64,000 nt of DNA from an uncultured Candidatus Saccharibacteria bacterium (GTDB lineage: Bacteria; Patescibacteriota; Minisyncoccia; Phycocordibacterales; UBA9973). The notes beneath the pieces are model-generated. The model did no database searches and had not been told where the DNA came from. It saw only the letters and a program-made list of their open reading frames with translations. Numbering within the stretch: the stretch's first letter is position 1; each line of letters begins with the position of its first letter. Both the position numbers and the translations under genes were made by a program. The DNA lies in contig CAYVZI010000006.1 in NCBI GenBank assembly GCA_964456475.1, positions 7,074 through 71,073 on the forward strand, in the 5' to 3' direction. Of the stretch, positions 1-64,000 are shown piece after piece.

Positions 1-102
1 CACTTTCTTTACCACCTTCTTTACGATCTTTTTTACTACTTTCTTGACTGGTTTCTTTGAAGGTTTTTTTACCATAGTTTTCTTTTTAATTATTTTTTTC
101 TT
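1..102 (-). CDS. Partial CDS running off the window edge, with a Lys-rich N-terminus (MAKKKIIKKKTMVKKPSKKPVKKVVKK...). It lies immediately downstream of dnaG, so it could be rpoD by operon context.
   Basis: Reverse-complement of 94-102 is ATGGCAAAG. The frame stays open to position 1. Identification rests on dnaG-rpoD synteny only. Confidence 0.25.
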
Positions 103-181
103 TGCCATAATTATTAGGTTCTAGATGATTAGGCTTTAGGATCTAGTTTTTGTTCCCCCTAGTTCCTAATGATCTAATTTC

Positions 182-1957
182 CTAGTTCTTATATCGACTG
201 TTTTTAATTGTATTCAAACGATTTGTTATCTTTTGTGATTCAATCAAAATTTCTTGCGTGTCATTCTCGTCCGTCATTCGAGCCATCAGTGCTTCGAGTT
301 GTCGACCAAGAACTTCTTCTTCGAGATTATTCAATAATTCTTCGCAATCAATCTTGAGTCGGTCGGAATCTGTATATAGCGATTCAGCTTCGAATATATA
401 CTCTTGACGTTTTTCTGCTGCGAGAGCATATACGGTCTGAAATCGGTCATCTCCTAGAATTTCAATCAATTTCTTTCGAATTACATCCGGATCAATCACG
501 GGAGGCGAAACATCTTCTTGCCACAAAAGTATTCCAAACAGTCGATTTTCGATTCGTGTTGTTCTTGAGTTGTCGGTGGGGGTTTCAATTTTTGCTGGTG
601 CTGGAGTCGCGGGTTTCATTTGTGGAGTTGGAATATCAGACATAAGTCGAATCAAATCTTCGGCGAGTGCTTCTTCGGGAATGCCAGTCTTTAGATGAAT
701 CTCTCGGATAAAATGTACGCGCTCGATCGCAGAAGGCATCACGGCAATATATGGAAGAATTCTATCACGAATCGCGCGCATGCGTGTGTGTTCGGAAAGT
801 TCGTGTTCGTCGAGAACTGAGAGATAGAAAAGTACGATATGCTGGGCTCCATCGATAATCTTTTTCCATTCCGTCGGACCGAGCGTACGAATCACATCGG
901 CAGGATCGAGATCTTTTGGAAGCTTCGCGACTTTGACATTCATACCAATACCAAGACCAATCTTTTCGGCACGGCCAGCGGCTTTCATTCCAGCTTTGTC
1001 GGCATCAAATGCAATGATGAGATTTTTGGAAAGCGCGTGCACTTGCCCGAGCCCGGTGAGAGCAGCTTTTTCATCTTCGGTTGTAAGCGTATCTCCGAGT
1101 GCTGTGCCACTTGAAGCAACAGTATTGGTAAATCCTGCTTGATGTGAAAGTACGAGATCCATCTGTCCTTCAACCAAGATTGCTTGATCGCGTTTGCGAA
1201 TTTCAAACTTGGCTTTGTCGAGCCCGAAAAGCACACTTCCCTTTTTAAAAATTGGAGTCTCGGGAGAGTTGATGTATTTGCCTTGCATTCCAGATCCGTC
1301 GTCGTGCAAAAGTCGTCCGGAAAATGCGATGATACGTGCGCCACTGTCTCCAATTGGAAACATTACGCGATCACGGAAACGGTCGTAAATTTCTCCACTT
1401 GGTTTGTCGTCCGGATGTTTTGCGAGACCTGAGAGCACGATTTCAGCGTCGGTAAATCCTGCCTTGCGAAGTGTGTCAGAAAGTTCGCGCCAACCTGCAG
1501 GTGCGTAGCCAATGCGAAAATCTTTCATCGTCTCTGGCTTTACGCCACGTTTTTCAATGTATGTTTTTGCTTCAGCGTTTTCGGAAAATTGCATTTCGTA
1601 AAAACGCGTTGCGTGTTCCATGAGTTCGTAGAGTCGGTCTTTTTGCGTTTTTTCTTTTGGATCAGTACCGCGGTATTGTTCGAGAGCCACGCCCGCGCGC
1701 TGTGCGAGTACTTGCAGTGCTCCTTTGAAATCAAGTCCTTCGAACTGCTCAACAAACGAGAAGATGTCGCCTTTTGCTCCGCACCCAAAACAGTAGTAAC
1801 TATTTCGGCCTGGCGAAACAAAGAATGACGGGGATTTCTCATTATGAAAAGGACAAACGGCTTTGTAGTTGCCGCCTGCCTTTTCAAGCTTGAGGTAGGA
1901 AGAAATAACATCAACGATGCTCAATTTTTCCTTAATTTGTTCAACGGATGATGACAT
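182..1957 (-). CDS. dnaG: DNA primase DnaG
   Basis: 591 aa. N-terminal CHC2 zinc finger (CPFHNEKSPSF...CFGCG), Toprim region (EGQMDLVL...AFDADKAG), 5' of rpoC/rpoB. Confidence 0.9.
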   Translation of the reverse strand: MSSSVEQIKEKLSIVDVISSYLKLEKAGGNYKAVCPFHNEKSPSFFVSPGRNSYYCFGCGAKGDIFSFVEQFEGLDFKGALQVLAQRAGVALEQYRGTDPKEKTQKDRLYELMEHATRFYEMQFSENAEAKTYIEKRGVKPETMKDFRIGYAPAGWRELSDTLRKAGFTDAEIVLSGLAKHPDDKPSGEIYDRFRDRVMFPIGDSGARIIAFSGRLLHDDGSGMQGKYINSPETPIFKKGSVLFGLDKAKFEIRKRDQAILVEGQMDLVLSHQAGFTNTVASSGTALGDTLTTEDEKAALTGLGQVHALSKNLIIAFDADKAGMKAAGRAEKIGLGIGMNVKVAKLPKDLDPADVIRTLGPTEWKKIIDGAQHIVLFYLSVLDEHELSEHTRMRAIRDRILPYIAVMPSAIERVHFIREIHLKTGIPEEALAEDLIRLMSDIPTPQMKPATPAPAKIETPTDNSRTTRIENRLFGILLWQEDVSPPVIDPDVIRKKLIEILGDDRFQTVYALAAEKRQEYIFEAESLYTDSDRLKIDCEELLNNLEEEVLGRQLEALMARMTDENDTQEILIESQKITNRLNTIKNSRYKN

Positions 1958-1970
1958 CTACGTGCGTTGT

Positions 1971-2133
1971 GTCATTCCGGACTAGATCCGGAATCCATTA
2001 GAATTAATGAACTTAAATACAAACCTGGATTCCTTACAGGAACGGTATACCTTTCACATTTTGATTACAAAACGTTCAAGGTCTTGCGGAACGGTTCCCG
2101 ACCCTTTCCTCACCCGGACGAGCCGGGAATGAC
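1971..2133. repeat. Family-1 palindromic element. A plus copy GTCATTCCGGACTAGATCCGGAATCCAT sits at 1971-1998. A partner in inverted orientation (CCCGGACGAGCCGGGAATGAC) sits at 2111-2133, with small TTCCT..AGGAA hairpins between them.
   Basis: 7-bp inverted arms around a 5-bp spacer. Same consensus as copies at 9401, 9458, 19447/19489, 25808/25854 and 50631. Confidence 0.8.
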
Positions 2134-2146
2134 AGATTTTGTACTT

Positions 2147-5100
2147 TTATTTTTCTTCTTCTGTTTTCTTTCCTTGTTCGTCGCGCTTGTCTACGAATCC
2201 TGTTCCAGCTGGAATGAGGCGTCCGATGATCACGTTTTCCTTAAGTCCACGAAGTGTGTCTACTCCACCGCGAATCGCGTTGGTGATGAGCACGCGGTTT
2301 GTGTTTTGGAATGAAGCAGCTGAGAGCCATGACTTGGTCGTAAGTGCAGTTTCTGAGATACCAAGTACGAGTGATTCTGCTGTTGCTTCTGTGAGACCCT
2401 TGATCTTAAGTGATGCGTTCTCATCGAGAAGCTCAACTGCTTCCACGATTTCGCTTGGAGAAAATCCTGATTCACCAGCATCCTTGATCTTGCGACGTGA
2501 GAACATTTGGCGAATGATGATTTCGATGTGCTTGCGAGAAATTGATGCACCCTGGAGTTCGTACACTTTGTTGATTTCGTGAATGATGTATTCTTCTGCA
2601 CGCTCGCGACCTCCGTATTTGAAGATCTCGGCAATATCTGCAGAACCGTCTGTCATAAGATCACCCTTCTTCACATTGTCGCCCTTGGCAACGATTGCCT
2701 GGCGGTGTGGTGGTACATCGTATGTAGTTTCGTTTGCTTTGCCATCCACCTTTGTATCATGAAGGACGACGATTGAGCGTTCTGTTGCGTTGATGCGGAT
2801 ATCGATGACAGTTCCATCATCATGCGCAACAACTGCAGGATTCTTTGGAAGTCGGCGTTCGAAGATTTCTTCGACACGTGGAAGACCAGCCGTAATGTCG
2901 ACACCTGCGAGACCTCCGGCGTGGAAGGTTCGAAGTGTGAGCTGTGTTCCTGGTTCACCGATCGCTTGTGCAGCAACGATTCCAACCGCTTCTCCAACCT
3001 TGACCAAATCATTGCGTCCCAAGTCGAGACCGTAACAACTCTGACAGATTCCATACACTGTCTTACAAGTGAGTGGTGAACGAACGAAAGCTTCTGTGAT
3101 TCCAGCTTGTTCGAGTTTGAGCGCTTCTTCTTTTGAGATGAGATATCCACGCTTGTGAATCACATTACCATCCTTGTCTTTGAGATCAGCTGCGAGGATG
3201 CGTCCGCGGATTGTCTTACTGATTGGAATTTCAATACCAAGAACATTGTCCTTGTGCATGAGTTTTCCTTCTTTTGTTCCACAATCTTCTTCAGTGATAA
3301 CCACATCTTGTGCAACGTCAACGAGACGGCGAGTGAGGTATCCAGCTTTCGCAGTGTTGAGCGCTGTGTCGGCAAGACCTTTACGTGATCCGTGAGTACA
3401 GATGAAGTATTCAATCGGAGAAAATCCTTCCTTGAACGATGGGATGATTGGGAAATCAATCGTGCGTCCAGATGGGTTCACGATCATACCTTTCATTCCG
3501 GCCATCTGCGTGAGGTTTGAAACCGATCCGCGGGCTTTTGAAGTAATCATGTCGCTCGCTGAACTTCCATCCACCATTGTTTCTGGAATGAGCTTTTCGA
3601 TATCCTTCTTTACACCTTCCCAGATTTCGAGAACCTTGCGGTAACGCTCTTCTTCAGAGAGGAGACCTTCACCGTATTGCTCTTCGACTTCTTTTTGTTT
3701 TGCGCGTCCAGCAGCAACCACTGCAGGCTTACCTTCTGGAACCTTGATGTTGTCGATTCCCCATGAGATACCTGACTTTGTTGAGTACGTAAATCCGAAA
3801 TTCTTGATCTTGTCGAGAAGATCCGGAGTCGCGTCAATGCCGTAGTGCATGATGAATTCATCCACAAGAGTATTCAATCGTGTCTGTCCGATGACTTCGT
3901 TCAAATATGGGAAGTCGTCTGGAAGAATTGAGTTGAAGAGGATTCGTCCTACAGTCGTCTCAAATGGCTTGCCTTCGAACTTTGCATATTTTTCTTTTTC
4001 AGTTCCAAGGATAGTCACCTTTGCGCGAAGTGCGAGCTCATCGAATGAGTACGCAGTGATCGCCTGGTTTGGGCTACCGAACATTTTGCCTTCACCCTTT
4101 TGGTTTGGCATAAGTTTTGTCATCCAGAAACATCCAAGTGCCATATCCATACGTGGAGATGTGATTGGGTCACCGTTCTGAGGTTTCAAGAGGTTCTTGT
4201 TTGAAGCCATGCGTTCCTCAGCTTCCTGTTGAGCAGGTTTTGAAAGTGGAACGTACACAGCCATCTGGTCTCCGTCGAAGTCGGCGTTGAACGCTGGACA
4301 GACGAGTGGGTGAACCTGGATCGCATTTCCTTCGATAAGGATCGGCTGGAAAGCCTGAATACCGAGACGGTGAAGCGTCGGTGCACGGTTGAGGAGCACG
4401 CGCTTGCCTTTGATTTCTTCTTCAAGGATTGCCCACACTTCTGGAATTCCATCTTCAATGAGACGGTTTGCTCCACGAATGTTGTATGCGAGTTCTTGTG
4501 CGATAAGTTTTGAAATCACGAATGGACGGAAGAGTTCGAGTGCCATGTGTTTTGGAAGTCCACACTGAGAAAGTTTGAGTGTAGGACCGACCACGATAAC
4601 AGAACGTCCAGAGTAGTCCACGCGCTTTCCAAGCAAGTTCTGACGGAAGAGACCTTGTTTTGATTTCAAGTTGTCTGAAAGAGATTTGAGTGCACGGCGC
4701 TGTGCCTGGTTCATCGCAACAGAGTCGTTCTGACGAGCGATTGAGTTGTCGATGAGAGCATCCACAGCTTCCTGCAAGATACGCTTTTCGTTACGCAAGA
4801 TCACGTCTGGCGCACCGATTTCCTTGAGCTTGCGGAGACGGTTGTTTCGGTTGATCACGCGACGGTAAAGGTCGTTGATGTCAGATGTCGCATGACGTCC
4901 TCCTTCAAGAGCCACCATTGGGCGAAGTGCCGGCGGGATGACTGGGATGACGGTGAGGAACATCCATTCTGGACGAATGCCTGAAGTGATCATCGAACGA
5001 ATAAGCGATAGGCGCTTTTCGAGCTTGTCCTTTTCAACAGCACTTGCCTTCTCAGATGCAGCTTCTGAAATTTCCTGAAGCTTTTTAAGATCAAGATTTT

Positions 5101-5770
5101 TCAATACAGAGTAGATCGCTTCGGCACCGATTGATGCTTCGAAACATGTTCCGTATTTGAGTGAGTAGCGGTGATATGCGATTTCGGTGAGCACTTTACC
5201 TTCGTAAATTTCGCCGATTTCTTTTTTCGCAGTCATCAAGAGTTCCTTGAGCTTGGTCTTTGTGTCTTCGTCTGCAGAAGATTTGACCTTGGTCTTGTAT
5301 TCATTTTCAAGACTCTTCAAGATCTTGTCTTTTTCTTCTTGATAGACCTTCATCACGATGTATCCGGCAAAGTAAATTACCTTTTCGAGATCAGTCGCAG
5401 TGATGTTGAGGAGAATACTCATGCGAGATGGAACACCACGCAAGAACCAGATATGCGCAACCGGAGTCGCGAGTTCGATGTGACCCATGCGTTCACGGCG
5501 AACGATTGAGCGAGTGACTTCAACTCCACATTTTTCACAAACGATATCCTTGTAGCGAATGCGTCGGTATTTTCCACAGTAACATTCGTAATCTTTTTCC
5601 GGCCCGAAGATGCGTTCGTCGAAGAGACCTCCACGTTCTGAGCGTCCGGTACGATAGTTGATTGTTTCAGGTTTTGTGACCTCACCGTATGACCAATCGC
5701 GGATGCGATCAGGACTTGCGAGTTTGAGCGAGATTGATTCGAAACCAGTGTTTGTATCAATTGTTTTCAT
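2147..5770 (-). CDS. rpoC: DNA-directed RNA polymerase subunit beta'
   Basis: 1207 aa. [11 protein letters not shown] catalytic motif, zinc-binding CxxC N-terminus, adjacent to rpoB. Confidence 0.95.
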
Positions 5771-5775
5771 ATTAA

Positions 5776-5810
5776 TTAGGGTTTAGGGATTAGGGGTAAG
5801 GGATTAGAAA
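5776..5810 (+). repeat. Telomere-like G-rich tract TTAGGGTTTAGGGATTAGGGGTAAGGGATTAG. It is a G-quadruplex motif: GGG-N4-GGG-N4-GGGG-N3-GGG.
   Basis: Read directly. Four G3+ runs with 3-4 nt loops in the 60-bp rpoB-rpoC spacer. Confidence 0.7.
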
Positions 5811-5829
5811 ATTCTAATTCAAACCAAAA

Positions 5830-8800
5830 CTATTCCTTATTAGCTTCATTAGTTTCTCGACCTGTGTACCCTTTCTGCAAATCAACATCGAGTGCAAGTC
5901 CTCGGAGGTAATTCAACATAACTGAGAATGATGCTGGTGTGTTTGGAACTGGGATTTCTTCGCCCTTGATGATCGCGTCGAATGCCTGTGAACGTCCCAT
6001 GATATCGTCAGATTTTACAGTGAGCATTTCGCGAAGTGTGTGCGATGCACCGTAACCTTCGAGAGCCCAGACTTCCATTTCTCCAAAACGCTGACCTCCA
6101 CCTTGAGCTTTACCTCCGAGTGGCTGTTGCGTGATGAGACTGTACGGACCAATCGAACGCATGTGAATCTTGTCTTCCACCATGTGGTGCAGTTTGAGCA
6201 TGTACATGATACCGACAGCTACATCTTGTTCGAATTTGTCTCCAGTACGTCCATCGTAAAGTGGAATAGATCCTGATTCTGGGAATCCAGCTTTGACGAG
6301 TTCTTCCTTGATTTCGAAATCGCGAGCTCCAGCAAATGGAGGTACGACTGCTTGGTAGCCGAGCGTGTTTGCCGCAAGACCCAAGTGCATTTCAAGAATC
6401 TGTCCGAGGTTCATACGAGATGGAACTCCAAGCGGTGTAAGGATCACGTCGACAGGAGTACCGTCCTGCATGAATGGCATTTCTTCTTGTGGAAGAATTG
6501 TTGAGATAACACCCTTGTTTCCGTGACGACCTGCGAGCTTATCACCCACAGACACGTTACGAAGCTGAGCAACTTCGATGACTACTTTCTTGATGATTCC
6601 TGATTCGAGCTGATGACCTTCGGCACGTGAAAAGATCTTCACGCCGATGATGCGTCCACGCTTTCCGTGTTCAAGACGAAGTGATGTGTCTTTCACATCG
6701 CGAGCCTTTTCCGCAAAGATAGATCGGAGCAAGCGCTCTTCTGGAGTAAGTTCTGTTTCGCCCTTTGGTGTGATCTTTCCAACAAGAATATCGTTCTCGC
6801 GGATTTCTGCACCGATGCGAATGATACCTTCTTCGTCGAGGTCTTTGAGTTTGACTTCACCGACGTTTGGAATATCGCGTGTAGTGATTTCTGGTCCGAG
6901 CTTTGTATCACGCACGACACAGATATATTCTTCCACATGAATCGATGTGAAGACTGAGTCTTTTACAAGACGGTCAGAAAGAATAATCGCATCTTCGTAG
7001 TTGCGTCCTGCCCATGACATAAATGCTACAAGCACGTTTTGTCCAAGCGCGATTTGTCCGTTGTCAGAAGATGACATGTCGGCAAGGAGTTGACCTTTCT
7101 TCACTTCCTGTCCTACAGAGACCACTGGTCGCTGATGGAATGAAGTAAAGTTGTTTGTACGTGAGAAGTTGATGAGTGTGTATTCCTTTGTTCCAGATTT
7201 GCCCTTGACCACGACTCGCTTTCCATCCATGTGAGTGACTGTTCCTGCTTCTTCAGCAAGTACGAGACGTCCAGAAAATGGAGCAGCCTTTTCTTCGATA
7301 CCGGTAGAGACGAGCGGAGCGTTTGGCACGAGACATGGAGTCGCCTGCTTCTGCATGTTTGATCCCATGAGTGCACGGTTCGCGTCATTGTGTTCAAGGA
7401 AAGGCACCATCGCAGTCGCGATTGAGAATGCCTGATATGGAACAACGTCGATGAAGTCGATTTCGTCGCGAGAGATGATACCTGGTTCTGTCTTGATACG
7501 AGCTTCAACTTCTGCATCGCGAAGCACACCCTTTTCATCTACTGGGTTTGCCGCGTGAGCGATGTTGTACTTTTCTTCTTCAAGCGCGTTTAGGTACACG
7601 ATTTCATTCGTGACTTTTCCTTTGACCACTTTCACGTATGGAGTTTCGATGATTCCGAAATCATTGATGCGTGCATATATAGAGAGGTGCAAGATAAGAC
7701 CGATGTTCGGACCTTCAGGAGTGTGGATCGGACAGACGCGACCGTAGTGAGAAGTGTGCACGTCACGCACTTCAAGACCTGCGCGTTCGCGTGTGAGACC
7801 GCCGGGTCCAAGAGCCGAAAGAATTCGGATGTGCTCGATTTCAGCCAAGAGGTTTTCCTGGTTCATAAATTGCGAGAGCTGGTTCGTGGTGAAGAATTCC
7901 TTGATACGAGCCTGCATCGGACGCTGGTTGATGATCTGGATCGGAAGTGCCGCCGCTGTATCTATAGTAGACATACGGTCTTGCACGTTACGCTTGATCT
8001 GAGTCATACCCACGCGGATTTTCTGCGCGAGAAGTTCTCCCACATAACGGACGCGACGCTGTGCAAGGTGGTCGATGTCGTCAGCCTTTGCTCCAGGTGT
8101 GTGCGTGAGTTCTACGATGTATTTTACAACTTGAATGAGGTCATCTTTTGAAATAGTTCGACGCTCAAGTTCCTTTTCGCCCATGTTGAGGTCGAAGCGC
8201 TTGTTGAATCGGAAACGTCCGACCGGTGAAAGGTCGTAGCGGTCTTTTGAAAAGAGTGCGGTGATAAATTCGCGTGCATTGTCTGCAGTCGCGAGATCAC
8301 CGTCACGAAGACGCTTGTACATTTCGATTGTTGCATCGCCAGGAGTCTTGGCAGTGTCTTTTGCAAGACATGTTGCAATGACGTTTGCTACGCGTTCGTC
8401 GTCGGCAAATGCAGCCTTGATTTCATCGTCAGTAGCCATTCCCATAGCACGAAGAAGAGACGTAATTGGGAATTTACGTTTTTTGTCGATACGCACGTAG
8501 ATCACGCCGTCAGCTTCAGCATCGATTTCAATCCAAACTCCGCGAGCTGGAATGATTTTTGCACCGAAATACATCTTGCCTTTGAGTTCGTTTTCTGTGA
8601 AGAAGATACCGAACGATCGTGCAAGCTGCGCGACGATAACGCGTTCAACACCGTTGATGATGAACGTACCGTGATTGGTCATGACTGGAATATCAGAAAG
8701 GAAGATTTCCTGTTCCTTTGCGACGCCACCGGCAAGCTTGTTCACAAGCTTCACGTTCACCTTAAGCGGTGCTTCGTAAGAAAGCTTGTTTTGCTTTGCA

Positions 8801-9111
8801 TGGAATTCATCACACTTCGGCTCGCCAAGCGAAAACGAAGTAAACTCAAGCTCGAATTTCTTGCCTGAGTAATCAGAAATAGGAGAAAATTCCTTAAAAA
8901 TTTCTCCGATGCCATTTTCGACCAAGTCTTTGAACGATTTGATTTGCATTTCCAGCAAATCAGGAAACTCTGCGAGTGATGCTTTGTACTTTTGGAAGTA
9001 CTTTTTTGGGCGGGGCCCGTTGGCATGTATCGACATATCGTTATTTTTAGAACACCCATATATAGTGCATTTCTTTGTTGCTTCGCTCGTTTGTTCCCGC
9101 AATGTACCCAA
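5830..9111 (-). CDS. rpoB: DNA-directed RNA polymerase subunit beta
   Basis: 1093 aa. Conserved beta-subunit blocks (GEMEVWALEGYGA, NMQRQAVPL-like region). Confidence 0.95.
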   Translation of the reverse strand: MGTLREQTSEATKKCTIYGCSKNNDMSIHANGPRPKKYFQKYKASLAEFPDLLEMQIKSFKDLVENGIGEIFKEFSPISDYSGKKFELEFTSFSLGEPKCDEFHAKQNKLSYEAPLKVNVKLVNKLAGGVAKEQEIFLSDIPVMTNHGTFIINGVERVIVAQLARSFGIFFTENELKGKMYFGAKIIPARGVWIEIDAEADGVIYVRIDKKRKFPITSLLRAMGMATDDEIKAAFADDERVANVIATCLAKDTAKTPGDATIEMYKRLRDGDLATADNAREFITALFSKDRYDLSPVGRFRFNKRFDLNMGEKELERRTISKDDLIQVVKYIVELTHTPGAKADDIDHLAQRRVRYVGELLAQKIRVGMTQIKRNVQDRMSTIDTAAALPIQIINQRPMQARIKEFFTTNQLSQFMNQENLLAEIEHIRILSALGPGGLTRERAGLEVRDVHTSHYGRVCPIHTPEGPNIGLILHLSIYARINDFGIIETPYVKVVKGKVTNEIVYLNALEEEKYNIAHAANPVDEKGVLRDAEVEARIKTEPGIISRDEIDFIDVVPYQAFSIATAMVPFLEHNDANRALMGSNMQKQATPCLVPNAPLVSTGIEEKAAPFSGRLVLAEEAGTVTHMDGKRVVVKGKSGTKEYTLINFSRTNNFTSFHQRPVVSVGQEVKKGQLLADMSSSDNGQIALGQNVLVAFMSWAGRNYEDAIILSDRLVKDSVFTSIHVEEYICVVRDTKLGPEITTRDIPNVGEVKLKDLDEEGIIRIGAEIRENDILVGKITPKGETELTPEERLLRSIFAEKARDVKDTSLRLEHGKRGRIIGVKIFSRAEGHQLESGIIKKVVIEVAQLRNVSVGDKLAGRHGNKGVISTILPQEEMPFMQDGTPVDVILTPLGVPSRMNLGQILEMHLGLAANTLGYQAVVPPFAGARDFEIKEELVKAGFPESGSIPLYDGRTGDKFEQDVAVGIMYMLKLHHMVEDKIHMRSIGPYSLITQQPLGGKAQGGGQRFGEMEVWALEGYGASHTLREMLTVKSDDIMGRSQAFDAIIKGEEIPVPNTPASFSVMLNYLRGLALDVDLQKGYTGRETNEANKE

Positions 9112-9400
9112 TGTACATTTTGGTCACAAGCCTCGCTCGCGCCTCGAACTGCATCTATCTATGTGTATTCTTTTTTATGGTTTCCAAAATAACAGATAAA
9201 GAAAGCAAAACCCATCTCTTTCGTTAGAGTTTGCTTTATCCGTCTTATATTTTTTTGACCGACAGCTTGGGGAGCTGTGTTTAGCTGCTAAAGGCTACGA
9301 ATAACAACTAAAACTCAATCAGTCCGTAGTGCAAATAGTCTACTTATTTTTCACCTTGTGTCAAGTGAAAAACGGGGCATTCTTCCCCTCCGCGTATCGT

Positions 9401-9484
9401 GTCATCCCGGACTTGATCCGGGATCCATTTTTTGGGCCTTTTTCCCCTCCTTTTCAGGTCATTCCCGGCCTGGCCGGGAAATCC
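9401..9484 (+). repeat. Two family-1 palindromic elements in tandem orientation: 9401-9428 GTCATCCCGGACTTGATCCGGGATCCAT and 9458-9484 GTCATTCCCGGCCTGGCCGGGAAATCC.
   Basis: Perfect 7-8 bp inverted arms. They generate the spurious ORF 9329-9535 (VIPDLIRDP / VIPGLAGKS). Confidence 0.8.
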
Positions 9485-9497
9485 AAGCCCCGAGTCC

Positions 9498-9532
9498 AAA
9501 CGGCTCATTTCCGCCCACTTGAGCCGTTTAAC
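9498..9532 (+). repeat. Family-2 hairpin element AAACGGCTCATTTCCGCCCACTTGAGCCGTTTAAC
   Basis: 10-bp stem AAACGGCTCA/TGAGCCGTTT with 12-nt loop. A near-identical copy is at 13523-13557 and a disrupted copy at 14834-14896. Confidence 0.8.
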
Positions 9533-9588
9533 TAAAAAGCCCTTAACCACTTTTCTGCTTTACTTTTTATCGCTGAATTTCTTTTCAA

Positions 9589-9620
9589 AGCTGACTATTT
9601 GGGACGAAGTTGGAACCCAT
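9589..9620 (+). repeat. Island direct repeat copy 1: AAGCTGACTATTTGGGACGAAGTTGGAACCC
   Basis: About 30-bp motif CAAGCTGnnnnnyTGGGACrAwGTTrGAAy. Also at 10508-10540 and 11275-11306, one copy at each gene boundary of the island. Confidence 0.7.
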
Positions 9621-9782
9621 TTGATTTAAAAGCCTCGTAATTCCAAGTTATCGAGATTCTACGGAGAATGTTGACATTCTATTTTATGAATGGTTAAGTA
9701 TACCTGAATCGAACGGCAACTGCCCAGTACCATTCCGTAAATGAGTGTCGTAAACTCGAACTTTCATTAAAAAATTAATAGA

Positions 9783-10454
9783 ATGGAAACAACAGCAAGT
9801 CTCGCGCAATTCCATAAACTTATGGGTCTTATTTTAAGTAAGTACCCTGAACTTGAAGGAAAGCTGGACAAACAAATGTTACAATTACTCATCAAAGACG
9901 ACTCGCGTCTCGCTCATGAGTTCACATTGTTTATTAACAATGGAGGAATGCACAACCTAAGTCACGTAATTAATTGTGACAAAACCCCAGAACTATTCCA
10001 TCCTGATGATGGTTATTATCTTAAGGGTCATCAAAAACATAGTCCGTTTGCCTGGAACCCAAATCAAATTGAGTTAATCCCTCTTTTTTCATTCTGGGAG
10101 GGATTAAATAATCAACAGGAATTTCAGAGTAACAGGATGCGGTATGAGTTTTTGAAAAAATACGATGCATGTAATGCAAACATTTCAGACTACCTCTACG
10201 AACACCCCTACTTGTTTCCAAGTAAATGGGATAATCATCTCCTTGTCTTTTTAGGTACGCAATATGGCAGGCTGTATGGAGGAAAAAAGAACAATGGTTG
10301 TTGGGTTAGATGTATTGGCAAAGATTATGATGGCAGGTTACCAGGGAGAGCACTGGCATACTTTAAAAATGTAACCTCACACTCTTTTAAATATCCCCTA
10401 GGGAATAAATTTAAAAATAATGATGTGATGGTTCCTGTTTTCAAAAAAATATAA
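9783..10454 (+). CDS. Hypothetical protein, island cargo, no recognisable domain
   Basis: 223-aa ORF, AT-rich. Followed by a hairpin terminator (CAGTGTGATC..GATCACACTG+T-run, 10459-10500). Confidence 0.5.
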   Translation: METTASLAQFHKLMGLILSKYPELEGKLDKQMLQLLIKDDSRLAHEFTLFINNGGMHNLSHVINCDKTPELFHPDDGYYLKGHQKHSPFAWNPNQIELIPLFSFWEGLNNQQEFQSNRMRYEFLKKYDACNANISDYLYEHPYLFPSKWDNHLLVFLGTQYGRLYGGKKNNGCWVRCIGKDYDGRLPGRALAYFKNVTSHSFKYPLGNKFKNNDVMVPVFKKI

Positions 10455-10507
10455 AACACCAAGACAAGCCAAACAGTGTGATCTCATTTGATCACACTGT
10501 TTTTATT

Positions 10508-10540
10508 TTAAATTCACAAGCTGACCGTCTGGGACGATGT
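10508..10540 (+). repeat. Island direct repeat copy 2: CAAGCTGACCGTCTGGGACGATGTTGGAACC
   Basis: See 9589-9620. Lies between convergent gene ends. Confidence 0.7.
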
Positions 10541-10570
10541 TGGAACCTTTTTAAACCAAAGACCTACGAC

Positions 10571-11212
10571 CTAACTCTGTTTACTCTTGTTTTCATCAGC
10601 CTTTTTATTAAACCTTTCTATTACATCACGAACAACATCTTCAGAGAACAAAGAACGCATATCCACTATATATCTATAGTCCTCTTTAATATACTCAGTT
10701 CCCTTATAGTTTTCTATATAAACTTCGACTCTCTCTCTTAGTAATTTTTTAATAACGCTCTCTGGCGCCGAAAAGAATCGCTGCTCATCCAAATATTTTT
10801 CTTCTTGAATAAGAGCATCTTCAGATAAAATCGTCGGATCTGTAACCCTTAATTCTATACCTCCAGGAATTCTATAAACTGGGATAACTTCGAAGCGCTC
10901 TACTTTCTTTATATTCAAAGTAAATTTCGGACGTTTGTGTCTTTTTAACATCGAGTAAGTTAGTGTCCAATTATCCCCATCCCATGCTCCATGCTTTTCT
11001 ACAAGATCCTTAAGTATTGGCTCAAGTTTCCAAAAATCCTCTTCCTGAACATAAATGTCTATATCTTGATTCTCTCTTATATATTTTCCATTTATCCCGG
11101 CTACTCCAACACCTCCAAATACCCAGTATTTGATTCCAGCATTAGAGATTGCGGGCAACACGTCTTCAAAAACCGGCCCTAAATGTTCATTGATTTTTTG
11201 TGTAGTTTCCAT
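10571..11212 (-). CDS. Nucleotidyltransferase-fold protein, Lnu(A)/LinA-ANT(2'')-like (NTase_2 family)
   Basis: 213 aa. YWVFGGVGVAGINGKYIRENQDIDIYV matches the Lnu/ANT(2'') hG[GS]...DxD pattern (compare LinA YWLDGGWGVDVL...RDIDI). It is co-directional with the OLD nuclease and 183 bp downstream of it. Confidence 0.6.
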   Translation of the reverse strand: METTQKINEHLGPVFEDVLPAISNAGIKYWVFGGVGVAGINGKYIRENQDIDIYVQEEDFWKLEPILKDLVEKHGAWDGDNWTLTYSMLKRHKRPKFTLNIKKVERFEVIPVYRIPGGIELRVTDPTILSEDALIQEEKYLDEQRFFSAPESVIKKLLRERVEVYIENYKGTEYIKEDYRYIVDMRSLFSEDVVRDVIERFNKKADENKSKQS

Positions 11213-11274
11213 TTTCTGAATAGTGATTTATTTCAAAAATAATACTTCTTAATAACTTAATTATACCAAACTTA

Positions 11275-11306
11275 CAAGCTGTGCAGTTTGGGACAAAGTT
11301 AGAATT
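11275..11306 (+). repeat. Island direct repeat copy 3: CAAGCTGTGCAGTTTGGGACAAAGTTAGAAT
   Basis: See 9589-9620. Lies between the OLD gene end and the NTase start. Confidence 0.65.
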
Positions 11307-11394
11307 TTATTTAGCCTATAATCATGTTCTCTTGGTAGCTTTATGCACCTCTGGTATCCCAAAGAATTAATTAAGGTTTCTTCATTTTAATCAG

Positions 11395-13338
11395 TTAAAC
11401 TTTTTCTTTCGCTGCAAGAACTTTTAATGTTTCGTTGACCTTATTAATATACGTATAATAGGTATCAGCTATATTTTCTATCGTCAAATTTGTGAGCAAA
11501 GCATCTTTTAATTCACCAATAAGTGCTTCCCCCTCAATCTGAGTAATTGAATTTCTTTTATACCAACCTCGGACGCTTTCAATACGGCCTTTTGCATCAT
11601 TAATATCAGCAGCTAAAAATTCTGGTTTTGAATTTTTATCAGTTGTATTTTTCAATTGTTGCAAGAAATAATTTTCTTCAAAGAAGTCTTCCGCTGTATA
11701 TACAGCGTTGAAACTAGGGTCGAAATCGTGATAGGTGTACCAAAAACCATAGCCTTTATTATTTTCATACTCACGTTTTTTGTCTTTAGCAATGGCATCC
11801 GCATCACTTAATATTAAGCAATTACGATTTCCTGCTTCAAACGCTGGTGTGATGTTTTGTATATGCTTAACACCCTGAGAATGACAGAATCCAAATTTTT
11901 CCAATTCTTTAAAAACTTTCTTTCTTGTAGGAAGAGTTGTTTTAGAGGCTCGAAAAAATAAATCTTTATCTCTCCATCCTTCGAATATAAGATTCCATTC
12001 TTTTAGATTTGAAAATATGGAGTAACCCAGAGATTTATATATAACCTCTTCATCTTGAATGTTTGAATCTCCCACTACTTCAAGTTTTGTAATTTCTTTT
12101 TTCTTTTTCACCAAGTAGTGTCGTGCTATAACTTTCTCGTCGATCATAAAAATCGAATGAGTAGAAAAGAGGACAACATTTGTTTGAGAAATTTTTAAAA
12201 GTTCGTCTCTCAAAAACCTTACTCCTGTTGGATGTAAACTTATCTCCGGTTCATCAATGATCAAAACGGAATTTTGTAGTGTGTTTATGTTGCTTTGAGT
12301 AGAGATAAGAAGCAAAAAAGTAATAAATCTCTTGAATCCGTCACTTCTTTGATTTAATTCATAATTATTGTCGGAATCTTTTACCGTAGCAACTATATCA
12401 GAACCGTCGGTTTTTAATTCAAAAGAAACTTCGGGATACTCCTCCCAAACTTGTTTGAAATACTCAGTATTTTTATCAGCAACCTTTCTGAGAAAATTTG
12501 ATAATCGAGTTTGAGAAATCCCCTTTGCTGTATTAACTTCATTAGCGATTCGTGCATTTTCTATGCCGGCAAGATTAAACATTCTTGCTAAAGGAATACA
12601 GGTTGTGGGGTCACTTATAAAACCATCCAAAGGTATTCTAGAAGGTAGTAAGTAAGATTCGTTGTACTCCCAATATATAACATCAGGTAACCACTCCTCT
12701 ACTTTTTCAATGTGAATATTCCCCAGCGTTTCTTGAATATCCGAGAGATCTTTAACATCCACTAAATAAGCTGGGTCAATAGGATTAAATTCATCTAAAT
12801 TAACAAATTGGTAGCCTGAAAGCTTAAACGTCTCCCCTGACTTCGAGACTACTTCATAGTCTCCGGGGCAAGTATCAGAAACTTTTTTCAAGTTATTTAA
12901 AACTTTGTATTCTTTTCCTAGAACAAAATAGCGTGCACTTCTTTTTTGTGTAAGTAAATCAATATGATAGACCGCCTCAATCCTTGTTTTACAAAAATCT
13001 TCAATATTCAGCCCCTTACCGTTGTGAGAAATAACAGGAACATCCTTTATAAAAAGAAAATTTTCTTTAAAGTCTGCCACAATCTCATCTAAGTCTCCCT
13101 TCTCAAAAGAAAAAATGAATTTTACGTAAGCGACACTAGGAACATCTTCGCTAGATAATACTTCTCGAACATATTTTTTTTCAACTTTCTGCGTTGCGTC
13201 TAGAAGTTTTACAGCTTTTAAAATATTACTCTTACCAGACTCATTTATTCCCACTAAAACACGACAGGTAGGATTAAATTCAACCGCCGCATCTTTTATA
13301 GATAAAAAATTCTTAATTTCGGCTTTTTTAAGCTTCAT
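11395..13338 (-). CDS. OLD-family ATP-dependent endonuclease (ABC-type ATPase + C-terminal Toprim), class-1 OLD or GajA-like
   Basis: 647 aa. Walker A GINESGKSNILKA at the N-terminus. Walker B/D-loop LIIDEPEISLHPTGVRFL. C-terminal Toprim signature IFEGWRDKDLF ... CLILSDADAIAKD (conserved E and DxD). Confidence 0.8.
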   Translation of the reverse strand: MKLKKAEIKNFLSIKDAAVEFNPTCRVLVGINESGKSNILKAVKLLDATQKVEKKYVREVLSSEDVPSVAYVKFIFSFEKGDLDEIVADFKENFLFIKDVPVISHNGKGLNIEDFCKTRIEAVYHIDLLTQKRSARYFVLGKEYKVLNNLKKVSDTCPGDYEVVSKSGETFKLSGYQFVNLDEFNPIDPAYLVDVKDLSDIQETLGNIHIEKVEEWLPDVIYWEYNESYLLPSRIPLDGFISDPTTCIPLARMFNLAGIENARIANEVNTAKGISQTRLSNFLRKVADKNTEYFKQVWEEYPEVSFELKTDGSDIVATVKDSDNNYELNQRSDGFKRFITFLLLISTQSNINTLQNSVLIIDEPEISLHPTGVRFLRDELLKISQTNVVLFSTHSIFMIDEKVIARHYLVKKKKEITKLEVVGDSNIQDEEVIYKSLGYSIFSNLKEWNLIFEGWRDKDLFFRASKTTLPTRKKVFKELEKFGFCHSQGVKHIQNITPAFEAGNRNCLILSDADAIAKDKKREYENNKGYGFWYTYHDFDPSFNAVYTAEDFFEENYFLQQLKNTTDKNSKPEFLAADINDAKGRIESVRGWYKRNSITQIEGEALIGELKDALLTNLTIENIADTYYTYINKVNETLKVLAAKEKV

Positions 13339-13522
13339 GCTGTTAAAAGTAGCATTTATTGATGAGGGTGTCTACAGCATCCAAAGGATCAATTTTGATC
13401 AAAAAAGTTAAAATATTTCTATAGGAAAAATGGGGTCAGGTACCATTCTTGAATTCGAACTTGATTGACACTCTAGCACCCCAAGCTTACTCCTCCCCTC
13501 CCAAAACGCAAATCCCAAACCC

Positions 13523-13557
13523 AAACGGCTCATTTCCGCCCATTTGAGCCGTTTGAC
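13523..13557 (+). repeat. Family-2 hairpin element AAACGGCTCATTTCCGCCCATTTGAGCCGTTTGAC
   Basis: Direct copy of 9498-9532. The two bracket the 9.5-13.5 kb island. Confidence 0.8.
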
Positions 13558-13680
13558 TACTTGACAATATATGAAAATGTTATAAGGTTTGCAAAAGACT
13601 AAATAAACAGCAAAGCGTCTAAGGAATTGGATTTTTTGCTGTTTATTTAGTTTTCACCATTTAAAAAATAATGTTAATTT

Positions 13681-14394
13681 ATGGGCAAATTGATCCGCAC
13701 CCAGGTCGTTTACGAACACAAGCCTGGTAACTTAAAACAGTCGGTTAAGCTTCGGCTCCCAATCATCATTCACTCCAGCAAAGCTGGCCCTGTAATTATT
13801 ATCAATTATCCGGGGTACAACGGAGACATTGATGGGTACAACATGAAGTACGCTGTTATGGCAACGCGCATGAGCGAACAAATTGGCACCGTGATCCGTA
13901 TTGGTAATCACCATCATTCAAACACCAATTACCAGGAAACAGTGCAGGATGATCTGCGTGCAATCGTTACGCATGCCTTAGAAAACGCAAAAGAGATATG
14001 CGGACACGAAAATCCTCATATTTACATAACTGCATTTTCTGCTGGTGCTTCTGCTGCCGCAGCTATCGCTCATGAGTTTCCTCAGGTAACAAAACTCCTG
14101 CTCATATCCCCCTCATTTGATGCGGGAGAAAGTGCAATACGGAGCGGCCTTGAAAAATACACCGGCGAAATACATATCCTGGCAGGAGCAAATGATGATG
14201 TTGTAGGACCAGAAGTAGCACCGCTTATGAATGGGATGGTAAAGCTAACTGCTTCACAAATGGTAATACTTCCAAAATGCGACCATCAGTTGCGTGGACG
14301 CACTAACGGATTGTATTTAAGCAACGCACCAGGCTGGGCGTTCTTAGGAAAGAAATTCCCCACTACCGACGACGGCATTGTGCTGTACGAGTAG
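13681..14394 (+). CDS. Alpha/beta-hydrolase fold protein (esterase/dienelactone-hydrolase-like)
   Basis: 237 aa. Nucleophile-elbow-like ITAFSAGAS, acid GANDD, C-terminal CDHQL histidine. Hairpin terminator at 14421-14452. Confidence 0.55.
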   Translation: MGKLIRTQVVYEHKPGNLKQSVKLRLPIIIHSSKAGPVIIINYPGYNGDIDGYNMKYAVMATRMSEQIGTVIRIGNHHHSNTNYQETVQDDLRAIVTHALENAKEICGHENPHIYITAFSAGASAAAAIAHEFPQVTKLLLISPSFDAGESAIRSGLEKYTGEIHILAGANDDVVGPEVAPLMNGMVKLTASQMVILPKCDHQLRGRTNGLYLSNAPGWAFLGKKFPTTDDGIVLYE

Positions 14395-14466
14395 TAAACA
14401 CTGTTTGCAAAAAAAATTCACGAGCCAAGAAATGGTTTTACCATTTCTTGGCTCATTTTATTTCTA

Positions 14467-15108
14467 CTAAATCTTAGTATACAAAACCCCTTTCCCCGTC
14501 TTGCCCGTTTGTTTAATTTTCCCCTCCTTCTCAAGAATCGAAAGATACCGCGTCGCTGTCGCGTCAGACACATGCAACAGTTTCTCAACGTCATCATTCG
14601 TCACGCTTGTTCGCTTCGCAAACAAACCCATAACTTTATCCAGCTTTTTCCTTTTCCTAAATTGAATTACACTTTGCGCCTTCACCAAAAGTTCCCTCAT
14701 CCCACTGCGCGGAGCAACTTGAACCGACGGAGGCACCGTGCCCGATTCTACTTTTGCAGAATTTGGGGAAGCCTCCGTCGGCTTCTGCAATTCTGGTTTT
14801 ACGGTCTCAGCAATCGACTCAGCCACAGGTGATAACGGCTCATTTCCGCCCACTGGGCCCGATCCCACTTCAGTGGGATTTAGGGTTTGAGCCGTTGTAC
14901 CCGATTCTACTTCTGCAGAATTTAAGGTTGGTTCCGGTACGGCTTCTACAGGAGCTGGAGTTGGTTCGATTGGAGCTTCTACAGGAGCAGGAGTCTCCAC
15001 CACAGGAGTCACAGTCTCGTCAGCAACAACAGGCTCAACTGGAGTCTCAATTGGAACCGTTTCTACAATAGGAGTTACCTCATCCGCCATATGCAAATAG
15101 TATATCAA
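14467..15108 (-). CDS. Pro/Val/Glu-rich low-complexity protein with a C-terminal winged-helix DNA-binding domain. It contains an internal ~50-bp direct duplication and an interrupted family-2 hairpin element.
   Basis: 213 aa. C-terminus VTNDDVEKLLHVSDATATRYLSILEKEGKIKQTGKTGKGVLY (wHTH). N-terminal PVE repeats. Family-2 copy at 14834-14896, read in-frame. Confidence 0.5.
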   Translation of the reverse strand: MIYYLHMADEVTPIVETVPIETPVEPVVADETVTPVVETPAPVEAPIEPTPAPVEAVPEPTLNSAEVESGTTAQTLNPTEVGSGPVGGNEPLSPVAESIAETVKPELQKPTEASPNSAKVESGTVPPSVQVAPRSGMRELLVKAQSVIQFRKRKKLDKVMGLFAKRTSVTNDDVEKLLHVSDATATRYLSILEKEGKIKQTGKTGKGVLYTKI

Positions 15109-15226
15109 AAAGGCTTATATTTGGTCTTTTTAACGGTACTTGACTTTAGTACTTAAAAGTAGTATAATATATAAGAAGATTGTTAACTCTGTGCTTACAA
15201 ACCAAGGGCACATTAAAAATTGAATT

Positions 15227-15775
15227 ATGAAGAAAATACTTTTTATTGCCTCGATTGTAGCTTCGGCTCTCGGGATGACATCATGCAACAACGATGAAAT
15301 CAAAAACGTAGGGCGCCCTTCCCCGATGCCATTCAATCATGGAATTGAACAGGCCGCACCAAAACCTGAACCACCGAAAGATACTATCCTCCGCAACGTA
15401 CCGCTCACAGAGCAGCAATTCAGGCGGATAGCCAACTACATCGAAAAACATGGTTTCGTCGTCGACCTTGGCCCAAATCGAATTAAATGTGGCCACCAGG
15501 TGACATTTTTTGATAAGGCAGGCAATCGCCACGCTATGATCTCCTGCAGAACAGGTGCAGATGGGCATCCGGCCATGAAAGGTACAGTGACTTCAATAAG
15601 TGTTTGGGCCTATTACGATGGGAAAAAAGACCAGGAACATTTCTTTGGTTATGATATCCGTCCTTCTGGAGCCAAAACATTTATTACTGAGGATGACTAC
15701 ATGGCCAAGCATATGAAAGCTGTGCAAAAAGGCGTTAATGATTTTTTGAACAAAGTCGAAAAATCCAAGAGCTGA
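15227..15775 (+). CDS. Putative secreted/lipoprotein, hypothetical
   Basis: 182 aa. N-terminus MKKILFIASIVASALGMTSC (signal peptide with Cys). Terminator hairpin at 15800-15832. Confidence 0.5.
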   Translation: MKKILFIASIVASALGMTSCNNDEIKNVGRPSPMPFNHGIEQAAPKPEPPKDTILRNVPLTEQQFRRIANYIEKHGFVVDLGPNRIKCGHQVTFFDKAGNRHAMISCRTGADGHPAMKGTVTSISVWAYYDGKKDQEHFFGYDIRPSGAKTFITEDDYMAKHMKAVQKGVNDFLNKVEKSKS

Positions 15776-15834
15776 TTAATTTCGGCAAAAAATTACAGAC
15801 GTGTTGATTGGAATTTTCCAATCAACACGTTTTT

Positions 15835-16149
15835 TTATTTCCCCTTCCCTGTCTCGATCACAATCGAAAACACAATTTTTTTCTTTGCAACGATATGTTC
15901 CTTCTTTCTTACTTCTGCCTTAAGCGGCAACAGATACGTTTCAGATTTTTTGTCTGGAAAAATCGAAGTATTCCAAGTTGTCTTGCCGAGCGTTACCGTT
16001 ACCGGAATAGATCCCCAACCCTTTTTGAGAGTGGCATACTTTTCTCGTATCTCTTTGGATTTTTTCTTATCAACATAGGCAAAATGCCATCCAGACATTC
16101 CCGGATACAGCACCACTTCTGATTTTATTGAGTACACACCTTTTTTCAT
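15835..16149 (-). CDS. DUF1905-family protein
   Basis: 104 aa. GWGSIPVTVTLGKTTWNTSIFP matches the DUF1905 core. Confidence 0.55.
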   Translation of the reverse strand: MKKGVYSIKSEVVLYPGMSGWHFAYVDKKKSKEIREKYATLKKGWGSIPVTVTLGKTTWNTSIFPDKKSETYLLPLKAEVRKKEHIVAKKKIVFSIVIETGKGK

Positions 16150-16173
16150 TACAGTCTTTAGGGTCTGTAAAGG

Positions 16174-16596
16174 TTATCTCCAAACTGCCACAATCGCTCC
16201 CATTGCCCCCATCGCAATAAGCAACCATCCTGATTCATATAGCCACAAGCCTGTCTTGCGTCCCATCCAAATCACTTCGATTGCTGAAGAAGTTACAAGG
16301 AAGAAAATCCATACAAACACTCCACAAAGCACACCTCCCCACACGCCCGAAATATTCACCGCTGATGAAGAGGATACAATTGTGAACATAACTGAGAGAC
16401 CGAGTGCTGTGACAAAATTGGTAAAGAGATTCCCAATCATCTGAGGAACCATGTCAGAAAGTTTTTCATTGCCAGTCGGTACAACATTAGCAAGCTTCAT
16501 CCAAAGCTTGCCGCCAATCGGACCATGGAACAAAAATCCAATAATAAACGCCACCACTGCTGCCACAAGCACCGCTATAAAATTGATTGAAATCAT
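16174..16596 (-). CDS. DUF1761-family membrane protein
   Basis: 140 aa, 4 TM segments. N-terminus MISINFIAVLVAAVVAFIIGFLFHGPIGGKLW is typical of DUF1761. Confidence 0.55.
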   Translation of the reverse strand: MISINFIAVLVAAVVAFIIGFLFHGPIGGKLWMKLANVVPTGNEKLSDMVPQMIGNLFTNFVTALGLSVMFTIVSSSSAVNISGVWGGVLCGVFVWIFFLVTSSAIEVIWMGRKTGLWLYESGWLLIAMGAMGAIVAVWR

Positions 16597-16706
16597 ATTG
16601 TTTTATTAGAATTCACACAAATGAAATGCACCAAATACGTGGATTCTAACTCTTACTAAATTTATAATTATGATATTGAGTGTACCATTTGGAATGAAAT
16701 AATTGA

Positions 16707-17549
16707 ATGACCAATCACGTCAGCAGATTGACTTATTTGCCAAAAAATTGTATTTTAAACACAACATCTTTAACAAATTTTAATGATGACCACAGCGAGT
16801 ACTGCTCTCTCCCTGCGGTCATCATTAAAAGTAAACATATGAACCTGGCACAATCTCATCGTGACAAAATCGGTGGGGCCCTGAACTTCCTCAAAAGAAG
16901 TAACGAGATTACATCATTCGAAATTGTAGATGATCCACATGATGATTTTTTTATCACATGTACAATTGTATTTACGTATAAACACAAGAAACTAGACGTG
17001 ACCGTGCTTATAGACTTACTGTCGTATGAAACAAGACGGCTCGGCAACATATTTTTTTGCAATCTTATTGAAAGACGCAAAAAAGGTGAGGAAGCAGAGC
17101 TCCGGATGTTTGCGATTCTACGCAGACTCATACAAAATCGAAAATTTGGGATCTGTAGTGTTTTCCGTGCGAGTGAATACCTAGACAACAAAATGAAGGC
17201 CGACTTAGTCTTCTTTGTTGATTGCAGTATTCCCCTCTTTGAGCCTTCGACGAAAGTGGAGCGTCTGATGATATATCTTCAAATAAAGTCTTCTGTAGAA
17301 AAGCAAGACATTCATAAAGTGAGATATCCAAACATTCCCTCTATCGTCATCAACCATGAAATAACAGATAGTACAATCATACAAGCAGTCAAAGAAATAA
17401 TTGAGACGATGTATATCATTTCCAAAGTAGAACCAGCAAAAGAGCTCGTCACACTTTCACTGAAGGATACTGGAAACTATGGGAAATCGACAGATCTACG
17501 ATACCTGAAAAGCGTACTCCAAAGCATGTATCAAAAAATTCACAAATAA
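16707..17549 (+). CDS. Hypothetical protein. The true start may be the internal Met MNLAQSHRDK.
   Basis: 280-aa ORF. Bidirectional terminator hairpin AAAGACCGCACGG-CATA-CCGTGCGGTCTTT at 17602-17633. Confidence 0.4.
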   Translation: MTNHVSRLTYLPKNCILNTTSLTNFNDDHSEYCSLPAVIIKSKHMNLAQSHRDKIGGALNFLKRSNEITSFEIVDDPHDDFFITCTIVFTYKHKKLDVTVLIDLLSYETRRLGNIFFCNLIERRKKGEEAELRMFAILRRLIQNRKFGICSVFRASEYLDNKMKADLVFFVDCSIPLFEPSTKVERLMIYLQIKSSVEKQDIHKVRYPNIPSIVINHEITDSTIIQAVKEIIETMYIISKVEPAKELVTLSLKDTGNYGKSTDLRYLKSVLQSMYQKIHK

Positions 17550-17673
17550 AACTCGGACACAATCCGGGTTTTTTTATTGCCACTATTACAAAGACCGCAC
17601 GGCATAGCCGTGCGGTCTTTGTGTTGGCGTATTAGTATTATCTACTTTCTACTACCTATTTTCTACTTTCTAA

Positions 17674-17931
17674 CTAGCTAAGGTGTACTGAAACGAGCTT
17701 TGTCATTTCAAACATTGTAACCTCTTTCTTTCCACCGAAAACTGGGAGGAGTTTGTCGTCAGCGATAATGTTACGCTTGTTCTTTGGATTCTGAAGATCG
17801 TGCTTCTTAATGTAAACCCAGATAGCCTTAACGACTTCTGAACGAGGCATTGGGCCTTTTCCAACGACTGCTTCGAGTTCTGCACTCAAAGTCATTGGCT
17901 TCATGAACGCTGATGTTTTTTTCTCTGCCAT
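17674..17931 (-). CDS. SWIB/MDM2 domain protein
   Basis: 85 aa. LSAELEAVVG...RSEVVKAIWVYIKKHDLQNPKNKRNIIADDKLLPVFGGKKEVTMFEMTKLVSVHL is the canonical SWIB fold signature. Confidence 0.85.
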   Translation of the reverse strand: MAEKKTSAFMKPMTLSAELEAVVGKGPMPRSEVVKAIWVYIKKHDLQNPKNKRNIIADDKLLPVFGGKKEVTMFEMTKLVSVHLS

Positions 17932-18099
17932 ATATTTTACGATTTGGTAAGGCCTTCACATACAAAGACCCTCTCTAATTAATAAATACGTATATATTCT
18001 ATTATATACCATAGAACCCGAATATGCCTATACCCCAGAGTGTACTATTGCCATAAGTCGTTCTGTGTCGTATAGTCAGTCCAAATAAAACCCTTTAAT

Positions 18100-18666
18100 A
18101 TGTCTATAATATTGATTCCCACAGATTGGAACGGCGCGTTCAAAGGAGAAGATCTTGCAAAGGTCAGAACTGACGCACGGAGGTACACCAACAATTTTGA
18201 CACAAAGAAAAAAGTCGTAGTTGTCACCGGATTTGAAAAAATGACTGAAACTGCAAAAATGATTATCAATAATGCAGTAGCAAAAGCAGAGTTCAAACAA
18301 TCAAGTGCATTCGATGCCCTCAAAAACGTTCCGGAACATCTCTTTAAGGACAAAGTATTCCGAAGTGACAAAGCAGAACTCACCGAAGGGATCCCTTTCT
18401 CCCCAGATAGAATTGAGAAGGAATACCAAAAAATAATAACATTGTACTCTAATTGTTGGGTAATAGTCATCAGCCACCCACTTACGACCGAGACTATTCT
18501 TCTCGAATACGTAAAAATGCACGCCATAGAAACCAAAGCTATTCCCAACTATGTCGCAATGCCGGGAGACACAATATTTCTAGGCAAAGAAAAAATTCTC
18601 GATAAGAAAAGATACGGAGGAAGAATAATTCCCCATTCACGGTTCAGAAACGATCATATTGATTAA
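18100..18666 (+). CDS. Hypothetical protein
   Basis: 188-aa ORF. Hairpin terminator AGCAGCGAC-TTA-GTCGCTG+T-run at 18670-18700. Confidence 0.4.
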   Translation: MSIILIPTDWNGAFKGEDLAKVRTDARRYTNNFDTKKKVVVVTGFEKMTETAKMIINNAVAKAEFKQSSAFDALKNVPEHLFKDKVFRSDKAELTEGIPFSPDRIEKEYQKIITLYSNCWVIVISHPLTTETILLEYVKMHAIETKAIPNYVAMPGDTIFLGKEKILDKKRYGGRIIPHSRFRNDHID

Positions 18667-18745
18667 CACAAAAAAGCAGCGACTTAGTCGCTGTTTTTCT
18701 TATTCTCATTTACCCTAAGCCAGTTTACTGGCCGGGCGATCAAAA

Positions 18746-19432
18746 TTACAATTTTGATTTAGCCTTCCACTCATCTATCTTCTTTGGATCACCAGAGAGA
18801 AGGACTGGCGGAACTTTATATTTTTTATTTTTGTATTCCAAAATTTCCGGTCGAGTATAAAATTCGCTTGATGAGACGCGCTCTTCTTCGAGTGAGTCAA
18901 ATTTGCCGAGCACACCAGGAATCTGACGCGAGATTGAATCGATCAACACCATAGCCGGCAATTCCCCACCCGTGAGCACATAGTCTCCGATTGAGATATC
19001 CTCTGCTTTCAAAATCTTCGCCACACGCGCATCAATCCCTTCATAGCGCCCACAGAGCATAATAATATCGGTGTATTTCTTGGCTGAAGTCTTAGCGTAT
19101 GCAGTCGTGAATTTTTCCCCACTTGGGCTAAAACTAATTATTTTTGTCTTTGTATTCTTTCGTTTGGCAATTTTCTTCACAACGCTTTCAACCGCCTTGA
19201 GCACAGGCTCTGCACGAATAATCATTCCTGGTCCGCCACCATACGGTTTGTCGTCGACAATGCGAGACACGTTCCCATCCGGCCAGACTTTCTTGAATTT
19301 ACCCGATACAAAATTGCGCGGGTTCGTAAACGTCACCTGAATCCGCTTTTCCTTGATCGCCCGCCCAATAATAGACTCCTTGAGATAGGAATCGAAACTT
19401 TCAGGAAATAATGTAATGATATGAAATCGCAT
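18746..19432 (-). CDS. trmD: tRNA (guanine37-N1)-methyltransferase
   Basis: 228 aa. DDKPYGGGPGMII, CGRYEGIDARV, VLTGGELPAMVLIDSISR motifs. Confidence 0.9.
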   Translation of the reverse strand: MRFHIITLFPESFDSYLKESIIGRAIKEKRIQVTFTNPRNFVSGKFKKVWPDGNVSRIVDDKPYGGGPGMIIRAEPVLKAVESVVKKIAKRKNTKTKIISFSPSGEKFTTAYAKTSAKKYTDIIMLCGRYEGIDARVAKILKAEDISIGDYVLTGGELPAMVLIDSISRQIPGVLGKFDSLEEERVSSSEFYTRPEILEYKNKKYKVPPVLLSGDPKKIDEWKAKSKL

Positions 19433-19446
19433 GAAATTTTTGTATT

Positions 19447-19515
19447 GTCATGCCGGACTACGATCCGGCATCCATTATGAATTTTTCGTGGATCCCGGAT
19501 CAAGTCCAGGATGAC
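19447..19515. repeat. Family-1 palindromic element pair (MITE-like): 19447-19475 GTCATGCCGGACTACGATCCGGCATCCAT and an inverted partner at 19489-19515.
   Basis: Two hairpins in opposite orientation, 13 bp apart, in the trmD/Nudix intergenic region. Confidence 0.8.
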
Positions 19516-19520
19516 ACAGT

Positions 19521-19985
19521 TTACTCTGGTTTGATATCTGAAGAAGCAATACTCTTGCCCTCATCAGCAAAATGAATATTGCCTGAAAACTTCTCTTCAC
19601 GCAAGAAGTACGGATACCAGAGCGGATCATCAATCCACATACTCTCAAACGGAGGCTTCTCGATATCAAACCATTCCGGTTTCATTTCTTCTGTCTCAAT
19701 CGGCTCCCCTTCAAATGAATCAACGCGATAAATAATCACTCGTTGATTGAACTCAGGCTTGTCATCAAAATAAAAATTGATACATCCGAGCTTGATGAGA
19801 TTTTGTTCTGGAACAATAATTCCGCTTTCTTCTTGAATTTCGCGAACAACGGCCTGCTCAGGAGATTCTCCTTCCTGTAATTTACCTCCGTACCCATTCC
19901 ACTTCCCTGCACCAAACCCCCGCTTCTTCATACCGAGCAAAATCTTTCCGTCTCTCACAAGAATGGCTAGAGTTACAATTCGCAT
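19521..19985 (-). CDS. Nudix hydrolase
   Basis: 154 aa. Nudix box GGKLQEGESPEQAVVREIQEESGI. Confidence 0.85.
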   Translation of the reverse strand: MRIVTLAILVRDGKILLGMKKRGFGAGKWNGYGGKLQEGESPEQAVVREIQEESGIIVPEQNLIKLGCINFYFDDKPEFNQRVIIYRVDSFEGEPIETEEMKPEWFDIEKPPFESMWIDDPLWYPYFLREEKFSGNIHFADEGKSIASSDIKPE

Positions 19986-19986
19986 A

Positions 19987-20664
19987 TTATTTATTCAAAA
20001 TATCACTCACAATTTTTCCATCTGCCATAGTGATTGTGCGATGTGCAAGCTTGGCATATTCCGGCTCGTGCGTGACCATCACGATGGTCTGGCCTTCTTT
20101 GTTCAAATCAATAAATGTCTGAATCACCTGATCTGAAGTTTCCGAATCGAGGTTAGCAGTCGGCTCGTCCGCAAAAATAATTTTTGGGCTATGCCCTATT
20201 GCGCGTGCAATTGCCACGCGCTGTTGCTGTCCACCGGAGAGTTGGCTTGGGAGATTATTCATGCGATCAAGAAGCCCAACACGCTCAAGTGCCTTTTTGG
20301 CTTTTCGCTCAGCCTCCGCCGTACTGTATCCCTGCATAAGAAGTGGTACAACAGTGTTTTCTAAGGCAGTCAAAGACGGCAAAATCGCATAGTCCTGAAA
20401 AATATATCCGAGATCATTGAGTCTTGTTATGGTACGTTCATTTTCTGATACTGGCACCATATCTACTCCATCTATCAAAACCTCGCCACCTGTCGGCAAA
20501 TCTAGCAGTCCAAGCTGATACAAGAGCGTTGATTTTCCAGAACCAGACTTCCCTGTCACCGTAAGAAACTGTCCTTCTGGCACAGAAAATGTAAGCGTAT
20601 CAAGCGCCACGATTTTCTGGTCACCACTCATAAATATTTTTGTTAGATTTTTTGCTTGGATCAT
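19987..20664 (-). CDS. ABC transporter ATP-binding protein (FtsE/LolD/MacB-type)
   Basis: 225 aa. Walker [12 protein letters not shown], signature [14 protein letters not shown], Walker B IIFADEPT. Confidence 0.9.
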
Positions 20665-20668
20665 GTTC

Positions 20669-20700
20669 TAGGGTTTAGGATTAAGGGATAAGGGAGGAGT
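20669..20700 (+). repeat. Telomere-like G-rich tract TAGGGTTTAGGATTAAGGGATAAGGGAGG
   Basis: Read directly, 5' of the ABC ATPase start. Followed by a perfect 16-bp-arm palindrome at 20703-20740 (AATACGCTATCGGCCA..TGGCCGATAGCGTATT). Confidence 0.6.
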
Positions 20701-20706
20701 AATACG

Positions 20707-21984
20707 CTATCGGCCAAGTATGGCCGATAGCGTATTCTGTCTAATAACAATCTTGGCTGGAATATATCCCGCAATCACCGTCGTAACAAGAAGGATAAGG
20801 CCTCGAATAAGCGTTCCCGAAAGTGTTGCAACGAGGATTCCATCAGAAAACGGGAAATCAATCGGATTCGCAGCAATAGCTGGTTTTATCAAACCGAAGA
20901 CAAGAATCATACCGAGAATAATACCAAGTGCCGCATAAATAAACGCCTGGTACATATATGAATAGAGAATCGCTTTACGATTGATACCAATTCCTTTCAA
21001 AATTCCAATATATCTTCGGCGTGTAATCGCGTTCACAAAAATCACAATAAAAATCGTAATCGATGCCACGATAAGTCCAATTCCAGAGATAGCGTTTCCG
21101 AGGATAGCAAAAGTGGTCTTGATGTCTTGCAAGAATTTTGGAAATGCTTCTTCAGCCGTTTGCACTCGAGCAAATTCTCCAACCCCACTGTCGATCAAAA
21201 ATTGCTTTGCAACGACAGGGTCTGCTCCCGGCAACAATTGAATCGCGATACTGGACGCGTTCAAATCTGTTCGCCCGGTCATCTTTCGCACTTCGCTTGC
21301 AAGTGCCACCACAGAAGTATCAAACTCATCCACTTTTGAAGAAAGAATTCCTTTCACATAGTATTCCTTAGAAACATTTCCCGAAGTTACGCGAATACGA
21401 GACCCAACAGAGACGTCTTTGAGCGTTTGAAATCCTGGAGCCTCAATCGGAGTAAATTCATACAACAAGTTTTTACCAATGAGAATGCTGTTCTGATCCT
21501 CTGGTGTAAGATACTCCCCCCGAATGACAAATTTTGAAACACCAGAAAATTGTTGTTCTTGCATCGGGTCAATTCCCAAGAAAGACGCTCCGGCGCCGTC
21601 GCGTTTTTCACCCGGGTTTATCGTCGAACGATAATTCGATTCCACACGTACAGAGCCACCGTAACGAACAGTGTGATATTTGTATCCAGGAATTGTAGTA
21701 ACAATTTTGGAAACCTCTTGCGTTTGATCAATAAATGAGCGATTCAAGAATGATGAGATCACAACATCACCAATAGCATACTTTTTCTGCGCATCTTCCG
21801 AACCTTGAATAAGACCGACAAGAATACCCGCCACAACAACGAGGTTGAGGAAGGTAAAAATCATCACGGCGACGATGAGCATCGTCGTCCATTTGTTTGC
21901 TTGCTTGATATCACGTCTAGCGAGATACCATCCCACTTTCACATTCTGCGAAAATGAATTTTCGATTCTGGTTCGTTCTGACAT
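20707..21984 (-). CDS. ABC transporter permease, FtsX/MacB-like
   Basis: 425 aa. N-terminal TM, large periplasmic loop, C-terminal 3-TM FtsX-like domain. Confidence 0.8.
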   Translation of the reverse strand: MSERTRIENSFSQNVKVGWYLARRDIKQANKWTTMLIVAVMIFTFLNLVVVAGILVGLIQGSEDAQKKYAIGDVVISSFLNRSFIDQTQEVSKIVTTIPGYKYHTVRYGGSVRVESNYRSTINPGEKRDGAGASFLGIDPMQEQQFSGVSKFVIRGEYLTPEDQNSILIGKNLLYEFTPIEAPGFQTLKDVSVGSRIRVTSGNVSKEYYVKGILSSKVDEFDTSVVALASEVRKMTGRTDLNASSIAIQLLPGADPVVAKQFLIDSGVGEFARVQTAEEAFPKFLQDIKTTFAILGNAISGIGLIVASITIFIVIFVNAITRRRYIGILKGIGINRKAILYSYMYQAFIYAALGIILGMILVFGLIKPAIAANPIDFPFSDGILVATLSGTLIRGLILLVTTVIAGYIPAKIVIRQNTLSAILGR

Positions 21985-22083
21985 TGTTTTGTATTGTATT
22001 TATTCCTCCCCTCATTTAGCAAAATGACCTACTGGGTTACTCGAGGGTGTGTGTTTTGTACCCAAAATGGTGGGGTGATGCAT

Positions 22084-22115
22084 TTTTCTAAACCCTATAC
22101 CCTAAACCCTAACCC
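22084..22115 (-). repeat. Telomere-like tract (minus sense GGGGTTAGGGTTTAGGGTATAGGGTTTAG), a G4 motif
   Basis: Plus strand reads CTAAACCCTATACCCTAAACCCTAACCCC. Lies between the adaptor and permease genes. Confidence 0.65.
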
Positions 22116-22125
22116 CTGTGGTCAT

Positions 22126-23583
22126 TTATTTTTCTCCCACTACAACCTTGTCGCCGACAGATAATCCACTGGTAACTTCTATCATATTTCCATCTCCAAG
22201 CGAGCCGGTCGTCACCTTTCGGTCTTCAAATTTTTTCTTTCTCTCGTCTGTCACAATACGGACATACGAGCCATCATCACGTACGAGTATTGCCGCCTTC
22301 GGTATTGAGAGTACGTTTGGACGAACCCACGCAAGAATAGTCATGTTTGCATTCATGCCTGGTCGAACCCCATGCACAATCGCATTGTCGATGTCTCCTT
22401 TGATTTTATAATTGACTACACCATCATCAGTCGTAGAAGATGGATCGATTGCAATCACTGTCCCAGAAAAAGTAGTGTCCGGACCAAATGCATCAAGTGT
22501 CATCAACACCTGCTGGCCAAGTGCAACCTTGGCAATGTTTGTTTCGTTGATATTTGCTTCCACATGCAGATTTTTTACATCTTGAACGACAACGGCAAGC
22601 TTCTGTGTGTCAGCACGCTCGCCCATTTTTACATCGATTCGAGTAACGGTTCCAGATGCAGGCGCTCGAAGAATTGTGTTTTCGTATACTGCCTGCGCTT
22701 GATCGATAGAGGCTTGAGCAGCCGCGAGGTCTGCAGGTCGCGCAGATGCTTTTTTCAAATTCAAATTTGCCTCAGCAGATGCAATTACACTATCACGGTC
22801 CTTCAATGCGTTTTGATAAGCGTTGTATGCAGTTAGATACGAAGTCGAAGAAGTGTTTGGCAAAGAAACAGTCCAGGTATTTTGAGTATTTGAATTATCT
22901 GAATCGAATTGGATATAGAGACCCTTCGTTCCAAGTGGAACTGGCTTGGTTATACTCGCCTGTCCTCCACCATTTTCAATCCCTGAGAAAGAAAAATACA
23001 TTCCTCCTCCATTTGTTGCGTAGGTTGAAATTTGGTACACACCTTCTGTAGTTCCAGAATACGCACCAGTGACAGTAGGTGTCGTTCCGGTAAAACCACC
23101 AGAACGTGTTGGGGTAAGATCATTATTGAGGAGTGCTCGATACGCATTTTCCACAAGGGTGTTCTGTACTTTTTTTGTATTATCGAGAGAAACTTGAGCA
23201 ACGGCAATTTCTTCATTAGAAGATCCATCGGCAACTTTCTGATAGTTTGCTTTTGCAAGAGAAAGAGCTGCATATTCATTACTGTTTCCAAGCATGGCGA
23301 GGATTTGTCCTTTTGAGACAGTATCTCCAACCGAGACCGGAATACTCTGCACAAGTCCGCTTGTAGAAAAAGAAAGATTGAGGTCTGTTTGTGCGGTGAC
23401 TTGTCCTGTAGCAAGTACGGTTTGTTTCAAATCACCTTGCACAACCGGTACAACAGTCACCGAACTCGGTGCAGTGTGAAAAATAAAATAGAGAACAACC
23501 ACAACGACAGCTCCGCCGAGTATCCAAAATCGCTTCGGATGAACATCATAATATTCTTTAATTTTTTGAAATGTGTTTTTCAT
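22126..23583 (-). CDS. Efflux-transporter periplasmic adaptor (HlyD/MacA membrane-fusion family)
   Basis: 485 aa. N-terminal TM anchor, lipoyl/beta-barrel-like repeats, C-terminus DKVVVGEK. In an operon with the ABC permease and ATPase. Confidence 0.7.
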   Translation of the reverse strand: MKNTFQKIKEYYDVHPKRFWILGGAVVVVVLYFIFHTAPSSVTVVPVVQGDLKQTVLATGQVTAQTDLNLSFSTSGLVQSIPVSVGDTVSKGQILAMLGNSNEYAALSLAKANYQKVADGSSNEEIAVAQVSLDNTKKVQNTLVENAYRALLNNDLTPTRSGGFTGTTPTVTGAYSGTTEGVYQISTYATNGGGMYFSFSGIENGGGQASITKPVPLGTKGLYIQFDSDNSNTQNTWTVSLPNTSSTSYLTAYNAYQNALKDRDSVIASAEANLNLKKASARPADLAAAQASIDQAQAVYENTILRAPASGTVTRIDVKMGERADTQKLAVVVQDVKNLHVEANINETNIAKVALGQQVLMTLDAFGPDTTFSGTVIAIDPSSTTDDGVVNYKIKGDIDNAIVHGVRPGMNANMTILAWVRPNVLSIPKAAILVRDDGSYVRIVTDERKKKFEDRKVTTGSLGDGNMIEVTSGLSVGDKVVVGEK

Positions 23584-23967
23584 AAGTACAGCTACTTTAC
23601 CATTTAAAGGTTTAAAAACAAAGGTTATAAAAAACGAACCCTTATCTTGTACTAAGATGTGGGTTCAATTTTATTTTCGTTCTTTTGTTGTAATTGTTGT
23701 AATTGTTGTAATTCTTTGATTTTTTGGCGAAGACGATTATTCATGTCTTTTTCATAAACTAAATCACTATACATATCCAAAACCGGATCGGATTCGAGAT
23801 TTTTAATATTCGTACCCATTGGCAAAAATGGTTCAAAAAATAAATAACACGCGCCAAATTTATATTTCTGCATAATAGTATGTTTTTTCTCATAGTATCA
23901 CACTATCTGAAACCTGTCCAAACAAAACAATTCCCACATCGTGGGAATTGTTTTGTTTGATTTTGTA

Positions 23968-24006
23968 TTTTTCTAGACCCTAGAACCTAGACCCTAGACC
24001 CTGCAT
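23968..24006 (-). repeat. G-rich TAGGGTCTAGGG repeat tract downstream of typA
   Basis: Plus strand is CTAGACCCTAGAACCTAGACCCTAGACCCTG. Minus sense is GGGTCTAGGGTCTAGGTTCTAGGGTCTAG. Confidence 0.6.
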
Positions 24007-24007
24007 T

Positions 24008-25795
24008 CTACTGGTTTCGTGAACCACGTGAACGTTCTGTCTCTGTAAGCAATTTTTTGCGGAGTCGCACAAAGTGCGGAGTGACCTCAAGATATTCGTC
24101 GTGGTTGATGATTTCAAGTCCACGTTCGATAGTGAGTTCCCAAGCAGGATTGAGATACATCGCTTCGTCGGTTCCAGATGAACGGACGTTTGAGAGCGCC
24201 TTTCCTTTGATTGGGTTTACCATCATGTCTTCACCCTTTGAAGTATTTCCCACAATCATTCCTTCATACACTTCAGTGTTGTGCACGATGTACATCGTAC
24301 CGCGATCCTGAAGATTCCAAATAGAGAATCCAGCAGCCGATCCCGAGATCATCGAGATCATCGCACCCACTTCCTTCTTCTTGATTTCGCCTGCCCATGG
24401 TTTGAAGCCGATTACGCGTGAAGCAAGAATTCCCTCTCCTTTTGTATCAATAACAAATTGGTTGCGGTATCCGAGAAGTCCGCGTGTTGGAATTTCGATG
24501 AGAATGCGAGTGATACCATCCTTTTCATGCATTGAAGTGAGAAGTCCGCGACGCTTTGTAAGTGTTTCAATTACTGCACCAGAAAATTCGGTTGGAACAT
24601 CGATAGTTGTTTCTTCATACGGCTCGCATTTTTCGCCATCGATTTCTTTGGTGATCGCTTTTGGCTGAGATACTTGCATTTCAAATCCTTCGCGACGCAT
24701 TTGTTCAAGAAGCACAGCCACGTGGAGTTCTCCACGTCCAGAAACCTGGAATGTCGCTTCAGAATCGAAGTCGACTTTGAGACCGACGTTCACCTGAAGT
24801 TCGCGTTCGAGACGTTCGCGGATTTGGCGTGAAGTGACGAATTTTCCATCGCGTCCTGCAAATGGTGAATCGTTCACGAGGAACGAGAGCGTGATTGTTG
24901 GTTCGTCGATGGTGATGGTTGGAAGTGCTTGCACACTGTTGTCGCTCGCAATTGTTTCTCCGATGTACACATCAGAAATTCCAGCAATAATTCCGATATC
25001 TCCAGAAACGAGTTCCGATACAGCTTCGCGTTTCTGTCCGATGAATGAAAACATCTTTGTGATTTTAGCTTGGCGAGTCTCTTCTCCGTGTTTTACGAAA
25101 ATAGTCGTTCCATCTTTGATTGTTCCGTCGTAGACACGCACGATAGCGAGACGTCCGAGGAATGAGTCATACGCGAGGTTGAAAGCCTGTGCACATGCTG
25201 GAGCATTCACATCACGAGTCGCAGATGGTACTTGTTCAAGCACCATATCGAGAAGCGGAGCGAGGTCTTTTGAATCATCAGTAAGTTCGCGCTTTGCGAT
25301 TCCCTGTCGTCCGATTGCGTAGATAGTTTTGAAATCGATTTGTTCGTCGTTGGCACCAAGTTCAAGGAAGAGCTCAAGCACTTGTTCGTGTACGTGTTCA
25401 GGATTTGCAGCCGGCTTGTCGATTTTGTTCACGACCACGATTGGTTTGAGACCGAGTTCGAGTGACTTTTTCAAAACGAAACGAGTCTGTGGCATCGGAC
25501 CTTCTTGCGCATCAACGATGAGAAGCACGGTGTCGATAGAGCGAAGAACGCGCTCCACTTCAGATCCGAAGTCGGCGTGTCCTGGTGTGTCCACGATGTT
25601 GATTTTCACTCCTTTATATGTGAGCGAACAGTTTTTTGAGTAAATGGTGATTCCACGTTCCTTTTCGAGATCGTTCGAATCCATCGAAGATGCAGTCTCA
25701 TCGACAGCTCCAGTAAACTTCAAAAGAGCATCAGTAAGAGTTGTCTTACCATGGTCAACGTGTGCGATGATTGCAATGTTTCGAATATCAGCCAT
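24008..25795 (-). CDS. typA: Translational GTPase TypA/BipA
   Basis: 595 aa. IRNIAIIAHVDHGKTTL G1 motif, DTPGHADF, NKIDK. EF-G-like domain order with a TypA C-terminus. Confidence 0.9.
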   Translation of the reverse strand: MADIRNIAIIAHVDHGKTTLTDALLKFTGAVDETASSMDSNDLEKERGITIYSKNCSLTYKGVKINIVDTPGHADFGSEVERVLRSIDTVLLIVDAQEGPMPQTRFVLKKSLELGLKPIVVVNKIDKPAANPEHVHEQVLELFLELGANDEQIDFKTIYAIGRQGIAKRELTDDSKDLAPLLDMVLEQVPSATRDVNAPACAQAFNLAYDSFLGRLAIVRVYDGTIKDGTTIFVKHGEETRQAKITKMFSFIGQKREAVSELVSGDIGIIAGISDVYIGETIASDNSVQALPTITIDEPTITLSFLVNDSPFAGRDGKFVTSRQIRERLERELQVNVGLKVDFDSEATFQVSGRGELHVAVLLEQMRREGFEMQVSQPKAITKEIDGEKCEPYEETTIDVPTEFSGAVIETLTKRRGLLTSMHEKDGITRILIEIPTRGLLGYRNQFVIDTKGEGILASRVIGFKPWAGEIKKKEVGAMISMISGSAAGFSIWNLQDRGTMYIVHNTEVYEGMIVGNTSKGEDMMVNPIKGKALSNVRSSGTDEAMYLNPAWELTIERGLEIINHDEYLEVTPHFVRLRKKLLTETERSRGSRNQ

Positions 25796-25807
25796 AAATG
25801 TTTCTGT

Positions 25808-25882
25808 GTCATCCCGGACTCCGATCCGGGATCCATGATTTTCTTAATTAGTAATGGATTCCGGCTCGTAGGCCGGAATGAC
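25808..25882. repeat. Family-1 palindromic element pair: 25808-25836 GTCATCCCGGACTCCGATCCGGGATCCAT and an inverted partner at 25854-25882 (ATGGATTCCGGCTCGTAGGCCGGAATGAC).
   Basis: MITE-like composite just upstream of typA. Confidence 0.8.
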
Positions 25883-26017
25883 AGCCCCTAGATAAAAATA
25901 AAGCCTCTAAACCGGTCGTACCGGTCGGGCGAACAAAATATCTCCGTTGCCGGAGATTTTGTTTTAGCCGCCAGGGCTAATTACCTTTTCAATATAACAC
26001 TATTTTTCAAAAAAGGC

Positions 26018-26046
26018 AATTAAAAAAAGCCCCGAAGGGCTTTTTT
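26018..26046. terminator. Rho-independent terminator hairpin AAAAAGCCCCGAAGGGGCTTTTTTT (bidirectional)
   Basis: GC stem GCCCC/GGGGC flanked by A- and T-runs. 3' of the KH-domain gene. Confidence 0.6.
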
Positions 26047-26050
26047 TAAT

Positions 26051-26362
26051 TTACATGTTCTTGAGGTCTTCCATCGCCTCGTCAAAACTCGCTTCAACAC
26101 CAGCTGCTTTCGTTCCGCCTTCTGGTTCGTTGATCTTGAGGTTTACGCGAGAGTTGTTCTTCATTCCAATGACACGGAGAAGAGTTCGGATTGCCTTAGC
26201 AGTGTTACCTTGGCGACCGATGATCTTACCCATGTCGGCTGGACTCACGGTGAGCTTTACGAGAACACCCATTTCGTCTACTGTTCGTTCGATTTTAACT
26301 TCGTTGGGATTGTCGACTAACGCCTTTACTACATACTCGAGAAACTGTGTATCTGAATCCAT
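26051..26362 (-). CDS. KH-domain RNA-binding protein (KhpA/YlqC-like)
   Basis: 103 aa. GKIIGRQGNTAKAIRTLL GxxG KH motif. Confidence 0.75.
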   Translation of the reverse strand: MDSDTQFLEYVVKALVDNPNEVKIERTVDEMGVLVKLTVSPADMGKIIGRQGNTAKAIRTLLRVIGMKNNSRVNLKINEPEGGTKAAGVEASFDEAMEDLKNM

Positions 26363-26521
26363 GATAATCTAACTGAATTAACTAAAATTTTCGTATAATA
26401 GAGCAATATTTTCGACAGTACTGCTTAGAACCAGTATACCGTCACTCCCAAATTCTTGCAAACAAAAGTATTGGAATGCAAAATTGAGCAAGCCCAGAGC
26501 TTGCTCAATTTAATAGAGTTA

Positions 26522-27256
26522 CTATTTACTTCCCTCAATCAAATCAAGAACATCCCGAGCTGAATTCTCACCGATAAACCGTTCAAACAAATGCAAGTTA
26601 TCAAGATTTCTCAAAATAAAAATAACTGACAAAATTGAGACAACAAACGCCGACTTGAGTAATGCCCCAAGAATAAATCCTTGTGAAGGAATGACGCTGA
26701 TGGCAGAGAGGAGGATAAGGACAAAGAAAAAGAGTAAAAACCACTGAAAACTAGGAATTCGTTCTTGGTACAGCATCACCATATTCTTTCGAAGTACCTG
26801 ACAATCAGACAATCCAGTCATGACTCGCCCCACAGCCTGGTTTCGAAGTGTCTCTTGCTTGTTGTTGCCAATATCCTCTTCCAGAATTTGATGAATAGAT
26901 GAAATAGTATTTGATTTGTTAATAAAATGATAATTCCAAGCTTTGTTGGCAAGGATGAGTGTATAGTGATTTTTTATTACAGCACCAATTTTTTCTTGAA
27001 TTTGTGGACTGATGTTTTGGGACGCGCGATAGATACTGGAAAGTTTCCCATCAAACGTACTGATTACCTCGCGAATTTTTGTATATCTATTCCCTTGTCG
27101 TGCAATAAAGAATCCAGTGAAAATTGAGAAAAAGAATGTCGTTATCGTGATGAAAATTTTATCTGTAGTGCTAAACCCCACATCGGTGGTGAAATAAAAA
27201 TACGTTAATCCAATAAATACAAGAAATAATAAAACCTGCGTTGTTCGGTTGTTCAT
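26522..27256 (-). CDS. Hypothetical membrane protein
   Basis: 244 aa, multiple TM helices. Confidence 0.45.
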   Translation of the reverse strand: MNNRTTQVLLFLVFIGLTYFYFTTDVGFSTTDKIFITITTFFFSIFTGFFIARQGNRYTKIREVISTFDGKLSSIYRASQNISPQIQEKIGAVIKNHYTLILANKAWNYHFINKSNTISSIHQILEEDIGNNKQETLRNQAVGRVMTGLSDCQVLRKNMVMLYQERIPSFQWFLLFFFVLILLSAISVIPSQGFILGALLKSAFVVSILSVIFILRNLDNLHLFERFIGENSARDVLDLIEGSK

Positions 27257-27372
27257 AGTTTGAATTTTATCATTCAGGATACAAAAGAGCGAGCGACTTT
27301 CGTCGCTCGCTCTTTTGTTGTATTTGTATAACTTTATGAACTTTACAAACTTTATGAACTTTCAACTTGCCG

Positions 27373-27678
27373 TTAGGCAGCCTTGAGTTCCTTTCGCTTC
27401 TTTGTAGGAGCTTTGCGAGAAAGGACGTTCTTCTTCTTTCCTTCGATGAGCTTCTTTGAAACAAGGAAGTTGTAAACAGTGTCAGATGGCTGTGCACCAA
27501 CGCTCATCCAGTGCTTTACGCGGTCTTCTTCGAGGGTTACGATTCCAGATTTAGGATTGTAAGCACCAAGGATTTCCTGGAATTTACCAGATTTTGCTGC
27601 GTTTTTGTGGTCAGTCAAAACGACGCGGAAATGCGCCTCGTTTTTGCGACCTATTCGTTGTAATCGGATCATTAACAT
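27373..27678 (-). CDS. rpsP: 30S ribosomal protein S16
   Basis: 101 aa. MLMIRLQRIGRKNEAHFRVVLTDHKNAAKSGKFQEILGAYNP is the bS16 signature. Confidence 0.9.
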   Translation of the reverse strand: MLMIRLQRIGRKNEAHFRVVLTDHKNAAKSGKFQEILGAYNPKSGIVTLEEDRVKHWMSVGAQPSDTVYNFLVSKKLIEGKKKNVLSRKAPTKKRKELKAA

Positions 27679-27724
27679 AAGTACTGCCTATACTAACAGA
27701 AAATATAAAAAAGGCAACTATTTC

Positions 27725-27835
27725 TTAATTTGTACCCAAATTGTAGAAATAGGCGTCCTCTGGCAGGGCAACTGTCTTCTTAAATTGTACCCAATTTGTA
27801 GAAGCAGGCGTCCCCTTGCGGGACAAGTTTCCCTT
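27725..27835 (+). repeat. Tandem direct repeat, 2 x ~55 bp, upstream of rpsP
   Basis: Units CTTAATTTGTACCCAAATTGTAGAAATAGGCGTCC... and TAAATTGTACCCAATTTGTAGAAGCAGGCGTCC.... Each ends in a short GC hairpin. Confidence 0.6.
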
Positions 27836-27926
27836 AAAAAATCATAAAACCAGCATTCTAAAAATAAACGCTTAAAAAAATAACAAAAGGCAGTAAAAAC
27901 TGCCTTTTTAATAAATGTTCCCTGCT

Positions 27927-28307
27927 TTATATCTTTTTTACCAAACCTTTCTTTAATAAAAAAAGCCTAATACTGTAAATTGAAAAAAGACAGAGTGCAG
28001 TCTCTATTGTAGTAGCAATCGCTACAAATTTGAATAAAGGAAAACCTGCGCCTTTAAAAAACGAGAAAAATATAGCTGCTATAGTAAGCACAATGGCAAA
28101 TAAGGAAATAACCGATGGAAAATATCCCAACAGGTCATATCTTTCCGTTTCGTCTTCAAGAAAGCCTCCGACTTTATCTTTAGAAATTTTTAACCAGAGC
28201 ATTTGTGTCATTCCGAAAAGTACCATTGAAAAGAGTGAGTCAGACACTGCAATACCAAGAGCCAAAAAAACTGCGGAGGCCGTAGATGAGCTTGCAAAAT
28301 TTTTCAT
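27927..28307 (-). CDS. Hypothetical small membrane protein
   Basis: 126 aa, 3-4 TM helices. Confidence 0.4.
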   Translation of the reverse strand: MKNFASSSTASAVFLALGIAVSDSLFSMVLFGMTQMLWLKISKDKVGGFLEDETERYDLLGYFPSVISLFAIVLTIAAIFFSFFKGAGFPLFKFVAIATTIETALCLFSIYSIRLFLLKKGLVKKI

Positions 28308-28439
28308 AATTGTTAATTGAGAGGTGAAAAGATATTTTGTTCACTCTATAACATCAGTGCAAAAAGTCAACTTAGTGTATAAAAAATTCCCGCTTGGAGT
28401 ACAAGCGGGAATAAGAATAAAAGATAAAAAGAAAAAGTC

Positions 28440-29216
28440 TTAGAAACTGACCTGACGAGGGCCGCCGTCGGGATCCTGGTAGCCGCGATAGCCGCGGTCG
28501 ATGCGGAACTTGCCAAGGCCGCGCCTGCACATGAACATCGCATAGCCGCCGGAATCGAGCGCGTGGAAACGCGTGAGTCCTTTTACATCATACATATTGC
28601 CGGTTTCGGTGCGATACCGGAATGCGGCAATCATGCCTTCGATCGGCACCATGTATTTGTTGCCATCCACAGAAAACATATCATAACTATCGTTAAAATG
28701 CTCCGCATCAGGCTCAGCTCCACCTTTGTGCAAAAAGCAATAATCACCTTTTGGACGATCCTGTTGCACTTTGATCGCCTTCGTAATACTGTTGTAGGCC
28801 TTGTATACTTTGTCTTCACCAAACTCCTTTTTGTAAGCTTCGAAGATTTTGTCTTCTGTAATACTCGCAGGTCGGAATTCAGGTATTTTCATGCCAGGAA
28901 TGTCGCTTGCAGGAATTGGAGACTTGCTCCAATCGATAGATTTTATACCAAAGTGTTTGACGTAAAACTTTTCGATTTTTTCCTTTTCACGTTTCCATAA
29001 ATCGGTTTTGATTTGAAGAATCCGCGTAACGACTTCTTCAATAATCTGCTTTGTCTCCTGACCCTGTTCAGAATCAGGAGAAGAAATCAACGACTGTATA
29101 AGGCTGTTGTCAGCCTGCCCGTCTATCAATTTCACAATTTGCAGTGCAATCTCGCCTGCATACCGCGTGCATTGTGCCGCGCTCTTGAACGTCTCAACTA
29201 CTTTTGCATCATCCAT
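28440..29216 (-). CDS. Hypothetical protein
   Basis: 258-aa ORF. Terminator hairpin TTCCCGCTTG-GAGTA-CAAGCGGGAA at 28398-28424 on its 3' side. Confidence 0.45.
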   Translation of the reverse strand: MDDAKVVETFKSAAQCTRYAGEIALQIVKLIDGQADNSLIQSLISSPDSEQGQETKQIIEEVVTRILQIKTDLWKREKEKIEKFYVKHFGIKSIDWSKSPIPASDIPGMKIPEFRPASITEDKIFEAYKKEFGEDKVYKAYNSITKAIKVQQDRPKGDYCFLHKGGAEPDAEHFNDSYDMFSVDGNKYMVPIEGMIAAFRYRTETGNMYDVKGLTRFHALDSGGYAMFMCRRGLGKFRIDRGYRGYQDPDGGPRQVSF

Positions 29217-29328
29217 GATTTAAAGCTTTTGATATGATTGTTAGAGAAAAAATTATCGTTTGTATTATATACCTATATTGACAAAAAGTCAATACCGTAT
29301 TGTATATTGATAAATAACCCATTAATCC

Positions 29329-30040
29329 ACATCTTGAGGTTTAACCTCAAGATGTGATAGTATTAACCATATGAGAAAAGCACCCCTGGTAGAGGAACAT
29401 TTTTACCATATATACAATCGAGGAGTAGATAAGCGTAAAGTCTTTGAAAGTAAAAAAGATTATTCGCGTTTTTTGTATAACCTATACCTTTCAAATTCTA
29501 CACAAGCTTTTAACTTGTCCGATCTAATCAAATATCAAGAATCTAAAGAATTGATATTTTCCCTGCCTCGCGAAGATGAATTGGTTTCAATTCATGCATA
29601 CAGTTTAATGCCGAACCATTTTCATTTGATTATTAGTCAAAAAAAGGAAAAAGGTATCAGTCTTTTCATGCAAAAGCTCACTACTGCATACACTATGTAT
29701 TTTAATAAGAAGAGCAATCGTTCAGGTTCTCTTTTTCAAGGAACTTTCAAATCTAAACATATCGCATCTGATGATTATCTTCGTTACCTATTTGCATACG
29801 TACATGCAAATTCCTTCTCAACAATCGAGGGAGAGATATCTGAAAAAAATATTGAAAAAGTTCTCAATTATGAATATTCAAGCATTCTCGATTATCAAGA
29901 CATTATTCGACCAGAAAATTCAATCGTGAGAACAGATTTTTTTGAAAAAGAATTTACGAATAAAGATGGTCTTATTGAACAATTAAAAGCATGGCTCTCT
30001 TACCATCAACATCCTGAGGTTAAACCTCAAGATATCCAAA
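29329..30040 (+). mobile_element. IS200/IS605-like or REP-associated HUH tyrosine transposase element: transposase gene flanked by imperfect palindromic hairpins
   Basis: 5' hairpin CACATCTTGAGGTT-AA-ACCTCAAGATGTG (29329-29357). Related 3' hairpin CCTGAGGTT-AA-ACCTCAAGA (30016-30037). Confidence 0.6.
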
Positions 30041-30063
30041 ATAATGGTATAGTAGGCGTATGA
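29371..30063 (+). CDS. Y1 HUH transposase (IS200-like TnpA / RAYT)
   Basis: 230 aa. HFYHIYNRG, HUH motif MPNHFHLI, GSLFQGTFKSKHI. Stop overlaps the RNase R start (ATGA). Confidence 0.7.
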   Translation: MRKAPLVEEHFYHIYNRGVDKRKVFESKKDYSRFLYNLYLSNSTQAFNLSDLIKYQESKELIFSLPREDELVSIHAYSLMPNHFHLIISQKKEKGISLFMQKLTTAYTMYFNKKSNRSGSLFQGTFKSKHIASDDYLRYLFAYVHANSFSTIEGEISEKNIEKVLNYEYSSILDYQDIIRPENSIVRTDFFEKEFTNKDGLIEQLKAWLSYHQHPEVKPQDIQNNGIVGV

Positions 30064-32126
30064 AAAAGCCTCACCGAAAGGGTCAGTCTCCAAAACGAGC
30101 CTCTGAACCAAAGAAATCCACTCCCCGCACCTCATTCAACAGAATGACCCTGGGAGCAGAAAAAAAGCCTAACGAGGGTAAATACATCGAAGGTACATTC
30201 CTCGTAATTGGACGCGGGGGTGGAGTCGTCAAATGTGCCGAATACAAAGACGGTATCCGCGTCTATGAAGAAAACGTAAACACGGCTCTTCATGGCGACG
30301 AAGTCAAAGTCAAAATCATTCAAAAGCGTCGCGAGGAAACCGTTGGCGCGATCAAAGAAATCGTACTTAGAACAAAAACCGATTTTACCGGCGTACTCGT
30401 CGAACAAAAAGGCAAATTCTTTTTGAAAGCATCTGATCCAAAAATGTATGCGCAAATTGAAGTAGACAAAAAAGGTCTCAGTTCCGCAATCGTCGGCAAG
30501 CGAGTATATGTGGCGATGAATCCATGGAACGATGCAAAGACTACCCCTACAGGCAAGGTCATCAAAGTGCTTGGAGTGCCAGGTGAACACGAAACCGAAA
30601 TGGAGGCCATCGCACTTGAACGCGGATTTACCGAAAACTTTCCCCAGGAAGTTCTTGCTGAAGCGAAGGCAATCAATGTTCGAGGAATCACACCAGACGA
30701 CCTCAAAGACCGCCGCGATTTCCGCAAGATTGTCACCTTCACCATCGACCCATATGATGCAAAAGACTTCGACGACGCCATCTCAGTAGAAAAGATGCCA
30801 AACGGCGACACAGAAATCGGGATTCATATCGCCGATGTTTCGCATTACGTACAACTCAAAACCGAACTCGATCGCGAAGCGCTTGAGCGCGGTACTTCCG
30901 TGTATCTCGTCGACCGTACAATCCCTATGCTTCCTCGAACACTCTCAGACGATCTCTGTTCCCTCCTTCCCCATGTCGATCGACTCACAATGAGTGCGGT
31001 TATCACATTTGGTGCTGATGGCACGGAAAAAGGTGCATGGTTTGGACCTACAATCATTCACTCAGCCGAGCGCTTCACGTATGAATCTGCACAAGAAGTG
31101 ATTGATGGTGCTTCACACAAATACAAAGACGAGCTCATGACGGCCGCGGGCATCGCGCGCGGCCTAGGCAAGGGTCGTGTCGCCGAAGGTGCATTGGTGC
31201 TTGAACAAGAAGAAGTCAAAGTCCTCATCGACGATCAAGGCCGTCCAACCAAAGTCGTCAAAAAAATCCGCACCGAAAGTCACACGCTCATCGAAGAGCT
31301 TATGCTTCTTGCCAATCGCCGAATCGCCGAATTTCTTGAGCGCGGTGGAAAAGCAAAAAAACCAAAAGGAAATATTCACGAACTCAAAAATGTTGATAGT
31401 GGCGAACACGCAGTCATCTACCGTATCCACGATCAACCAAGCGAAGAAAAAGCCGAAGATCTCGCCTTCTTCATGCGTTCAATCGGTCATCCACTCCCCG
31501 TTCGCAAAGACGGCTCACTCGACCCGAAAGCGATCGTCAAAGTTCTTGAAGGATTTGAAAATGGAGACCTCAAGCAGACAGTGCTCACCTTTGTGATTCG
31601 CAGTATGTCAAAGGCAATATATACGACAAAAAATATCGGTCACTATGGACTACAATTCGATCACTACACGCACTTCACTTCTCCAATTCGTCGCTATCCC
31701 GACCTGGTGATTCATCGCCTTCTTCGCTACGCGCTCGCAGGCAAACCAGCTCCGTCTGAAGCCCGCAAAACATATGAACGCATCGCACGACTTTGTTCAA
31801 TGGCCGAAATGCGCGCCGCCGATGCTGAACGTGAAAGTGTGAAGCTTAAACTTACCGAATACATGGCGACAAAGATCGGCCAGACAATTACCGGTATGAT
31901 TACCGGTGTCACTGAGTGGGGCTTATACGTGCGCGACAAAGAAACGACAGCCGAAGGTCTTGTCGGACTTCGCACAATGACGACCGAATCTTTCACACTC
32001 AATCCAAAACTCGCAACGATGACTGGATCAGTTTCTGGAAAAACATATCGCATTGGTGATACAATAATGGTGAAAGTCGTCAAAGCAGATCCAGAGAGAC
32101 GACAGATCGACTATGAATTAGCGTAA
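30060..32126 (+). CDS. rnr: Ribonuclease R (RNase II/RNB family exoribonuclease, VacB)
   Basis: 688 aa. RNB signature HYGLQFDHYTHFTSPIRRYPDLVIHR. Cold-shock-like N-terminus. C-terminal S1 domain. Confidence 0.85.
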   Translation: MKKPHRKGQSPKRASEPKKSTPRTSFNRMTLGAEKKPNEGKYIEGTFLVIGRGGGVVKCAEYKDGIRVYEENVNTALHGDEVKVKIIQKRREETVGAIKEIVLRTKTDFTGVLVEQKGKFFLKASDPKMYAQIEVDKKGLSSAIVGKRVYVAMNPWNDAKTTPTGKVIKVLGVPGEHETEMEAIALERGFTENFPQEVLAEAKAINVRGITPDDLKDRRDFRKIVTFTIDPYDAKDFDDAISVEKMPNGDTEIGIHIADVSHYVQLKTELDREALERGTSVYLVDRTIPMLPRTLSDDLCSLLPHVDRLTMSAVITFGADGTEKGAWFGPTIIHSAERFTYESAQEVIDGASHKYKDELMTAAGIARGLGKGRVAEGALVLEQEEVKVLIDDQGRPTKVVKKIRTESHTLIEELMLLANRRIAEFLERGGKAKKPKGNIHELKNVDSGEHAVIYRIHDQPSEEKAEDLAFFMRSIGHPLPVRKDGSLDPKAIVKVLEGFENGDLKQTVLTFVIRSMSKAIYTTKNIGHYGLQFDHYTHFTSPIRRYPDLVIHRLLRYALAGKPAPSEARKTYERIARLCSMAEMRAADAERESVKLKLTEYMATKIGQTITGMITGVTEWGLYVRDKETTAEGLVGLRTMTTESFTLNPKLATMTGSVSGKTYRIGDTIMVKVVKADPERRQIDYELA

Positions 32127-32140
32127 ACGCTAATTCATAG

Positions 32141-32292
32141 TCGAGTTCATCAAGTCTATAAAGTTTATAAAGTTAAAAGTCATACGAATGCAATTTCTTC
32201 CCCGCCTGTACACAGGAGGGGGTGGCCGGTACTCCGGACGGGGTGGTTCCTAAACTTTATAAACTTTACGAACTTTATAAACTTTTAACTTT
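32141..32292 (+). repeat. Family-3 A/T-rich AACTTTATAAACTT repeats in inverted orientation (32150-32180 vs 32251-32292) flanking a ~52-nt GC-rich structured core (32199-32250). The whole unit is MITE-like or a small structured RNA.
   Basis: AAGTTTATAAAGTT on the left and (AACTTTATAAACTT)x3 on the right. The core TTCCCCGCCTGTACACAGGAGGGGGTGGCCGGTACTCCGGACGGGGTGGTTCC has nested hairpins CCTGT/ACAGG and CCGG/CCGG. Confidence 0.55.
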
Positions 32293-32295
32293 TTT

Positions 32296-33336
32296 ATGTA
32301 TTCTCATAAAAATAACGACAAACAACTTCTATATTCCCTTATCTTCGTCGGACTTGTTGCCGGGCTTTTTGGACATTATTTTGAAACAGGCAAACTGAAT
32401 TTTGCTACAAACTCAAATCTCAATTCTGCTACGGCATTGCTTGCAACCGAACAGAATCTTACTTCCACAACACCATCTCTTCCGTTGATATCACTCGGCT
32501 TCGTCGGCGACATCATGCTTGATCGTGGAGTAAAGAAATCTGTTATGAACAACATGAGGGGCGACTATTCCAAACTTTTTGCAAACACCGAGTTCCTCAA
32601 AACTCCCGACATCATGTTTGCCAATCTCGAAGGCCCGGTATCAGATCAAGGCAAAGACAAAAGAAACCTCTACTCGTTCCGCATGGACCCAAAATCATTA
32701 ATTGCACTCAAAGATTCCGGCATCGACGTCGTTTCTTTTGCCAACAATCATGTAGGTGATTACGGCCGGCCGGCTTTTGAGGATACTCTCAAGCGACTTC
32801 GCGACACAGGTATTCTTTCTTGTGGTGCTGGAATGAACCGCGCCGAAGCGGAAACACCAGCCATCGTCGTGCAAAACAATTTCAAAGTCGGCTATTTGTG
32901 TTTTTCAGATGTCGGCCCCGCAGATATGGAAGCCACCGATTCAACGAGTGGAATTCTCTTGGCAAGCAATCCCCGCTTTGACGAAATAATCAAAAACGCC
33001 GCAACAAAAGTAGATGCGCTCATCGTATCATTCCATTTTGGAGAAGAATATGAACAGATTCACAATGGACCACAAGAAGCACTCGCAAAAAAAGCCATCA
33101 ATGATGGCGCTGTAATGATTGTCGGACATCATCCGCATGTTCCGCAAGATATTGCCTATTATGACGGCAAGCCAGTACTCTACAGTCTGGGCAATTTCAT
33201 CTTCGATCAGTATTTTTCAAAAGAAACAATGGGCGGATTATTCGTCACTGCAACTCTCATCGGCACCGAGGTCTCCAACGTAACCTCGCATCAAATCGTC
33301 CTTAACAAAAACTTCGTACCTCACTTAGCAAAGTGA
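32296..33336 (+). CDS. CapA/PgsA family poly-gamma-glutamate synthesis metallophosphatase
   Basis: 346 aa. GDIMLDRG, FANLEGP, FANNHVGDYG, GHHPHVPQ, LYSLGNFIFDQ motifs. Confidence 0.8.
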   Translation: MYSHKNNDKQLLYSLIFVGLVAGLFGHYFETGKLNFATNSNLNSATALLATEQNLTSTTPSLPLISLGFVGDIMLDRGVKKSVMNNMRGDYSKLFANTEFLKTPDIMFANLEGPVSDQGKDKRNLYSFRMDPKSLIALKDSGIDVVSFANNHVGDYGRPAFEDTLKRLRDTGILSCGAGMNRAEAETPAIVVQNNFKVGYLCFSDVGPADMEATDSTSGILLASNPRFDEIIKNAATKVDALIVSFHFGEEYEQIHNGPQEALAKKAINDGAVMIVGHHPHVPQDIAYYDGKPVLYSLGNFIFDQYFSKETMGGLFVTATLIGTEVSNVTSHQIVLNKNFVPHLAK

Positions 33337-33430
33337 CTCTTGGAGTATATTCAGCAGAATGACCCTGGGGGTATACTTAGCAAAGTGACTCTTGGAGCAT
33401 ATTCAGCAGAATGACTCTTGGAGCAGCTTG
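33323..33430 (+). repeat. Tandem direct repeat, 2 x ~53 bp, overlapping the capA stop
   Basis: Unit CTTAGCAAAGTGACTCTTGGAGyATATTCAGCAGAATGAC.... Confidence 0.6.
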
Positions 33431-33529
33431 GCAAAATAAAAGTAGCCAACCGATATGGCTGGCTACTTGATAGATGTTTATAGAACAATTAACTTTGAGT
33501 CCGACACGACCCAATAATTGCCTAAGGGG

Positions 33530-34624
33530 TTATGCTTCCCTACTGGTTCCTGGCTTTAAAACCTGGACATACAATTTGCTTGTACCTTCGCTTGTAATAT
33601 CAAGCGTAACATTCAAACCAACCTTACCGGCCACTACCTTGTCTACCATTGCAGGCAACTGAGCGATAGCCTCTTTCATGCTTTGATTAACATCTACTAC
33701 GACGTTCTCAGATGTTGTAGGTTGTTGTGCTTGTTCTTGCACTGGTGCAGTGTACATCGGCTGCACGTTAGGCGTTGGTGTAAATGTAATACCATCATTA
33801 GCAATACCGGCACCCATACGTATGTCATTCCCGCACTGCAGGATTGAAAATACATAACTTGGCTCGGTGGCGTCATCAACAAATACTGTGGCACGAATGC
33901 CAGGGATATTGTTGAGTACCATTTGCCTCGGATGATCCAAATAACCAACTTCCTTACGAACACCATGACTGTCTAACGTACCACGCTCAATCCTTTCAAT
34001 GCGCACATTGTGCATTGGGTACTGACGATGTGCATTTTGCATCATAATGTTATGCGCATTATCCTCGGTGATACCACTGGAATACATTGCAGGTCCTGCA
34101 GTTGCCGGATTATTTCTGCGTTCGGCTAGTTCTCTCTGTCTTCTATCAAATGCAATTTTTTCGTTCCACATCACATAAGAAAGTATTACAAGAACAACCA
34201 AAATAATGAGCCAGCCATACCATGGAACTCCGAAGAATGTACCATCGTGTTCCGACCTAACAACCGGTTTTACGATTACAACTTCCTTTTTCCTTTCTGG
34301 AGTTGTCTGCCCCAGAGTGTCATCATAGTTCACAACGAGCCCGTGAACAGATGGCATTGTTTCCAGCATGCGCCGTACGATACGGCACTGGAAATCTCCA
34401 GGCTCAACGATATAGGTTGTGTCGAACCCATCGCTAAACCTGAAACTGAGTACCTGCCCAGGCAAAATTTGGTTGGGATTTGAAATGCCGTGCAGTGCGT
34501 TCGCCTGCTTGGATTTCATAATCACGTTCCAAACTTCCTGTTCAGAAACTGTCTTTACTGTCTGACCGGACACAGTAACAACGGTCGCGATGAAGCTCGC
34601 AAGGGCTACAATGAGTTTCTTCAT
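33530..34624 (-). CDS. Hypothetical exported/membrane protein (signal peptide + central TM)
   Basis: 364 aa. MKKLIVALASFIATVVTVSG signal. TM WYGWLIILVVLVILSYVMW. Confidence 0.45.
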   Translation of the reverse strand: MKKLIVALASFIATVVTVSGQTVKTVSEQEVWNVIMKSKQANALHGISNPNQILPGQVLSFRFSDGFDTTYIVEPGDFQCRIVRRMLETMPSVHGLVVNYDDTLGQTTPERKKEVVIVKPVVRSEHDGTFFGVPWYGWLIILVVLVILSYVMWNEKIAFDRRQRELAERRNNPATAGPAMYSSGITEDNAHNIMMQNAHRQYPMHNVRIERIERGTLDSHGVRKEVGYLDHPRQMVLNNIPGIRATVFVDDATEPSYVFSILQCGNDIRMGAGIANDGITFTPTPNVQPMYTAPVQEQAQQPTTSENVVVDVNQSMKEAIAQLPAMVDKVVAGKVGLNVTLDITSEGTSKLYVQVLKPGTSREA

Positions 34625-34911
34625 TGCTTAGATATTTAATTGTGATGGCCTACTTTTGTGTATTGGGCTCAGCCGTGATCCCGTTCAGCGACCAAGCGTA
34701 TATCTTAGTCATTAAACGGGACCTACAATTAAACGGATTTCAAAGATCTCAACTACTTATATTATATCATATAATATACCATACTGTCAATAGCTATAAA
34801 AAGCCCTATTATAAGGGTTTACTAACGCAAGACTGCCCGCCAAAGGCGGGCAGTCTTGCAACTTTATGAACTATATAACTTTCAACTTTCAAAATAATTT
34901 TGTAACCAAAA

Positions 34912-37152
34912 TTATTTTGCAATCTGCACCGCCTCGTCAAATTTGATCGAAAGGAGTTTTGATGCCCCTTCGAGGCCCATAGTTACTCCATAGAGCACCT
35001 GGGCGCGGGACATGGTCTCGCGATTGTGTGTGACTACAATGAGCTTTGAATGCTTGGAAAGATGACTGAGCATGTCTCCATATTTGCGAGAGTTTGCTTC
35101 ATCGAGCGCTGCGTCAGTCTCGTCGAGCACGAGGAATGGCGGTGGATTCACCTGACTCATCGCAAAGAGTAGCGCGATCGAAATGAGTGAACGTTCCCCA
35201 CCGGAGAGCATCTGAAGATCGCGGACTTTTTTGTGCGGAAGGCTCACGTTGATTTCGATGCCATGTTCAAAAGGAAGAGTATCTTCATCTTCCAAATCTG
35301 ATGCAGTATCTTCTTCGTCCAATTCTTTAGGCTTCCTATGTTCTACAATGATTGAGAGGAATGCATTTCCCCCGCCGAACATGAGCTTGAAGAAGTCAGA
35401 AAATTGCACGTTAATCTTTTCAATTCCCTCTTTGAACGTGCGTTCGATTGTATCGCGAAGTTCATGAATGAGTTCACGAAGCGACGCCATTGATTCATCG
35501 ATATCAATGATTTCCTTTGCAAGGAATTCATCGCGCGCTTTTGTATCTTCGTATTCTTTGATTGTCTCAGAACCCGAAGCCGCACCGGCGTCTTCAAGCT
35601 TGATCTTAATGCGCTCAACTCGTCGATATAATGCCTCACGTTCTGCAACCAGATCTTCCGTATCAGCTTCCGCACTTTCTTTGTGAGAAATGATGATAGT
35701 ACCAAAGAGTGCTTGCGCCTCACGGAGCGACTCGTTAAAAATGGCATTTCGTCGTGCGAGATTTTCTCGGCGAAGTGCAAGTTCGCGAAGTGAACCTTCG
35801 AGCGTTGCTCGGCGAGTCGCTCCGGCATACGCACTGCGTTCTTCTTCACGAAGATTGCGTTCAATGACTGCGAGTTTTTCACGCACAGCCGAAACAGCAC
35901 TGCGTGCTTGCACGATAGCAGAATCAATCTCGGCGAGGCGCGCTTCACGCGCGCCTCGCTCACTTTCAATGCGAGCTCGCACATCAGACTGATCGACGAA
36001 TGCTTCTTTTGCGCCATCGAGTGATTGCACAAATTCTGAAATTTTGTATTTCATCGAAGAGAGCGTCGTGCGAACTTCCGAAAGAGACTCCACTGCTCCT
36101 ACACTTTCAATTGTAGAAATTATTTCTTCACAGATAGTCTGTACTTGTTCACGCGGCACGCTCGTCACCGCATGCGTCTCATGTACGACAGAGAGTGCAT
36201 CGAGCTTGCCTTCGATACGTCCAATCGCACGCGAAAGATCCTCACGCTCATGCGAGAGTTTTGATTGCGCTTCTTCAGCAGTGCGCAATTCGGCAAATGC
36301 TTGATTACGGGATTGATCGTGCTTGTTCCCTGTCTCTGCAGTCGAAATTTCTGGAATACTCGCGAGTTCATTTCGAATCGCGACTTCTTCTGTATGTAAT
36401 TCTTTTTCTTTATACGCAATGGCACTTGATTCGAGTGTCGCATATTCCTGAAACAGCGTTCCAAATTCGTTGCGCATCTCTTCCGTTTTTTGGATTTTTT
36501 CTACCTGCTTACTCAAGTAGGTCAAATGAGGAGCAAGTTCACGGCGAAGGGCCTGCACCTCTTTGAGATTGGCAGTTGTCTTTTCAAGTTTGCGCTCACT
36601 ATCGCGAATACGGATTTGATACACCTTGAGCCCGAGTGCATCTTCGATCATTCCACGACGGTCTTTTGCAGATGCAGTAAGGAGTCGATCAGCCTCGCCC
36701 TGAGAGATGATATGGTGTCCAGACGCGCCGATGTTCACCGAACCAAGAAGTTCATTGATATCTTTAAGACGCACGTTTGTTCCATTGATAAAATAGTTTG
36801 AACCAGTAGCTGTGACTTCGCGCGCAAGCGTAATCTCATCAAAGCCAAGTTCAGCTGCCGCACCAGAAGCACTCGAAAAGGCAAACTTACGATCAGCATT
36901 TTCAAAAGTAATCGCCACACGAGCCTTAGATCCAGCTGGCAGAAGCTTTGAACCTTTCCAAATCAAATCAGTTCCCCCTTTTCCACGAAGTGACTTCATC
37001 GATTGCTCACCAAGCACGTAGCGAATGGATTCCACCACATTAGACTTTCCCGAACCATTCGGGCCAACAATTGCAGTAATAGGCGTATCAAAAGACAACA
37101 CCGTCTTTTTCGCAAAGCTCTTAAAACCGCTGATTTCTATACTTTTTAGCAT
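34912..37152 (-). CDS. smc: SMC-family chromosome segregation ATPase (short form, 746 aa)
   Basis: N-terminus FKSFAKKTVLSFDTPITAIVGPNGSGKSNVVESIRYVLGEQSMKSLRG. C-terminal signature LSGGERSLISIALLFA plus Walker B LVLDETDAALD. Coiled-coil middle. Confidence 0.75.
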   Translation of the reverse strand: MLKSIEISGFKSFAKKTVLSFDTPITAIVGPNGSGKSNVVESIRYVLGEQSMKSLRGKGGTDLIWKGSKLLPAGSKARVAITFENADRKFAFSSASGAAAELGFDEITLAREVTATGSNYFINGTNVRLKDINELLGSVNIGASGHHIISQGEADRLLTASAKDRRGMIEDALGLKVYQIRIRDSERKLEKTTANLKEVQALRRELAPHLTYLSKQVEKIQKTEEMRNEFGTLFQEYATLESSAIAYKEKELHTEEVAIRNELASIPEISTAETGNKHDQSRNQAFAELRTAEEAQSKLSHEREDLSRAIGRIEGKLDALSVVHETHAVTSVPREQVQTICEEIISTIESVGAVESLSEVRTTLSSMKYKISEFVQSLDGAKEAFVDQSDVRARIESERGAREARLAEIDSAIVQARSAVSAVREKLAVIERNLREEERSAYAGATRRATLEGSLRELALRRENLARRNAIFNESLREAQALFGTIIISHKESAEADTEDLVAEREALYRRVERIKIKLEDAGAASGSETIKEYEDTKARDEFLAKEIIDIDESMASLRELIHELRDTIERTFKEGIEKINVQFSDFFKLMFGGGNAFLSIIVEHRKPKELDEEDTASDLEDEDTLPFEHGIEINVSLPHKKVRDLQMLSGGERSLISIALLFAMSQVNPPPFLVLDETDAALDEANSRKYGDMLSHLSKHSKLIVVTHNRETMSRAQVLYGVTMGLEGASKLLSIKFDEAVQIAK

Positions 37153-37197
37153 ACAATAAGAAGATTATACCATTTTCGAGTAATAAAAAAGAGCCGT

Positions 37198-37611
37198 TTA
37201 ATTAACAGCTCTTTTAATTTTCTCATCAAAAAAATCAATCAAAATACACATCAAGATTACAATATATGACAAGCCAAAGGAGACTATATCATTACTATCA
37301 TATACTCCAGGTGATATGTGATATTTTTGTAGTAATTCCGAAGCTACCCCTAACACGAGAAAGATTGTACCAAAAAACAAAAATCGTTCACGTACACTTG
37401 TTTTCCGAAACATTTTCTTTCTTCCAAAAAAAGATGTACAAAACACTGAATACAAAAACGGGTCAGTGCTATCATTAAAATAAGAAGACATGAGTGGCCA
37501 ACCTTTAGTCTGATGAAATATTTCGAGCAGCATGAATATAATTCGCAATACTGCAACTACACCAACGAGACCAAAAACGAATTTACGGAAGTTAGAATTA
37601 TTTTCTTGCAT
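37198..37611 (-). CDS. VanZ-like membrane protein
   Basis: 137 aa, 4 TM. ASELLQK...DSNDIVSFGLSY resembles the VanZ motif. Confidence 0.45.
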   Translation of the reverse strand: MQENNSNFRKFVFGLVGVVAVLRIIFMLLEIFHQTKGWPLMSSYFNDSTDPFLYSVFCTSFFGRKKMFRKTSVRERFLFFGTIFLVLGVASELLQKYHISPGVYDSNDIVSFGLSYIVILMCILIDFFDEKIKRAVN

Positions 37612-37664
37612 AGAACATGATTTTCATGAACTATACACCTTTCGTATTTTTTTGTATATCAGAG

Positions 37665-38375
37665 CTAATCCAACCACTTTTTGGCTTCAAGCGCATTACG
37701 TGCCGCATCCTGCTCTGCTTCCTGCTTTGAATGTCCTTTGCCTTCAGCGATTTTCTCCGCGCCGAAAAAGATTCCGATGGTGAAATTCTTGTCATGATCT
37801 GGACCGGTCTCACGAATCACTTTGTATGAAGGAGTGACGCCGACATACTCCTGGCATTTTTCCTGCACGAGTGATTTTGAGTCGCGCCACAATTTTTTCT
37901 TTACAATTTCAGCGGCGCGCTTGTGGAGGAATCGGTCAATAAACTTTTCCGTCACCACAAAACCTTGATCAAGGTACATTGCGCCAATAAGCGCTTCTAT
38001 CGCGTTTGCAAGAATATACAGTCGTGCTTTTCCGGTATCTTTAGCTTCCCCACGAGAAAGAAATAAATATTCATTCATGTTGATCTCGTTTGCGAATTCG
38101 GCCATCGTGTTGGCATTCACGAGCGCAGCACGATATGCAGTAAGCTCTCCCTCAGGAGAGTCAGTATATGTTTTGTATAAAAAGTCGGTCACTGCAAGCT
38201 CGAGAACGGCGTCTCCGAGGAATTCGAGACGCTCATTGTGCTCGAGTCCTTTGCTTGGATTTTCATTCAAATACGAACGGTGAATAAACGCTTGTGCAAG
38301 CAAGTCGCGATTTTTAAATGTTACGCCAATAGATTCTTCAAATGGAGCCCAGTCTCGAGAGATTTTTTCAGACAT
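37665..38375 (-). CDS. rnc: Ribonuclease III
   Basis: 236 aa. ERLEFLGDAVLELAVTDFLY signature. C-terminal dsRBD. Confidence 0.9.
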   Translation of the reverse strand: MSEKISRDWAPFEESIGVTFKNRDLLAQAFIHRSYLNENPSKGLEHNERLEFLGDAVLELAVTDFLYKTYTDSPEGELTAYRAALVNANTMAEFANEINMNEYLFLSRGEAKDTGKARLYILANAIEALIGAMYLDQGFVVTEKFIDRFLHKRAAEIVKKKLWRDSKSLVQEKCQEYVGVTPSYKVIRETGPDHDKNFTIGIFFGAEKIAEGKGHSKQEAEQDAARNALEAKKWLD

Positions 38376-38385
38376 AAGAATAAGT

Positions 38386-38470
38386 TAAAAGTTTATAAAG
38401 TTCTTAAAGTTTATAAAGTGAAATTCAACAATGCGTGCCTGTATAGACTTTATGAACTTTCAACTTTATA
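38386..38470 (+). repeat. Family-3 repeat pair: (AGTTTATAAAGT)x2 then the inverted (ACTTTATRAACTT)x2 around a 25-bp core
   Basis: Read directly, between rnc and the nusB-Nudix gene. Confidence 0.55.
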
Positions 38471-38481
38471 AACTTGATGAA

Positions 38482-39387
38482 CTATTGTGCTCCCGTCAAT
38501 TTCGAAATAGCAGTCGCCATGTATCCAGTCACGTCATCATACATTTTGAGTCCTGCCACTTCTGCCACAGTAAACCAGCGCACATCATCAAGTCCTCCAG
38601 AATCATTTTTAAGAGTTACAGGTACGTATGATGACTCACCAAGAAAGAATATGACATGCTTGCGAATCTTGCCTTTTGTCGGATGATTGGCAACATATTC
38701 ACTCTCACCAATCTTGTCCACAACTTGTATATCAAGATTTGTTTCTTCTTTTATTTCACGAACAGCCGCCTGTTCTGGAGTCTCTCCTTCCTCAACTCCT
38801 CCTTTAGAAAGGGTCCAATAGCCGAAAATATCATGCACAAGCGCAAAGTAGAGTTCATCACCGTTTCGTGCGTAGATAAGCGCTCCAGCTTTTTGCTCAA
38901 TCGGAAGCGTAGTGATGTCCACATCTTCGTTTTTCTTTTGACGCTTTGATTTCTGATCCTTACCTGGCTCGCCAATTTCTTTGTAGACAGCACCAAGCAC
39001 ACCGTTGATGAATCGTGATGAACTATCACCGCCGAATGTCTTTGCGAGTTCGATTGCTTCATTGATAGCAACTTTCGGTGGAACTTCGTTATGGTCACCA
39101 AAAAGGAGCTCGCCGAGACCCATGCGCAAAATATTGCGGTCTACGGCATTGATCTTTTCTACTGGCCATTCCGGTGCAGCCTTGGCAATGATTTGGTCGA
39201 TAATCTCTCGTTTGTCGATGACAAAACCGAGAATTTTCTTCATAAAAGCAATATCCTCATTTCCTGGTGCAAATTCCCCTTCGTTGCGTTCAAGCATAGA
39301 AGCAGTACCCTCTGTTGGATATTGTTTAAAATCCCACTCAAAGAGTGTTTGAAGAACTATTGATCTAGAAAGATGACGATTTGCCAT
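38482..39387 (-). CDS. nusB: NusB-Nudix fusion protein: N-terminal antitermination factor NusB fold fused to a C-terminal Nudix hydrolase
   Basis: 301 aa. N-terminus LQTLFEWDF...VDRNILRMGLGELLF...AINEAIELAKTFGGDSSSRFINGVLGAV (NusB). C-terminal Nudix box GGVEEGETPEQAAVREIKEETNL. Confidence 0.75.
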   Translation of the reverse strand: MANRHLSRSIVLQTLFEWDFKQYPTEGTASMLERNEGEFAPGNEDIAFMKKILGFVIDKREIIDQIIAKAAPEWPVEKINAVDRNILRMGLGELLFGDHNEVPPKVAINEAIELAKTFGGDSSSRFINGVLGAVYKEIGEPGKDQKSKRQKKNEDVDITTLPIEQKAGALIYARNGDELYFALVHDIFGYWTLSKGGVEEGETPEQAAVREIKEETNLDIQVVDKIGESEYVANHPTKGKIRKHVIFFLGESSYVPVTLKNDSGGLDDVRWFTVAEVAGLKMYDDVTGYMATAISKLTGAQ

Positions 39388-39486
39388 AAATAAAAGAACA
39401 CAGGAGAAACTCGAAACTCTAAGTTCTAAACTCTAATACAAAGTTACAATTGAGAACTTAAACTTGCACGGCGTTGTGCAGGCTGA

Positions 39487-39699
39487 TTATTTTGCGCTCT
39501 TCTTAGAAGCTTTTTTTGTAGCACCCTTCACGATATCAAGCACTTTTCGGCCACGGTAGTGACCGCACGCTGTACAAACAGTGTGTGGTGGACGAAGTGT
39601 TCCACAGTGTGAACACTTAGAAAACGCCGCGCCTTTGAGGGCGTGATGACTTCGGCGATTTGCCGTATGAGCACGTGTGTGACGCATTCGAACTACCAT
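39487..39699 (-). CDS. rpmF: 50S ribosomal protein L32
   Basis: 70 aa. [22 protein letters not shown]... with CxxC...CxxC zinc ribbon. Confidence 0.8.
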
Positions 39700-39750
39700 G
39701 CCGTGTATACTAGCAAAAAGCTATAAAAAAGCAAGGGTTTATAGAACTTC

Positions 39751-40386
39751 TTATTTTTTGACACCCTTTGTCTTCAAATCACCAAGGAAACTCATTCGAT
39801 GGATCGGCGTAACCCCATGTTTTTTGATAGCCAAATAGTGAGCCTCTGTGCCATAGCCTACATGTTGCTCAAATCCGTATTTCGGATAACGCTTCGCTAT
39901 CTTTGCCATATGCCGATCGCGTGTGACCTTGGCCACAATCGATGCGAGTGAAATTACTGATATTGTTTCGTCACCTTTGATGACTGTTTTCTGATTTTCA
40001 AACGAGGAAGGTGCATGAAGTGAACCATCAAGAAAAATCATATCAGTGGCTTCTATTTCCAAATCTTGGAGTGTAGCAAGAAGCGCTTTTTTTATAGAAT
40101 GAGAAATACCCTTACGATCGATTTCTCGAGCATCAATCATACATACAGAAAAAGCACACGCTCCTTCATTTTGCCAAGACTCAATTTGCTCAAACCATTT
40201 TTCACGTTGCTGTTTTGATAGTTGTTTGGAATCACGAAGTGGCAAAGTAAACCTACGCACTTTTGTCATAAATGATTTATCAAATATACAAAAAGCTCCA
40301 ACGGCTACCGGCCCGGCAATAGGCCCCCTCCCGACCTCGTCTATTCCGACAATTACTCCCATATTCCCAGTATAACAAAAGCCCAC
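39751..40386 (-). CDS. rnhB: Ribonuclease HII. The true start is probably the internal Met at about 40362.
   Basis: GIDEVGRGPIAGPVAVGA catalytic motif near the N-terminus. Confidence 0.85.
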   Translation of the reverse strand: MGFCYTGNMGVIVGIDEVGRGPIAGPVAVGAFCIFDKSFMTKVRRFTLPLRDSKQLSKQQREKWFEQIESWQNEGACAFSVCMIDAREIDRKGISHSIKKALLATLQDLEIEATDMIFLDGSLHAPSSFENQKTVIKGDETISVISLASIVAKVTRDRHMAKIAKRYPKYGFEQHVGYGTEAHYLAIKKHGVTPIHRMSFLGDLKTKGVKK

Positions 40387-40583
40387 AAAAATGTGGGCTT
40401 AAAAAATACCTTCATCAAACACTTCAACGGTACAATTCCTCCTTTGGCCGGAAAATAAAATTAAACAAAGCGCCAAAAAAGCAGGATGCATAATAAAAAA
40501 AGTAATCTTTTATCATAATGTGCGTTTTAGTTATCTTAACTCTACTCCTTCCTATTGAAGTGTCAACAAAAGATCACTCAGTT

Positions 40584-41024
40584 TTAAACAGTTTTTTGCA
40601 GACAATTTCTTTGATATACAGAAAAGATCATTGTCAGATAATCACGTACTACTGTCTGCACATTATTAATGTACGACAAATCCACAATATGCAAAACCGA
40701 GCCATCACTCTTTGAATGATAAATACGGATATGCACTCGTGCGTCAGGAAAAAAATCAAATTCAGCTACTCTATTTTTATAGACGTCACGAGATACATAC
40801 AATCGAAAACCTCCAACAAATACTTGTATTGGATCTTTTTTTCGACCAACAAAGTCAATTTTTGATAATTTAAACGTGTTCTGTTTTTTGACAAGTACTG
40901 TATCCGCGCAGAGCCATGCTTTTTTTACATAGGCAAGAAATTCTTTCTTTCTTTCATCTATTGACCGTGTCGAACTTATATAATTTTCCATGGTGACAAT
41001 TTTTCTTACTCTAAAGCAAATCAT
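40584..41024 (-). CDS. Hypothetical protein
   Basis: 146-aa ORF, no recognisable motif. Confidence 0.35.
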   Translation of the reverse strand: MICFRVRKIVTMENYISSTRSIDERKKEFLAYVKKAWLCADTVLVKKQNTFKLSKIDFVGRKKDPIQVFVGGFRLYVSRDVYKNRVAEFDFFPDARVHIRIYHSKSDGSVLHIVDLSYINNVQTVVRDYLTMIFSVYQRNCLQKTV

Positions 41025-41066
41025 TTTTTTGTCAAATGACGCTCGGCACTGCTATACTCCTTTTAC

Positions 41067-44000
41067 ATGTCTTCCAAATTCGTACATCTACACACCCATT
41101 CCCACTATTCCCTCCTTGATGGCCTGACCAAGCTTGAAGAAATGGTCGACATCGCCAAGAAGAACAACCAGACGGCAATCGCTCTCACCGACCACGGCAA
41201 CATGTACGGCGCAATCGAGTTCTACAAAATTGCCAAAAAAGCCGGCATCAAACCAATCATTGGAGTCGAAGCATACATGACTTCCGGCTCTCGTCTCGAA
41301 AAAAGTTCCGAGACTGGGCAGAAGCGCTATTATCACCTTATTCTTCTCGCAAAGAATCTACAGGGTTACAAAAACTTAATGCGTCTGGTAACAATAGCCA
41401 ACCTTGAAGGTTACTATTACAAACCTCGCATAGACAAAGAAATCCTCCGTCAATATCACGAAGGTATTATTGCTCTATCTGGTTGCATGGGTGGAGAACT
41501 TTCGCAGACACTTCTCGGAAACGATTTGGAAAAAGCAGACCTACTCGTCGCCGAATATCAAGACATTTTCGGCAAAGAAAATTATTTTATCGAAATTCAA
41601 GCACACCCTACAATAGAGCGTGATGCGGAACTCCGCGAAAAGCTTGTCACACTTGCAAAGAAGCACGACATCACCGTCGTTGCGACCCAAGATTCTCACT
41701 ATCCCTGCAAGGACGACCACGAGGCACACAACACACTTCTTCAAGTCAACACACAAGGCGATGGAGCAAACTCAGGAAAATTTGAATTTTCCAAAGACGA
41801 CTTTTCACTCATCGATGAGCGAACCGCGCTCGAATACTTCAGCGACGTACCGGAGTCTGTCACCAACACTTCCATCGTTGCCGACATGTGCGAGGATTAC
41901 GAAATCGAACTTGGTGTCGCCTACTTCCCCGACTTTCCACTTGAAAATGGCATAACATCTGACGAAAAACTCAAAGAACTCGCATACGAAGGATTCTCTT
42001 TCCGCGATCTTGAGCAATCGAAACCGTATATCGACCGTCTCGAATACGAACTCAGTGTCATCAAACAAAAAGGATACGCCGGGTATTTCTTGGTGGTGGG
42101 AGATCTCCTCCGCTTCGCGCGCGAAAATGGAATTCTCACAAACATTCGAGGATCGGTCGCGGGCTCGCTTACTACGTACCTCCTTGGTATTACCAACGTT
42201 GATCCACTCGTTTACAAACTCCCGTTCGAACGCTTCCTCAACCCCGAACGTCCTTCACTTCCCGATATCGATATGGACTACGCCGACAACAGACGTGGCG
42301 AAATGATTGAATACGCCAAACAGAAATACGGTGCCGATCGTGTTGCTCAAATCGGAACGTTTGGAACCATGATGGCCAAAGGTTCGGTCAAAGACGTTGC
42401 TCGTGCACTCGGCTATCCGTACGCAATTGGCGATCGACTCTCGGCAATGATTCCACTTGGCTCACAAGGAATGCCGATGACAATCAAGCACGCCATGGAA
42501 ATGGTGGATGAACTCACCGAAGCCTACAAAAAAGAACCAGACACTAAGCGCATCATTGATCTCGCAAAGAAATTGGAAGGCTGTGTTCGCCATGTCTCAG
42601 TCCATGCGGCCGGTGTGGTAATCGCACCAAAACCGCTCTACGAATTCTCACCGATTCAACTCGATCCAAAAGGCGGAAGTATCATCACGCAGTACGACAT
42701 GCACTACATCGAAGATGTGGGCTTACCAAAATTCGACTTCCTTGGAATTCGCAACCTTGCGATTCTTGCCGACGCCGTGCGTTTGGTAAAAATAATTCGC
42801 GACGTCGATGTAAACCTCGACCGTGTTCCACTCGAAGACAAGAAGACATTCGAAATGCTTGCCAAAGGCGAGACAATGGGACTCTTCCAGTTGAATGGAT
42901 CCGGTATGACCACGTACCTCAAACAATTGAAGCCGACGACGATTTTCGATATCAATGCGATGGTGGCACTCTATCGTCCAGGTCCGATGGAAATGATTCC
43001 CGAATATATCAAACGCAAACACGACAATTCACTCGTGCGATATCTCGATCCACGAATGCGCGATATTCTCGACCAATCATTCGGTGTTATCACCTACCAG
43101 GACGATGTCATGATGATTGCGATTAAGCTCGCCGGTTATTCATGGCTCGAAGCCGACAAACTCCGTAAGGCGATGGGAAAAAAGATTCCGGCCGAAATGC
43201 AGGCGCAAAAAGAAAAGTTGCTTGTCGGTTTCGTAGAAAACGGACTCTCAAAAGAAAAAGCTCAACAACTCTGGGAGCTCATTGAGCCATTCGCCGCGTA
43301 CGGATTCAACAAAGCACACGCAGCAAGCTACGGACGTGTGGCATACCAGACGGCCTACATGAAGGCCAACTTCCCTGTCGAATATATCTGCGCCATCCTC
43401 ACCGCGGAATCAGGTGATGTAGAAAAAGTTGCCGAAATCATCGCTGAAGCCGTGAAAATGGGTATCACTGTGCTTCCACCAGAAATCAACGCGAGTGAAC
43501 GCGACTTTACTGTGGTCAACAATTCAAACACTCCGGGCGAAGGCGTGATTCGTTTCGGCTTGCTTACGATCAAGAATTTCGGATCCGATATCGCCGACGC
43601 AATCATTGCAGAACGAAAAATGCACGGACCATTCAAATCTATTACCGAATTTCTTGAACGTATCACTCACAAAAATCTCAACAAAAAATCGCTCGAAGCA
43701 CTCGTAAAGTGTGGAGCGATGGACAATTTCGGTGAACGCGGAAAGCTTCTTGCCAACATGGAAACAATGCTCGCCTACAACAAAGAACGACAAAATGTCG
43801 GCTCACAAGTATCGCTCTTCGGCGAAATGCCTGAACAGCAAATCTCACTCACGCTCGCCGACGCACCCGAAGCTGAAAAGATTGAGAAACTCAAATGGGA
43901 AAAGGAGTTGCTTGGATTGTACGTATCCGGACACCCACTCGACCGTATCCGTGACCGTATCGAGAAGAACGGTATCACCATCAAGAAAATCCGTGAAGAA

Positions 44001-44255
44001 ATGCAATCCGGATTCCCGGCCACATTCGCCTGCATGATTGAAGAAGTCAAAGTGCACATCACCAAGACCAACGAACGCATGGCCTTCATCAAAGTCGGCG
44101 ACCTCACCGGCACAATTGAAGGTGTAGTGTTTACGAAGTCATTCGTCGAGCTCCAGCCAATACTCGTCGTTGATACGATTGTCGCAGTCCAAGCCCGCGT
44201 CAGCGAACGCAATGGGGAGAAAAGTCTCATCATCGAAAAAGCCAAAGCGGTATAA
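41067..44255 (+). CDS. dnaE: DNA polymerase III alpha subunit
   Basis: 1062 aa. PHP domain HLHTHSHYSLLDG, palm/fingers, C-terminal OB. Terminator hairpin ATACCCATGCCG-TTTCC-GGCATGGGTAT+T-run at 44263-44292. Confidence 0.9.
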   Translation: MSSKFVHLHTHSHYSLLDGLTKLEEMVDIAKKNNQTAIALTDHGNMYGAIEFYKIAKKAGIKPIIGVEAYMTSGSRLEKSSETGQKRYYHLILLAKNLQGYKNLMRLVTIANLEGYYYKPRIDKEILRQYHEGIIALSGCMGGELSQTLLGNDLEKADLLVAEYQDIFGKENYFIEIQAHPTIERDAELREKLVTLAKKHDITVVATQDSHYPCKDDHEAHNTLLQVNTQGDGANSGKFEFSKDDFSLIDERTALEYFSDVPESVTNTSIVADMCEDYEIELGVAYFPDFPLENGITSDEKLKELAYEGFSFRDLEQSKPYIDRLEYELSVIKQKGYAGYFLVVGDLLRFARENGILTNIRGSVAGSLTTYLLGITNVDPLVYKLPFERFLNPERPSLPDIDMDYADNRRGEMIEYAKQKYGADRVAQIGTFGTMMAKGSVKDVARALGYPYAIGDRLSAMIPLGSQGMPMTIKHAMEMVDELTEAYKKEPDTKRIIDLAKKLEGCVRHVSVHAAGVVIAPKPLYEFSPIQLDPKGGSIITQYDMHYIEDVGLPKFDFLGIRNLAILADAVRLVKIIRDVDVNLDRVPLEDKKTFEMLAKGETMGLFQLNGSGMTTYLKQLKPTTIFDINAMVALYRPGPMEMIPEYIKRKHDNSLVRYLDPRMRDILDQSFGVITYQDDVMMIAIKLAGYSWLEADKLRKAMGKKIPAEMQAQKEKLLVGFVENGLSKEKAQQLWELIEPFAAYGFNKAHAASYGRVAYQTAYMKANFPVEYICAILTAESGDVEKVAEIIAEAVKMGITVLPPEINASERDFTVVNNSNTPGEGVIRFGLLTIKNFGSDIADAIIAERKMHGPFKSITEFLERITHKNLNKKSLEALVKCGAMDNFGERGKLLANMETMLAYNKERQNVGSQVSLFGEMPEQQISLTLADAPEAEKIEKLKWEKELLGLYVSGHPLDRIRDRIEKNGITIKKIREEMQSGFPATFACMIEEVKVHITKTNERMAFIKVGDLTGTIEGVVFTKSFVELQPILVVDTIVAVQARVSERNGEKSLIIEKAKAV

Positions 44256-44287
44256 AAAATACCCATGCCGTTTCCGGCATGGGTATT

Positions 44288-44725
44288 TTAAAATCCAACT
44301 AATGAAACCCTTGGAAGGTCAACACCCTTTCGAGCAAAATCTAATACGTAATTCCTATCTTGTTCGTGGATAAGATTAGAGTATTGATAATAAATCTCTC
44401 TTCGTGCTGAAGGCACGAGATGTTTTTTGTGAAGTGCGGTAAAGATTGCTTTATGGCAAAGGGTCAATTCTTGTGTTTTACTCAAACACTCCGCGAGGGA
44501 TATCAAATCGTCACAAGTACAAAGATCGCTTGCAAGAAATCCCATAAAAGCATCGTACTGTTCTTCACCTTCTTTACTTAAAATTGTTCGAAACATTCGT
44601 TCACGCAAAGCAGAGATACTAACCTTTTCGATAAATGAAGCTTTCATTCGTTTTTCCATTCTTTGAAAATGAAGGAAGAAGTAAACAAGAATCATGCCGA
44701 GAATAACAACAATTGCTTTTTCCAT
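44288..44725 (-). CDS. Hypothetical protein with N-terminal TM helix
   Basis: 145-aa ORF. Confidence 0.35.
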   Translation of the reverse strand: MEKAIVVILGMILVYFFLHFQRMEKRMKASFIEKVSISALRERMFRTILSKEGEEQYDAFMGFLASDLCTCDDLISLAECLSKTQELTLCHKAIFTALHKKHLVPSARREIYYQYSNLIHEQDRNYVLDFARKGVDLPRVSLVGF

Positions 44726-44791
44726 AAGAATGATATTTTTAACACTATACGACAGCTTTTAAATTCAAGCAACAGGTGTTAGAATTGCCGT

Positions 44792-46540
44792 ATGAACCAA
44801 GAACAACTATCCCACAATCGCCACACCCTCGCCCACCTTTTGGCCCAAGCGGCAAAAGCACAATTCCCCGATGCCAAGCTCACCTTGGGGCCTGCTATCG
44901 ACAACGGTTTCTACTACGATATCGACTTTGGTGAGACCAAAATTGGTGATGACACCCTCAAAGATTTACAGACGTTCATGAGAAAGAATCTTTCGAAATG
45001 GACTGAATTCACCCATCGCGAAGTCACGGCTGACGAAGCAAAAGAAATCTTCGCCGATAACGAATACAAACTCGAACTCATCAACGAGATCACCGAACGC
45101 GGAGAAAAAATCACATTATACACTTGTGGTGGCTTTGAAGATCTTTGCCGTGGCGGTCATGCCGAAAATCCTGCAAAAGAAATCTCTGCCGACTCATTTA
45201 AACTCGATCGTGTAGCCGGCGCATACTGGCGCGGTGATGAGAAGAACAAAATGCTCACTCGCATTTACGGACTCGCATTCGCAACAGCCGAAGAACTGGA
45301 TGTTTATCTTACACAACGCGAAGAAGCCAAGAAACGCGACCACAAGAAACTCGGGATAGAACTCGACCTCTTTACCTTTTCAGAACTCGTTGGACCAGGT
45401 CTTCCCCTTTGGACTCCACGTGGAACAATCCTCCGACATACACTCGACAGTTATGTTTGGGAACTTCGCGAAGCACGCGGGTATGAACGAGTAGAAATTC
45501 CTCATGTCACAAAAAAAGATTTGTATGAAAAGAGTGGTCACTGGGAAAAATACAAAGATGATCTTTTCCGCATTACCACACGTGAAGGACACGAATTCGC
45601 AATGAAGCCAATGAACTGTCCTCACCACACTCAGATTTACGATCGCAAACAGTGGAGCTATCGAGAACTTCCTCAGCGATATGCCAATACCACAACCTGC
45701 TACCGTGACGAGCAATCAGGTGAACTCTCAGGACTCTCCCGTGTACGCGCCTTTGCACAAGACGATGCTCACGTATTCTGTCGTATGAGTGATGCCAAGG
45801 GTGAATTCATGAAGGTTTGGGATATTATCGAAACATTCTACAAGACATTTGGATTCGAACTCAAAGTTCGAATCTCAACACATGACCCAGAACATCCGGA
45901 AAAATATCTCGGAGACAAAGACCGCTGGGCAATGGCTGAATCAATGCTTGCTGAAATTGCACAAGAACGCGGAGTTCCAACAATTTCCGGAGTTGGCGAA
46001 GCAGCATTCTACGGACCCAAGCTCGACTTTATGGCCAACGATGCAATCGGCCGACAATGGCAAGTGGCTACAATTCAGCTCGACATGAACCAACCAGAGC
46101 GTTTTGATCTTACTTGTGTAAACGAAAAAGGCGAAAAGGAACGCATCGTGATGATTCACGCCGCAATCATGGGCTCACTTGAACGCTTCATGTCTATCAT
46201 GATCGAACATCTTGCCGGAAACTTCCCTGTTTGGCTTGCACCACAACAAATCACCATCGTTCCAGTCTTGGAAAATCACAATGACTATGCTTTTGAAATT
46301 TTGAATGTTCTCAAAGAGCACGGCATTCGTGCAAAAGTAGATGCGACAAATGAATCTCTTGGCAAACGCATTCGCGGAGCGAAAACAATGAAAATCCCAT
46401 ACGTCATCGTAGTTGGCGACAAAGAAAAAGATTCACAAACTCTCACCGTCGAAACTCGCGGTGACAAACTTGAAGGAATCACCCTCGAAGACTTTACAAA
46501 TCGGCTTCAAAATGAAATAGTGAATCGAATCTTAAATTAA
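44792..46540 (+). CDS. thrS: Threonyl-tRNA synthetase (short form lacking N-terminal TGS/editing extension)
   Basis: 582 aa. Class II core with HAAIMGSLERF motif 3 region. Anticodon-binding C-terminus. Confidence 0.85.
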   Translation: MNQEQLSHNRHTLAHLLAQAAKAQFPDAKLTLGPAIDNGFYYDIDFGETKIGDDTLKDLQTFMRKNLSKWTEFTHREVTADEAKEIFADNEYKLELINEITERGEKITLYTCGGFEDLCRGGHAENPAKEISADSFKLDRVAGAYWRGDEKNKMLTRIYGLAFATAEELDVYLTQREEAKKRDHKKLGIELDLFTFSELVGPGLPLWTPRGTILRHTLDSYVWELREARGYERVEIPHVTKKDLYEKSGHWEKYKDDLFRITTREGHEFAMKPMNCPHHTQIYDRKQWSYRELPQRYANTTTCYRDEQSGELSGLSRVRAFAQDDAHVFCRMSDAKGEFMKVWDIIETFYKTFGFELKVRISTHDPEHPEKYLGDKDRWAMAESMLAEIAQERGVPTISGVGEAAFYGPKLDFMANDAIGRQWQVATIQLDMNQPERFDLTCVNEKGEKERIVMIHAAIMGSLERFMSIMIEHLAGNFPVWLAPQQITIVPVLENHNDYAFEILNVLKEHGIRAKVDATNESLGKRIRGAKTMKIPYVIVVGDKEKDSQTLTVETRGDKLEGITLEDFTNRLQNEIVNRILN

Positions 46541-46546
46541 TACATT

Positions 46547-47074
46547 ATGAAAGTTGTTATCGCCTCACAAAGTCCAGTCAAAAAAGCTGCGGTCGAAAAG
46601 GCTTTCGACATGCTGTATCCAAACACTCAAATCGAATTTATTTGTACAAAAGCCGACTCTGGCGTCAGTGATCAACCGAACTCTGACAGCGAAACACGCG
46701 AGGGAGCACTTGGTCGAATCAAGCATGCCAAAGAACTCCAACCTGACGCAGAAATATATCTTGCGCTTGAAGGAGGAATATGTGAAATGTATGGTGATAT
46801 GCACTGTTTCGGTTGGGTAGTTGCAGAATCAAATGGTAAACAAGGCTTCGGAAGAACTTTCTCGTTTGTCATTCCTCCAGGTCTTCATAAGCTCATGATT
46901 GAGAAAGGTCTCGAGCAAAGTCACGCCACCGACGAATTCTTTGCGACAACGGGAACCAAGACAGGTAATGGCCTCATCGGTCCTCTTACAAACAACGCCG
47001 TAACATATACTGACTGGTATATCCATGCTGTAGTTTCTGCCCTAGTGCCGATTCTAAATTCAAAACTGTATTAA
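46547..47074 (+). CDS. Non-canonical purine NTP phosphatase, YjjX/ITPase family
   Basis: 175 aa. End-to-end similarity to E. coli YjjX (…GLIGPLTNNAVTYTDWYIHAVVSALVPILN). Terminator AAAAACCGCTC-GTAA-GAGCGGTTTTT at 47076-47100. Confidence 0.6.
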   Translation: MKVVIASQSPVKKAAVEKAFDMLYPNTQIEFICTKADSGVSDQPNSDSETREGALGRIKHAKELQPDAEIYLALEGGICEMYGDMHCFGWVVAESNGKQGFGRTFSFVIPPGLHKLMIEKGLEQSHATDEFFATTGTKTGNGLIGPLTNNAVTYTDWYIHAVVSALVPILNSKLY

Positions 47075-47119
47075 AAAACCGCTCGTAAGAGCGGTTTTTG
47101 CTTTGCTTTTTAACTTATT

Positions 47120-47584
47120 TTATTTCAGATAGACAATTTCAATTCCCAGCTTGAGCGCTTGATTATGTTCCCAACATGCACCGACTGAAGATTCCCAATC
47201 CGGCAAAAAATAAAATATTTTAATTAGACCAGTTTCAAACAATGGCTGATAAAAATCAGTAAGAAGCATTGTCGCATATTCTCCGTCCGGCACTTGGGCT
47301 TTAACTCGCCCCATTGGTTGCTCAAACGGCATTTGATCAAAAACATGTTTGCCTTCCGCCTGAAGGAAAACGATTGCCTCATTGAACGCGATAAGGTTCG
47401 CAAGTATTGATCCTCGTCCGCCCGTACTAATCGGTCCACACACTTGTCCGACTGGTTGTGGCATACGTTTCAGCACGCGAAGACCGATTGCCAGCATTTG
47501 AGGCATGTCTTCAGTCTGTTCGAGTTCAATCAAATCTTTCTCCGTCCAATATTGTCTTGTGTGGTTATTCAATTCCATAGGCAT
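47120..47584 (-). CDS. DUF4406 (nucleoside 2-deoxyribosyltransferase-like) protein
   Basis: 154 aa. PDWESSVGACWEHNQALKLGIEIVY matches the DUF4406 C-terminal motif. Confidence 0.45.
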   Translation of the reverse strand: MPMELNNHTRQYWTEKDLIELEQTEDMPQMLAIGLRVLKRMPQPVGQVCGPISTGGRGSILANLIAFNEAIVFLQAEGKHVFDQMPFEQPMGRVKAQVPDGEYATMLLTDFYQPLFETGLIKIFYFLPDWESSVGACWEHNQALKLGIEIVYLK

Positions 47585-48005
47585 ACTTCATACAAAAATC
47601 TTCGTCGGGGATAAGATCAAGTTTTAAGGCATCGAGAGGTGCAATCCATCGATACTCATCGTGTTCGCCGTCATTTATTACGACTGCTGGAAAAGCAGAA
47701 AAATCCATTTTGAAATAGTGATACACAAAATCATAATCAGGATATCGAACATAAAACGTCTGTATTTTTTGCAAAGAATCTTTTGGAAGCGTACAACTCG
47801 TCTCTTGAAGAACCTCTCGACAGACAGCTTGTACGATATCTCCATTATCTTCTTCGTCTACTTTGCCTGCAGGAATACCCCACGAACCGCCTTGCGGTTT
47901 GTGGGACTGTCGATGAAGGAGAAGAATTTTCCCGTCGCACTCAAGCAAACAACCAGCAACAATAAATTTTGGATTAAAATCTTGAGGTTGTTCGAGTGTA
48001 ACCAT
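47565..48005 (-). CDS. Nudix hydrolase
   Basis: 146 aa. GKVDEEDNGDIVQAVCREVLQETS Nudix box. Overlaps the downstream gene by 20 bp. Confidence 0.75.
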   Translation of the reverse strand: MVTLEQPQDFNPKFIVAGCLLECDGKILLLHRQSHKPQGGSWGIPAGKVDEEDNGDIVQAVCREVLQETSCTLPKDSLQKIQTFYVRYPDYDFVYHYFKMDFSAFPAVVINDGEHDEYRWIAPLDALKLDLIPDEDFCMKYAYGIE

Positions 48006-48145
48006 ATAATTGTATATATCATTAAAACTTTCAGAGATGGATGCAATTCAAGGCGTAAACGAAGTTCGTGACCAAAATGTACTGAGACGTACATTGCGGG
48101 AATGAACTGAGTGCAACAACGCGGAAGTGCGCCATCTATGAAGTT

Positions 48146-50215
48146 TTAAATATCGATGTCGGCGGTTTTGGCGTAAGTCTGGATAAAGCTCTTTCGTGGT
48201 GCAACTTCACTTCCCATCAACATATCAAACACTCGATCTGCTTCCGCTGCGTCTTCGATCATTACTTGTTTCAAGATACGACGACCCGGATCCATAGTTG
48301 TTTCCCAGAGTTCCTCTGAGTTCATTTCTCCGAGACCCTTATATCGCTGAATATGAATTTTTGGTGTCTTCTTTGCAGCGCCTTTTTCCTCTACCTCTTC
48401 AACGTCGCCTTCTTGTTCACCAGCTCCATCTGCTTCAGCACGAGCAATCATTTCATCAAGACTTTCATCGGTGTCCCCCACGATTTTGAGTTTTTCTTCA
48501 TCGGTATAACAGTAATGAATTTCTTTACCCTTCTTTATTTTATACAGTGGCGGTTGAGCAATGTAGATAAATCCTCCATCGATGAGTGGTCGGAAATAGC
48601 GATAGAAGAGCGTGAGGATGAGCGTACTGATGTGCGCGCCGTCCACGTCCGCATCTGTTGCAATAATGACTTTGTGGTAACGAAGTTTTGAAATATCAAA
48701 TGTGTCGCCAATCGCAGTACCGAGTGCCACCACAAGGTTTCGAATCTGTTCTGAGGCAAGCATTTTGTCGAGACGTGCACGTTCGATGTTGAGGATCTTT
48801 CCACGGAGTGGAAGAATCGCTTGAGTACGACGATCTCGTCCAGTCTTTGCAGTACCTCCCGCGGAATCTCCCTCCACAATGAAGATTTCTGATTCTTCAG
48901 CGCTCTTTGTCTGACAGTCGGCAAGCTTTCCCGGAAGTGTCATGCCTTCCATCGCGCCCTTGCGAAGGACTGAATCTTTTGCAGCTTTCGCAGCTTTGCG
49001 CGCGCGAACTGCGAGGATTACCTTGTTGATGATAGCCTTTGCCTCATCTGGATGCTCTTCAAGAAATGCTCCAAATGATTCGCCGAATACGGTCGCCACA
49101 GCTCCCTGCGCTTCAGGTGAACCGAGTTTTCCTTTGGTCTGTCCTTCGAATTGAATTTCGCGAAGTTTTACAGACACAACCACAGTGAGACCTTCGAGTA
49201 CGTCGTCTCCAGTAAATGCGCCGTCAGCTTCTTTGATAAATCCTTCTTTCTTCGCATAGTTATTGAGTGTGCGAGTGAGCGCCATCTTGAATCCGGTGAT
49301 ATGCGTTCCACCTTCCGGGTTATAGATATTGTTCGCGTACGCCACAATCTTTGCCGACATATCATCGGTATATTGCAACGCGAGTTCCACGAACACATTG
49401 TCTTGTTCCTTTTCAATATAGTAGATACTATCGTGGATCGGCTTCTGCGAAAGGTTGTAGTACTTTACAAGAGACACAAGTCCTCCTTCGAAATAGAATG
49501 AGTAGTTTGGAAAATCGAGTCCAAGCTCGCTGAACCAATACACATCCTCGAGCTTCACTTTACCTTCAAGACCTCGTGCATCAATACAACGAATACGCAA
49601 ACCCTTTACAAGATATGCCTGTCCGCGGAAATGGTTGACGATTGTCTCCCAAACGAATTGCAAATCTTTAAAAATTTCTACATCAGGTTCAAATGTCACG
49701 ATTGTTCCGTGGAGCTTTGAACTACCGATTTTTTTGACAGCAGCTTTTTTCTTTCCTTGTGAATATTCCTGCATGTGGATACCACCATCACGATGCACCA
49801 CGACTTGTGTGTAGATTGAAAGCGCGTTCACCACAGATGCTCCCACACCGTGAAGTCCTCCAGAAACTTTATATCCTTCTCCACCGAATTTTCCTCCAGC
49901 GTGAAGAGTAGTCATAACAGTTTCAAGTGCAGACACCTTTGTCTTTGAGTGAACGTCTACTGGAATTCCACGACCGTTGTCGGCGATGCGAATGCGATTA
50001 CCAGGAAGCAGCACTGCTTCAATTTCGTTTGCATATCCGCCCATGGCTTCATCGCGAGAGTTGTCGAAAATTTCCCACACCAAGTGGTGCAAGCCTTCGA
50101 TACCTGTTCCTCCGATGTACATTCCGGGACGCTTTCGTACCGGTTCGAGCCCTTCAAGGACTGAAATGTCTTCAGCACTATATGCTCCCTCTGCTCGTTT
50201 TTTTGTATCAGCCAT
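48146..50215 (-). CDS. gyrB: DNA gyrase/topoisomerase IV subunit B (type IIA topoisomerase ATPase subunit)
   Basis: 689 aa. GHKL ATPase, Toprim EGDSAGG, PLRGKILN. I chose gyrB over parE on the general expectation for reduced genomes, not from the sequence. Confidence 0.8.
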   Translation of the reverse strand: MADTKKRAEGAYSAEDISVLEGLEPVRKRPGMYIGGTGIEGLHHLVWEIFDNSRDEAMGGYANEIEAVLLPGNRIRIADNGRGIPVDVHSKTKVSALETVMTTLHAGGKFGGEGYKVSGGLHGVGASVVNALSIYTQVVVHRDGGIHMQEYSQGKKKAAVKKIGSSKLHGTIVTFEPDVEIFKDLQFVWETIVNHFRGQAYLVKGLRIRCIDARGLEGKVKLEDVYWFSELGLDFPNYSFYFEGGLVSLVKYYNLSQKPIHDSIYYIEKEQDNVFVELALQYTDDMSAKIVAYANNIYNPEGGTHITGFKMALTRTLNNYAKKEGFIKEADGAFTGDDVLEGLTVVVSVKLREIQFEGQTKGKLGSPEAQGAVATVFGESFGAFLEEHPDEAKAIINKVILAVRARKAAKAAKDSVLRKGAMEGMTLPGKLADCQTKSAEESEIFIVEGDSAGGTAKTGRDRRTQAILPLRGKILNIERARLDKMLASEQIRNLVVALGTAIGDTFDISKLRYHKVIIATDADVDGAHISTLILTLFYRYFRPLIDGGFIYIAQPPLYKIKKGKEIHYCYTDEEKLKIVGDTDESLDEMIARAEADGAGEQEGDVEEVEEKGAAKKTPKIHIQRYKGLGEMNSEELWETTMDPGRRILKQVMIEDAAEADRVFDMLMGSEVAPRKSFIQTYAKTADIDI

Positions 50216-50324
50216 GATTTTGAATAAAGATTAAAAAGCCCTTGTAATGTAAGGATAAAACACCTATTTCGTATAGGAGAATTATATCATATATTAGCTC
50301 GAAAAACGAGGGAAAAGCTAGAGT

Positions 50325-52169
50325 TTAACGCACCGTCCAGCCCTTATTTTGCAAGGCTTTTGTGATGTTTTCCATTACCCCGGTCACATCTGCATCAGCG
50401 AGCGTTCGTTCATGGGATTGGAATACAAGTCGGACCGCGAGAGATGTTTTTTCATCCTTAGTGAATTGATCAAAAAGTTGTGGTTCACGAATAAGGAGTG
50501 CCGTTCCCTCTTTTTTACAAAGGTCGATAAGTTCATCCGCATTTGTTCCTACTGGGACCCAAACTGCAACGTCGCGAGAAATAAATGGATACTGACTCCA
50601 TGGCGTGAATTTTTTATCTCTCACCACTATGTCATTCCGGACTTGATCCGGGATCCATGATGAAATTTCTTTCGTGAATTCTTCAAGCGTCGCTTCAACA
50701 ACCCCCTTCTTATCAGCATACGCAATATGAATTTCTTCCCTAAACGCGTTAGCGTCGGGCGATCCAGCTTCACTGGATTTAGCCACACCAGCTTCGGGAA
50801 ACACAGTCCCAATTTCAAAAATTTTTGTTTCGTCATTACCAAGTAGTGGTGCATTCAAGCGATTGAGTTCATATGAATCCTTGAGTCCGTCGGCAAGATT
50901 CGTTCGGAGAAATTCTTTGCCTTTTGCACCGCGCGAGACTTCCACCTTTCCCTTTTTGGTAAATGTATACGTCATCACTTCACTATAGCCATCGCTGAGC
51001 AACTTCTCGCGTGCTGCACTCACACGTGCTTGCGTATCATTTGCCTTCGATTCAAATGCAATTTTCGGAATAGTTGGAACTACTTTGTCATACCCCATAA
51101 TGCGTCCAATTTCTTCTACCATATCGTGAGGACCAGTGAGGTCGAGTCGCCATGCAGGTACGGTGATGCGAATCTGACTATTGTCGATTGCATATTCAAA
51201 TGCGTAGCGTTTCAAAATATCTTCAATATCAAGGAGTGAAATTTCCATACCAAGCTTCTTGCTTACATCACTCACAGAAAATTCCAAGGTTTGTACTTCT
51301 TGTGGACTCGGATACACGTCAACAACATCTTCAAACTGCGCCTCGGGACACATTTCGAGAATAAGCGCGGAAAGTTCGCGCATGGCATACGGAGCAAGTT
51401 CGGGTGTAAGATCATTTTCAAAACGCTTTGCCGCATCAGAAATAAGACCAAGGCGTCGCGCGGTGCGACGCACAGATGTAGGATCGAAGTTCGCCACCTC
51501 AAGTATGATCTCTGTTGTATCATCTGAAATTCCAGAATTCGTTCCACCTTTCACGCCGGCGATCGCGAGCGATTTCTGACCATCAGTGATCATCATGTCG
51601 ACCTCCTTGAGTTTGGCGACAATCTTTTCTCCTCCGACGGTTTCAAATTCCTCACCATCTTTTGCGGAACCAATCACAATTTTTTCTCCGGCGAGTTTCT
51701 TGAGGTCGAATGCGTGTGTTGGCTGACCAGTGTTCCAAAGCACGATGTTCGTTGCATCAACAATATTGTTAATTGATTTCTGTCCAATCGATTCAAGATG
51801 CTTCACTACCCATTCCGGAGAAGGACCAACCTTTACTCCTCGAACGATGCGTCCCATATAACGACGGCAAGCAGGATTTGCAATTTCAATCGCAAGATTT
51901 CCAGGCTTCGATTCAGGAATTTTATACATCGGCGTTGGATCAACGTATTTGATGCCAAGCTGACCCGAAAGTTCACGAGCAACACCAAGATGACCTAGCA
52001 AATCATGTGCTCGATTTGGAAGAATGTTCAAATCATAAAGTGTGTCTCCATCAGGAAGCGTATCAACCGACTCAACTTCGCAGAGATGCAGAGTAAAAAC
52101 ATCTGCCAGTTTTTCTGCAGTTGAAATTTCAGGAACATACCATTTGAGCCAGTTATATGAGATTTTCAT
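50325..52169 (-). CDS. pheT: Phenylalanyl-tRNA synthetase beta subunit (short form) carrying an in-frame family-1 palindromic element
   Basis: 614 aa. MKISYNWLKWYVPEI N-terminus. B3/4 and B5 domains. Residues SWIPDQVRNDIV are encoded by the repeat at 50631-50658. Confidence 0.85.
   Translation of the reverse strand: MKISYNWLKWYVPEISTAEKLADVFTLHLCEVESVDTLPDGDTLYDLNILPNRAHDLLGHLGVARELSGQLGIKYVDPTPMYKIPESKPGNLAIEIANPACRRYMGRIVRGVKVGPSPEWVVKHLESIGQKSINNIVDATNIVLWNTGQPTHAFDLKKLAGEKIVIGSAKDGEEFETVGGEKIVAKLKEVDMMITDGQKSLAIAGVKGGTNSGISDDTTEIILEVANFDPTSVRRTARRLGLISDAAKRFENDLTPELAPYAMRELSALILEMCPEAQFEDVVDVYPSPQEVQTLEFSVSDVSKKLGMEISLLDIEDILKRYAFEYAIDNSQIRITVPAWRLDLTGPHDMVEEIGRIMGYDKVVPTIPKIAFESKANDTQARVSAAREKLLSDGYSEVMTYTFTKKGKVEVSRGAKGKEFLRTNLADGLKDSYELNRLNAPLLGNDETKIFEIGTVFPEAGVAKSSEAGSPDANAFREEIHIAYADKKGVVEATLEEFTKEISSWIPDQVRNDIVVRDKKFTPWSQYPFISRDVAVWVPVGTNADELIDLCKKEGTALLIREPQLFDQFTKDEKTSLAVRLVFQSHERTLADADVTGVMENITKALQNKGWTVR
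50631..50658 (+). repeat. Family-1 palindromic element GTCATTCCGGACTTGATCCGGGATCCAT inside the pheT coding sequence (in-frame)
   Basis: Identical consensus to the intergenic copies. The reading frame is preserved. Confidence 0.8.
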
Positions 52170-52495
52170 TTTATTTTAGTTATTTTCTTTGTTACCGAAC
52201 CAACAAACAATCTAAATGCTGGGCGTTTTTCTTTCTCATAAATGTAAGGTATACCAAGGACTGATTTACATTTGTCACAAATTAATTGGGAAATCTCTTT
52301 AACTGTAAAACTTTCAAGTCCTGCCCACTTTTTTGAATTTGAAATTCTATCTAGATAAGTTCTTTTTAAAATACCTGGGCCGTCTTTTTGATATGAAAAA
52401 ATATAATTTCCACATTTTTCACAACAAATTTCAAGAAGTCTTGAATATCCACCACGTGTTTTTTTATATTTATCATTCTTAAAAACTTTTTTCAT
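52166..52495 (-). CDS. Small zinc-ribbon protein (CxxC...CxxC) inserted between pheS and pheT
   Basis: 109 aa. CCEKCGN...CDKCKS. Start overlaps the pheT... stop/start ATGA overlap at 52166-52169. Confidence 0.4.
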   Translation of the reverse strand: MKKVFKNDKYKKTRGGYSRLLEICCEKCGNYIFSYQKDGPGILKRTYLDRISNSKKWAGLESFTVKEISQLICDKCKSVLGIPYIYEKEKRPAFRLFVGSVTKKITKIK

Positions 52496-52498
52496 AAA

Positions 52499-53206
52499 TC
52501 AGAATTGATTGAGACGCAAATCACCTTGATAAAACAGTCGCACATCAGGAACATTCCATTTGATCATCGCAATGCGATCGAGTCCGCCTCCGAATGCAAA
52601 TCCTTGCACTTTCTCAGGATCAAATCCTGCATTTTTCAAAACTTGTGGATGCAACATTCCCCCTCCCATCATTTCTAGCCATTTGCCTTTGAATTTAGCA
52701 TGCACTTCCACTGACGGCTCTGTAAATGGAAAGAAGCTCGGGCGAAACTCAATTTCAGAATCTTCGCCAAGTAATGTTTTGTAAAGTTGAGTGAGCACAC
52801 CTTTCATATGAGCAAGTGTGATATTTTCTCCGATCATACATCCATCGATCTGGAAGAATTGCATCTCGTGCGTAATGTCTGTCGCTTCGTTGCGAAAAAC
52901 TTTTCCGATTGAAATGTATGCGGATGAAACGCGATTGGTTTTTGCAGACTGCTCGAGCATACGAGCAGTCACACTTGTCGCATGTGTTCGAAGTACTTGC
53001 CCTTCAGCGCCTTTGATCCAAAAAGTGTCTTGCATGTCGCGGGCTGGGTGGTCTTTTGCCACATTCAAAGCGTCGAAATTGTACCATTCAGTCTCAAGCT
53101 CGGGGCCGGTCGCAACCTCAAAGCCAAGGTCAGTAAAGACCTTGTATGCCTCATTTTGGAGCTGTGAGAGCGGGTGTTCAGTGCCTTGAATTGGTTGCTT
53201 TTCCAT
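52499..53206 (-). CDS. pheS: Phenylalanyl-tRNA synthetase alpha subunit (catalytic core only)
   Basis: 235 aa. FRPSFFPFTEPSVEV motif 2/3 region. GLDRIAM. Confidence 0.85.
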   Translation of the reverse strand: MEKQPIQGTEHPLSQLQNEAYKVFTDLGFEVATGPELETEWYNFDALNVAKDHPARDMQDTFWIKGAEGQVLRTHATSVTARMLEQSAKTNRVSSAYISIGKVFRNEATDITHEMQFFQIDGCMIGENITLAHMKGVLTQLYKTLLGEDSEIEFRPSFFPFTEPSVEVHAKFKGKWLEMMGGGMLHPQVLKNAGFDPEKVQGFAFGGGLDRIAMIKWNVPDVRLFYQGDLRLNQF

Positions 53207-53398
53207 AGTTCCATACTACAATAGAGGTCATGAAAAAGCTACGGATAATAACCTTTGTTTTGTTCGTTCTAACCCTTGCCACAGCCTTCTATTTAGGCTG
53301 GTCTGACAACGGCCCAAACCTCAACTTTTGGCCGTTTTTGAAATAATAAGTTTTGATTTTTTATATAATTGTGGTAATAATAGTGAAAATCATTTGCC

Positions 53399-53617
53399 AT
53401 GAAAGTATGTAGAGTTACCAGCGAAGTAGTTGACGGTAAGCTAAAGTTTACGATCGTCGAACCAGTTCATGAAGTTTCACTCAGTGAGATAATTAAAACC
53501 GAAGAATACCAAAGAGGGTTACGGAATATTGAATATATCAAAAAACTGACGAGCGACGTCCAAAGATATTACCCTCGCTCTCAACAAGGAATAAGATTAC
53601 ACGATGATTTTTCTTAA
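53399..53617 (+). CDS. Small hypothetical protein
   Basis: 72-aa ORF followed by hairpin AAGTTAAGCA-TT-TGCTTAACTT+T-run (53625-53660). Confidence 0.3.
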   Translation: MKVCRVTSEVVDGKLKFTIVEPVHEVSLSEIIKTEEYQRGLRNIEYIKKLTSDVQRYYPRSQQGIRLHDDFS

Positions 53618-53659
53618 TTAATCCTTAAAGCAAGAAGTTAAGCATTTGCTTAACTTTTT

Positions 53660-56600
53660 TTATTTATACAAAAGTTTCGCCTTTGCACAATATTCACACT
53701 CCTGATTTTTGCCATAGAGTTTGGCTTCGCATGGACGTTTGGTCCAGTCACCACTTCGAATAAACTCGTCGTAGTCAGCGATATCTTTTTTCAGCAACTC
53801 AATCTGATCACCATTGATTGAGGTTTGATAGATTGAGTCTTTATCTCCCGGTTTGCTTTCAATAAAAAGTAGTTTTGACGAACTCACTTCTGTTCCCTTC
53901 TCGGCGTTTTCGATAAGATATGTATACATTGCGAGCTGACGAAGAAGCGAACTCATTCTTCCTTCATCACCTTCGGATTTCTCAATAGCACTTTTTGTTT
54001 TTGCACTACCGGTTTTAAAATCGCTCACAATCACAACACGGTCTTCTTCGCGTTCTGTCATGTCGATTTTTCCATAGCACGTAAGATGCGGAAGTTTAGG
54101 ATCGCGATAGGTCACCGAGCGTTCGGATTGTGCATCTTCTGCAATCCCAGGAAGATACGTTTTGTTGAAATTATCCAAAATCTTTTTGGTTTCTTTTGCG
54201 ATTCGTTGCAACAATTTTTCGTCAGAAATATATTCTCGTTCCAAACAATTTTGAATTACAGAATCGAGAATTTTTGGCTGAATATCCTCGCGATTTTTGA
54301 GCATATATTCAATACCGGCATGCACAGCAGACCCGAGCAAAAGACTCTCCGTCTTTTGCTCGGGTAATTGCAACAAATTACGAAAATACCATTTCCACGG
54401 ACATTCAAAAAAGTTATTGAGTAGTGTCACAGTCACATTCACCTTTGGATATTCTTCAGCAACGACAGTCGTAAGTTCTTCCATACTACTTCCAGTTGGT
54501 GTTTCTTTTCGTTCTACAAACATTACTGGATTATCAGCCAGCAATTCTTTCTCTGTCTCTGCAAGTGTTTTACGGTCGACAAGAATATCGGGCAAGTCGG
54601 CAAGAATTCGCGCCGGCTCGAGCTCGGCTCCAGTATATGCATGACGTGGGTATGAGAGTGTACAAGTCTCCCGTGCGCGTGTGATAGCCACATAGAGCTC
54701 ACGACGAGCCACGATTTCGTTCTTGGCTTCTATGAGCGTGTCGACAGATTCCGGCAAGGTAAATCCGAGTCGGTGACCCTTCATGAGTGAAGCTTCATCG
54801 AGATGCGCAATGTAGACGTGTTTCCACTCCAAACCTTTTGATCCATGGAGTGTGAGTACTCGCACGCCGAGATCGGCCGAGAATACGGCAAGTGGAATTT
54901 CATGTCCATAGTCTTCGAGTCGGTCGAGATAGAGCAAAAATTCTTTGACCGTGAAGTACGCATTCTTTTCCATCTGTGCTTCGACAAGATGAATGAAAGT
55001 ACGAATGATTTCGACACGACGAATCAATCGCTCATGATCGGTCGGATTTTTGAAAAATAGTTCTTCACCGATTTCTTGAATCAAACTATGGAGTCCGAGA
55101 GTGCTCGAAACTTCTAAGAATCGTGATAGTTGTGCACCAAGCCCTGCAATTGAATCGGTCGGAAGTCGTGAAGCTCCATAGCTTGTGAGTGTTTCGAGCA
55201 TGAGCTTGCGGGTGCCAACTTCACGCAAAAATTTGTGTGTCGTAAGTGGCGGTATACCAATCGCTGGATCGAGCATGAGACTTGCGAGTGCCACATTGTC
55301 GTATGGATCGACGATCACTTTCAAAATATCGCGAATGGTTTTGGTCTCTGGTGCGGTAAAAAATGAGACTGTTCCAGATGCAGATACTGGAATTCCCTGA
55401 TCTTTGAGAATTGCGACCGCGCTACGAACATGGTGATTTTTGGGTACAAGAATTGCACATTCCTCCGGCGCAAAATTATTTTTTTGAATATCACGCGCGA
55501 TAGCAATGATTTCATCGCGAGGATAATCGCATTCGCGAATAAGTAATTTTTGCTCTTCTCCATTTGAATTACTCTTGAGTTTTCCTTCGGCGAGTTTACT
55601 CTTAAGGAGTGTATCGGCACTGTCGAGAATAGTTTGAGTCGAGCGATAGTTTTCGATGAGCGTAATTTCTTTTGCAGAACCGAACGAACTGCGAAATTTT
55701 GTAAAATGTTCAAACGAGCTACCAGCAAACCCGTAGATAAGCTGTCGGTCATCTCCCACCACAAAAATATTGGGTCGCTCCGTTCCCTTCCATACTGCTT
55801 CAAGAAACGCATTCTGCACACCAGAACTATCTTGATGTTCATCCACGAGTACATAGAGATATGCCTCGCGAATATCAGCACGCACATCTTCGGAGATTTG
55901 TGCGAGCTTCACCGCGTACGCAAGCACATCGTCATAGTCCATGAGTGCACGTTCGATTTTTGTCTGTTCGTACACTTCGTAAAATCGCACGACTTCACGC
56001 GTACGTTCGAGTGCTTCAATCTCCTTGATTGATTCCATCTTGAGTTCACCTTTGCGAGCACCGCGAGATGAAATATTGTCGGGATTACTTTTAATACGAT
56101 CGATTTCTTGATCGACCTGCTCGAGGAATTTTTCCGGAGTAAGTCCTTCGCGTTTGAGAAGCGAGACGAGCGATTTGAGATCGCCGAAATACCGCGCCAC
56201 ATCTCCGCGTGGACGAATGTACTGCCATTCATGTGTCTCGAGAATTTCATCCACAAGAGCAACGGCTTCGGTGTCAGCAATGAGCTCGGGTCGAGTTTCA
56301 AAATCGAGTAAGGCAAAATGCTTTTCGATGATATTGATTGCGAAACGGTGGAATGTGGCAATGTAAACTTCGCTCGCAGTTGCGCCAATGAGTTTGAGAA
56401 GGCGTTCGCGCATGGCGCTAACGCCTGCATTGGTGAATGTCAGACACAGCACTCCCGAGGCTGGCGTATCCGTCTTGTCCAAGATATTCGCAATACGAAG
56501 CGTAAGCACTTGCGTCTTCCCCGTTCCCGGCCCGGCCACCACCATTACTGGACCGTCCAAAGAATCCACCGCATCTTTCTGAGCAGGATTGAGTTTTTTG

Positions 56601-56674
56601 TATTCGGTTTCAAATTGTTGATTATGATTTTGCATGAGGGCCTTTTTCTGCAAGTTCAGCAAGAAATGATTCAA
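53660..56674 (-). CDS. UvrD/PcrA-family SF1 helicase fused to a C-terminal RecB-type (PD-(D/E)XK, Cys-cluster) nuclease; AddA/AddB-like
   Basis: 1004 aa. Walker A VVAGPGTGKTQVL. UvrD motifs. C-terminus CPWKWYF...CEAKLYGKNQECEYC. Confidence 0.75.
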   Translation of the reverse strand: MNHFLLNLQKKALMQNHNQQFETEYKKLNPAQKDAVDSLDGPVMVVAGPGTGKTQVLTLRIANILDKTDTPASGVLCLTFTNAGVSAMRERLLKLIGATASEVYIATFHRFAINIIEKHFALLDFETRPELIADTEAVALVDEILETHEWQYIRPRGDVARYFGDLKSLVSLLKREGLTPEKFLEQVDQEIDRIKSNPDNISSRGARKGELKMESIKEIEALERTREVVRFYEVYEQTKIERALMDYDDVLAYAVKLAQISEDVRADIREAYLYVLVDEHQDSSGVQNAFLEAVWKGTERPNIFVVGDDRQLIYGFAGSSFEHFTKFRSSFGSAKEITLIENYRSTQTILDSADTLLKSKLAEGKLKSNSNGEEQKLLIRECDYPRDEIIAIARDIQKNNFAPEECAILVPKNHHVRSAVAILKDQGIPVSASGTVSFFTAPETKTIRDILKVIVDPYDNVALASLMLDPAIGIPPLTTHKFLREVGTRKLMLETLTSYGASRLPTDSIAGLGAQLSRFLEVSSTLGLHSLIQEIGEELFFKNPTDHERLIRRVEIIRTFIHLVEAQMEKNAYFTVKEFLLYLDRLEDYGHEIPLAVFSADLGVRVLTLHGSKGLEWKHVYIAHLDEASLMKGHRLGFTLPESVDTLIEAKNEIVARRELYVAITRARETCTLSYPRHAYTGAELEPARILADLPDILVDRKTLAETEKELLADNPVMFVERKETPTGSSMEELTTVVAEEYPKVNVTVTLLNNFFECPWKWYFRNLLQLPEQKTESLLLGSAVHAGIEYMLKNREDIQPKILDSVIQNCLEREYISDEKLLQRIAKETKKILDNFNKTYLPGIAEDAQSERSVTYRDPKLPHLTCYGKIDMTEREEDRVVIVSDFKTGSAKTKSAIEKSEGDEGRMSSLLRQLAMYTYLIENAEKGTEVSSSKLLFIESKPGDKDSIYQTSINGDQIELLKKDIADYDEFIRSGDWTKRPCEAKLYGKNQECEYCAKAKLLYK

Positions 56675-57269
56675 TAAATTTATCCACGGTTTTTGTCATC
56701 AAAATCTTTTCTTCAATCTCTAAACCATCATAGATAACTGACCGGTCATCCTGCTCTTTTGTCATTAGTTTAATTTGTTCAACCAAATTCTCAGTTTTTT
56801 GAGAAAACACTCCGGGAAAATCATCAGAAATATATTCAAACTGGGCTGGTAGATTGAGAAATCTATTTTTCTTCAGTTTATTGTAATGATACATTTTCCA
56901 AAGTTCATCATATTTTTTTTGATTATCAGTATTCTCTGAATTTTTTGAAAGCTCCTTAAGTCTATTACCGTATTTATCCAATATGTACTTCATATCAGTA
57001 TGCATCGAGTAGACAATGATTGGATTTTTCCAATACTTAATCATTTCTTCAATAAACAATTCATTTCCCTTCAAATCAAGCAAAGAAAGCTGTTGTTCTA
57101 TCTCAGAAATCTTCTCAAGTGTTTCCTTTGGCATCTCAATACACTGCTCAATTTTCATCGGGTTTCCTTTGTCATCTAAAATATGCTGTGCGTCCAACTC
57201 CCGCTGCATAGCGATTTGCAATGGAGAAATTGGGTGTTCCTGTTGAGATGAAATTAGTATTGATTCCAT
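56622..57269 (-). CDS. Hypothetical protein
   Basis: 215-aa ORF, acidic/coiled-coil-like. Overlaps the helicase start by about 50 bp. Confidence 0.35.
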   Translation of the reverse strand: MESILISSQQEHPISPLQIAMQRELDAQHILDDKGNPMKIEQCIEMPKETLEKISEIEQQLSLLDLKGNELFIEEMIKYWKNPIIVYSMHTDMKYILDKYGNRLKELSKNSENTDNQKKYDELWKMYHYNKLKKNRFLNLPAQFEYISDDFPGVFSQKTENLVEQIKLMTKEQDDRSVIYDGLEIEEKILMTKTVDKFIESFLAELAEKGPHAKS

Positions 57270-57279
57270 ATGATTTTAA

Positions 57280-58581
57280 CTATGCAAGCAGAGCGTCCCC
57301 TATTTTATAAGCTTCTCCTGCTCCCATTGTAACAAATACATCATCAGTACCGAGATTTTGATTTTTGAAAAATGCTTCAGCTTCTTCAAAGCTCGCAAAC
57401 GCCTTTGTTCCAGGCACATTCTTCACCACTGCGTCTGCAAGAATTTCTGACGACACAGTCGGATCTGGTACTTCACGAGCAAAATAAATCGGCAAGAAAT
57501 ATACTGCGTCAGCCTCATTGAATGCAGTGGTAAATTCATCAAACAACGCTTTCGTGCGTGAATACAAATGGGGCTGGAATAAAACGATTATCTTTTTTGT
57601 TCCTTTTGGATAGAGTTCACGGAGTCCTTCCAAACTTGCACGAACCTCGGTGGGATTGTGCGCATAGTCATCGTATACGACCACGCCATTTTTTGTGGTT
57701 CCCTTATTTTCAAGCCGGCGCCAAGTGCCAGAAAATTGTGCGATTGCTTTCTCCGCTTCGTCACTTTCAATGCCAATATATTCCGCTACAGCAAGCGCAC
57801 AAGCGGCATCTTTGCGATTGTGAACTCCAGGCACGAGAAGGTGTGGAACTTTGTCCATGTATTTCGTCCAGTCGATTATTGTAATATTCAAATCCTTAAT
57901 CACGCGTTCTACAGATGGATCGTTTGGATCGCATACGATCGCGCTTCCCGTCTGCATCGCCATCTCGGTAAACGCATGCTCGATATCGGCAAGATCTTTG
58001 TAGTAGTCGAGATGGTCTTCATCAATGTTTGTGATCACCAAAACCTTTGGCTCGATATTAAGAAACGAACGCTCATACTCGCACGCTTCCACAACGAAGT
58101 AGTCACTCTTGCCTACGATAAAATTCGATTTATATTCTTTAATGAGACTGCCAACAATCACCGATGGATCCTTCTTCGCCTCGATCAAAATCTTAGCAAT
58201 CATCGCCGTCGTTGTCGTCTTGCCATGCGTACCCGAAACTGCAATTGTATATTTTCCCGCAGTCACGATATGGAGCATCTCAGGATAGCTCTTTGCAGGA
58301 ATTCCAGATAAGAAAATCTTCTCCATAAGCGCAGGGTCATAATGCTTGATGGCAATCGTATATACAATCAAATCTGCATCAGTCGGGATCAAGTCAAAAT
58401 TCTGCCCAACAGTGATATTTGCACCAAGTTCACTAAGCTCATGAGTAATTTCCCCACTCGACATATCAGAGCCATATATTTCCTTCCCTTCCAAAAGCAT
58501 CATGCGTGCAATCGCCGAAATACCGATACCTCCAATACCGACAAAAAAAACTTTTTTGATTTTTTGTAAATCTAAATCCAT
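57280..58581 (-). CDS. murC: UDP-N-acetylmuramate--L-alanine ligase
   Basis: 433 aa. VFFVGIGGIGISAIA N-terminal Rossmann, GTHGKTTTT P-loop. Confidence 0.9.
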   Translation of the reverse strand: MDLDLQKIKKVFFVGIGGIGISAIARMMLLEGKEIYGSDMSSGEITHELSELGANITVGQNFDLIPTDADLIVYTIAIKHYDPALMEKIFLSGIPAKSYPEMLHIVTAGKYTIAVSGTHGKTTTTAMIAKILIEAKKDPSVIVGSLIKEYKSNFIVGKSDYFVVEACEYERSFLNIEPKVLVITNIDEDHLDYYKDLADIEHAFTEMAMQTGSAIVCDPNDPSVERVIKDLNITIIDWTKYMDKVPHLLVPGVHNRKDAACALAVAEYIGIESDEAEKAIAQFSGTWRRLENKGTTKNGVVVYDDYAHNPTEVRASLEGLRELYPKGTKKIIVLFQPHLYSRTKALFDEFTTAFNEADAVYFLPIYFAREVPDPTVSSEILADAVVKNVPGTKAFASFEEAEAFFKNQNLGTDDVFVTMGAGEAYKIGDALLA

Positions 58582-59144
58582 AATTTTTTAATTAATTCTT
58601 CTTGAACTTTTTTAACATCTTCTTCAGAAGTAATAGTAAAAAATTCATCAAACTGAGCAGAGTCAGGGGGCTGCATTCGATTTCGTTGTTTAATAATTAA
58701 ATCTTTAAAATCTTTAGATAGCCGAAGAACATTCGTTGACCTACTGGATTTTTCGATTCTTTGAATGAGTAATTCTTCTGGAAAATCAAAATACACTCCT
58801 ATAACTCGATAGTTGAACTTTTTACATAATTCAAGCACTAACTCACGGCCCTTAATCCACATATTTGAATTAGAAAGAATAACTGGCTTTCCTAATGATA
58901 GAGCAAACTCAACAAACAGCAGGAAGGCTTGAAATTTTAATGCTATTTTTTCAAAAGTACCAGTATGTTCCTTGTCGTCATTTTCCCGCAATTTAGGAAA
59001 CTGTTCTTTCATGAAAAGTGCGATTGGGTCTGCTTCAAGCACAATAAGGTTTTGAACTTTGCCTTCTATTTCTTTGGCAAAAGTAGTTTTTCCAGAATGG
59101 GTTTTGCCTATTAGCATTATCAAGATTTTCTGTGAATTTTCCAT
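58572..59144 (-). CDS. P-loop NTPase/kinase-like protein (AAA_33/zeta-toxin-like fold) inserted between murD and murC
   Basis: 190 aa. Walker A LIGKTHSGKTTFAKEI. Confidence 0.5.
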   Translation of the reverse strand: MENSQKILIMLIGKTHSGKTTFAKEIEGKVQNLIVLEADPIALFMKEQFPKLRENDDKEHTGTFEKIALKFQAFLLFVEFALSLGKPVILSNSNMWIKGRELVLELCKKFNYRVIGVYFDFPEELLIQRIEKSSRSTNVLRLSKDFKDLIIKQRNRMQPPDSAQFDEFFTITSEEDVKKVQEELIKKLWI

Positions 59145-59145
59145 G

Positions 59146-60447
59146 CTATTTTATCTTCTTCACTAATTTCAAAAACTGATCGTTTCGATCATACTCGTTC
59201 ACAAACAATCCAAAGGATGCAAATGCTGGAGAAAAGAGCACGACATCACCTTTACTTGCCGAAGCAATCGCAGTATCGACTGCATCCTTCAAAGATTCGG
59301 CTCGGTAAAAATCTAGATTTTCAATCTTGTCAGTACCAGTTCCAGGAAGAAGAATAACCGTATGAGCATATGCTACTGCAGTTTTTAGAAGTTCGGCGGT
59401 ATCGAGATTTTTGTCTGCCCCACCCATGATAAGTACAATCTGCTTTTTTGGAAAAGATTTCAATCCGGCAATTGTAGCTTCCGGCGTGGTTGAATTGTTG
59501 TCGTTATAGATCTGTACTCCACGAACAGTTTTTACAAGCTGGAGTCGTCCTTCGACAGCTTTGAAGCTTTCTACTCCTTCTTTGATCTTGGCGAGTGGAA
59601 TCTTGAGTGCCTGCACTGCTTGTATCGCAAGTGCGATATTTGCGCGATTATGTTCTCCAGGAAGGGAGAGCTTCCAAGATTTTGGTACTTCTCCTTGCGA
59701 AATGATTTTTCCTTTAAATGACTTTGGAATTTTCTTAAGAACACTCTCGCCAGCAACGAGCACGTCACCGTTTCTTTGATATTTGAAAATGAATGCCTTG
59801 TCTGCAAAATAATCCTTGAGATTATTTTTGTAGTAATTCATATGATCCGGCATGAAGTTGGTAAACACGGAAACGTTTGGCGAAATTTTTTGTTCACCGA
59901 ATCCCTGGAGTTGCCAACTCGAAAGCTCGAGTACGACATAGTCGCCGGATTTAATTTTTGGCAAAAGTGAAAGTGTTGCCACTCCACGAATATTTCCGCC
60001 GAGATGTACGCGCTTTCCTGCTTTCTTCAGAATATGATAAATGAGTGATGTGACTGTGGTCTTTCCGCGAGTTCCCGTGATTCCAATTACTTTTACATTT
60101 TTTGGAAGAAGAGAAACGAGCAGTTCATCATCCATGCGAATCGGAATGTTATTTTTTCGCGCTTCAGTAATATAGATCGAATCAAGTGGCACACCCTGTG
60201 CCTTGAGCACCATGTCGCAATTTTGAAAATCACTCAAGTCGTGACGACCGAGTACAAATCGAACATTTTTGTATTTTTTAAGCTGTGCCACTGATGAAGC
60301 AAGCGCCTTGGCATCCTTAAGGTCTGTAACGGTCACCTGAGCTCCACAACGCGCCAAAAAAGCCGTATCACCGAGCCCTTTACCGAGAAGGCCAAGTCCG
60401 AGCACGGTCACCTTTTTGCCCTTAAAATAAGCTTTGTAGTCCTGCAT
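59146..60447 (-). CDS. murD: UDP-N-acetylmuramoyl-L-alanine--D-glutamate ligase
   Basis: 433 aa. GITGTRGKTTVTSL P-loop. Mur ligase middle and C-terminal domains. Confidence 0.9.
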   Translation of the reverse strand: MQDYKAYFKGKKVTVLGLGLLGKGLGDTAFLARCGAQVTVTDLKDAKALASSVAQLKKYKNVRFVLGRHDLSDFQNCDMVLKAQGVPLDSIYITEARKNNIPIRMDDELLVSLLPKNVKVIGITGTRGKTTVTSLIYHILKKAGKRVHLGGNIRGVATLSLLPKIKSGDYVVLELSSWQLQGFGEQKISPNVSVFTNFMPDHMNYYKNNLKDYFADKAFIFKYQRNGDVLVAGESVLKKIPKSFKGKIISQGEVPKSWKLSLPGEHNRANIALAIQAVQALKIPLAKIKEGVESFKAVEGRLQLVKTVRGVQIYNDNNSTTPEATIAGLKSFPKKQIVLIMGGADKNLDTAELLKTAVAYAHTVILLPGTGTDKIENLDFYRAESLKDAVDTAIASASKGDVVLFSPAFASFGLFVNEYDRNDQFLKLVKKIK

Positions 60448-60465
60448 AAAAACATCTTACCATAT

Positions 60466-61509
60466 TCACATTTTTTCTATGGTTTTTTTTAATTTATACC
60501 CATTTCCATGACTAAGCATTCCTTTATATGAAGCTAGCGATTCAGGTTTCCGATTTCTCGCCAAATTTTTCAACATTCTCCGTTTCGTTGCAGTTCGTAA
60601 AACTCGATGTTTTGAAAAATGAATCCAACCAAGAAAATCCACGCCTGATGCGAGGGTTTTGATGAATACCTTGTCTGGATGGAGAGAAAGTTTAAGCTTT
60701 GTTTCCAAAAATTCTGCAATTTTCGGTAGCAATTCTTCAATATATTTTTTGTTTTCGCTCAGAATCACAAAATCATCTGCATAACGAATGTAGTATTTGC
60801 ATTTCAGTTCTCGCTTCATGAATTGATCAAATTCATTCATATATACATTTACCAGAAGCTGGCTCGTCAAATTTCCGAGTGGAAGTCCAACACATTGCTT
60901 GCCTTTGGTTGAAAAACTATCAACTACTTGTCCGAATAACCACAAAATATCCGCGTCTTCAATATGTTTTGCTAGAATTTCTTTCAAAGCAGGATGGTCG
61001 ATATTGGCAAAAAATTTCCGTATATCACATTTCAATACCCAGCATGTACGAGTATTATTTTTTGAAACAATCCTGCCAAAATCTCGAAACCGATTGAGAG
61101 CCTTGTGCTGTCCTTTACACTTCCTGCAAGAAAATGAACTAACATCAAATTTGTAATCAAAATAGGGATACAACACTCTATGAATTGCGTGATGCACAAG
61201 TCTGTCTCTCACACTCGCCTTATGAATGTCTCTCGGTTTTGGGTCATTAATGCGAAATGCGGTATATCCTTGATGCACGTACGTTTTATTTTTTAACTCA
61301 CAAGAAAGGGTCATTAAATTATCAGACAGTTGCATCGTAAATTCACCCACATCCTTGCGTTTCTTTTTTCCACACAAAAACTCTCGCCAAGAAACGAGCA
61401 GATTTTCAAAAGATGCTATACTGGCAAAATCATGGCGCAAACTTACTCTCTCTCTCTCTCTCTCTCGAGAATGCAAGTGTAGTCCTGCGAGCCAAGGAAG
61501 CATTCGCAT
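60466..61509 (-). CDS. Diversity-generating retroelement reverse transcriptase. Start uncertain: the ORF is open to 61617; Met at 61509/61503.
   Basis: RT domain 1 YVHQGYTAFRINDPKPRDIHKASVRDRLVHHAI. YADD catalytic box (YYIRYADDFVIL). Motif 4 LGNLTSQ (DGR-type [ILV]GxxxSQ rather than QGxxxSP). No maturase or endonuclease domain. Confidence 0.85.
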   Translation of the reverse strand: MRMLPWLAGLHLHSRERERERVSLRHDFASIASFENLLVSWREFLCGKKKRKDVGEFTMQLSDNLMTLSCELKNKTYVHQGYTAFRINDPKPRDIHKASVRDRLVHHAIHRVLYPYFDYKFDVSSFSCRKCKGQHKALNRFRDFGRIVSKNNTRTCWVLKCDIRKFFANIDHPALKEILAKHIEDADILWLFGQVVDSFSTKGKQCVGLPLGNLTSQLLVNVYMNEFDQFMKRELKCKYYIRYADDFVILSENKKYIEELLPKIAEFLETKLKLSLHPDKVFIKTLASGVDFLGWIHFSKHRVLRTATKRRMLKNLARNRKPESLASYKGMLSHGNGYKLKKTIEKM

Positions 61510-61841
61510 TGTGGACAAACAATGTCGTTCCTCATATGCCTCGTACTTCAAGATACACGACCGGAGCGAGAATCGAAACGCATTTTTTAGATTTGCTCGA
61601 AGCCATATATCAAGCATATTACGCTCCGCTCGAAAGTAAAAGTCCGTTCATTGTGACCGCGATCAACAAAAATGACCTTGTAAAATATTTTCTGCAAATC
61701 GCGTGGGAAAATAAGCTCATTAAAGATAAGCCATATATTGAAATTTCAGAAAAAATCCAAGAAGTAGGTAGAATCCTCGGCGGTTGGAAAAATAAGGTAA
61801 ATGAAAAAATCACTCACTCAAAACAAAGCATGACCCGCTAA
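61413..61841 (+). CDS. avd: DGR accessory variability determinant (Avd), four-helix-bundle protein, divergent from the RT
   Basis: C-terminus EISEKIQEVGRILGGWKNKVNEK parallels Bordetella bAvd (…IAEVGRILGSWIARVNRK). N-terminal helices also similar. Followed by terminator CAAAGCATGACCCGC-TAA-GCGGGTCATGCTTTG (61822-61858). Confidence 0.7.
   Translation: MLYWQNHGANLLSLSLSLENASVVLRAKEAFALWTNNVVPHMPRTSRYTTGARIETHFLDLLEAIYQAYYAPLESKSPFIVTAINKNDLVKYFLQIAWENKLIKDKPYIEISEKIQEVGRILGGWKNKVNEKITHSKQSMTR
61444..61466. repeat. (CT)10-11 dinucleotide microsatellite at the divergent avd/RT 5' overlap
   Basis: ACTCTCTCTCTCTCTCTCTCTCG. Encodes LSLSLSL in the avd frame and RERERER in the RT frame. Confidence 0.9.
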
Positions 61842-61873
61842 CGCGGGTCATGCTTTGAACATATCTTCAGTTT

Positions 61874-61978
61874 CGAAAGAGAGGAACAGATTGCCCTTAT
61901 TCCACGTATTGTCGTCGAGCGAGTTCGCATTGAAGTTCCACTCGTCGTCGTTCCAGTTCAGGTTCACGGCGACCACTC
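61874..61978 (-). other. DGR template repeat (TR)
   Basis: 105 bp. Differs from the variable repeat at 19 positions, all at TR adenines in the sense strand. Rich in AAC codons when read as protein (NLNWNDDEWNFNANSLDDNTWNKGN). Confidence 0.85.
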
Positions 61979-62269
61979 TTGTGCAATACCCCATCTGTAC
62001 CACTGGATGATGAACTGCATCATTCCTGCATATGTATACCGTATATAAAATACGCGAGAGTATCACACCTACTGAATAATATATGTATGAGAATTTGTAT
62101 GTTGCGCTCATGCAAGAATATTCCTACACAATTCTAAACTATACAAATCCTTGATACTCGTTTCTAAGATTTGATTCCGGGAAATCTTGTAGTATCGTGC
62201 TTGAGTATATATAAAAAGAACCTAAGATTCAAAGAATCAAAGGTTCTATAATTTAGCCCAATAACAAAG

Positions 62270-62941
62270 CTACTTTTTAGTAGCGAAAGAGAGGAACAGA
62301 TCGCCCTTACACCACGTAAGGCCGCCGAGCGAGAACGCATAGAAGTACCACTCGCCGCCGCCCCAGCCCAGGCCCACGGCGACCACTCGGCCATCTGGAA
62401 GTTCTACGTGCATGACATACCATTCTTTTTTATTCAGTTTGTACCCACCCAAAAATTGTTCGGCGAGTTCTGGTTGAAAAATCAGAAGATACTTTAGACA
62501 ACAATATGTTTCAAAATCCATATTGCCTGGATTATCTGTAGCAGTCTGAATTTCAGAATCCTTCATGCTTTTTGGCAAACGATATTCGTTCGGCCTGCCA
62601 AGTTCACGAATAGCGATAAATTTTTTCAGATTTGGTATCACGCACAATTCTCTGTAATTATCACCGAAATAAAGTCTTTTGTCCCCAGTTTCGGCTCTAT
62701 GTTTAAATACATCTCCAAACACAAATCCATTTACCAATTGATAGGTGAGCTTACACCCGTTGTTAATCCATTTGATAAACTCAGACAAAAAATTTTCTTT
62801 GTCCGGCATATCAATAGCATCCTGAATTTTTTGACCGTCAATTTCCGAAATTTTCTTGCTCTTTTCGGTGAGCATAGTTACAAAAAGGTTACTAATCATC
62901 ATTAGCAACTGTCCGATTTGACCTAATGTTGTTGGCTTCAC
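62270..62941 (-). CDS. DGR target (variable) protein with C-terminal variable repeat
   Basis: 223 aa. VR 62284-62388 encodes RVVAVGLGWGGGEWYFYAFSLGGLTWCKGDLFLSF. This is the Gly/Tyr/Trp-rich pattern commonly reported for DGR target C-type-lectin-fold VRs. Confidence 0.8.
   Translation of the reverse strand: MKPTTLGQIGQLLMMISNLFVTMLTEKSKKISEIDGQKIQDAIDMPDKENFLSEFIKWINNGCKLTYQLVNGFVFGDVFKHRAETGDKRLYFGDNYRELCVIPNLKKFIAIRELGRPNEYRLPKSMKDSEIQTATDNPGNMDFETYCCLKYLLIFQPELAEQFLGGYKLNKKEWYVMHVELPDGRVVAVGLGWGGGEWYFYAFSLGGLTWCKGDLFLSFATKK
62284..62388 (-). other. DGR variable repeat (VR) at the 3' end of the target gene
   Basis: Matches the template repeat 86/105. Every mismatch is at a TR adenine. A hairpin CTACTAAAAAGTAG (plus 62270-62283) lies directly 3' of it. 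Confidence 0.85.
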
Positions 62942-62995
62942 GTTTTTGCCTCGCTATCGTCGCTCTGTTTAAGCTATTTTACGGGGACTTGTTTT

Positions 62996-63061
62996 ATTGG
63001 TTAGAAAAATCAAAAAATTCGATTCCTGACTCAAAACCTTTGATTTTTCTAACCATTTTTT
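62996..63061. repeat. Perfect 16-bp inverted repeat GGTTAGAAAAATCAAA...TTTGATTTTTCTAACC with a ~26-nt loop
   Basis: Read directly. Lies between the murI 3' end and the DGR target-gene start. Confidence 0.7.
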
Positions 63062-63148
63062 TTAAAGAAATTTATATACATATTATAGCATAGAATAGGT
63101 ATAAAAGTCAAGGTCGAAAAAGACCCCTCACACAAGGGTCTTTTTCGA

Positions 63149-63958
63149 CTATTTTTCAAGGGTCACTTTTTGGATTTTAATCTCCTTTCCAAACCATTTA
63201 TTAGCGAGTTTTTGGAGGACTGGTGTGATATCTGTCACATAAAAAGTTCGTGTTCCCTTCTTTGAAAGTTGTGATGCGATTTCGGGATGACGAATGAGAT
63301 ATTCCTTGGTCTTTTTAGGCACCACTGTATCTTGAGAAAGAATTACTACATCTTTTGGAAGCAATTTTTTGAATTCATTTTTTACAATTCCATAATGAGT
63401 GCAGCCGAGGAGTAATGCATCAATTTTTTTAGCATTGAAATGCTTGAGATAGTCGGAAAGCACTGGGCGCATGTGTGCGATATCACCTGACTCGATAAAA
63501 GGAACGAGGAGTGGAGTGGCGAGCGGAAAAATCTTTGATTTTTCCGCTCGCTTTTTGAATTCTCGTTCATACGCACCCGACGACACAGTAGCGCTCGTTG
63601 CAACTAATCCAACTCGAGCAAATTCAGCACTTGCTTCAGCCATCGGTACAATCATGCCAAGCACATTCCGACCAGGATATTTTTTGGGAATATATTTTTG
63701 TTGAAGCTCGCGCAATGCTTCAGCACTTGCCGTATTACACGCCACAATGACGAGCGCGCAATTTTGTGCAAACAAAAAGTCTACTCCCTCTTTGAGGAAC
63801 TCATAGATAGTCTCATGACTCCGTGATCCGTACGGTAGACGCTTCGTATCACCAAGATAGACATAGTCATACTCCGGCAGCGCTTTCGAAATAGCCGACA
63901 TAGTAAAAAGCCCGCCAAGCCCTGAATCAAACACCCCGATTTTTCCTTGTATTTTCAT
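63149..63958 (-). CDS. murI: Glutamate racemase
   Basis: 269 aa. IGVFDSGLGGL and VACNTAS catalytic Cys motifs. Confidence 0.9.
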   Translation of the reverse strand: MKIQGKIGVFDSGLGGLFTMSAISKALPEYDYVYLGDTKRLPYGSRSHETIYEFLKEGVDFLFAQNCALVIVACNTASAEALRELQQKYIPKKYPGRNVLGMIVPMAEASAEFARVGLVATSATVSSGAYEREFKKRAEKSKIFPLATPLLVPFIESGDIAHMRPVLSDYLKHFNAKKIDALLLGCTHYGIVKNEFKKLLPKDVVILSQDTVVPKKTKEYLIRHPEIASQLSKKGTRTFYVTDITPVLQKLANKWFGKEIKIQKVTLEK

Positions 63959-64000
63959 TCCTAATTCTTAATTCGTAATTCCTAATTTACATCTAGTCCC

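Follow-up and report, generated by a model that had tools for sequence, protein, structure and literature searches.

What is a hairpin repeat, otherwise met between genes, doing inside the reading frame of an essential aminoacyl-tRNA synthetase gene? The window (by which we mean the whole 64-kb stretch of Patescibacteria DNA analysed) holds eight copies of a short palindromic repeat, seven of them intergenic, including one divergent variant, and one within pheT (Table 1). We interpret the pheT copy as a dispersed hairpin repeat of the Ssn-related motif (SRM) class, tolerated in a permissive linker of the protein and without a role in phenylalanyl-tRNA synthetase (PheRS), and assign this reading a probability of roughly 0.7.

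Position, coding and folding of the pheT copy

The pheT product is a short CPR form of the protein, missing the B2 domain, and carries the Pfam domains B3_4 (1e-58), B5, a partial CLM and FDX-ACB (3e-19). The 29-nt repeat, TGTCATTCCGGACTTGATCCGGGATCCAT, is laid out as T-GTC, ATTCCGGA, cttga, TCCGGGAT and CC-AT, with a hairpin core at 50634-50654. Read on the minus strand, the repeat proper (50631-50657) supplies residues W505–D513 (WIPDQVRND), and the slightly wider segment 50625-60 codes for S504–V515 (SWIPDQVRNDIV). The FDX-ACB domain (residues 525-612) follows with the reading frame unchanged. The ORF, the Pfam domains and the repeat counts thus bear out a sequence-only reading that had placed a palindromic dispersed repeat here, and the FDX-ACB domain agrees with its view that the repeat is translated without a break in frame. 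An independent assembly (Logan SRR12712864, L128) matches at 100% identity over 4363 bp, so the repeat is no assembly artefact.

As single-stranded DNA the pheT copy folds at -5.6 kcal/mol (z -1.1), the weakest hairpin among the window copies, with one T.G mismatch in the stem. The 97%-identical orthologue P0001 carries an SRM at the same place with a perfect stem, from which the window's copy differs by a single base, a G-to-A change that disrupts a stem pair still formed in P0001. Single intergenic copies have folding z-scores of about -3.

Table 1 Features of the window discussed in the text (strand '.', both orientations present).
Feature	Coordinates	Strand	Basis or remarks
SRM copy	1970..1998	+	rpoC-dnaG intergenic; stem ATTCCGGA/TCCGGAAT, compensated
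SRM copy, perfect stem	9400..9428	+	Intergenic, upstream of rpoB; -9.2 kcal/mol, z -3.1
Divergent SRM-like variant GGTCATTCCCGGCCTGGCCGGGAAATCCA	9458..9487	+	Intergenic; by eye only, strict pattern not matched
Head-to-head SRM doublet, REPIN-like	19446..19517	.	19446-19475 (+) with 19489-19517 (-)
Head-to-head SRM doublet	25807..25882	.	25807-25836 (+) with 25855-25882 (-)
RAYT-like Y1 (IS200-like) transposase gene	29377-30033		Pfam Y1_Tnp 1.7e-08
pheT, phenylalanine--tRNA ligase beta subunit	50325..52169	-	614-aa ORF; Pfam domains, orthologues
Hypervariable interdomain linker of PheT, residues 499-523 (TKEISSWIPDQVRNDIVVRDKKFTP)	50601..50675	-	Orthologue alignment, AlphaFold
SRM/NTS-like hairpin repeat copy in pheT	50630..50658	+	Matches the degenerate SRM pattern of PMC11893778 exactly

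Class of the repeat and its copies between genes

SRMs were first reported in Neisseria and include the NTS (Neisseria Transformation Sequence), dRS3 among them (PMC11893778, Nat Commun 2025). SsnA, a small GIY-YIG nuclease whose gene is itself flanked by such motifs in Neisseria, binds and cuts them in single-stranded DNA only, and only one of the two strands; cleavage depends most on the three bases 5' of the stem and binding on the C that follows it (PMC11893778). NTS repeats modulate the integration of transforming DNA in Neisseria, and in N. meningitidis just 2% of their copies lie within genes (PMC11893778).

Three sites in the window match the published degenerate pattern, HGTCWYN(0-2)YYVSBRHN(0-5)WNVSBRGN(0-2)RNCYNB (PMC11893778), exactly: 50630-50658, 9400-9428 and 25807-25836, against 0.07 expected from 30 first-order Markov simulations. 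The remaining window copies are one position off. The unit consists of an 8-bp stem of variable sequence whose orientation is set by a fixed 5' (T)GTC and 3' C(C)A. In a set of 23 copies taken from CPR contigs, 98.4% of the cells in the stem are paired and six of the eight stem pairs show compensatory double changes (0 of 500 shuffles reach that). None of the 23 departs from G4, T5, C6 or the C that follows the stem. Genomes of many phyla, Patescibacteria included, carry the exact motif, in no fewer than 120 DNA stretches.

The same motif flanks GIY-YIG genes, putatively of Ssn type, in contigs L065, L030 and L119, and a ATCCTGAA variant lies beside further putative Ssn-type GIY-YIG genes in L222 (in the order SRM-gene-SRM), L166, L233, L205 and L237. 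In this class a cognate ssn gene, a single-domain GIY-YIG gene (cd10448), is expected in the same genome, typically with the motif on its flanks. A motif regular expression and tblastn with three GIY-YIG proteins of other loci found no GIY-YIG/Ssn gene in the 64-kb window, nor was one found in about 60 kb of CPR-labelled contigs; the cognate enzyme is therefore unobserved for this genome. Low-GC metagenome contigs bearing GIY-YIG genes shared no genes with the window that would inform a CPR assignment. An Rfam scan of the whole window matched zero families, a protein-database search with concatenated SRM peptides (one candidate) gave no hit, and the repeat-encoded peptides had no match in full-text literature, whereas the DNA words of the repeat led to PMC11893778.

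Judged by sequence, the pheT repeat is a member of the SRM/NTS-like class and so of a known kind. NTS (CGTCATTCCCGCGMAVGCGGGAATCYRG) and the pheT copy share one architecture and have near-identical flanks, and the repeats resemble Neisseria NTS in being multi-copy, mainly intergenic and oriented by a 5' GTC and a 3' C. They differ in that one copy lies within an essential coding sequence, that the window has no ssn gene, and that the repeats also occur as REPIN-like head-to-head doublets inserted as a unit. The host differs as well, Patescibacteria (CPR) being a group unmentioned in the text of PMC11893778, to which the assignment extends this recently described SRM/NTS–Ssn repeat class.

The sequence-only reading had instead drawn a parallel with Rickettsia palindromic elements (RPEs). 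These are Rickettsia-specific, about 150 bp long and divided into ten families, each coding a conserved peptide, and they sit in frame in housekeeping genes at positions that the protein fold allows (PMC10969869). At pheT the result is alike: a functional housekeeping gene holds a palindromic repeat that is translated along with it, without a change of frame, at a structurally tolerant position. As an analogy of in-frame tolerance the parallel holds. The class is nevertheless another one, SRM/NTS repeats being linked to Ssn GIY-YIG nucleases. The unit here is 29 nt (~70 nt as a doublet) against about 100-150 bp, matches the SRM pattern and is spread over many phyla and several reading frames; an RPE peptide is conserved and read in one frame, but SRM peptides vary, and the pheT site shows no net lengthening. 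Its length and distribution already contradict the published description of the RPE families, and the pheT repeat is extremely improbable as an RPE.

A window-wide hairpin scan recovered seven copies, to which the variant at 9458-9487 was added by eye. The copy between rpoC and dnaG lies 12 nt before the dnaG start codon. Reading the copy upstream of rpoB in a short, probably spurious intergenic ORF yields VIPDLIRDP, as had been noticed from the sequence. Two of the intergenic loci are head-to-head doublets: that at 19446..19517 fills the spacer between a NUDIX gene and trmD and folds into one long hairpin (-20.3 kcal/mol, z -6.0), and that at 25807..25882 begins 11 nt ahead of the start codon of typA/bipA (-20.4 kcal/mol, z -4.9). 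Six copies lie on the plus strand and two on the minus strand, and GC skew is mostly negative; eight copies are too few to interpret.

These doublets invite comparison with REP/REPIN elements, which are likewise short hairpins scattered between genes whose inverted doublets form one long hairpin; REPs are extragenic by definition. Since a RAYT-like Y1 transposase gene is present in the window, the SRMs might be REP/REPIN-type elements mobilized by its product and not by an Ssn nuclease. In L005, where pheT bears an SRM, a 51%-identical Y1 homologue lies immediately upstream of pheS, which points the same way. As a rule a RAYT gene has its own REPs on either side, however, and both the window Y1 gene and the L005 homologue are bordered by a different palindrome, TTGAGGTTTAACCTCAA, whose two copies in the window lie only at the Y1 gene ends. 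SRMs also lack the REP-type 5' GTAG head, and the same SRM variants stand beside GIY-YIG genes in other contigs. Mobilization by this transposase therefore seems unlikely to us.

A hypervariable interdomain linker

Within PheT, the repeat lies in the linker that joins the FDX-ACB (B8) anticodon-binding domain to the reduced catalytic-like domain (B6/7) before it. This linker has no sequence conservation across orthologues and falls outside the parts of PheT that solved chains in the PDB can be aligned to (residues 38-406 and 524-613). AlphaFold confidence is low, with pLDDT block means of 51 and 42 and values below 50 at model residues 508-522. Lack of conservation and low model confidence agree with the earlier suggestion that the spot tolerates the repeat, and the linker is unconstrained in sequence and probably disordered. 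Four of the six SRM-derived reading frames are open. Other, unrelated repeats (INS2 and STFNF-type) also occur in pheT loops. INS2 and the linker might conceivably have been acquired by recombination from a P0003-like allele: sliding-window DNA identity reaches 90% near INS2, but this value is inflated by the shared insertion itself.

Measured from EEF to WS, the linker spans 25 residues in the window's PheT, compared with a mode of 22 and a median of 23 (IQR 22-26.5) in 55 SRM-free orthologues. The net change with the SRM is about +2-3 residues, and the gain of about 12 that had been proposed from the sequence is not seen. In the orthologue alignment the segment is of near-equal length, with no 10-12-residue insertion at the repeat, which is one half of what the sequence-only reading had named as its refutation; the other half, a conserved segment, is not seen, as the stretch is hypervariable. 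With a net gain this small, simple insertion at the linker is not directly demonstrated, and among the orthologues none offers an empty site at high identity, the closest, P0001, being already SRM-bearing.

A linker about as long as those of SRM-free orthologues could be taken to mean that pheT contains no element at all, either through chance similarity to the intergenic copies or as an ordinary ancestral linker. Yet a search of the window allowing up to three mismatches gave four matches against 0.00 expected, the pheT copy shares 27-28 of 28 bases with other copies, and it matches the SRM pattern; other pheT lineages carry an element of the same type, read in different frames. The chance of there being no element is negligible.

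Recurrence in PheT lineages and persistence of the repeat

This linker holds SRM singles or doublets in no fewer than five separate lineages of PheT. Those of P0007, P0010, P0003 and P0044 have different stems, frames and orientations and are single or doublet, and the P0007 stem variant is a large repeat family itself. Doublets lie inside pheT of L006 and L129, and P0044 pheT holds the same doublet twice, the N-terminal one being a clear gain of ~20 residues. Depending on frame, the peptides read WIPDQVRND, GSRIKSGMT or VIPDLIRDP. That orthologue DNA carries other stems, frames, orientations and doublets in the same linker identifies the unit as the repeat and not the peptide. The closest relatives of these lineages (79-85% identity) have no linker SRM, a pattern that suggests repeated gains at a permissive site, and we infer that the linker SRMs were gained independently.

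Recurrence in one linker can also be read as selection or targeting in place of tolerance, the hairpin being retained for a function in DNA or RNA. It could be an Ssn-type nuclease site that limits recombination or transformation across the operon, or a pause or processing signal in the pheST transcript. The hairpins are indeed near-perfect in at least five lineages whose proteins are just 66-77% identical, several window SRMs lie 11-13 nt upstream of start codons, and NTS has a role in integrating transforming DNA in Neisseria (PMC11893778). Against this, 55 of the 60 orthologues analysed do without a linker SRM, the lineages that have one differ in frame, orientation and copy number, and the window's own copy is the weakest hairpin of the family, with one of the stem pairs of P0001 recently lost. 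The INS2 and STFNF-type repeats in pheT loops are what a merely permissive site would be expected to show, and unrelated genes also contain in-frame SRMs. We regard a retained function as doubtful.

Under the preferred reading, that of a tolerated copy without a PheRS role, the SRMs of this Patescibacteria genome, single or as head-to-head doublets, mostly fill its short intergenic spacers, and one copy would have ended in the B7-B8 linker, ~22 residues of unconstrained sequence that lead up to the anticodon-binding domain. Its survival there would have three grounds: of the motif's six frames four are open, the copy lies in an open one, and the linker accepts nearly any sequence. The length of the linker would have been kept either by replacement of linker codons or by later deletion. 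An Ssn-type nuclease presumably acts on these repeats in trans, and the pheT copy itself would be neutral and decaying, as the G-to-A change and the lost stem pair suggest. The pheT SRM is a rather unremarkable instance of a selfish repeat that has lasted within a gene, and it leaves knowledge of PheRS unaltered. What it adds is that SRM hairpins can persist in frame in an essential aminoacyl-tRNA synthetase, repeatedly, in one linker and as singles as well as doublets; with its filled and its empty sites, pheT of this clade is a natural series in which to follow how SRMs spread.

A bolder proposal, to which we give only a small chance, is that in Patescibacteria SRM singles and head-to-head doublets form a REPIN-like unit that is still actively moving and time and again lands, or is retained, in particular loops of essential genes, with the pheT B7-B8 linker as a hotspot. 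If so, linker hairpins might mark sites for an Ssn-type nuclease that limits recombination of core genes, or might quite generally supply streamlined genomes with new linker sequence.

In-frame SRMs are not confined to pheT: metagenome contigs also carry them within RecG, MnmG, a P-type ATPase and YfhO. Stop-to-stop ORFs do not serve to count in-frame SRMs over the at least 120 genome loci, since in high-GC genomes the long ORFs inspected proved to be read-through from regions upstream. For annotation, WIPDQVRND, VIPDLIRDP and GSRIKSGMT in CPR proteins should be taken as repeat-derived and not as conserved motifs.

An Ssn-related motif in frame within pheT

The window's pheT, which encodes the beta subunit of phenylalanyl-tRNA synthetase (PheRS), has Pfam matches to B3_4 (1e-58), B5, a partial catalytic-like domain (CLM) and FDX-ACB (residues 525–612, 3e-19). 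The B2 (tRNA-binding OB) domain, present in solved bacterial structures, is missing. Within the gene lies a short hairpin repeat whose proper extent (50631–50657) encodes WIPDQVRND (W505–D513); the peptide singled out by a sequence-only reading, SWIPDQVRNDIV, corresponds to S504–V515 (50625–50660). That reading placed the repeat inside the PheT ORF, translated without a frame break, and on both points it was right: the ORF carries PheT domains, and FDX-ACB follows the element in the same frame. The window and a Logan assembly of a different run (L128) agree at 100% identity over 4363 bp spanning pheT, so the arrangement is no assembly artefact. A conserved ORF of ~100–109 residues, without a convincing Pfam match, separates pheS from pheT and shares 4 nt with the beginning of the latter.

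Four matches to the repeat at ≤3 mismatches (0.00 expected) show that its presence in the window is not chance. A hairpin-aware scan finds seven copies (1971+, 9401+, 19447+, 19489−, 25808+, 25855− and 50631+), besides a divergent variant at 9458–9487; the pheT copy alone is intragenic. The VIPDLIRDP reading reported elsewhere in the window is also real, coming from a short intergenic ORF at the 9400 copy. Four of the six reading frames are open; TGA stops, one located in the loop and one within ATGACA, close the remaining two.

The architecture is an 8-bp stem and a loop of 3–6 nt between conserved flanks, (T)GTC 5′ and CCA 3′. Across 23 aligned copies (from the window and CPR contigs), GTC and the C following the stem never change. 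Stem sequence differs between copies while pairing persists (98.4% of cells hold a standard pair), with compensatory double changes at six of eight pairs; none of 500 shuffles scored as high, and slid controls collapse. As single-stranded DNA, intergenic single copies fold at −7.6 to −9.2 kcal/mol (z ~ −3), and the head-to-head doublets 19446–19517 and 25807–25882 each form one long hairpin (−20 kcal/mol, z −5 to −6). Three copies lie 11–13 nt 5′ of a start codon (dnaG, trmD and typA/bipA), in identical orientation relative to the gene; the first doublet occupies almost all of the 88-nt NUDIX–trmD spacer.

A full-text search with the repeat's DNA words led to the Neisseria Transformation Sequence (NTS), CGTCATTCCCGCGMAVGCGGGAATCYRG, and the broader class of Ssn-related motifs (SRMs) set by a degenerate pattern (PMC11893778). 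These motifs flank ssnA; its product, a 94-residue single-domain GIY-YIG nuclease, binds and cuts the motif as single-stranded DNA only and on one strand only, cleavage depending most on three bases 5′ of the stem and binding on the C after it (PMC11893778). The pheT copy and two further window copies match the published pattern exactly (3 observed versus 0.07 simulated). An exact-pattern scan of species-representative genomes returned at least 120 DNA stretches; among the matches listed are sphingomonads, beta- and delta-proteobacteria, Nitrospirae, Dehalococcoidia, Omnitrophota and several Patescibacteria. The window's motif flanks GIY-YIG genes in three fetched loci (L065, from Sphingopyxis; L030; L119). 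A variant with stem ATCCTGAA shows the complete SRM–gene–SRM layout around a GIY-YIG gene in L222 (608–634 / 730–999 / 1048–1074) and flanks such genes in L166, L233, L205, L237 and L172. An Rfam scan of the whole window matches no family. Sequence, structure and distribution make the element an SRM, and it agrees with the SRM/NTS class in each trait open to testing here; for the remaining defining trait, a cognate ssn (GIY-YIG) gene, the search of the 64-kb window came up empty. One 2-kb contig (L205, 73–1652) has four SRMs with four different stems, one NTS-like (GTCATTCCCGCGAAGGCGGGAATCCAG), beside a single GIY-YIG gene; stems can thus differ within one genome while the flanks stay the same.

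Features and their coordinates (window positions unless a fetched contig, L, is named)
Feature	Location	Strand	Remarks
SRM copy in pheT	50630–50658	+	TGTCATTCCGGACTTGATCCGGGATCCAT
pheT	50325–52169	−	ORF of 614 aa; Pfam
100–109-aa ORF between pheS and pheT	52166–52495; L004 467–796; L129 4446–4739	− (window)	
SRM + start-codon region, dnaG	1957–1998		
SRM + start-codon region, trmD	19432–19475		
SRM + start-codon region, typA/bipA	25795–25836		
RAYT-like Y1 transposase gene	29377–30033	+	Pfam 1.7e-08
25-nt palindrome flanking Y1 gene	29331–29355 and 30009–30033		ATCTTGAGGTTTAACCTCAAGAT
RecG with in-frame SRM	L237 2292–4865		between wedge and helicase domains
MnmG/GidA with in-frame SRM	L234 4594–6621		C-terminal helical domain
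P-type ATPase with in-frame SRM	L215 411–2816		
YfhO-family membrane protein with in-frame SRM	L235 4425–6989		

The B7–B8 linker as a probable recurrent site

In an alignment of 25 orthologues (all PheT orthologues are from Patescibacteria, one source being named 'Candidatus Pacebacteria'), the element falls in the segment bounded by ...TLEEF and WSQYPF, the only long unconserved stretch. Counted between TLEEF-type and WS-type anchors, this unconstrained linker has a modal length of 22 residues in 55 orthologues without the element (median 23, IQR 22–26.5) and 25 in the window. The gain of about 12 residues proposed from sequence is therefore not seen: element-free orthologues have an unconserved segment of near-equal length, and no 10–12-residue insertion stands out. 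Nine repeat-encoded residues thus replaced linker residues, or a deletion came after insertion. Structural mapping, suggested alongside, places the element in a flexible, low-pLDDT connector before the anticodon-binding B8 domain, as the alignable parts of solved PheT structures (2RHS, 3PCO, 1B70 and others) are confined to residues 38–406 and 524–613, on either side of it. In the AlphaFold2 model (numbering one below the protein's; mean pLDDT 77.7), the two 10-residue blocks covering model residues 501–520 average 51 and 42, and pLDDT is below 50 for 508–522, just ahead of the C-terminal domain's first strand.

P0001 (L004), an orthologue with 97% identity outside the linker, shares this SRM copy, there with a perfect stem. 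A single G-to-A change in the window gives N512 instead of D and a T·G mismatch, owing to which this copy folds weakly (−5.6 kcal/mol, z −1.1). P0007 (L003) has, at the matching position and in that frame, an SRM with another stem (ATCCTGAA/TTCAGGAT), reading WILKQVQDD. We rejected a private compensatory change as the source of this stem, since ATCCTGAA is a large metagenome family (at least 120 DNA stretches), found also in a Nomurabacteria contig. The linker SRM of P0010 (L005) is TGGATTCCGGATCAAGTCCGGAAGGACA. In P0003 (L006) and P0044 (L129) the linker holds head-to-head doublets read in other frames, with peptides VIPASEPEP...SRIKSGMT and VIPDLIRDP...DSGSGAGMT. P0044, from another Patescibacteria MAG, contains the same 68-nt doublet twice (L129 4861–4928 and 6334–6401), both reading VIPDLIRDPRDSKMDSGSGAGMT: one is in the linker, the other in an N-terminal loop flanked by VESV and DLNILPNRAHD, where it clearly lengthens the protein by ~20 residues net.

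SRM occurrence is patchy. On a neighbour-joining PheT tree built without the linker, SRM-bearing proteins are scattered, and the element is absent from those most closely related to them: P0002 (79% identity to the window's PheT), P0005, P0006 and P0004 (85, 83 and 81% to P0003) and P0028 (79% to P0010). As reading frame, orientation and copy number also differ among lineages, recurrent gain at a permissive site is the simplest reading. One old insertion followed by many losses is less simple, for the hairpins would have had to stay near-perfect over 25–35% protein divergence.

Candidate partner enzymes and known parallels

SRM copies may be produced or maintained by a process acting on single-stranded DNA hairpins, with a probable part for an Ssn-type nuclease whose gene would lie elsewhere in the genome. 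The main rival partner is the window's own IS200-type Y1 transposase, which resembles the RAYTs of REP/REPIN systems and has a 51%-identical homologue directly upstream of pheS in L005. Both genes have flanks of the same kind, a palindrome (TTGAGGTTTAACCTCAA) with no other copy in the window; because it differs from the SRM, the Y1 protein is disfavoured and we favour the nuclease. The pheT copy itself is probably neutral for PheRS and decaying. That the hairpin serves a function within pheT is disfavoured, given that most orthologues lack it, the window copy is weakened and unrelated repeats accumulate in the same gene.

The parallel drawn earlier with Rickettsia palindromic elements holds for the outcome only, a palindromic repeat in frame in a housekeeping gene; those elements are ~150 bp, Rickettsia-specific and encode conserved peptides (PMC10969869). 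The present case extends PMC11893778 on three counts: a host in Patescibacteria, a group unmentioned in its text; doublet units that insert whole; and the apparent repeated colonisation of one linker in an essential synthetase.

Other repeats in coding sequences

Of 142 metagenome-contig matches to the ATCCTGAA variant, a few sit well inside genuine genes (RecG, MnmG, a P-type ATPase and YfhO), with Pfam domains before and after the copy; this share is comparable in order of magnitude to the 2% of NTS copies reported as intragenic in N. meningitidis (PMC11893778). The RecG contig also encodes two GIY-YIG genes.

The actual net insertion in the window's pheT is a second in-frame segment unrelated to SRMs (50739–50783, residues 463–477, 45 nt), which encodes AKSSEAGSPDANAFR, has pLDDT <50 and contains a short hairpin (ATCCAG cttca CTGGAT). 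It is missing from the 97%-identical P0001, hence 614 versus 599 residues, and nearly identical DNA occupies the same site in the distant P0003 (L006 ~1940–1990). Three hairpins of this type (CCCGATYC...GRATTTRG) lie in frame at 14743–14764, 14860–14881 and 14902–14923, in the low-complexity N-terminal half of a 213-residue ORF product (14467–15108, −), giving NSAEVESGT, NPTEVGSGP and NSAKVESGT; they may represent a second coding-sequence-dwelling family. P0004, P0006, P0046 and P0061 share the linker peptide LLSTFNFQ(L/P)ST, whose protein sequence suggests translation of a short tandem DNA repeat (CTTTCAA-like); the pheT linker thus seems to receive repeats of other types as well.

A further palindromic family, AAACGGCTCATTTCCGCCCAYTTGAGCCGTTT, occurs at 9497–9529, 13523–13555 and 14832–14860, one copy adjoining SRMs upstream of rpoB. 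The window also contains a 26-nt tandem repeat (33323–33421) and 9-nt periodic AT-rich arrays (AACTTTAYRAA; 27330–27368, 32144–32294 and 38379–38483) that in part form long inverted repeats, with 95% complementarity across 41 nt.

Follow-up and report, generated by a model that had tools for sequence, protein, structure and literature searches.

A Patescibacteria diversity-generating retroelement with a length-polymorphic dinucleotide tract in the avd and reverse transcriptase start region

Closest described systems

The diversity-generating retroelement (DGR) of the Bordetella phage BPP-1 is organised as mtd-avd-TR-brt, and comprises the reverse transcriptase (RT) Brt, its partner Avd (accessory variability determinant), a template repeat (TR), and a variable repeat (VR) located at the 3′ end of a tail-fibre target gene. 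Differences between TR and VR are specific to adenines, and the TR is rich in AAY codons and carries an adenine-free 3′ segment. An inverted repeat follows the VR, after the initiation-of-mutagenic-homing sequence (IMH) at the VR 3′ end, and is not found after the TR (PMC5758913, PMC3240598). The Bordetella RT requires a duplex of the type formed between the TR and the spacer RNA (Sp) located between TR and brt (bioRxiv 10.1101/2023.10.23.563531). For the CPR (Patescibacteria), Wu et al. 2018 described a 'CPR set' and the Architecture B3, TR-(avd)-RT, with cassettes next to or inside ribosomal-protein operons (PMC5758913), and Roux et al. 2021 described the DGR clade 2 (PMC8144416).

The locus presented here occupies positions 60466-63111 of the window, which is the whole 64-kb stretch of DNA analysed. 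Similar to BPP-1, it possesses an RT homologous to Brt with an Avd partner, adenine-specific TR-to-VR differences, a VR at the target 3′ end, an AAY-rich TR whose 3′ segment is adenine-free, and an inverted repeat after the VR, not after the TR. Unlike in BPP-1, avd lies on the opposite strand between TR and RT, and therefore nothing obvious corresponds to the 140-nt Sp, the RNA from which cDNA is primed in BPP-1. The element resides in a cellular host instead of a phage, and the target is a small protein of 223 aa matched by no Pfam or NCBIfam family, instead of a tail fibre. A further difference is the dinucleotide repeat in the avd/RT start region of the window.

With the DGRs of CPR/Patescibacteria, the locus shares the gene order, the orientation of avd, the host group, the chromosomal location, a small target without known domains and, in its relatives, ribosomal-protein operons as neighbours, and the DGR itself shows no essential difference from them. 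Its host and its similarity to other elements, rather than a tree, place it probably in DGR clade 2. The DGR itself is not new, because its clade and gene layout are already published. The unexpected feature, and a new one as far as could be found, is the conserved, length-polymorphic tract; the published literature on CPR DGRs that was covered, from which Paul et al. 2017 is excepted, does not mention a (GA)n tract.

Genomic setting and gene order

The cassette is located between murI (63149-63958) and murD (59146-60447; TIGR01087, 327 bits), which abuts the RT gene. The initial annotation had placed it in a mur cluster with murC as a neighbour. The mur setting is correct, but murC (57280-58581) does not adjoin the cassette and is separated from the murD side by an AAA_33 kinase-like ORF. 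Nor is the association special to the mur cluster, since the module of ~2.6 kb occupies five different genomic contexts among relatives. The core housekeeping operons in which it occurs are mur, a ribosomal-protein operon, the str operon, and recO-proS.

Read along the minus strand, the cassette consists of a promoter-like site, the target gene, whose 3′ end holds the VR, a VR-specific hairpin, a putative terminator, the TR, a further hairpin, avd (on the opposite strand), and the RT gene. The promoter-like site of the target (63082-63111, minus strand) reads TTGACT-18-TATAAT with an extended TG and matches the consensus at 11/12 positions; it comes from a consensus scan only, in which 9 sites were found and 7.8 were expected from shuffles, i.e. 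no better than chance. The site lies directly past the murI terminator hairpin, and homology to the cassette of the nearest relative (L002) starts at ~63067, just downstream of it. Two further promoter-like sites lie upstream of the TR (62232->62204 and 62166->62138), and the same scan found no consensus promoter for RT or avd.

No tRNA genes were found, and the search against Rfam gave nothing at the gathering score, either in the cassette region or in the whole window. A match to RAGATH-11 (26.7 bits vs 79.4) was discarded as chance. Relatives of the target are absent from the viral contig collection, and thus there is no sign of phage carriage.

Template and variable repeats

The non-coding TR (61874-61978, minus strand) and the VR (62284-62388, minus strand) are 105 nt long each, with an offset of 410 and 19 mismatches. 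The VR corresponds to codons 186-219 (34 codons) of the target, and is followed by a tail encoding A-T-K-K-stop. Alignment of the repeats confirmed the adenine-only differences that had been read initially from the sequence: 19/19 mismatches are located at a plus-strand T of the TR copy, that is, at an adenine of the minus (sense) strand, and none is located elsewhere in the 105 nt. From TR to VR, the mismatches correspond to 12 A>G, six A>T, and one A>C. Nineteen out of the 27 TR adenines are altered in the VR, and the probability that 19 mismatches all land on these 27 adenines at random is P ~6e-15. The adenine-masked TR pattern has only two copies in the window (0 expected by chance).

The adenine-only span reaches 110 nt with 21 mismatches (61869-61978 / 62279-62388), and the first non-adenine mismatch lies just beyond it. 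The extra two mismatches correspond to GAAACT in the TR and GCTACT in the VR. This difference is also fixed in related elements, and is therefore a boundary mark rather than a product of mutagenesis.

In the target frame the TR reads VVAVNLNWNDDEWNFNANSLDDNTWNKGNLFLSF. It contains nine Asn and four Asp codons, in agreement with the initial description of the template copy as Asn/Asp-rich, and is rich in AAC, AAT, and GAC. The 26 in-frame adenines of the TR occupy the first (11) or the second (15) codon position and never the third. The encoded amino acid differs between TR and VR at 13/34 codons. The last 16-17 nt of the TR are adenine-free and identical in the VR.

Three hairpins accompany the repeats. 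The first, GCTACT-AAAA-AGTAGC (62269-62284, minus strand), is located at the 3′ edge of the VR; the counterpart site of the TR reads GAAACT and forms no hairpin. Palindromes of the GCTACT...AGTAGC type are kept in L002, L003, L013, L016, and L018. The position of this hairpin matches that of the Bordetella inverted repeat after the IMH, which suggests a role in homing by analogy. The second is a stem-loop with the core GATTCTTTGAATC, followed by a T-run (62217-62247, minus strand). This core is kept in six lineages with a target identity of 57-86%, and the stem-loop is probably the terminator of the target gene and might act as a homing element too. The third is a perfect hairpin with a 15-bp stem and a 4-nt loop (61824-61857), which starts 17 nt past the TR 3′ end and covers the avd stop codon. 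On the minus strand it resembles a terminator (tail TTTTGAGTGA), and it is nearly identical in L002, while L003, L013, and L016 carry different hairpins at this place.

Reverse transcriptase, Avd and target protein

The RT gene (60466-61440, minus strand) encodes 324 aa from a TTG at 61440. The ORF is open upstream to 61617 (383 aa). Homologues begin with M-L-R-H-I-Y...ENL and the frame analysis agrees, which points to the TTG as the start; on the same grounds the form of 383 aa was judged unlikely to be the true gene. The protein matches Pfam RVT_1 (1.4e-22), and has a YADD box and the motif LGNLTSQ ([LIV]GxxxSQ), from which the initial annotation had assigned it to the DGR type. This assignment is supported by solved structures, among which its best relative is Brt of BPP-1 (8ub7, E 3.7e-37), a ranking by similarity and not by a tree. 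The RT has at least 8,000 homologues on record.

The divergent ORF at 61413-61841 (plus strand, opposite to TR and RT) encodes 142 aa, and its proposed identity as Avd was upheld by the profile search, as it passes the threshold of Pfam PF22296 bAvd (50.2 bits, gathering score 40). Most DGRs, though not every one, carry this accessory protein. The match to NCBIfam NF033474 DivGenRetAVD (56.8 bits) is under the cutoff of 80, and phmmer found nothing for Avd in the PDB. Gene callers mostly place the Avd start at a downstream Met, resulting in proteins of 97-102 aa, limits that were considered improbable for the real gene.

The target gene (62270-62941, minus strand) encodes 223 aa from a GTG start; the NCBI call is a 209-aa form from Met15. 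As proposed initially, the VR copy is the C-terminus of a real ORF, which is conserved among homologues. Thirteen close homologues were found, and the profile search revealed 207 representative clusters, with a conserved body and a hypervariable C-terminus. The N-terminus contains a borderline hydrophobic helix (Kyte-Doolittle 1.47), which is absent in half of the family and gives no clear signal for or against the initial description of the protein as non-secreted-looking. The target matched no family in Pfam or NCBIfam, and its sequence profile gave only chance matches against the PDB. A C-type-lectin fold is weakly supported; a Foldseek search of the PDB gave nothing significant.

Following the Bordetella paradigm, the TR would be transcribed, and the complex of RT and Avd would produce cDNA from it with misincorporation opposite the template adenines. 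The mutagenised cDNA would then substitute for the VR. Up to 13 codons (AAC, AAT, GAC, AAG) in the last three predicted beta-strands of the target would be rewritten in this way, while the adenine-free scaffold codons would remain fixed. The homing boundary would be set by the adenine-free 3′ segment CTGTTCCTCTCTTTCG together with the hairpin found only at the VR.

Relatives and evidence of activity

The relatives of the cassette are found in Candidatus Nomurabacteria and other Patescibacteria MAGs, which is in agreement with the CPR pattern suggested for this DGR. Seven related cassettes present 19, 17, 20, 16, 22, 15, and 18 TR/VR mismatches, none of them non-adenine. In one lineage recovered from two samples (L013 and L014), 16/870 nt differ; 15 of these differences fall on TR-adenine positions of the VR, and the remaining one is non-coding, downstream of the target gene. 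Between the TR of the window and that of L002 there are six non-adenine differences, and all six are mirrored in the respective VR, while the remaining target gene is 16.8% diverged. TR and VR have thus undergone concerted evolution after the divergence from L002, as judged from the comparison of both loci. The exact target protein has no record elsewhere. The same RT occurs on just one further contig, L001 (SRR12712864), which shows 100% identity along 7,570 bp and therefore carries no information on variation of the VR or the tract in the window population.

The presence of RT and Avd, the adenine-only TR/VR pair, and the patterns in relatives indicate an active-type DGR from an already known Patescibacteria clade, arranged as in the published TR-(avd)-RT layout. 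We consider it highly probable that the DGR at 60466-63111 is functional and complete in itself, and that it belongs to the Patescibacteria (CPR) clade. That the RT belongs instead to a group II intron or a retron, and that the repeat pair is an unrelated duplication, has a negligible probability. The group II RT model TIGR04416 is the top NCBIfam match and some sources label the homologues as 'retron-type'; nevertheless, this match is far below the cutoff (149 bits vs 300), as is that of the retron model (56 vs 235), and the best group II intron RT among solved structures (E 3.4e-21) is 16 orders of magnitude weaker than Brt. The [LIV]GxxxSQ motif, in place of one of the QGxxxSP type, the adjacent Avd with its bAvd match, and the chance probability of the adenine-only mismatches also contradict it, and Rfam finds no intron or retron RNA, nor any other family. 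On the basis of the adenine-only repeats, the bAvd match, and the affinity to Brt, we regard this identity as refuted. It is also improbable that the element is a frozen relic, i.e. a DGR that once diversified the VR and no longer works in the window genome. The window population is known from identical assemblies only, and decayed relatives exist: L019 and L020 keep a TR remnant only, without avd or RT, and L011, L012, and L017 have the target with no TR within reach. Yet RT, avd, and target are all intact in the window, the 105-110 nt of the repeats hold no non-adenine mismatch compared with many in the decayed L019 remnant, TR and VR changed in concert after the L002 split, and the window tract is in a predicted Avd-ON frame. 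The initial reading of the DGR as active or recently active is therefore supported indirectly, by its intact ORFs, its repeats, and the VR-only variation seen in the relatives L013 and L014.

Dinucleotide tract in the avd and RT start region

A simple-sequence repeat of 21 nt, which reads (TC)10C on the plus and (GA)10G on the minus strand, is located at 61446-61466, inside the 5′ coding region of avd and 5 nt upstream of the TTG start of the RT. It is the only period-2 repeat in the 64 kb (0 expected by chance). The tract encodes Avd residues 12-18 (LSLSLSL), and the Avd peptide after it is conserved, with third-codon-position changes between lineages. Tracts at the same site are present in every intact relative, with lengths of 11, 13, 13, 21, 21, 21, and 25 nt, and L016 has G10. 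The tract can be read as (LS)n on one strand and as (RE)n on the other, and 53 out of 97 informative RT homologues (64-76% identical) contain a translated (RE)n in the called N-terminus.

The length of the tract varies between close relatives. Six contigs from six samples (L022-L027), which differ by ~6 SNPs in ~670 nt, have tracts of 21, 23 or 25 nt. The samples of this lineage are 3300014206, 3300035208, ERR13731144, ERR7570004, ERZ926035, and SRR34068988. In silico, both RT and Avd have an in-frame ATG start with the 25-nt allele of this lineage, the 23-nt allele keeps TTG and GTG starts, and the 21-nt allele has no in-frame start for either gene. The same prediction for L018 gives, as in L022, one length class that leaves both genes startless. 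For the Avd of the window, two length classes are predicted to have an in-frame ATG, while the remaining one has none. Clusters of RTs that are ≥90% identical likewise hold (RE)2, (RE)3, and (RE)4 variants as well as frame-switched N-termini. In the L003 lineage, 8/8 assemblies have a 21-nt tract, and thus the tract is not unstable enough for the consensus to drift everywhere.

Based on these frames, the tract at the avd start might gate hypermutation in a stochastic, heritable, and reversible way, a proposal to which we give an even chance. After the gain or loss of one repeat unit, the Avd body would leave the frame of one upstream ATG and join that of a second, or be left with no ATG. In many sister lineages, the reading frame of the RT would be carried by the same tract. 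In the window, L002, and L003, the RT has a candidate start codon downstream of the tract, so that the tract would gate Avd only. Extended to the clade, the proposal is that the tract, occasionally a poly-G, in the overlapping head-to-head 5′ ends of avd and RT forms a stochastic multi-state switch, which would set hypermutation on, down or off, often for both genes together. We put this extension forward tentatively, as something that falls just short of an even chance.

Phase variation by CT dinucleotides in the 5′ coding region is described for the outer-membrane protein genes oipA and sabA of Helicobacter pylori (PMC10564699, PMC2715451). Similar to the DGR tract, the (CT)n of these genes yields Leu-Ser repeats when translated, changes of one unit shift the frame between ON and OFF, which for the DGR tract is an in silico prediction, and alleles differ between close strains, as they do in L022-L027. 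However, H. pylori gates surface proteins, whereas the tract of the window would gate a mutagenesis machine. In contrast to H. pylori, one tract is also shared by two overlapping head-to-head genes (avd, and RT in many lineages), two starts in different frames would give two ON classes, and the alleles of the DGR tract are known between samples, not within one population.

Two other explanations of the tract were considered. According to one of them, the tract is a purine-rich ribosome-binding or 5′-leader element for the RT, or a neutral microsatellite, with length changes of no regulatory meaning. In the window, L002, and L016, the purine tract is followed by a TTG start at a distance of 5-7 nt, and in L003 by an ATG; G10 can stand in for (GA)n, as expected if purine richness matters, and the eight assemblies of the L003 lineage have a single length. 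Nonetheless, in many lineages the conserved RT N-terminus follows the tract without an intervening start codon, and the tract must therefore be translated there. Similarly, the conserved helix 1 of Avd starts right after the tract with no start codon between. A neutral microsatellite should decay, but perfect tracts persist across RTs that are 64-76% identical, and the natural alleles span all three frames, with one of them predicted to lose both starts. We therefore consider this explanation unlikely, while giving it appreciable weight. According to the other, the (GA)n stretch of the RNA base-pairs with the TR RNA, at its pyrimidine-rich and adenine-free 3′ end, in a long-range template-primer duplex that gives cis-primed cDNA, as a counterpart of the Sp-TR duplex that the Bordetella RT needs (bioRxiv 10.1101/2023.10.23.563531). 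The predicted energy is -23.4 kcal/mol in the window, where only 0.1% of locus windows are equal or better, and similar values are predicted for L002, L030, and L018. In L013, L028, L022, and L016, by contrast, the pairing is at background (10-20% of windows as good) although the tract is kept. The tract also lies ~410 nt past a strong terminator-like hairpin, and codons for Leu, Phe, and Ser that lack adenine already account for the many pyrimidines at the TR end. As the pairing is not conserved across lineages, we keep it as a minor alternative of rather low probability.

Biological meaning

The DGR of the window adds a well-supported CPR example with a defined target family of ~200 clusters, in a module of ~2.6 kb that relocates between core housekeeping operons. 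The more valuable result is on the regulatory side, the natural control of DGR activity. If the tract acts as a switch, lineages would alternate between diversifying the target protein and freezing a successful variant. If the frame state of the tract predicts the microdiversity of the VR, the tract would represent a switchable mutator in organisms with minimal genomes, and may offer a design principle for the gating of engineered DGR systems.

Composition of the diversity-generating retroelement

The window harbours a diversity-generating retroelement (DGR), with genes for a reverse transcriptase (RT) and for an accessory variability determinant (Avd), together with a template repeat (TR) and a target gene carrying the variable repeat (VR) at its 3′ end. 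The RT ORF (60466-61617, minus strand) matches Pfam RVT_1 (1.4e-22) and contains the LGNLTSQ and YADD motifs. Among solved structures its best relative is 8ub7 (E 3.7e-37), confirmed by 100% identity to be the Bordetella phage BPP-1 Brt, against 3.4e-21 for the best group II intron RT, in support of the initial annotation, which had assigned the RT to the DGR type rather than to retrons or group II introns. NCBIfam models of group II intron and retron RTs scored far under their cutoffs, and these identities were rejected. The divergent avd ORF (61413-61841, plus strand), already suspected to encode Avd, exceeds the gathering score of Pfam bAvd (50.2 versus 40 bits) and scores 56.8 bits with the NCBIfam DGR Avd model, under the model cutoff of 80.

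TR (61874-61978) and VR (62284-62388), at an offset of 410 nt, are identical at 86 of 105 positions. All mismatches (19/19) fall on a plus-strand T of the TR copy, corresponding to a minus-strand (sense) adenine, and comprise 12 A>G, 6 A>T and 1 A>C changes from TR to VR. Given 27 adenines in the 105 nt of TR, 19 mismatches would all fall on adenines by chance with P = 6e-15, and the adenine-only pattern of 19 substitutions first noticed between the two 105-bp segments is thereby borne out. Only these two copies of the adenine-masked TR pattern are present in the 64 kb, with a chance expectation of 0. Translated in the target frame, TR reads VVAVNLNWNDDEWNFNANSLDDNTWNKGNLFLSF; its in-frame adenines occupy codon positions 1 (11) and 2 (15) and never position 3, the arrangement classically seen in DGRs.

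The adenine-only stretch is extendable to 110 nt, then with 21 mismatches. The two added mismatches, GAAACT in TR versus GCTACT in VR, are fixed and recur in related elements; we read them as a TR/VR boundary rather than as mutagenesis, and this two-base difference probably marks the boundary of homing. At this place (61869-61874 and 62279-62284 in the window), related TRs end in ...TTCGAAAC(T) and their VRs in ...TTCGCTAC(T), with TCTACT in the related contig L003. A hairpin found only at the VR (GCTACT-AAAA-AGTAGC, 62269-62284) arises from the same difference.

The element works in the manner of the Bordetella DGR and shares its defining features, namely the RT clade, Avd, adenine-only TR/VR differences and a gene with the VR at its 3′ end. 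The DGR is therefore real, as initially interpreted, and as such of an already known kind. Its gene order, with avd reversed between TR and RT, is the same as in the published 'Architecture B3, TR-(avd)-RT' (PMC5758913). DGR clade 2 of Roux et al. is restricted to Patescibacteria (PMC8144416), and the window DGR would belong to this clade, judging from host and similarity rather than from a tree.

Target gene and non-coding elements

The target gene (62270-62941, minus strand) matched no Pfam or NCBIfam family. Its family is small: 13 close homologues were identified, and a full profile search across 1.84 billion proteins retrieved 207 representative clusters. Homologues share a conserved body of approximately 185 residues and a hypervariable C-terminus. 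The structure of the C-terminal domain (residues 68-223) was predicted with high confidence (pLDDT 89.7, pTM 0.85), and in this prediction the VR forms the last three beta-strands. The hydrophobic helix at the N-terminus is borderline (Kyte-Doolittle 1.47) and absent from half of the family, and gives no clear indication of the cellular location of the protein.

A near-consensus promoter-like site lies upstream of the target gene (63111->63082, minus strand). Downstream of this site, in the predicted 5′ leader and within the region homologous to L002, the contig of the nearest relative, there is an imperfect palindrome with 28-nt arms (62998-63055, 82% complementary), a possible operator or leader structure. 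The cassette also possesses a conserved stem-loop with a terminator (62217-62247) and a perfect 15-bp hairpin 17 nt past TR (61824-61857), which spans the avd stop codon and is terminator-like on the minus strand.

Elsewhere in the window, several short arrays of 9-bp period, whose TAAACTTTA-like units occur on either strand, are spread across approximately 11 kb (27330-27362, 32144-32174, 32251-32285, 38388-38419 and 38442-38483), and could be iterons or regulatory sites. Arrays of 7-bp period were found at 22088-22117, 23973-24002 and 63957-63987, with units CTAAACC and CTAGACC (4.3 copies each) and ATTCCTA (4.4 copies), the latter directly upstream of murI. No tRNA genes were detected in the 64-kb window, and no Rfam family reached its gathering score in positions 1-64000.

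Genomic context, host range and mobility

The cassette is flanked by murI (63149-63958) and murD (59146-60447). A 190-aa AAA_33/zeta-toxin-like P-loop kinase ORF (58572-59144, minus strand), overlapping the start of murC by 10 nt, lies between murD and murC (57280-58581). Of the initial description as a DGR inside the mur cluster that splits murC from murI, the mur setting stands, but the flanking genes are murI and murD, not murC.

The relatives come from MAGs of Candidatus Nomurabacteria and other Patescibacteria, in line with the CPR-type DGR proposed at the outset; the viral contig collection yielded no relative of the target. RT homologues number at least 8,000 at E < 1e-30, and the best 120 of them are 64-76% identical and belong to Parcubacteria, Uhrbacteria, Berkelbacteria, Paceibacterota and similar groups.

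The window and L002 are homologous from approximately 63067 to 60493 and no further, which defines the unit as a module of approximately 2.6 kb. This module occurs in five different genomic contexts: between murI and murD in the window, between recO and proS in L002, between truB and rpsH inside the ribosomal-protein operon (L003-L010), between rpsG and fusA in the str operon (L028, L029), and adjoining a large serine recombinase and an N6/N4 methyltransferase in L013. The latter two genes hint at a possible route of movement. The mur position is one insertion site of several in core operons, not a special one.

Evidence for activity

A TR/VR pair of its own is found in each of seven related cassettes; these pairs show 19, 17, 20, 16, 22, 15 and 18 mismatches, all at TR adenines. 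The strongest evidence suggesting activity is the variation between L013 and L014, contigs of one lineage from two samples: 16 of 870 nt differ, and 15 of these 16 differences are in the VR at adenine-templated positions. The remaining one is in non-coding sequence downstream of the target gene.

The sole other assembly of the window's population (L001) is identical to the window, and the evidence for its own lineage is indirect. The TRs of the window and L002 differ at eight positions, six of them non-adenine in both, and at these six each VR carries the base of its own TR (6/6), while the rest of the target gene is 16.8% diverged. This mirroring points to TR-to-VR transfer that went on after the two lineages split.

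Contigs L019 and L020 contain a truncated TR remnant (4881-5040) with non-adenine mismatches and neither avd nor RT, followed by pilin-like genes, and L011, L012 and L017 have an orphan target gene that lacks a TR within 10 kb. The window cassette does not look like these decayed or orphan elements.

A polymorphic dinucleotide tract at the avd/RT junction

At 61446-61466, where the 5′ ends of avd and RT overlap, there lies a perfect (TC)10C tract, (GA)10G on the RT strand. The tract is the sole period-2 repeat in the window (chance expectation 0), and occurs at the same place in every intact relative (L002 11476-11488; L003 11494-11514; L013 9353-9377; L018 7427-7439; L028 2359-2369; L030 1946-1966; also L022-L027), with lengths of 11, 13, 13, 21, 21, 21 and 25 nt, and as G10 in L016. 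In L016, where the G10 homopolymer replaces (GA)n at approximately 7440-7455, the consensus does not have the upstream Avd ATG in frame; on the avd strand, C9 or C12 would bring it back into frame.

The tract has to be translated as (LS)n in avd, because the conserved Avd peptide [D/E]-N-A-[S/T]-[V/I]-[V/I]-x-R-x-K-E-A-F, which shows third-codon-position changes between lineages, starts directly past it with no start codon in between. Lineages without the tract have an ATG directly ahead of N-A-S. A translated (RE)n run was found in 53 of 97 RT homologues, those with a called N-terminus far enough upstream. Within RT clusters of at least 90% identity, the (RE) number varies (e.g. MRERES, MRERERES, MRERERERES), and the upstream frame joined to the same RT body differs or is lost.

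Six contigs from six samples (L022-L027) are near-identical over approximately 670 nt, with about six SNPs, and their tracts measure 21, 23 or 25 nt, two contigs each. These length changes shift the reading frames of both genes: with 25 nt RT and Avd each have an ATG in frame, with 23 nt RT has only a TTG and Avd only a GTG, and with 21 nt neither has an in-frame start. In the window, the RT can start at a TTG at 61440, 5 nt past the tract and unaffected by its length, in all three length classes. Avd has an in-frame ATG in the natural 21-nt class (MLYWQN...) and, from a different ATG, in one other (MAQTY...), and no ATG in the remaining class.

As a candidate simple-sequence contingency locus, the tract has the standard comparative hallmarks, and it most closely resembles the 5′ CT repeat in the oipA and sabA genes of Helicobacter pylori (PMC10564699, PMC2715451). 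We consider it plausible, if slightly on the doubtful side, that it is a true on/off switch for the hypermutation machinery. The tract could instead serve RT as a purine-rich leader or ribosome-binding element, or it could pair with the pyrimidine-rich 3′ end of TR. In the window cassette such predicted pairing (-23.4 kcal/mol) ranks in the top 0.1% of windows across the locus, but in L013, L028, L022 and L016 it does not exceed background.

Full-text searches, which did not cover Paul et al. (2017), the main paper on CPR DGRs, returned no paper linking DGRs to simple-sequence repeats or phase variation, and the tract is probably, not certainly, new to the DGR literature. As a conserved, naturally polymorphic and frame-shifting repeat that is unique in the window, the tract offers a testable hypothesis for the gating of DGR activity.

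Follow-up and report, generated by a model that had tools for sequence, protein, structure and literature searches.

The DGR carried by the window (that is, the whole stretch of 64,000 nucleotides analyzed here) has, at the junction between its divergent avd and reverse transcriptase (RT) genes, a perfect CT repeat that we hold to be reasonably probable as a slipped-strand translational ON/OFF switch acting on avd and, through it, on mutagenic retrohoming. The idea of such a switch had been advanced in a reading of the window taken by itself (hereafter, the sequence-only reading), and it appears to be supported by the comparison of related loci, where 141 of 148 have a repeat at this junction, its length is polymorphic, and the frame relations of avd follow the logic of a switch. 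The position of the repeat, its conservation, its hypermutability, and its relation to the reading frames can be observed directly, by in silico comparison of the loci.

The element of the window is a complete DGR of architecture B3, and its features are the following:
60466-61440, minus strand: DGR reverse transcriptase gene, 324 aa from its likeliest start, TTG 61440, with an RVT_1 domain
61413-61841, plus strand: avd ORF, 142 aa from the distal ATG 61413, in frame through the tract, with a bAvd match
61432-61482, plus strand: clade-conserved avd start codon (61432-61434), antisense of RT codon 3 (CAT)
61446-61466, plus strand: (CT)10C repeat, following the avd start codons and preceding the conserved Avd body, with an equivalent repeat (length-polymorphic in relatives) in 141 of 148 related loci
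61824-61857, minus strand: hairpin with a 15-bp stem and a T-rich tail, immediately 3' of the template repeat and overlapping the avd stop codon
61866-61978, minus strand: template repeat (TR), 113 nt
62270-62941, minus strand: DGR target gene, 223 aa, whose C-terminal coding end is the variable repeat
62276-62388, minus strand: variable repeat (VR), at the 3' end of the target gene

The elements are arranged in the order target gene/VR, TR, inverted avd, and RT, with TR and RT on the minus strand and avd on the plus strand between them. The RT harbors an RVT_1 domain (E=1.4e-22) and, in its translation, the DGR-type [I/L]GxxxSQ motif in the form LGNLTSQ; its homologues in the database amount to 7988 proteins at E<=1e-60. 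The avd ORF on the plus strand matches PF22296 (bAvd) with E=4e-13 over residues 29-129 (profile positions 8-107). Of the 113 nt of TR and VR, 22 are mismatched, 21 of them at TR adenines, and the target ORF at 62270-62941 has no Pfam match. The hairpin at 61824-61857 is likely a terminator dividing the TR transcript from RT; since it lies, with its T-rich tail, directly after TR, the latter is probably a transcription unit apart from RT. The gene order and orientation are exactly those of the B3 DGRs as described by Wu et al. 2018 (PMC5758913), whose B3 description assigns the TR-(avd)-RT arrangement to 90% of CPR DGRs. On the basis of that description, the divergent orientation of avd, which the sequence-only reading had considered unusual, is instead the typical layout.

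The tract itself is a perfect (CT)10C, 21 nt long and 100% pure, read as (GA)10G on the RT strand. The repeat pointed out in the sequence-only reading is therefore real, even though its first nucleotide is 61446 and not 61444, i.e., 2 nt from the proposed start. The window holds hardly anything similar: in the 64 kb, the matches of a 12-nt CT pattern are confined to 61446-61466 (the shuffle expectation is 0.29, and none of 100 shuffles reached 6), the second and last dinucleotide run of at least 10 nt is a (CT)5 at 10729-10738, and runs of G or C never reach 7 nt. With its 10.5 perfect CT units, the tract is above the slippage threshold, and it is placed 12-31 nt downstream of two avd ATGs. 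One other contig of the same strain (Logan SRR12712864), recovered by exact look-up of the neighboring MurD protein, is identical to the window over 7570 nt, tract included, and no relative of the RT exceeding 77% identity was found in the genome, metagenome, and viral scans.

The sequence-only reading was also correct in placing the tract within both ORFs, the avd ORF (61413-61841, plus strand) reading it as LSLSLSL and the RT ORF (60466-61617, minus strand) as RERERER. The conserved Avd body starts at 61467 with residue 19 (E-N-A-S-V-V...). The distal ATG 61413, from which the (CT)10 allele yields the 142-aa product, is conserved in the subclade of the window (loci L002 and L183-186), and the clade-conserved ATG 61432 is out of frame at (CT)10, giving a 16-aa peptide (MAQTYSLSLSLSRMQV). 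Editing the tract in silico to (CT)9 opens a product of 135 aa from ATG 61432, which is likewise in frame at (CT)12, and with (CT)8 or (CT)11 at most 69 aa are obtained from either ATG, both being closed. Having two avd ATGs in different frames, the window keeps avd open in two of the three tract-length classes. No Shine-Dalgarno sequence is recognizable at either of these two ATGs. Among the nearest loci, L002, the sister locus and closest relative, makes use of the proximal ATG with a tract of 13 nt, and L183-186 have tracts of 21 nt, as in the window.

As for RT, its open frame extends upstream to ATG 61617 (383 aa), an extension devoid of homology support; the most likely start, as judged from the alignments of related proteins, is TTG 61440, 5 nt past the tract. 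Indeed, the homology of all 160 relatives begins at residues 1-8 of the protein starting at TTG 61440, and locus L183 has an ATG directly after its tract, one codon upstream of the equivalent of this TTG. Two expectations of the sequence-only reading have to be revised in this light. The first is that the gain or loss of one CT unit would frameshift either gene, which holds for avd (with two of three length classes remaining open) and probably not for RT, since its likely start lies downstream of the tract. The second concerns the head-to-head overlap of the two ORFs, which does exist, its extent depending on the starts chosen: 205 nt with the outermost Met codons and 9-28 nt with the likeliest starts. 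The available annotations of the strain are inconsistent with each other, RT being 282 aa long at NCBI (P0001) and 383 aa in the Logan gene call, which has no avd.

The comparison with orthologous DGRs recommended in the sequence-only reading was carried out on 160 related loci from species-representative genomes and metagenomes, with RTs 60-76% identical to that of the window; nearly all of them are annotated as Patescibacteria/CPR. It disclosed a repeat at the same junction in 141 of the 148 loci with enough upstream sequence, and a polymorphism of its length in several sets of near-identical contigs. In all these 148 loci avd is divergent from, and immediately upstream of, RT. The Avd homology always starts between window residues 19 and 28, residue 19 being the first codon after the tract, and upstream of the points where Avd and RT homology start there is no protein conservation. 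The gap left between the two conserved bodies is only 16-76 nt in most loci, and it is here that the simple repeat is found (about 95% of loci), abutting the conserved Avd N-terminus. On the RT strand, the repeat is (GA)n in 71 of the 148 loci (9-37 nt), poly-G in 69 (6-12 nt, with a mode of 9-10), and (GT)13 in one. The purine strand is the RT sense strand in each of the (GA)n and poly-G loci, a strict polarity that hints at an additional, strand-specific constraint beyond mutability. Comparable repeats elsewhere are rare: a scan of the first 81 loci (736 kb) gave about 13, several of which are the same junction located at contig ends. Thirteen contigs end at or near the RT start, a few of which (L037, L043, L062, L105, and L180) begin in or at the tract.

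Such a distribution bears on the simplest alternative, i.e., that the repeat is a neutral microsatellite expanding in a weakly constrained junction and devoid of function. An in-frame fraction close to the random one third (see below) is what this explanation would predict. Nevertheless, among 148 loci with RTs sharing only 60-77% identity with that of the window, 141 keep the repeat at one and the same site; it is built from three different motifs, it has a high purity, and it occurs there orders of magnitude more often than elsewhere in the loci. Since neutral microsatellites decay and do not keep their position across such distances, a neutral origin is incompatible with this positional conservation, and we consider this explanation very unlikely.

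The length of the tract could be compared between contigs from different samples, recovered by exact look-up of RT proteins whose ORFs start after the tract; RT ORFs that include it (such as P0002) force identical lengths in these look-ups and are uninformative on variation. In one family, nine contigs from nine assemblies share an identical RT protein and show no mismatch in 1338 nt of flanking sequence, and their tracts measure 19, 19, 21, 21, 25, 25, 25, 27, and 27 nt. A poly-G family of eight contigs contains six G11 and two G12 alleles, the flanks being free of mismatches in seven contigs and having two in about 1424 nt in the remaining one. The four contigs of a (GT)n family, again with identical or near-identical flanks, have tracts of 25, 25, 21, and 19 nt. 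Other near-identical pairs or sets also differ in the tract (12 vs 14 nt, 25 vs 19 nt, 35/27/31 nt, and G9 vs G11). The short (GA)4G tract of one family is invariant in six contigs, as expected for a repeat below the slippage length threshold. The junction tract is hypermutable in the relatives of the window.

What is the relationship between this hypermutable tract and the avd frame? On the avd side, no conserved start codon follows the tract in the related loci. In nearly all of them an ATG is found within 60 nt upstream (mostly 10-22 nt), with the frame open into the tract, and in the (GA)n loci this upstream avd ATG is the antisense of RT codon 3. The RT codon opposite the avd ATG is CAT in 111 loci and CAC in 2, as compared with a CAT:CAC ratio of 1274:703 at the other His codons of the same RT genes; the excess of CAT over CAC at RT codon 3 therefore points to selection for an ATG on the avd strand. 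The few relatives lacking the repeat are also informative. In six out of seven of them an ATG located 6-30 nt before the conserved N-terminus shares the frame of Avd, and the peptide encoded over the decayed tract is rich in Ser, Leu, and Pro (e.g., MTSPISGLSNTSIL and MKPLPSPLNNSSIL). The viral contig L163, with an RT identity of 49%, has back-to-back CAT|ATG starts and no repeat. Taken together, the evidence from the start codons and from the repeat-less relatives indicates that the repeat was inserted so as to separate the start codon of Avd from its body.

About one third of the repeat-bearing loci (46-48 of 140) have Avd in frame with the upstream ATG, and in the rest it is truncated. The in-frame products are normal-looking Avd proteins with an (LS)n or PPP tail at their N-terminus, and the out-of-frame ones are peptides of 9-50 aa. 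It should be noted that an in-frame fraction of about one third is also expected of a non-coding tract, an observation that speaks against the switch. In the poly-G loci, the in-frame alleles are mostly 8-9 nt long, those of the +1 state 9-10 nt, and those of the +2 state 10-11 nt, which is consistent with ON lengths of 8-9 that expand by single steps. There is a bias in the frame of the RT body relative to that of Avd, the 0:1:2 states being represented 38:74:36 times (p about 0.001 after dereplication), and one extra nucleotide is the commonest state in both repeat classes. Plain ON/OFF switching explains this bias only partly; in the (GA)n loci, the only correlate noted is that the RT frame stays open in that state.

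A different interpretation of the prevalence of out-of-frame alleles is that RNA polymerase slippage or ribosomal frameshifting always yields some Avd, the repeat merely setting a low level of expression with no heritable ON and OFF states. According to this idea, it would not be surprising that about two thirds of the consensus sequences are out of frame, that in the three polymorphic families avd is in frame in 0 of 9, 0 of 8, and 3 of 4 contigs, and that TR and VR are nonetheless diverged copies (76-92% identity) in all the loci where the pair could be located (120 of the 148 window-derived, non-viral loci). Besides, the commonest state, with its extra nucleotide, could be corrected through a shift of +1 or -2 followed by perfect re-pairing on C-runs or CU repeats. 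On the other hand, slippage at the RNA level is an assumption with nothing direct to back it, transcriptional slippage is not classically associated with dinucleotide repeats, and the divergence of the VRs could date from past ON phases. Furthermore, the loss of the repeat goes with fixation in frame, suggesting that the frame matters. For these reasons, we regard this interpretation as unlikely and favor the heritable switching of avd.

A further question concerns the possibility that RT is switched together with avd. RT has its own ATG, as a canonical start, after the tract in 58 of the 69 poly-G loci vs 18 of the 71 (GA)n loci, and in the latter the RT frame is open through the tract in two of the three states. 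Since most (GA)n loci are without a canonical start after the tract and their frame is open in two of three states, RT may be co-switched in this subclass; alternatively, the start codons of these RTs may have been misjudged. We also considered a non-AUG start of RT in the (GA)n loci, an idea that is unsupported, codon 4 being ATT or ATC in under half of the loci inspected by eye.

The position of the tract between two divergent genes makes it necessary to consider transcription as well. Within this very short divergent control region, the length of the tract might set the promoter geometry (e.g., the -35/-10 spacing), or the tract might form non-B DNA (homopurine/homopyrimidine H-DNA), thus modulating the promoters of RT and/or avd. 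The likely terminator right after TR implies that RT needs its own promoter between 61824 and 61440; in locus L002 the hexamers TTGCAT and TAAGGT are spaced by exactly 17 nt, the 13-nt tract included, and the same hexamers are 25 nt apart in the window. The constant location of the purine strand on the RT sense strand in (GA)n and poly-G loci might be interpreted in the same way, as might the T, often TA, that comes next to the tract in about 70% of the loci when the RT strand is read. However, a consensus scan for a sigma-70-like promoter at the junction gave nothing, the sequence preceding the tract consists of conserved Avd codons read in antisense and has no conserved -35, tracts ranging from 9 to 37 nt are far too variable for a promoter spacer, and the (GT)n families violate the homopurine rule. 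A purely transcriptional role would not predict, either, the fixed in-frame state of the repeat-less loci. Transcriptional tuning of this kind thus seems to us unlikely. The promoter-spacer model in particular was discarded, the sigma-70 scan being empty and the position matrices returning antisense Avd codons upstream and a weak T/TA downstream of the tract.

The strict strand polarity would also fit a structural role, in which the purine tract pairs with a pyrimidine segment located 3' of TR in a long TR-RT transcript, its variation in length being harmless. A conserved pyrimidine-rich motif does follow TR, namely TTTCTTTTCCGC in the (GA)n loci and TTTCATTTCTCTCC in the poly-G loci, and processive cDNA synthesis in Bordetella requires a non-coding segment, located downstream of TR, to which Avd binds (PMC6182149). 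The predicted energies are of little help to this idea: a (GA)6 duplex reaches -10.2 kcal/mol with the post-TR segment of the poly-G loci vs -9.3 with that of its own class, and a G12 duplex is no better than with a shuffled sequence. In addition, the likely terminator sits between TR and the tract in the window, the perfect purity of the tracts and their length of up to 37 nt are unlike what selection for a fixed complement would produce, and no Rfam family matches the region, where hits stay below threshold (RAGATH-11, 26.7 bits vs a gathering score of 79.4). We therefore judge a structural element of this kind highly improbable. Pairing of the tract with the pyrimidine motif 3' of TR was accordingly dropped as a candidate, the predicted duplex energies lacking any class-specific match.

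On the basis of the switch acting on the avd frame, the following scenario can be proposed. The translation of Avd would begin at an ATG preceding the tract by a few codons, and the tract would be read as (Leu-Ser)n before the conserved four-helix body. Slippage during replication would add or remove CT units, 2 nt each, and the change in length would move the Avd body into or out of frame with the start codon, so that cells would gain or lose Avd stochastically and reversibly. In the window, the (CT)10 state would be open via ATG 61413 and the (CT)9 and (CT)12 states via ATG 61432, with (CT)8 and (CT)11 closed. Without Avd, no mutagenized cDNA would be made and the target gene would not be rewritten. 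The latter step relies on the Bordetella DGR, where Avd, RT, and the DGR RNA are jointly necessary and sufficient for cDNA synthesis (PMC6182149); since this synthesis needs all three, the loss of Avd should silence mutagenic retrohoming. The ATG actually used, the absence of Avd from out-of-frame alleles, and the consequent silencing of retrohoming are the parts of this scenario that we infer.

The scenario might be extended from the window to a whole CPR/Patescibacteria DGR clade (at least 141 of the 148 loci in the sample, the family as a whole numbering about 8000 RTs at E<=1e-60) endowed with a stochastic avd switch. In such a clade hypermutation itself would be phase-variable, the mutator being silent in most cells and ON in a small and changing subpopulation, and the (GA)n tract may gate RT too, with three states (both on, RT only, both off). 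To this wider proposal we lend slightly more belief than doubt.

The regulation of DGR activity is largely unexplained, and uncontrolled retrohoming is risky for the host. If the proposal is correct, a repeat switch on Avd would represent a simple, heritable, yet reversible form of bet-hedging control, and phase variation would gate mutagenic retrohoming, with two layers of programmed variation. CPR bacteria, with their small genomes, are thought to possess few regulators, and a bet-hedging switch would fit this condition. There are also practical consequences. Annotation is systematically wrong about where avd and RT start in these elements, and the tract is a frequent breakpoint of contigs; surveys of DGRs that score an "intact avd" would misclassify two thirds of these elements as defective. 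The length of the tract in metagenomic reads, in turn, could show directly in what proportion of the cells the DGR is active.

As far as the literature is concerned, the B3 description in PMC5758913 mentions no junction repeat, overlapping start codons, or phase variation. No publication linking DGRs to repeat-mediated phase variation was found, the main survey of CPR DGRs (Paul et al. 2017, Nat Microbiol 2:17045) lying outside the coverage. Repeat-mediated phase variation and DGRs are each well known, and it is the linkage of the two that is the new aspect.

Different known systems resemble the one proposed here in different respects. In Haemophilus influenzae, a (TA)n repeat forms the -35/-10 spacer of the divergent hifA/hifB promoter and acts on transcription. 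As in that case, the repeat of the window is located at the junction of divergent genes and a single tract could affect both of them; unlike in hif, no conserved promoter hexamers flank the tract and the evidence favors an effect on the coding frame of avd.

A closer parallel is that with Helicobacter pylori, whose outer-membrane genes oipA/hopH, sabA, sabB, babB, and hopZ have CT repeats in the 5' region coding for the signal peptide. The likeness includes the CT unit, its location a few codons past the start, the Leu-Ser reading, and the slipped-strand switching of the frame, which is what we propose for avd. Unlike the surface proteins of this pathogen, the gene of the window encodes an accessory factor that serves a retroelement inside the cells of uncultured Patescibacteria; its tract is antisense to a head-to-head partner gene, and the motif is interchangeable within the clade, being (GA)n, poly-G, or (GT)n.

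The poly-G members of the clade recall the poly-G/poly-C contingency loci of Campylobacter and Neisseria, and the possible outcome of switching recalls the regulons of phase-variable methyltransferases ("phasevarions"). The features in common are homopolymeric G/C tracts of 8-12 nt within a 5' coding region, a tract length that varies among genomes with no other difference, and the dependence of a downstream, multi-outcome system on a single switch. In those loci, however, it is a surface structure or a methylase that is switched, whereas here it would be a generator of diversity, the mutagenic retrohoming of a DGR.

The reading frame of the conserved reverse transcriptase (RT) body relative to that of the Avd body across the junction repeat is not random. 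Among the 148 related loci with enough upstream sequence, the gap modulo 3 equals 0, 1 and 2 in 38, 74 and 36 cases, respectively. Poly-G loci and (GA)n loci show the same bias; the explanation at hand covers it only partly. In some relatives the two divergent genes leave no room between them. In L163, an IMG/VR contig whose RT shares 49% identity, the start codons of avd and RT directly adjoin as CATATG at about position 3000, and in L039 and L124 they are likewise back to back (CATATG). Since no intergenic DNA separates the starts in these three loci, each promoter must sit within the partner gene.

The public annotations of the window's own diversity-generating retroelement (DGR) disagree: their RT starts lie about 100 residues apart, the NCBI protein P0001 having 282 aa vs the 383-aa RT in the gene calls of L001, the Logan contig of the same strain, from which avd is omitted. 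The probable cause of this conflict is the head-to-head overlap of the avd and RT reading frames, which spans the repeat. Assemblies seem to break often at the junction, and some contigs among L037, L043, L062, L104, L105 and L180 start inside or right at the repeat. Part of the poly-G lengths may be sequencing artefacts; the G runs of L062 and L104 exceed 20 nt and are implausibly long.

The window also contains the following repeats and, at the 3' end of the template repeat (TR), a hairpin:

10729-10738: a second, short CT run, (CT)5
14927-14994: tandem repeat, 33-nt unit, 2.1 copies
27330-27362, 32144-32174, 32251-32285, 38388-38419 and 38442-38483: short tandem arrays of the 9-nt unit AAAGTTTAT or its reverse complement TAAACTTTA
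33327-33423: tandem repeat, 26-nt unit, 3.7 copies
61824-61857, minus strand: GC-rich 15-bp hairpin and T-rich tail, directly 3' of the TR and overlapping the avd stop codon

The 9-nt unit is common to several arrays spread across 11 kb, and (CT)5 is probably too short for slippage. The hairpin looks like a terminator placed where TR and avd converge; if so, the TR RNA would be a short transcript of its own.

In one related family (L169-L173), a 440-aa serine recombinase with Resolvase, Recombinase and Zn_ribbon_recom domains is encoded about 800 nt downstream of RT, and the DGR of this family may therefore reside on a mobile element or prophage.

In the related loci, a pyrimidine-rich motif is conserved 0-30 nt beyond the 3' end of the TR, for instance at about 4593-4620 in L004 and about 1331-1356 in L005. 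Loci of the (GA)n class read ...CGAAAGT..TTTCTTTTCCGC; those with poly-G read ...CGCAACTCTTTTCATTTCTCTCC. The reverse complement of the motif (GGAGAGAAATG) looks like a ribosome-binding site with an ATG after it. In the Bordetella DGR a spacer RNA binds Avd, and this motif may correspond to it.
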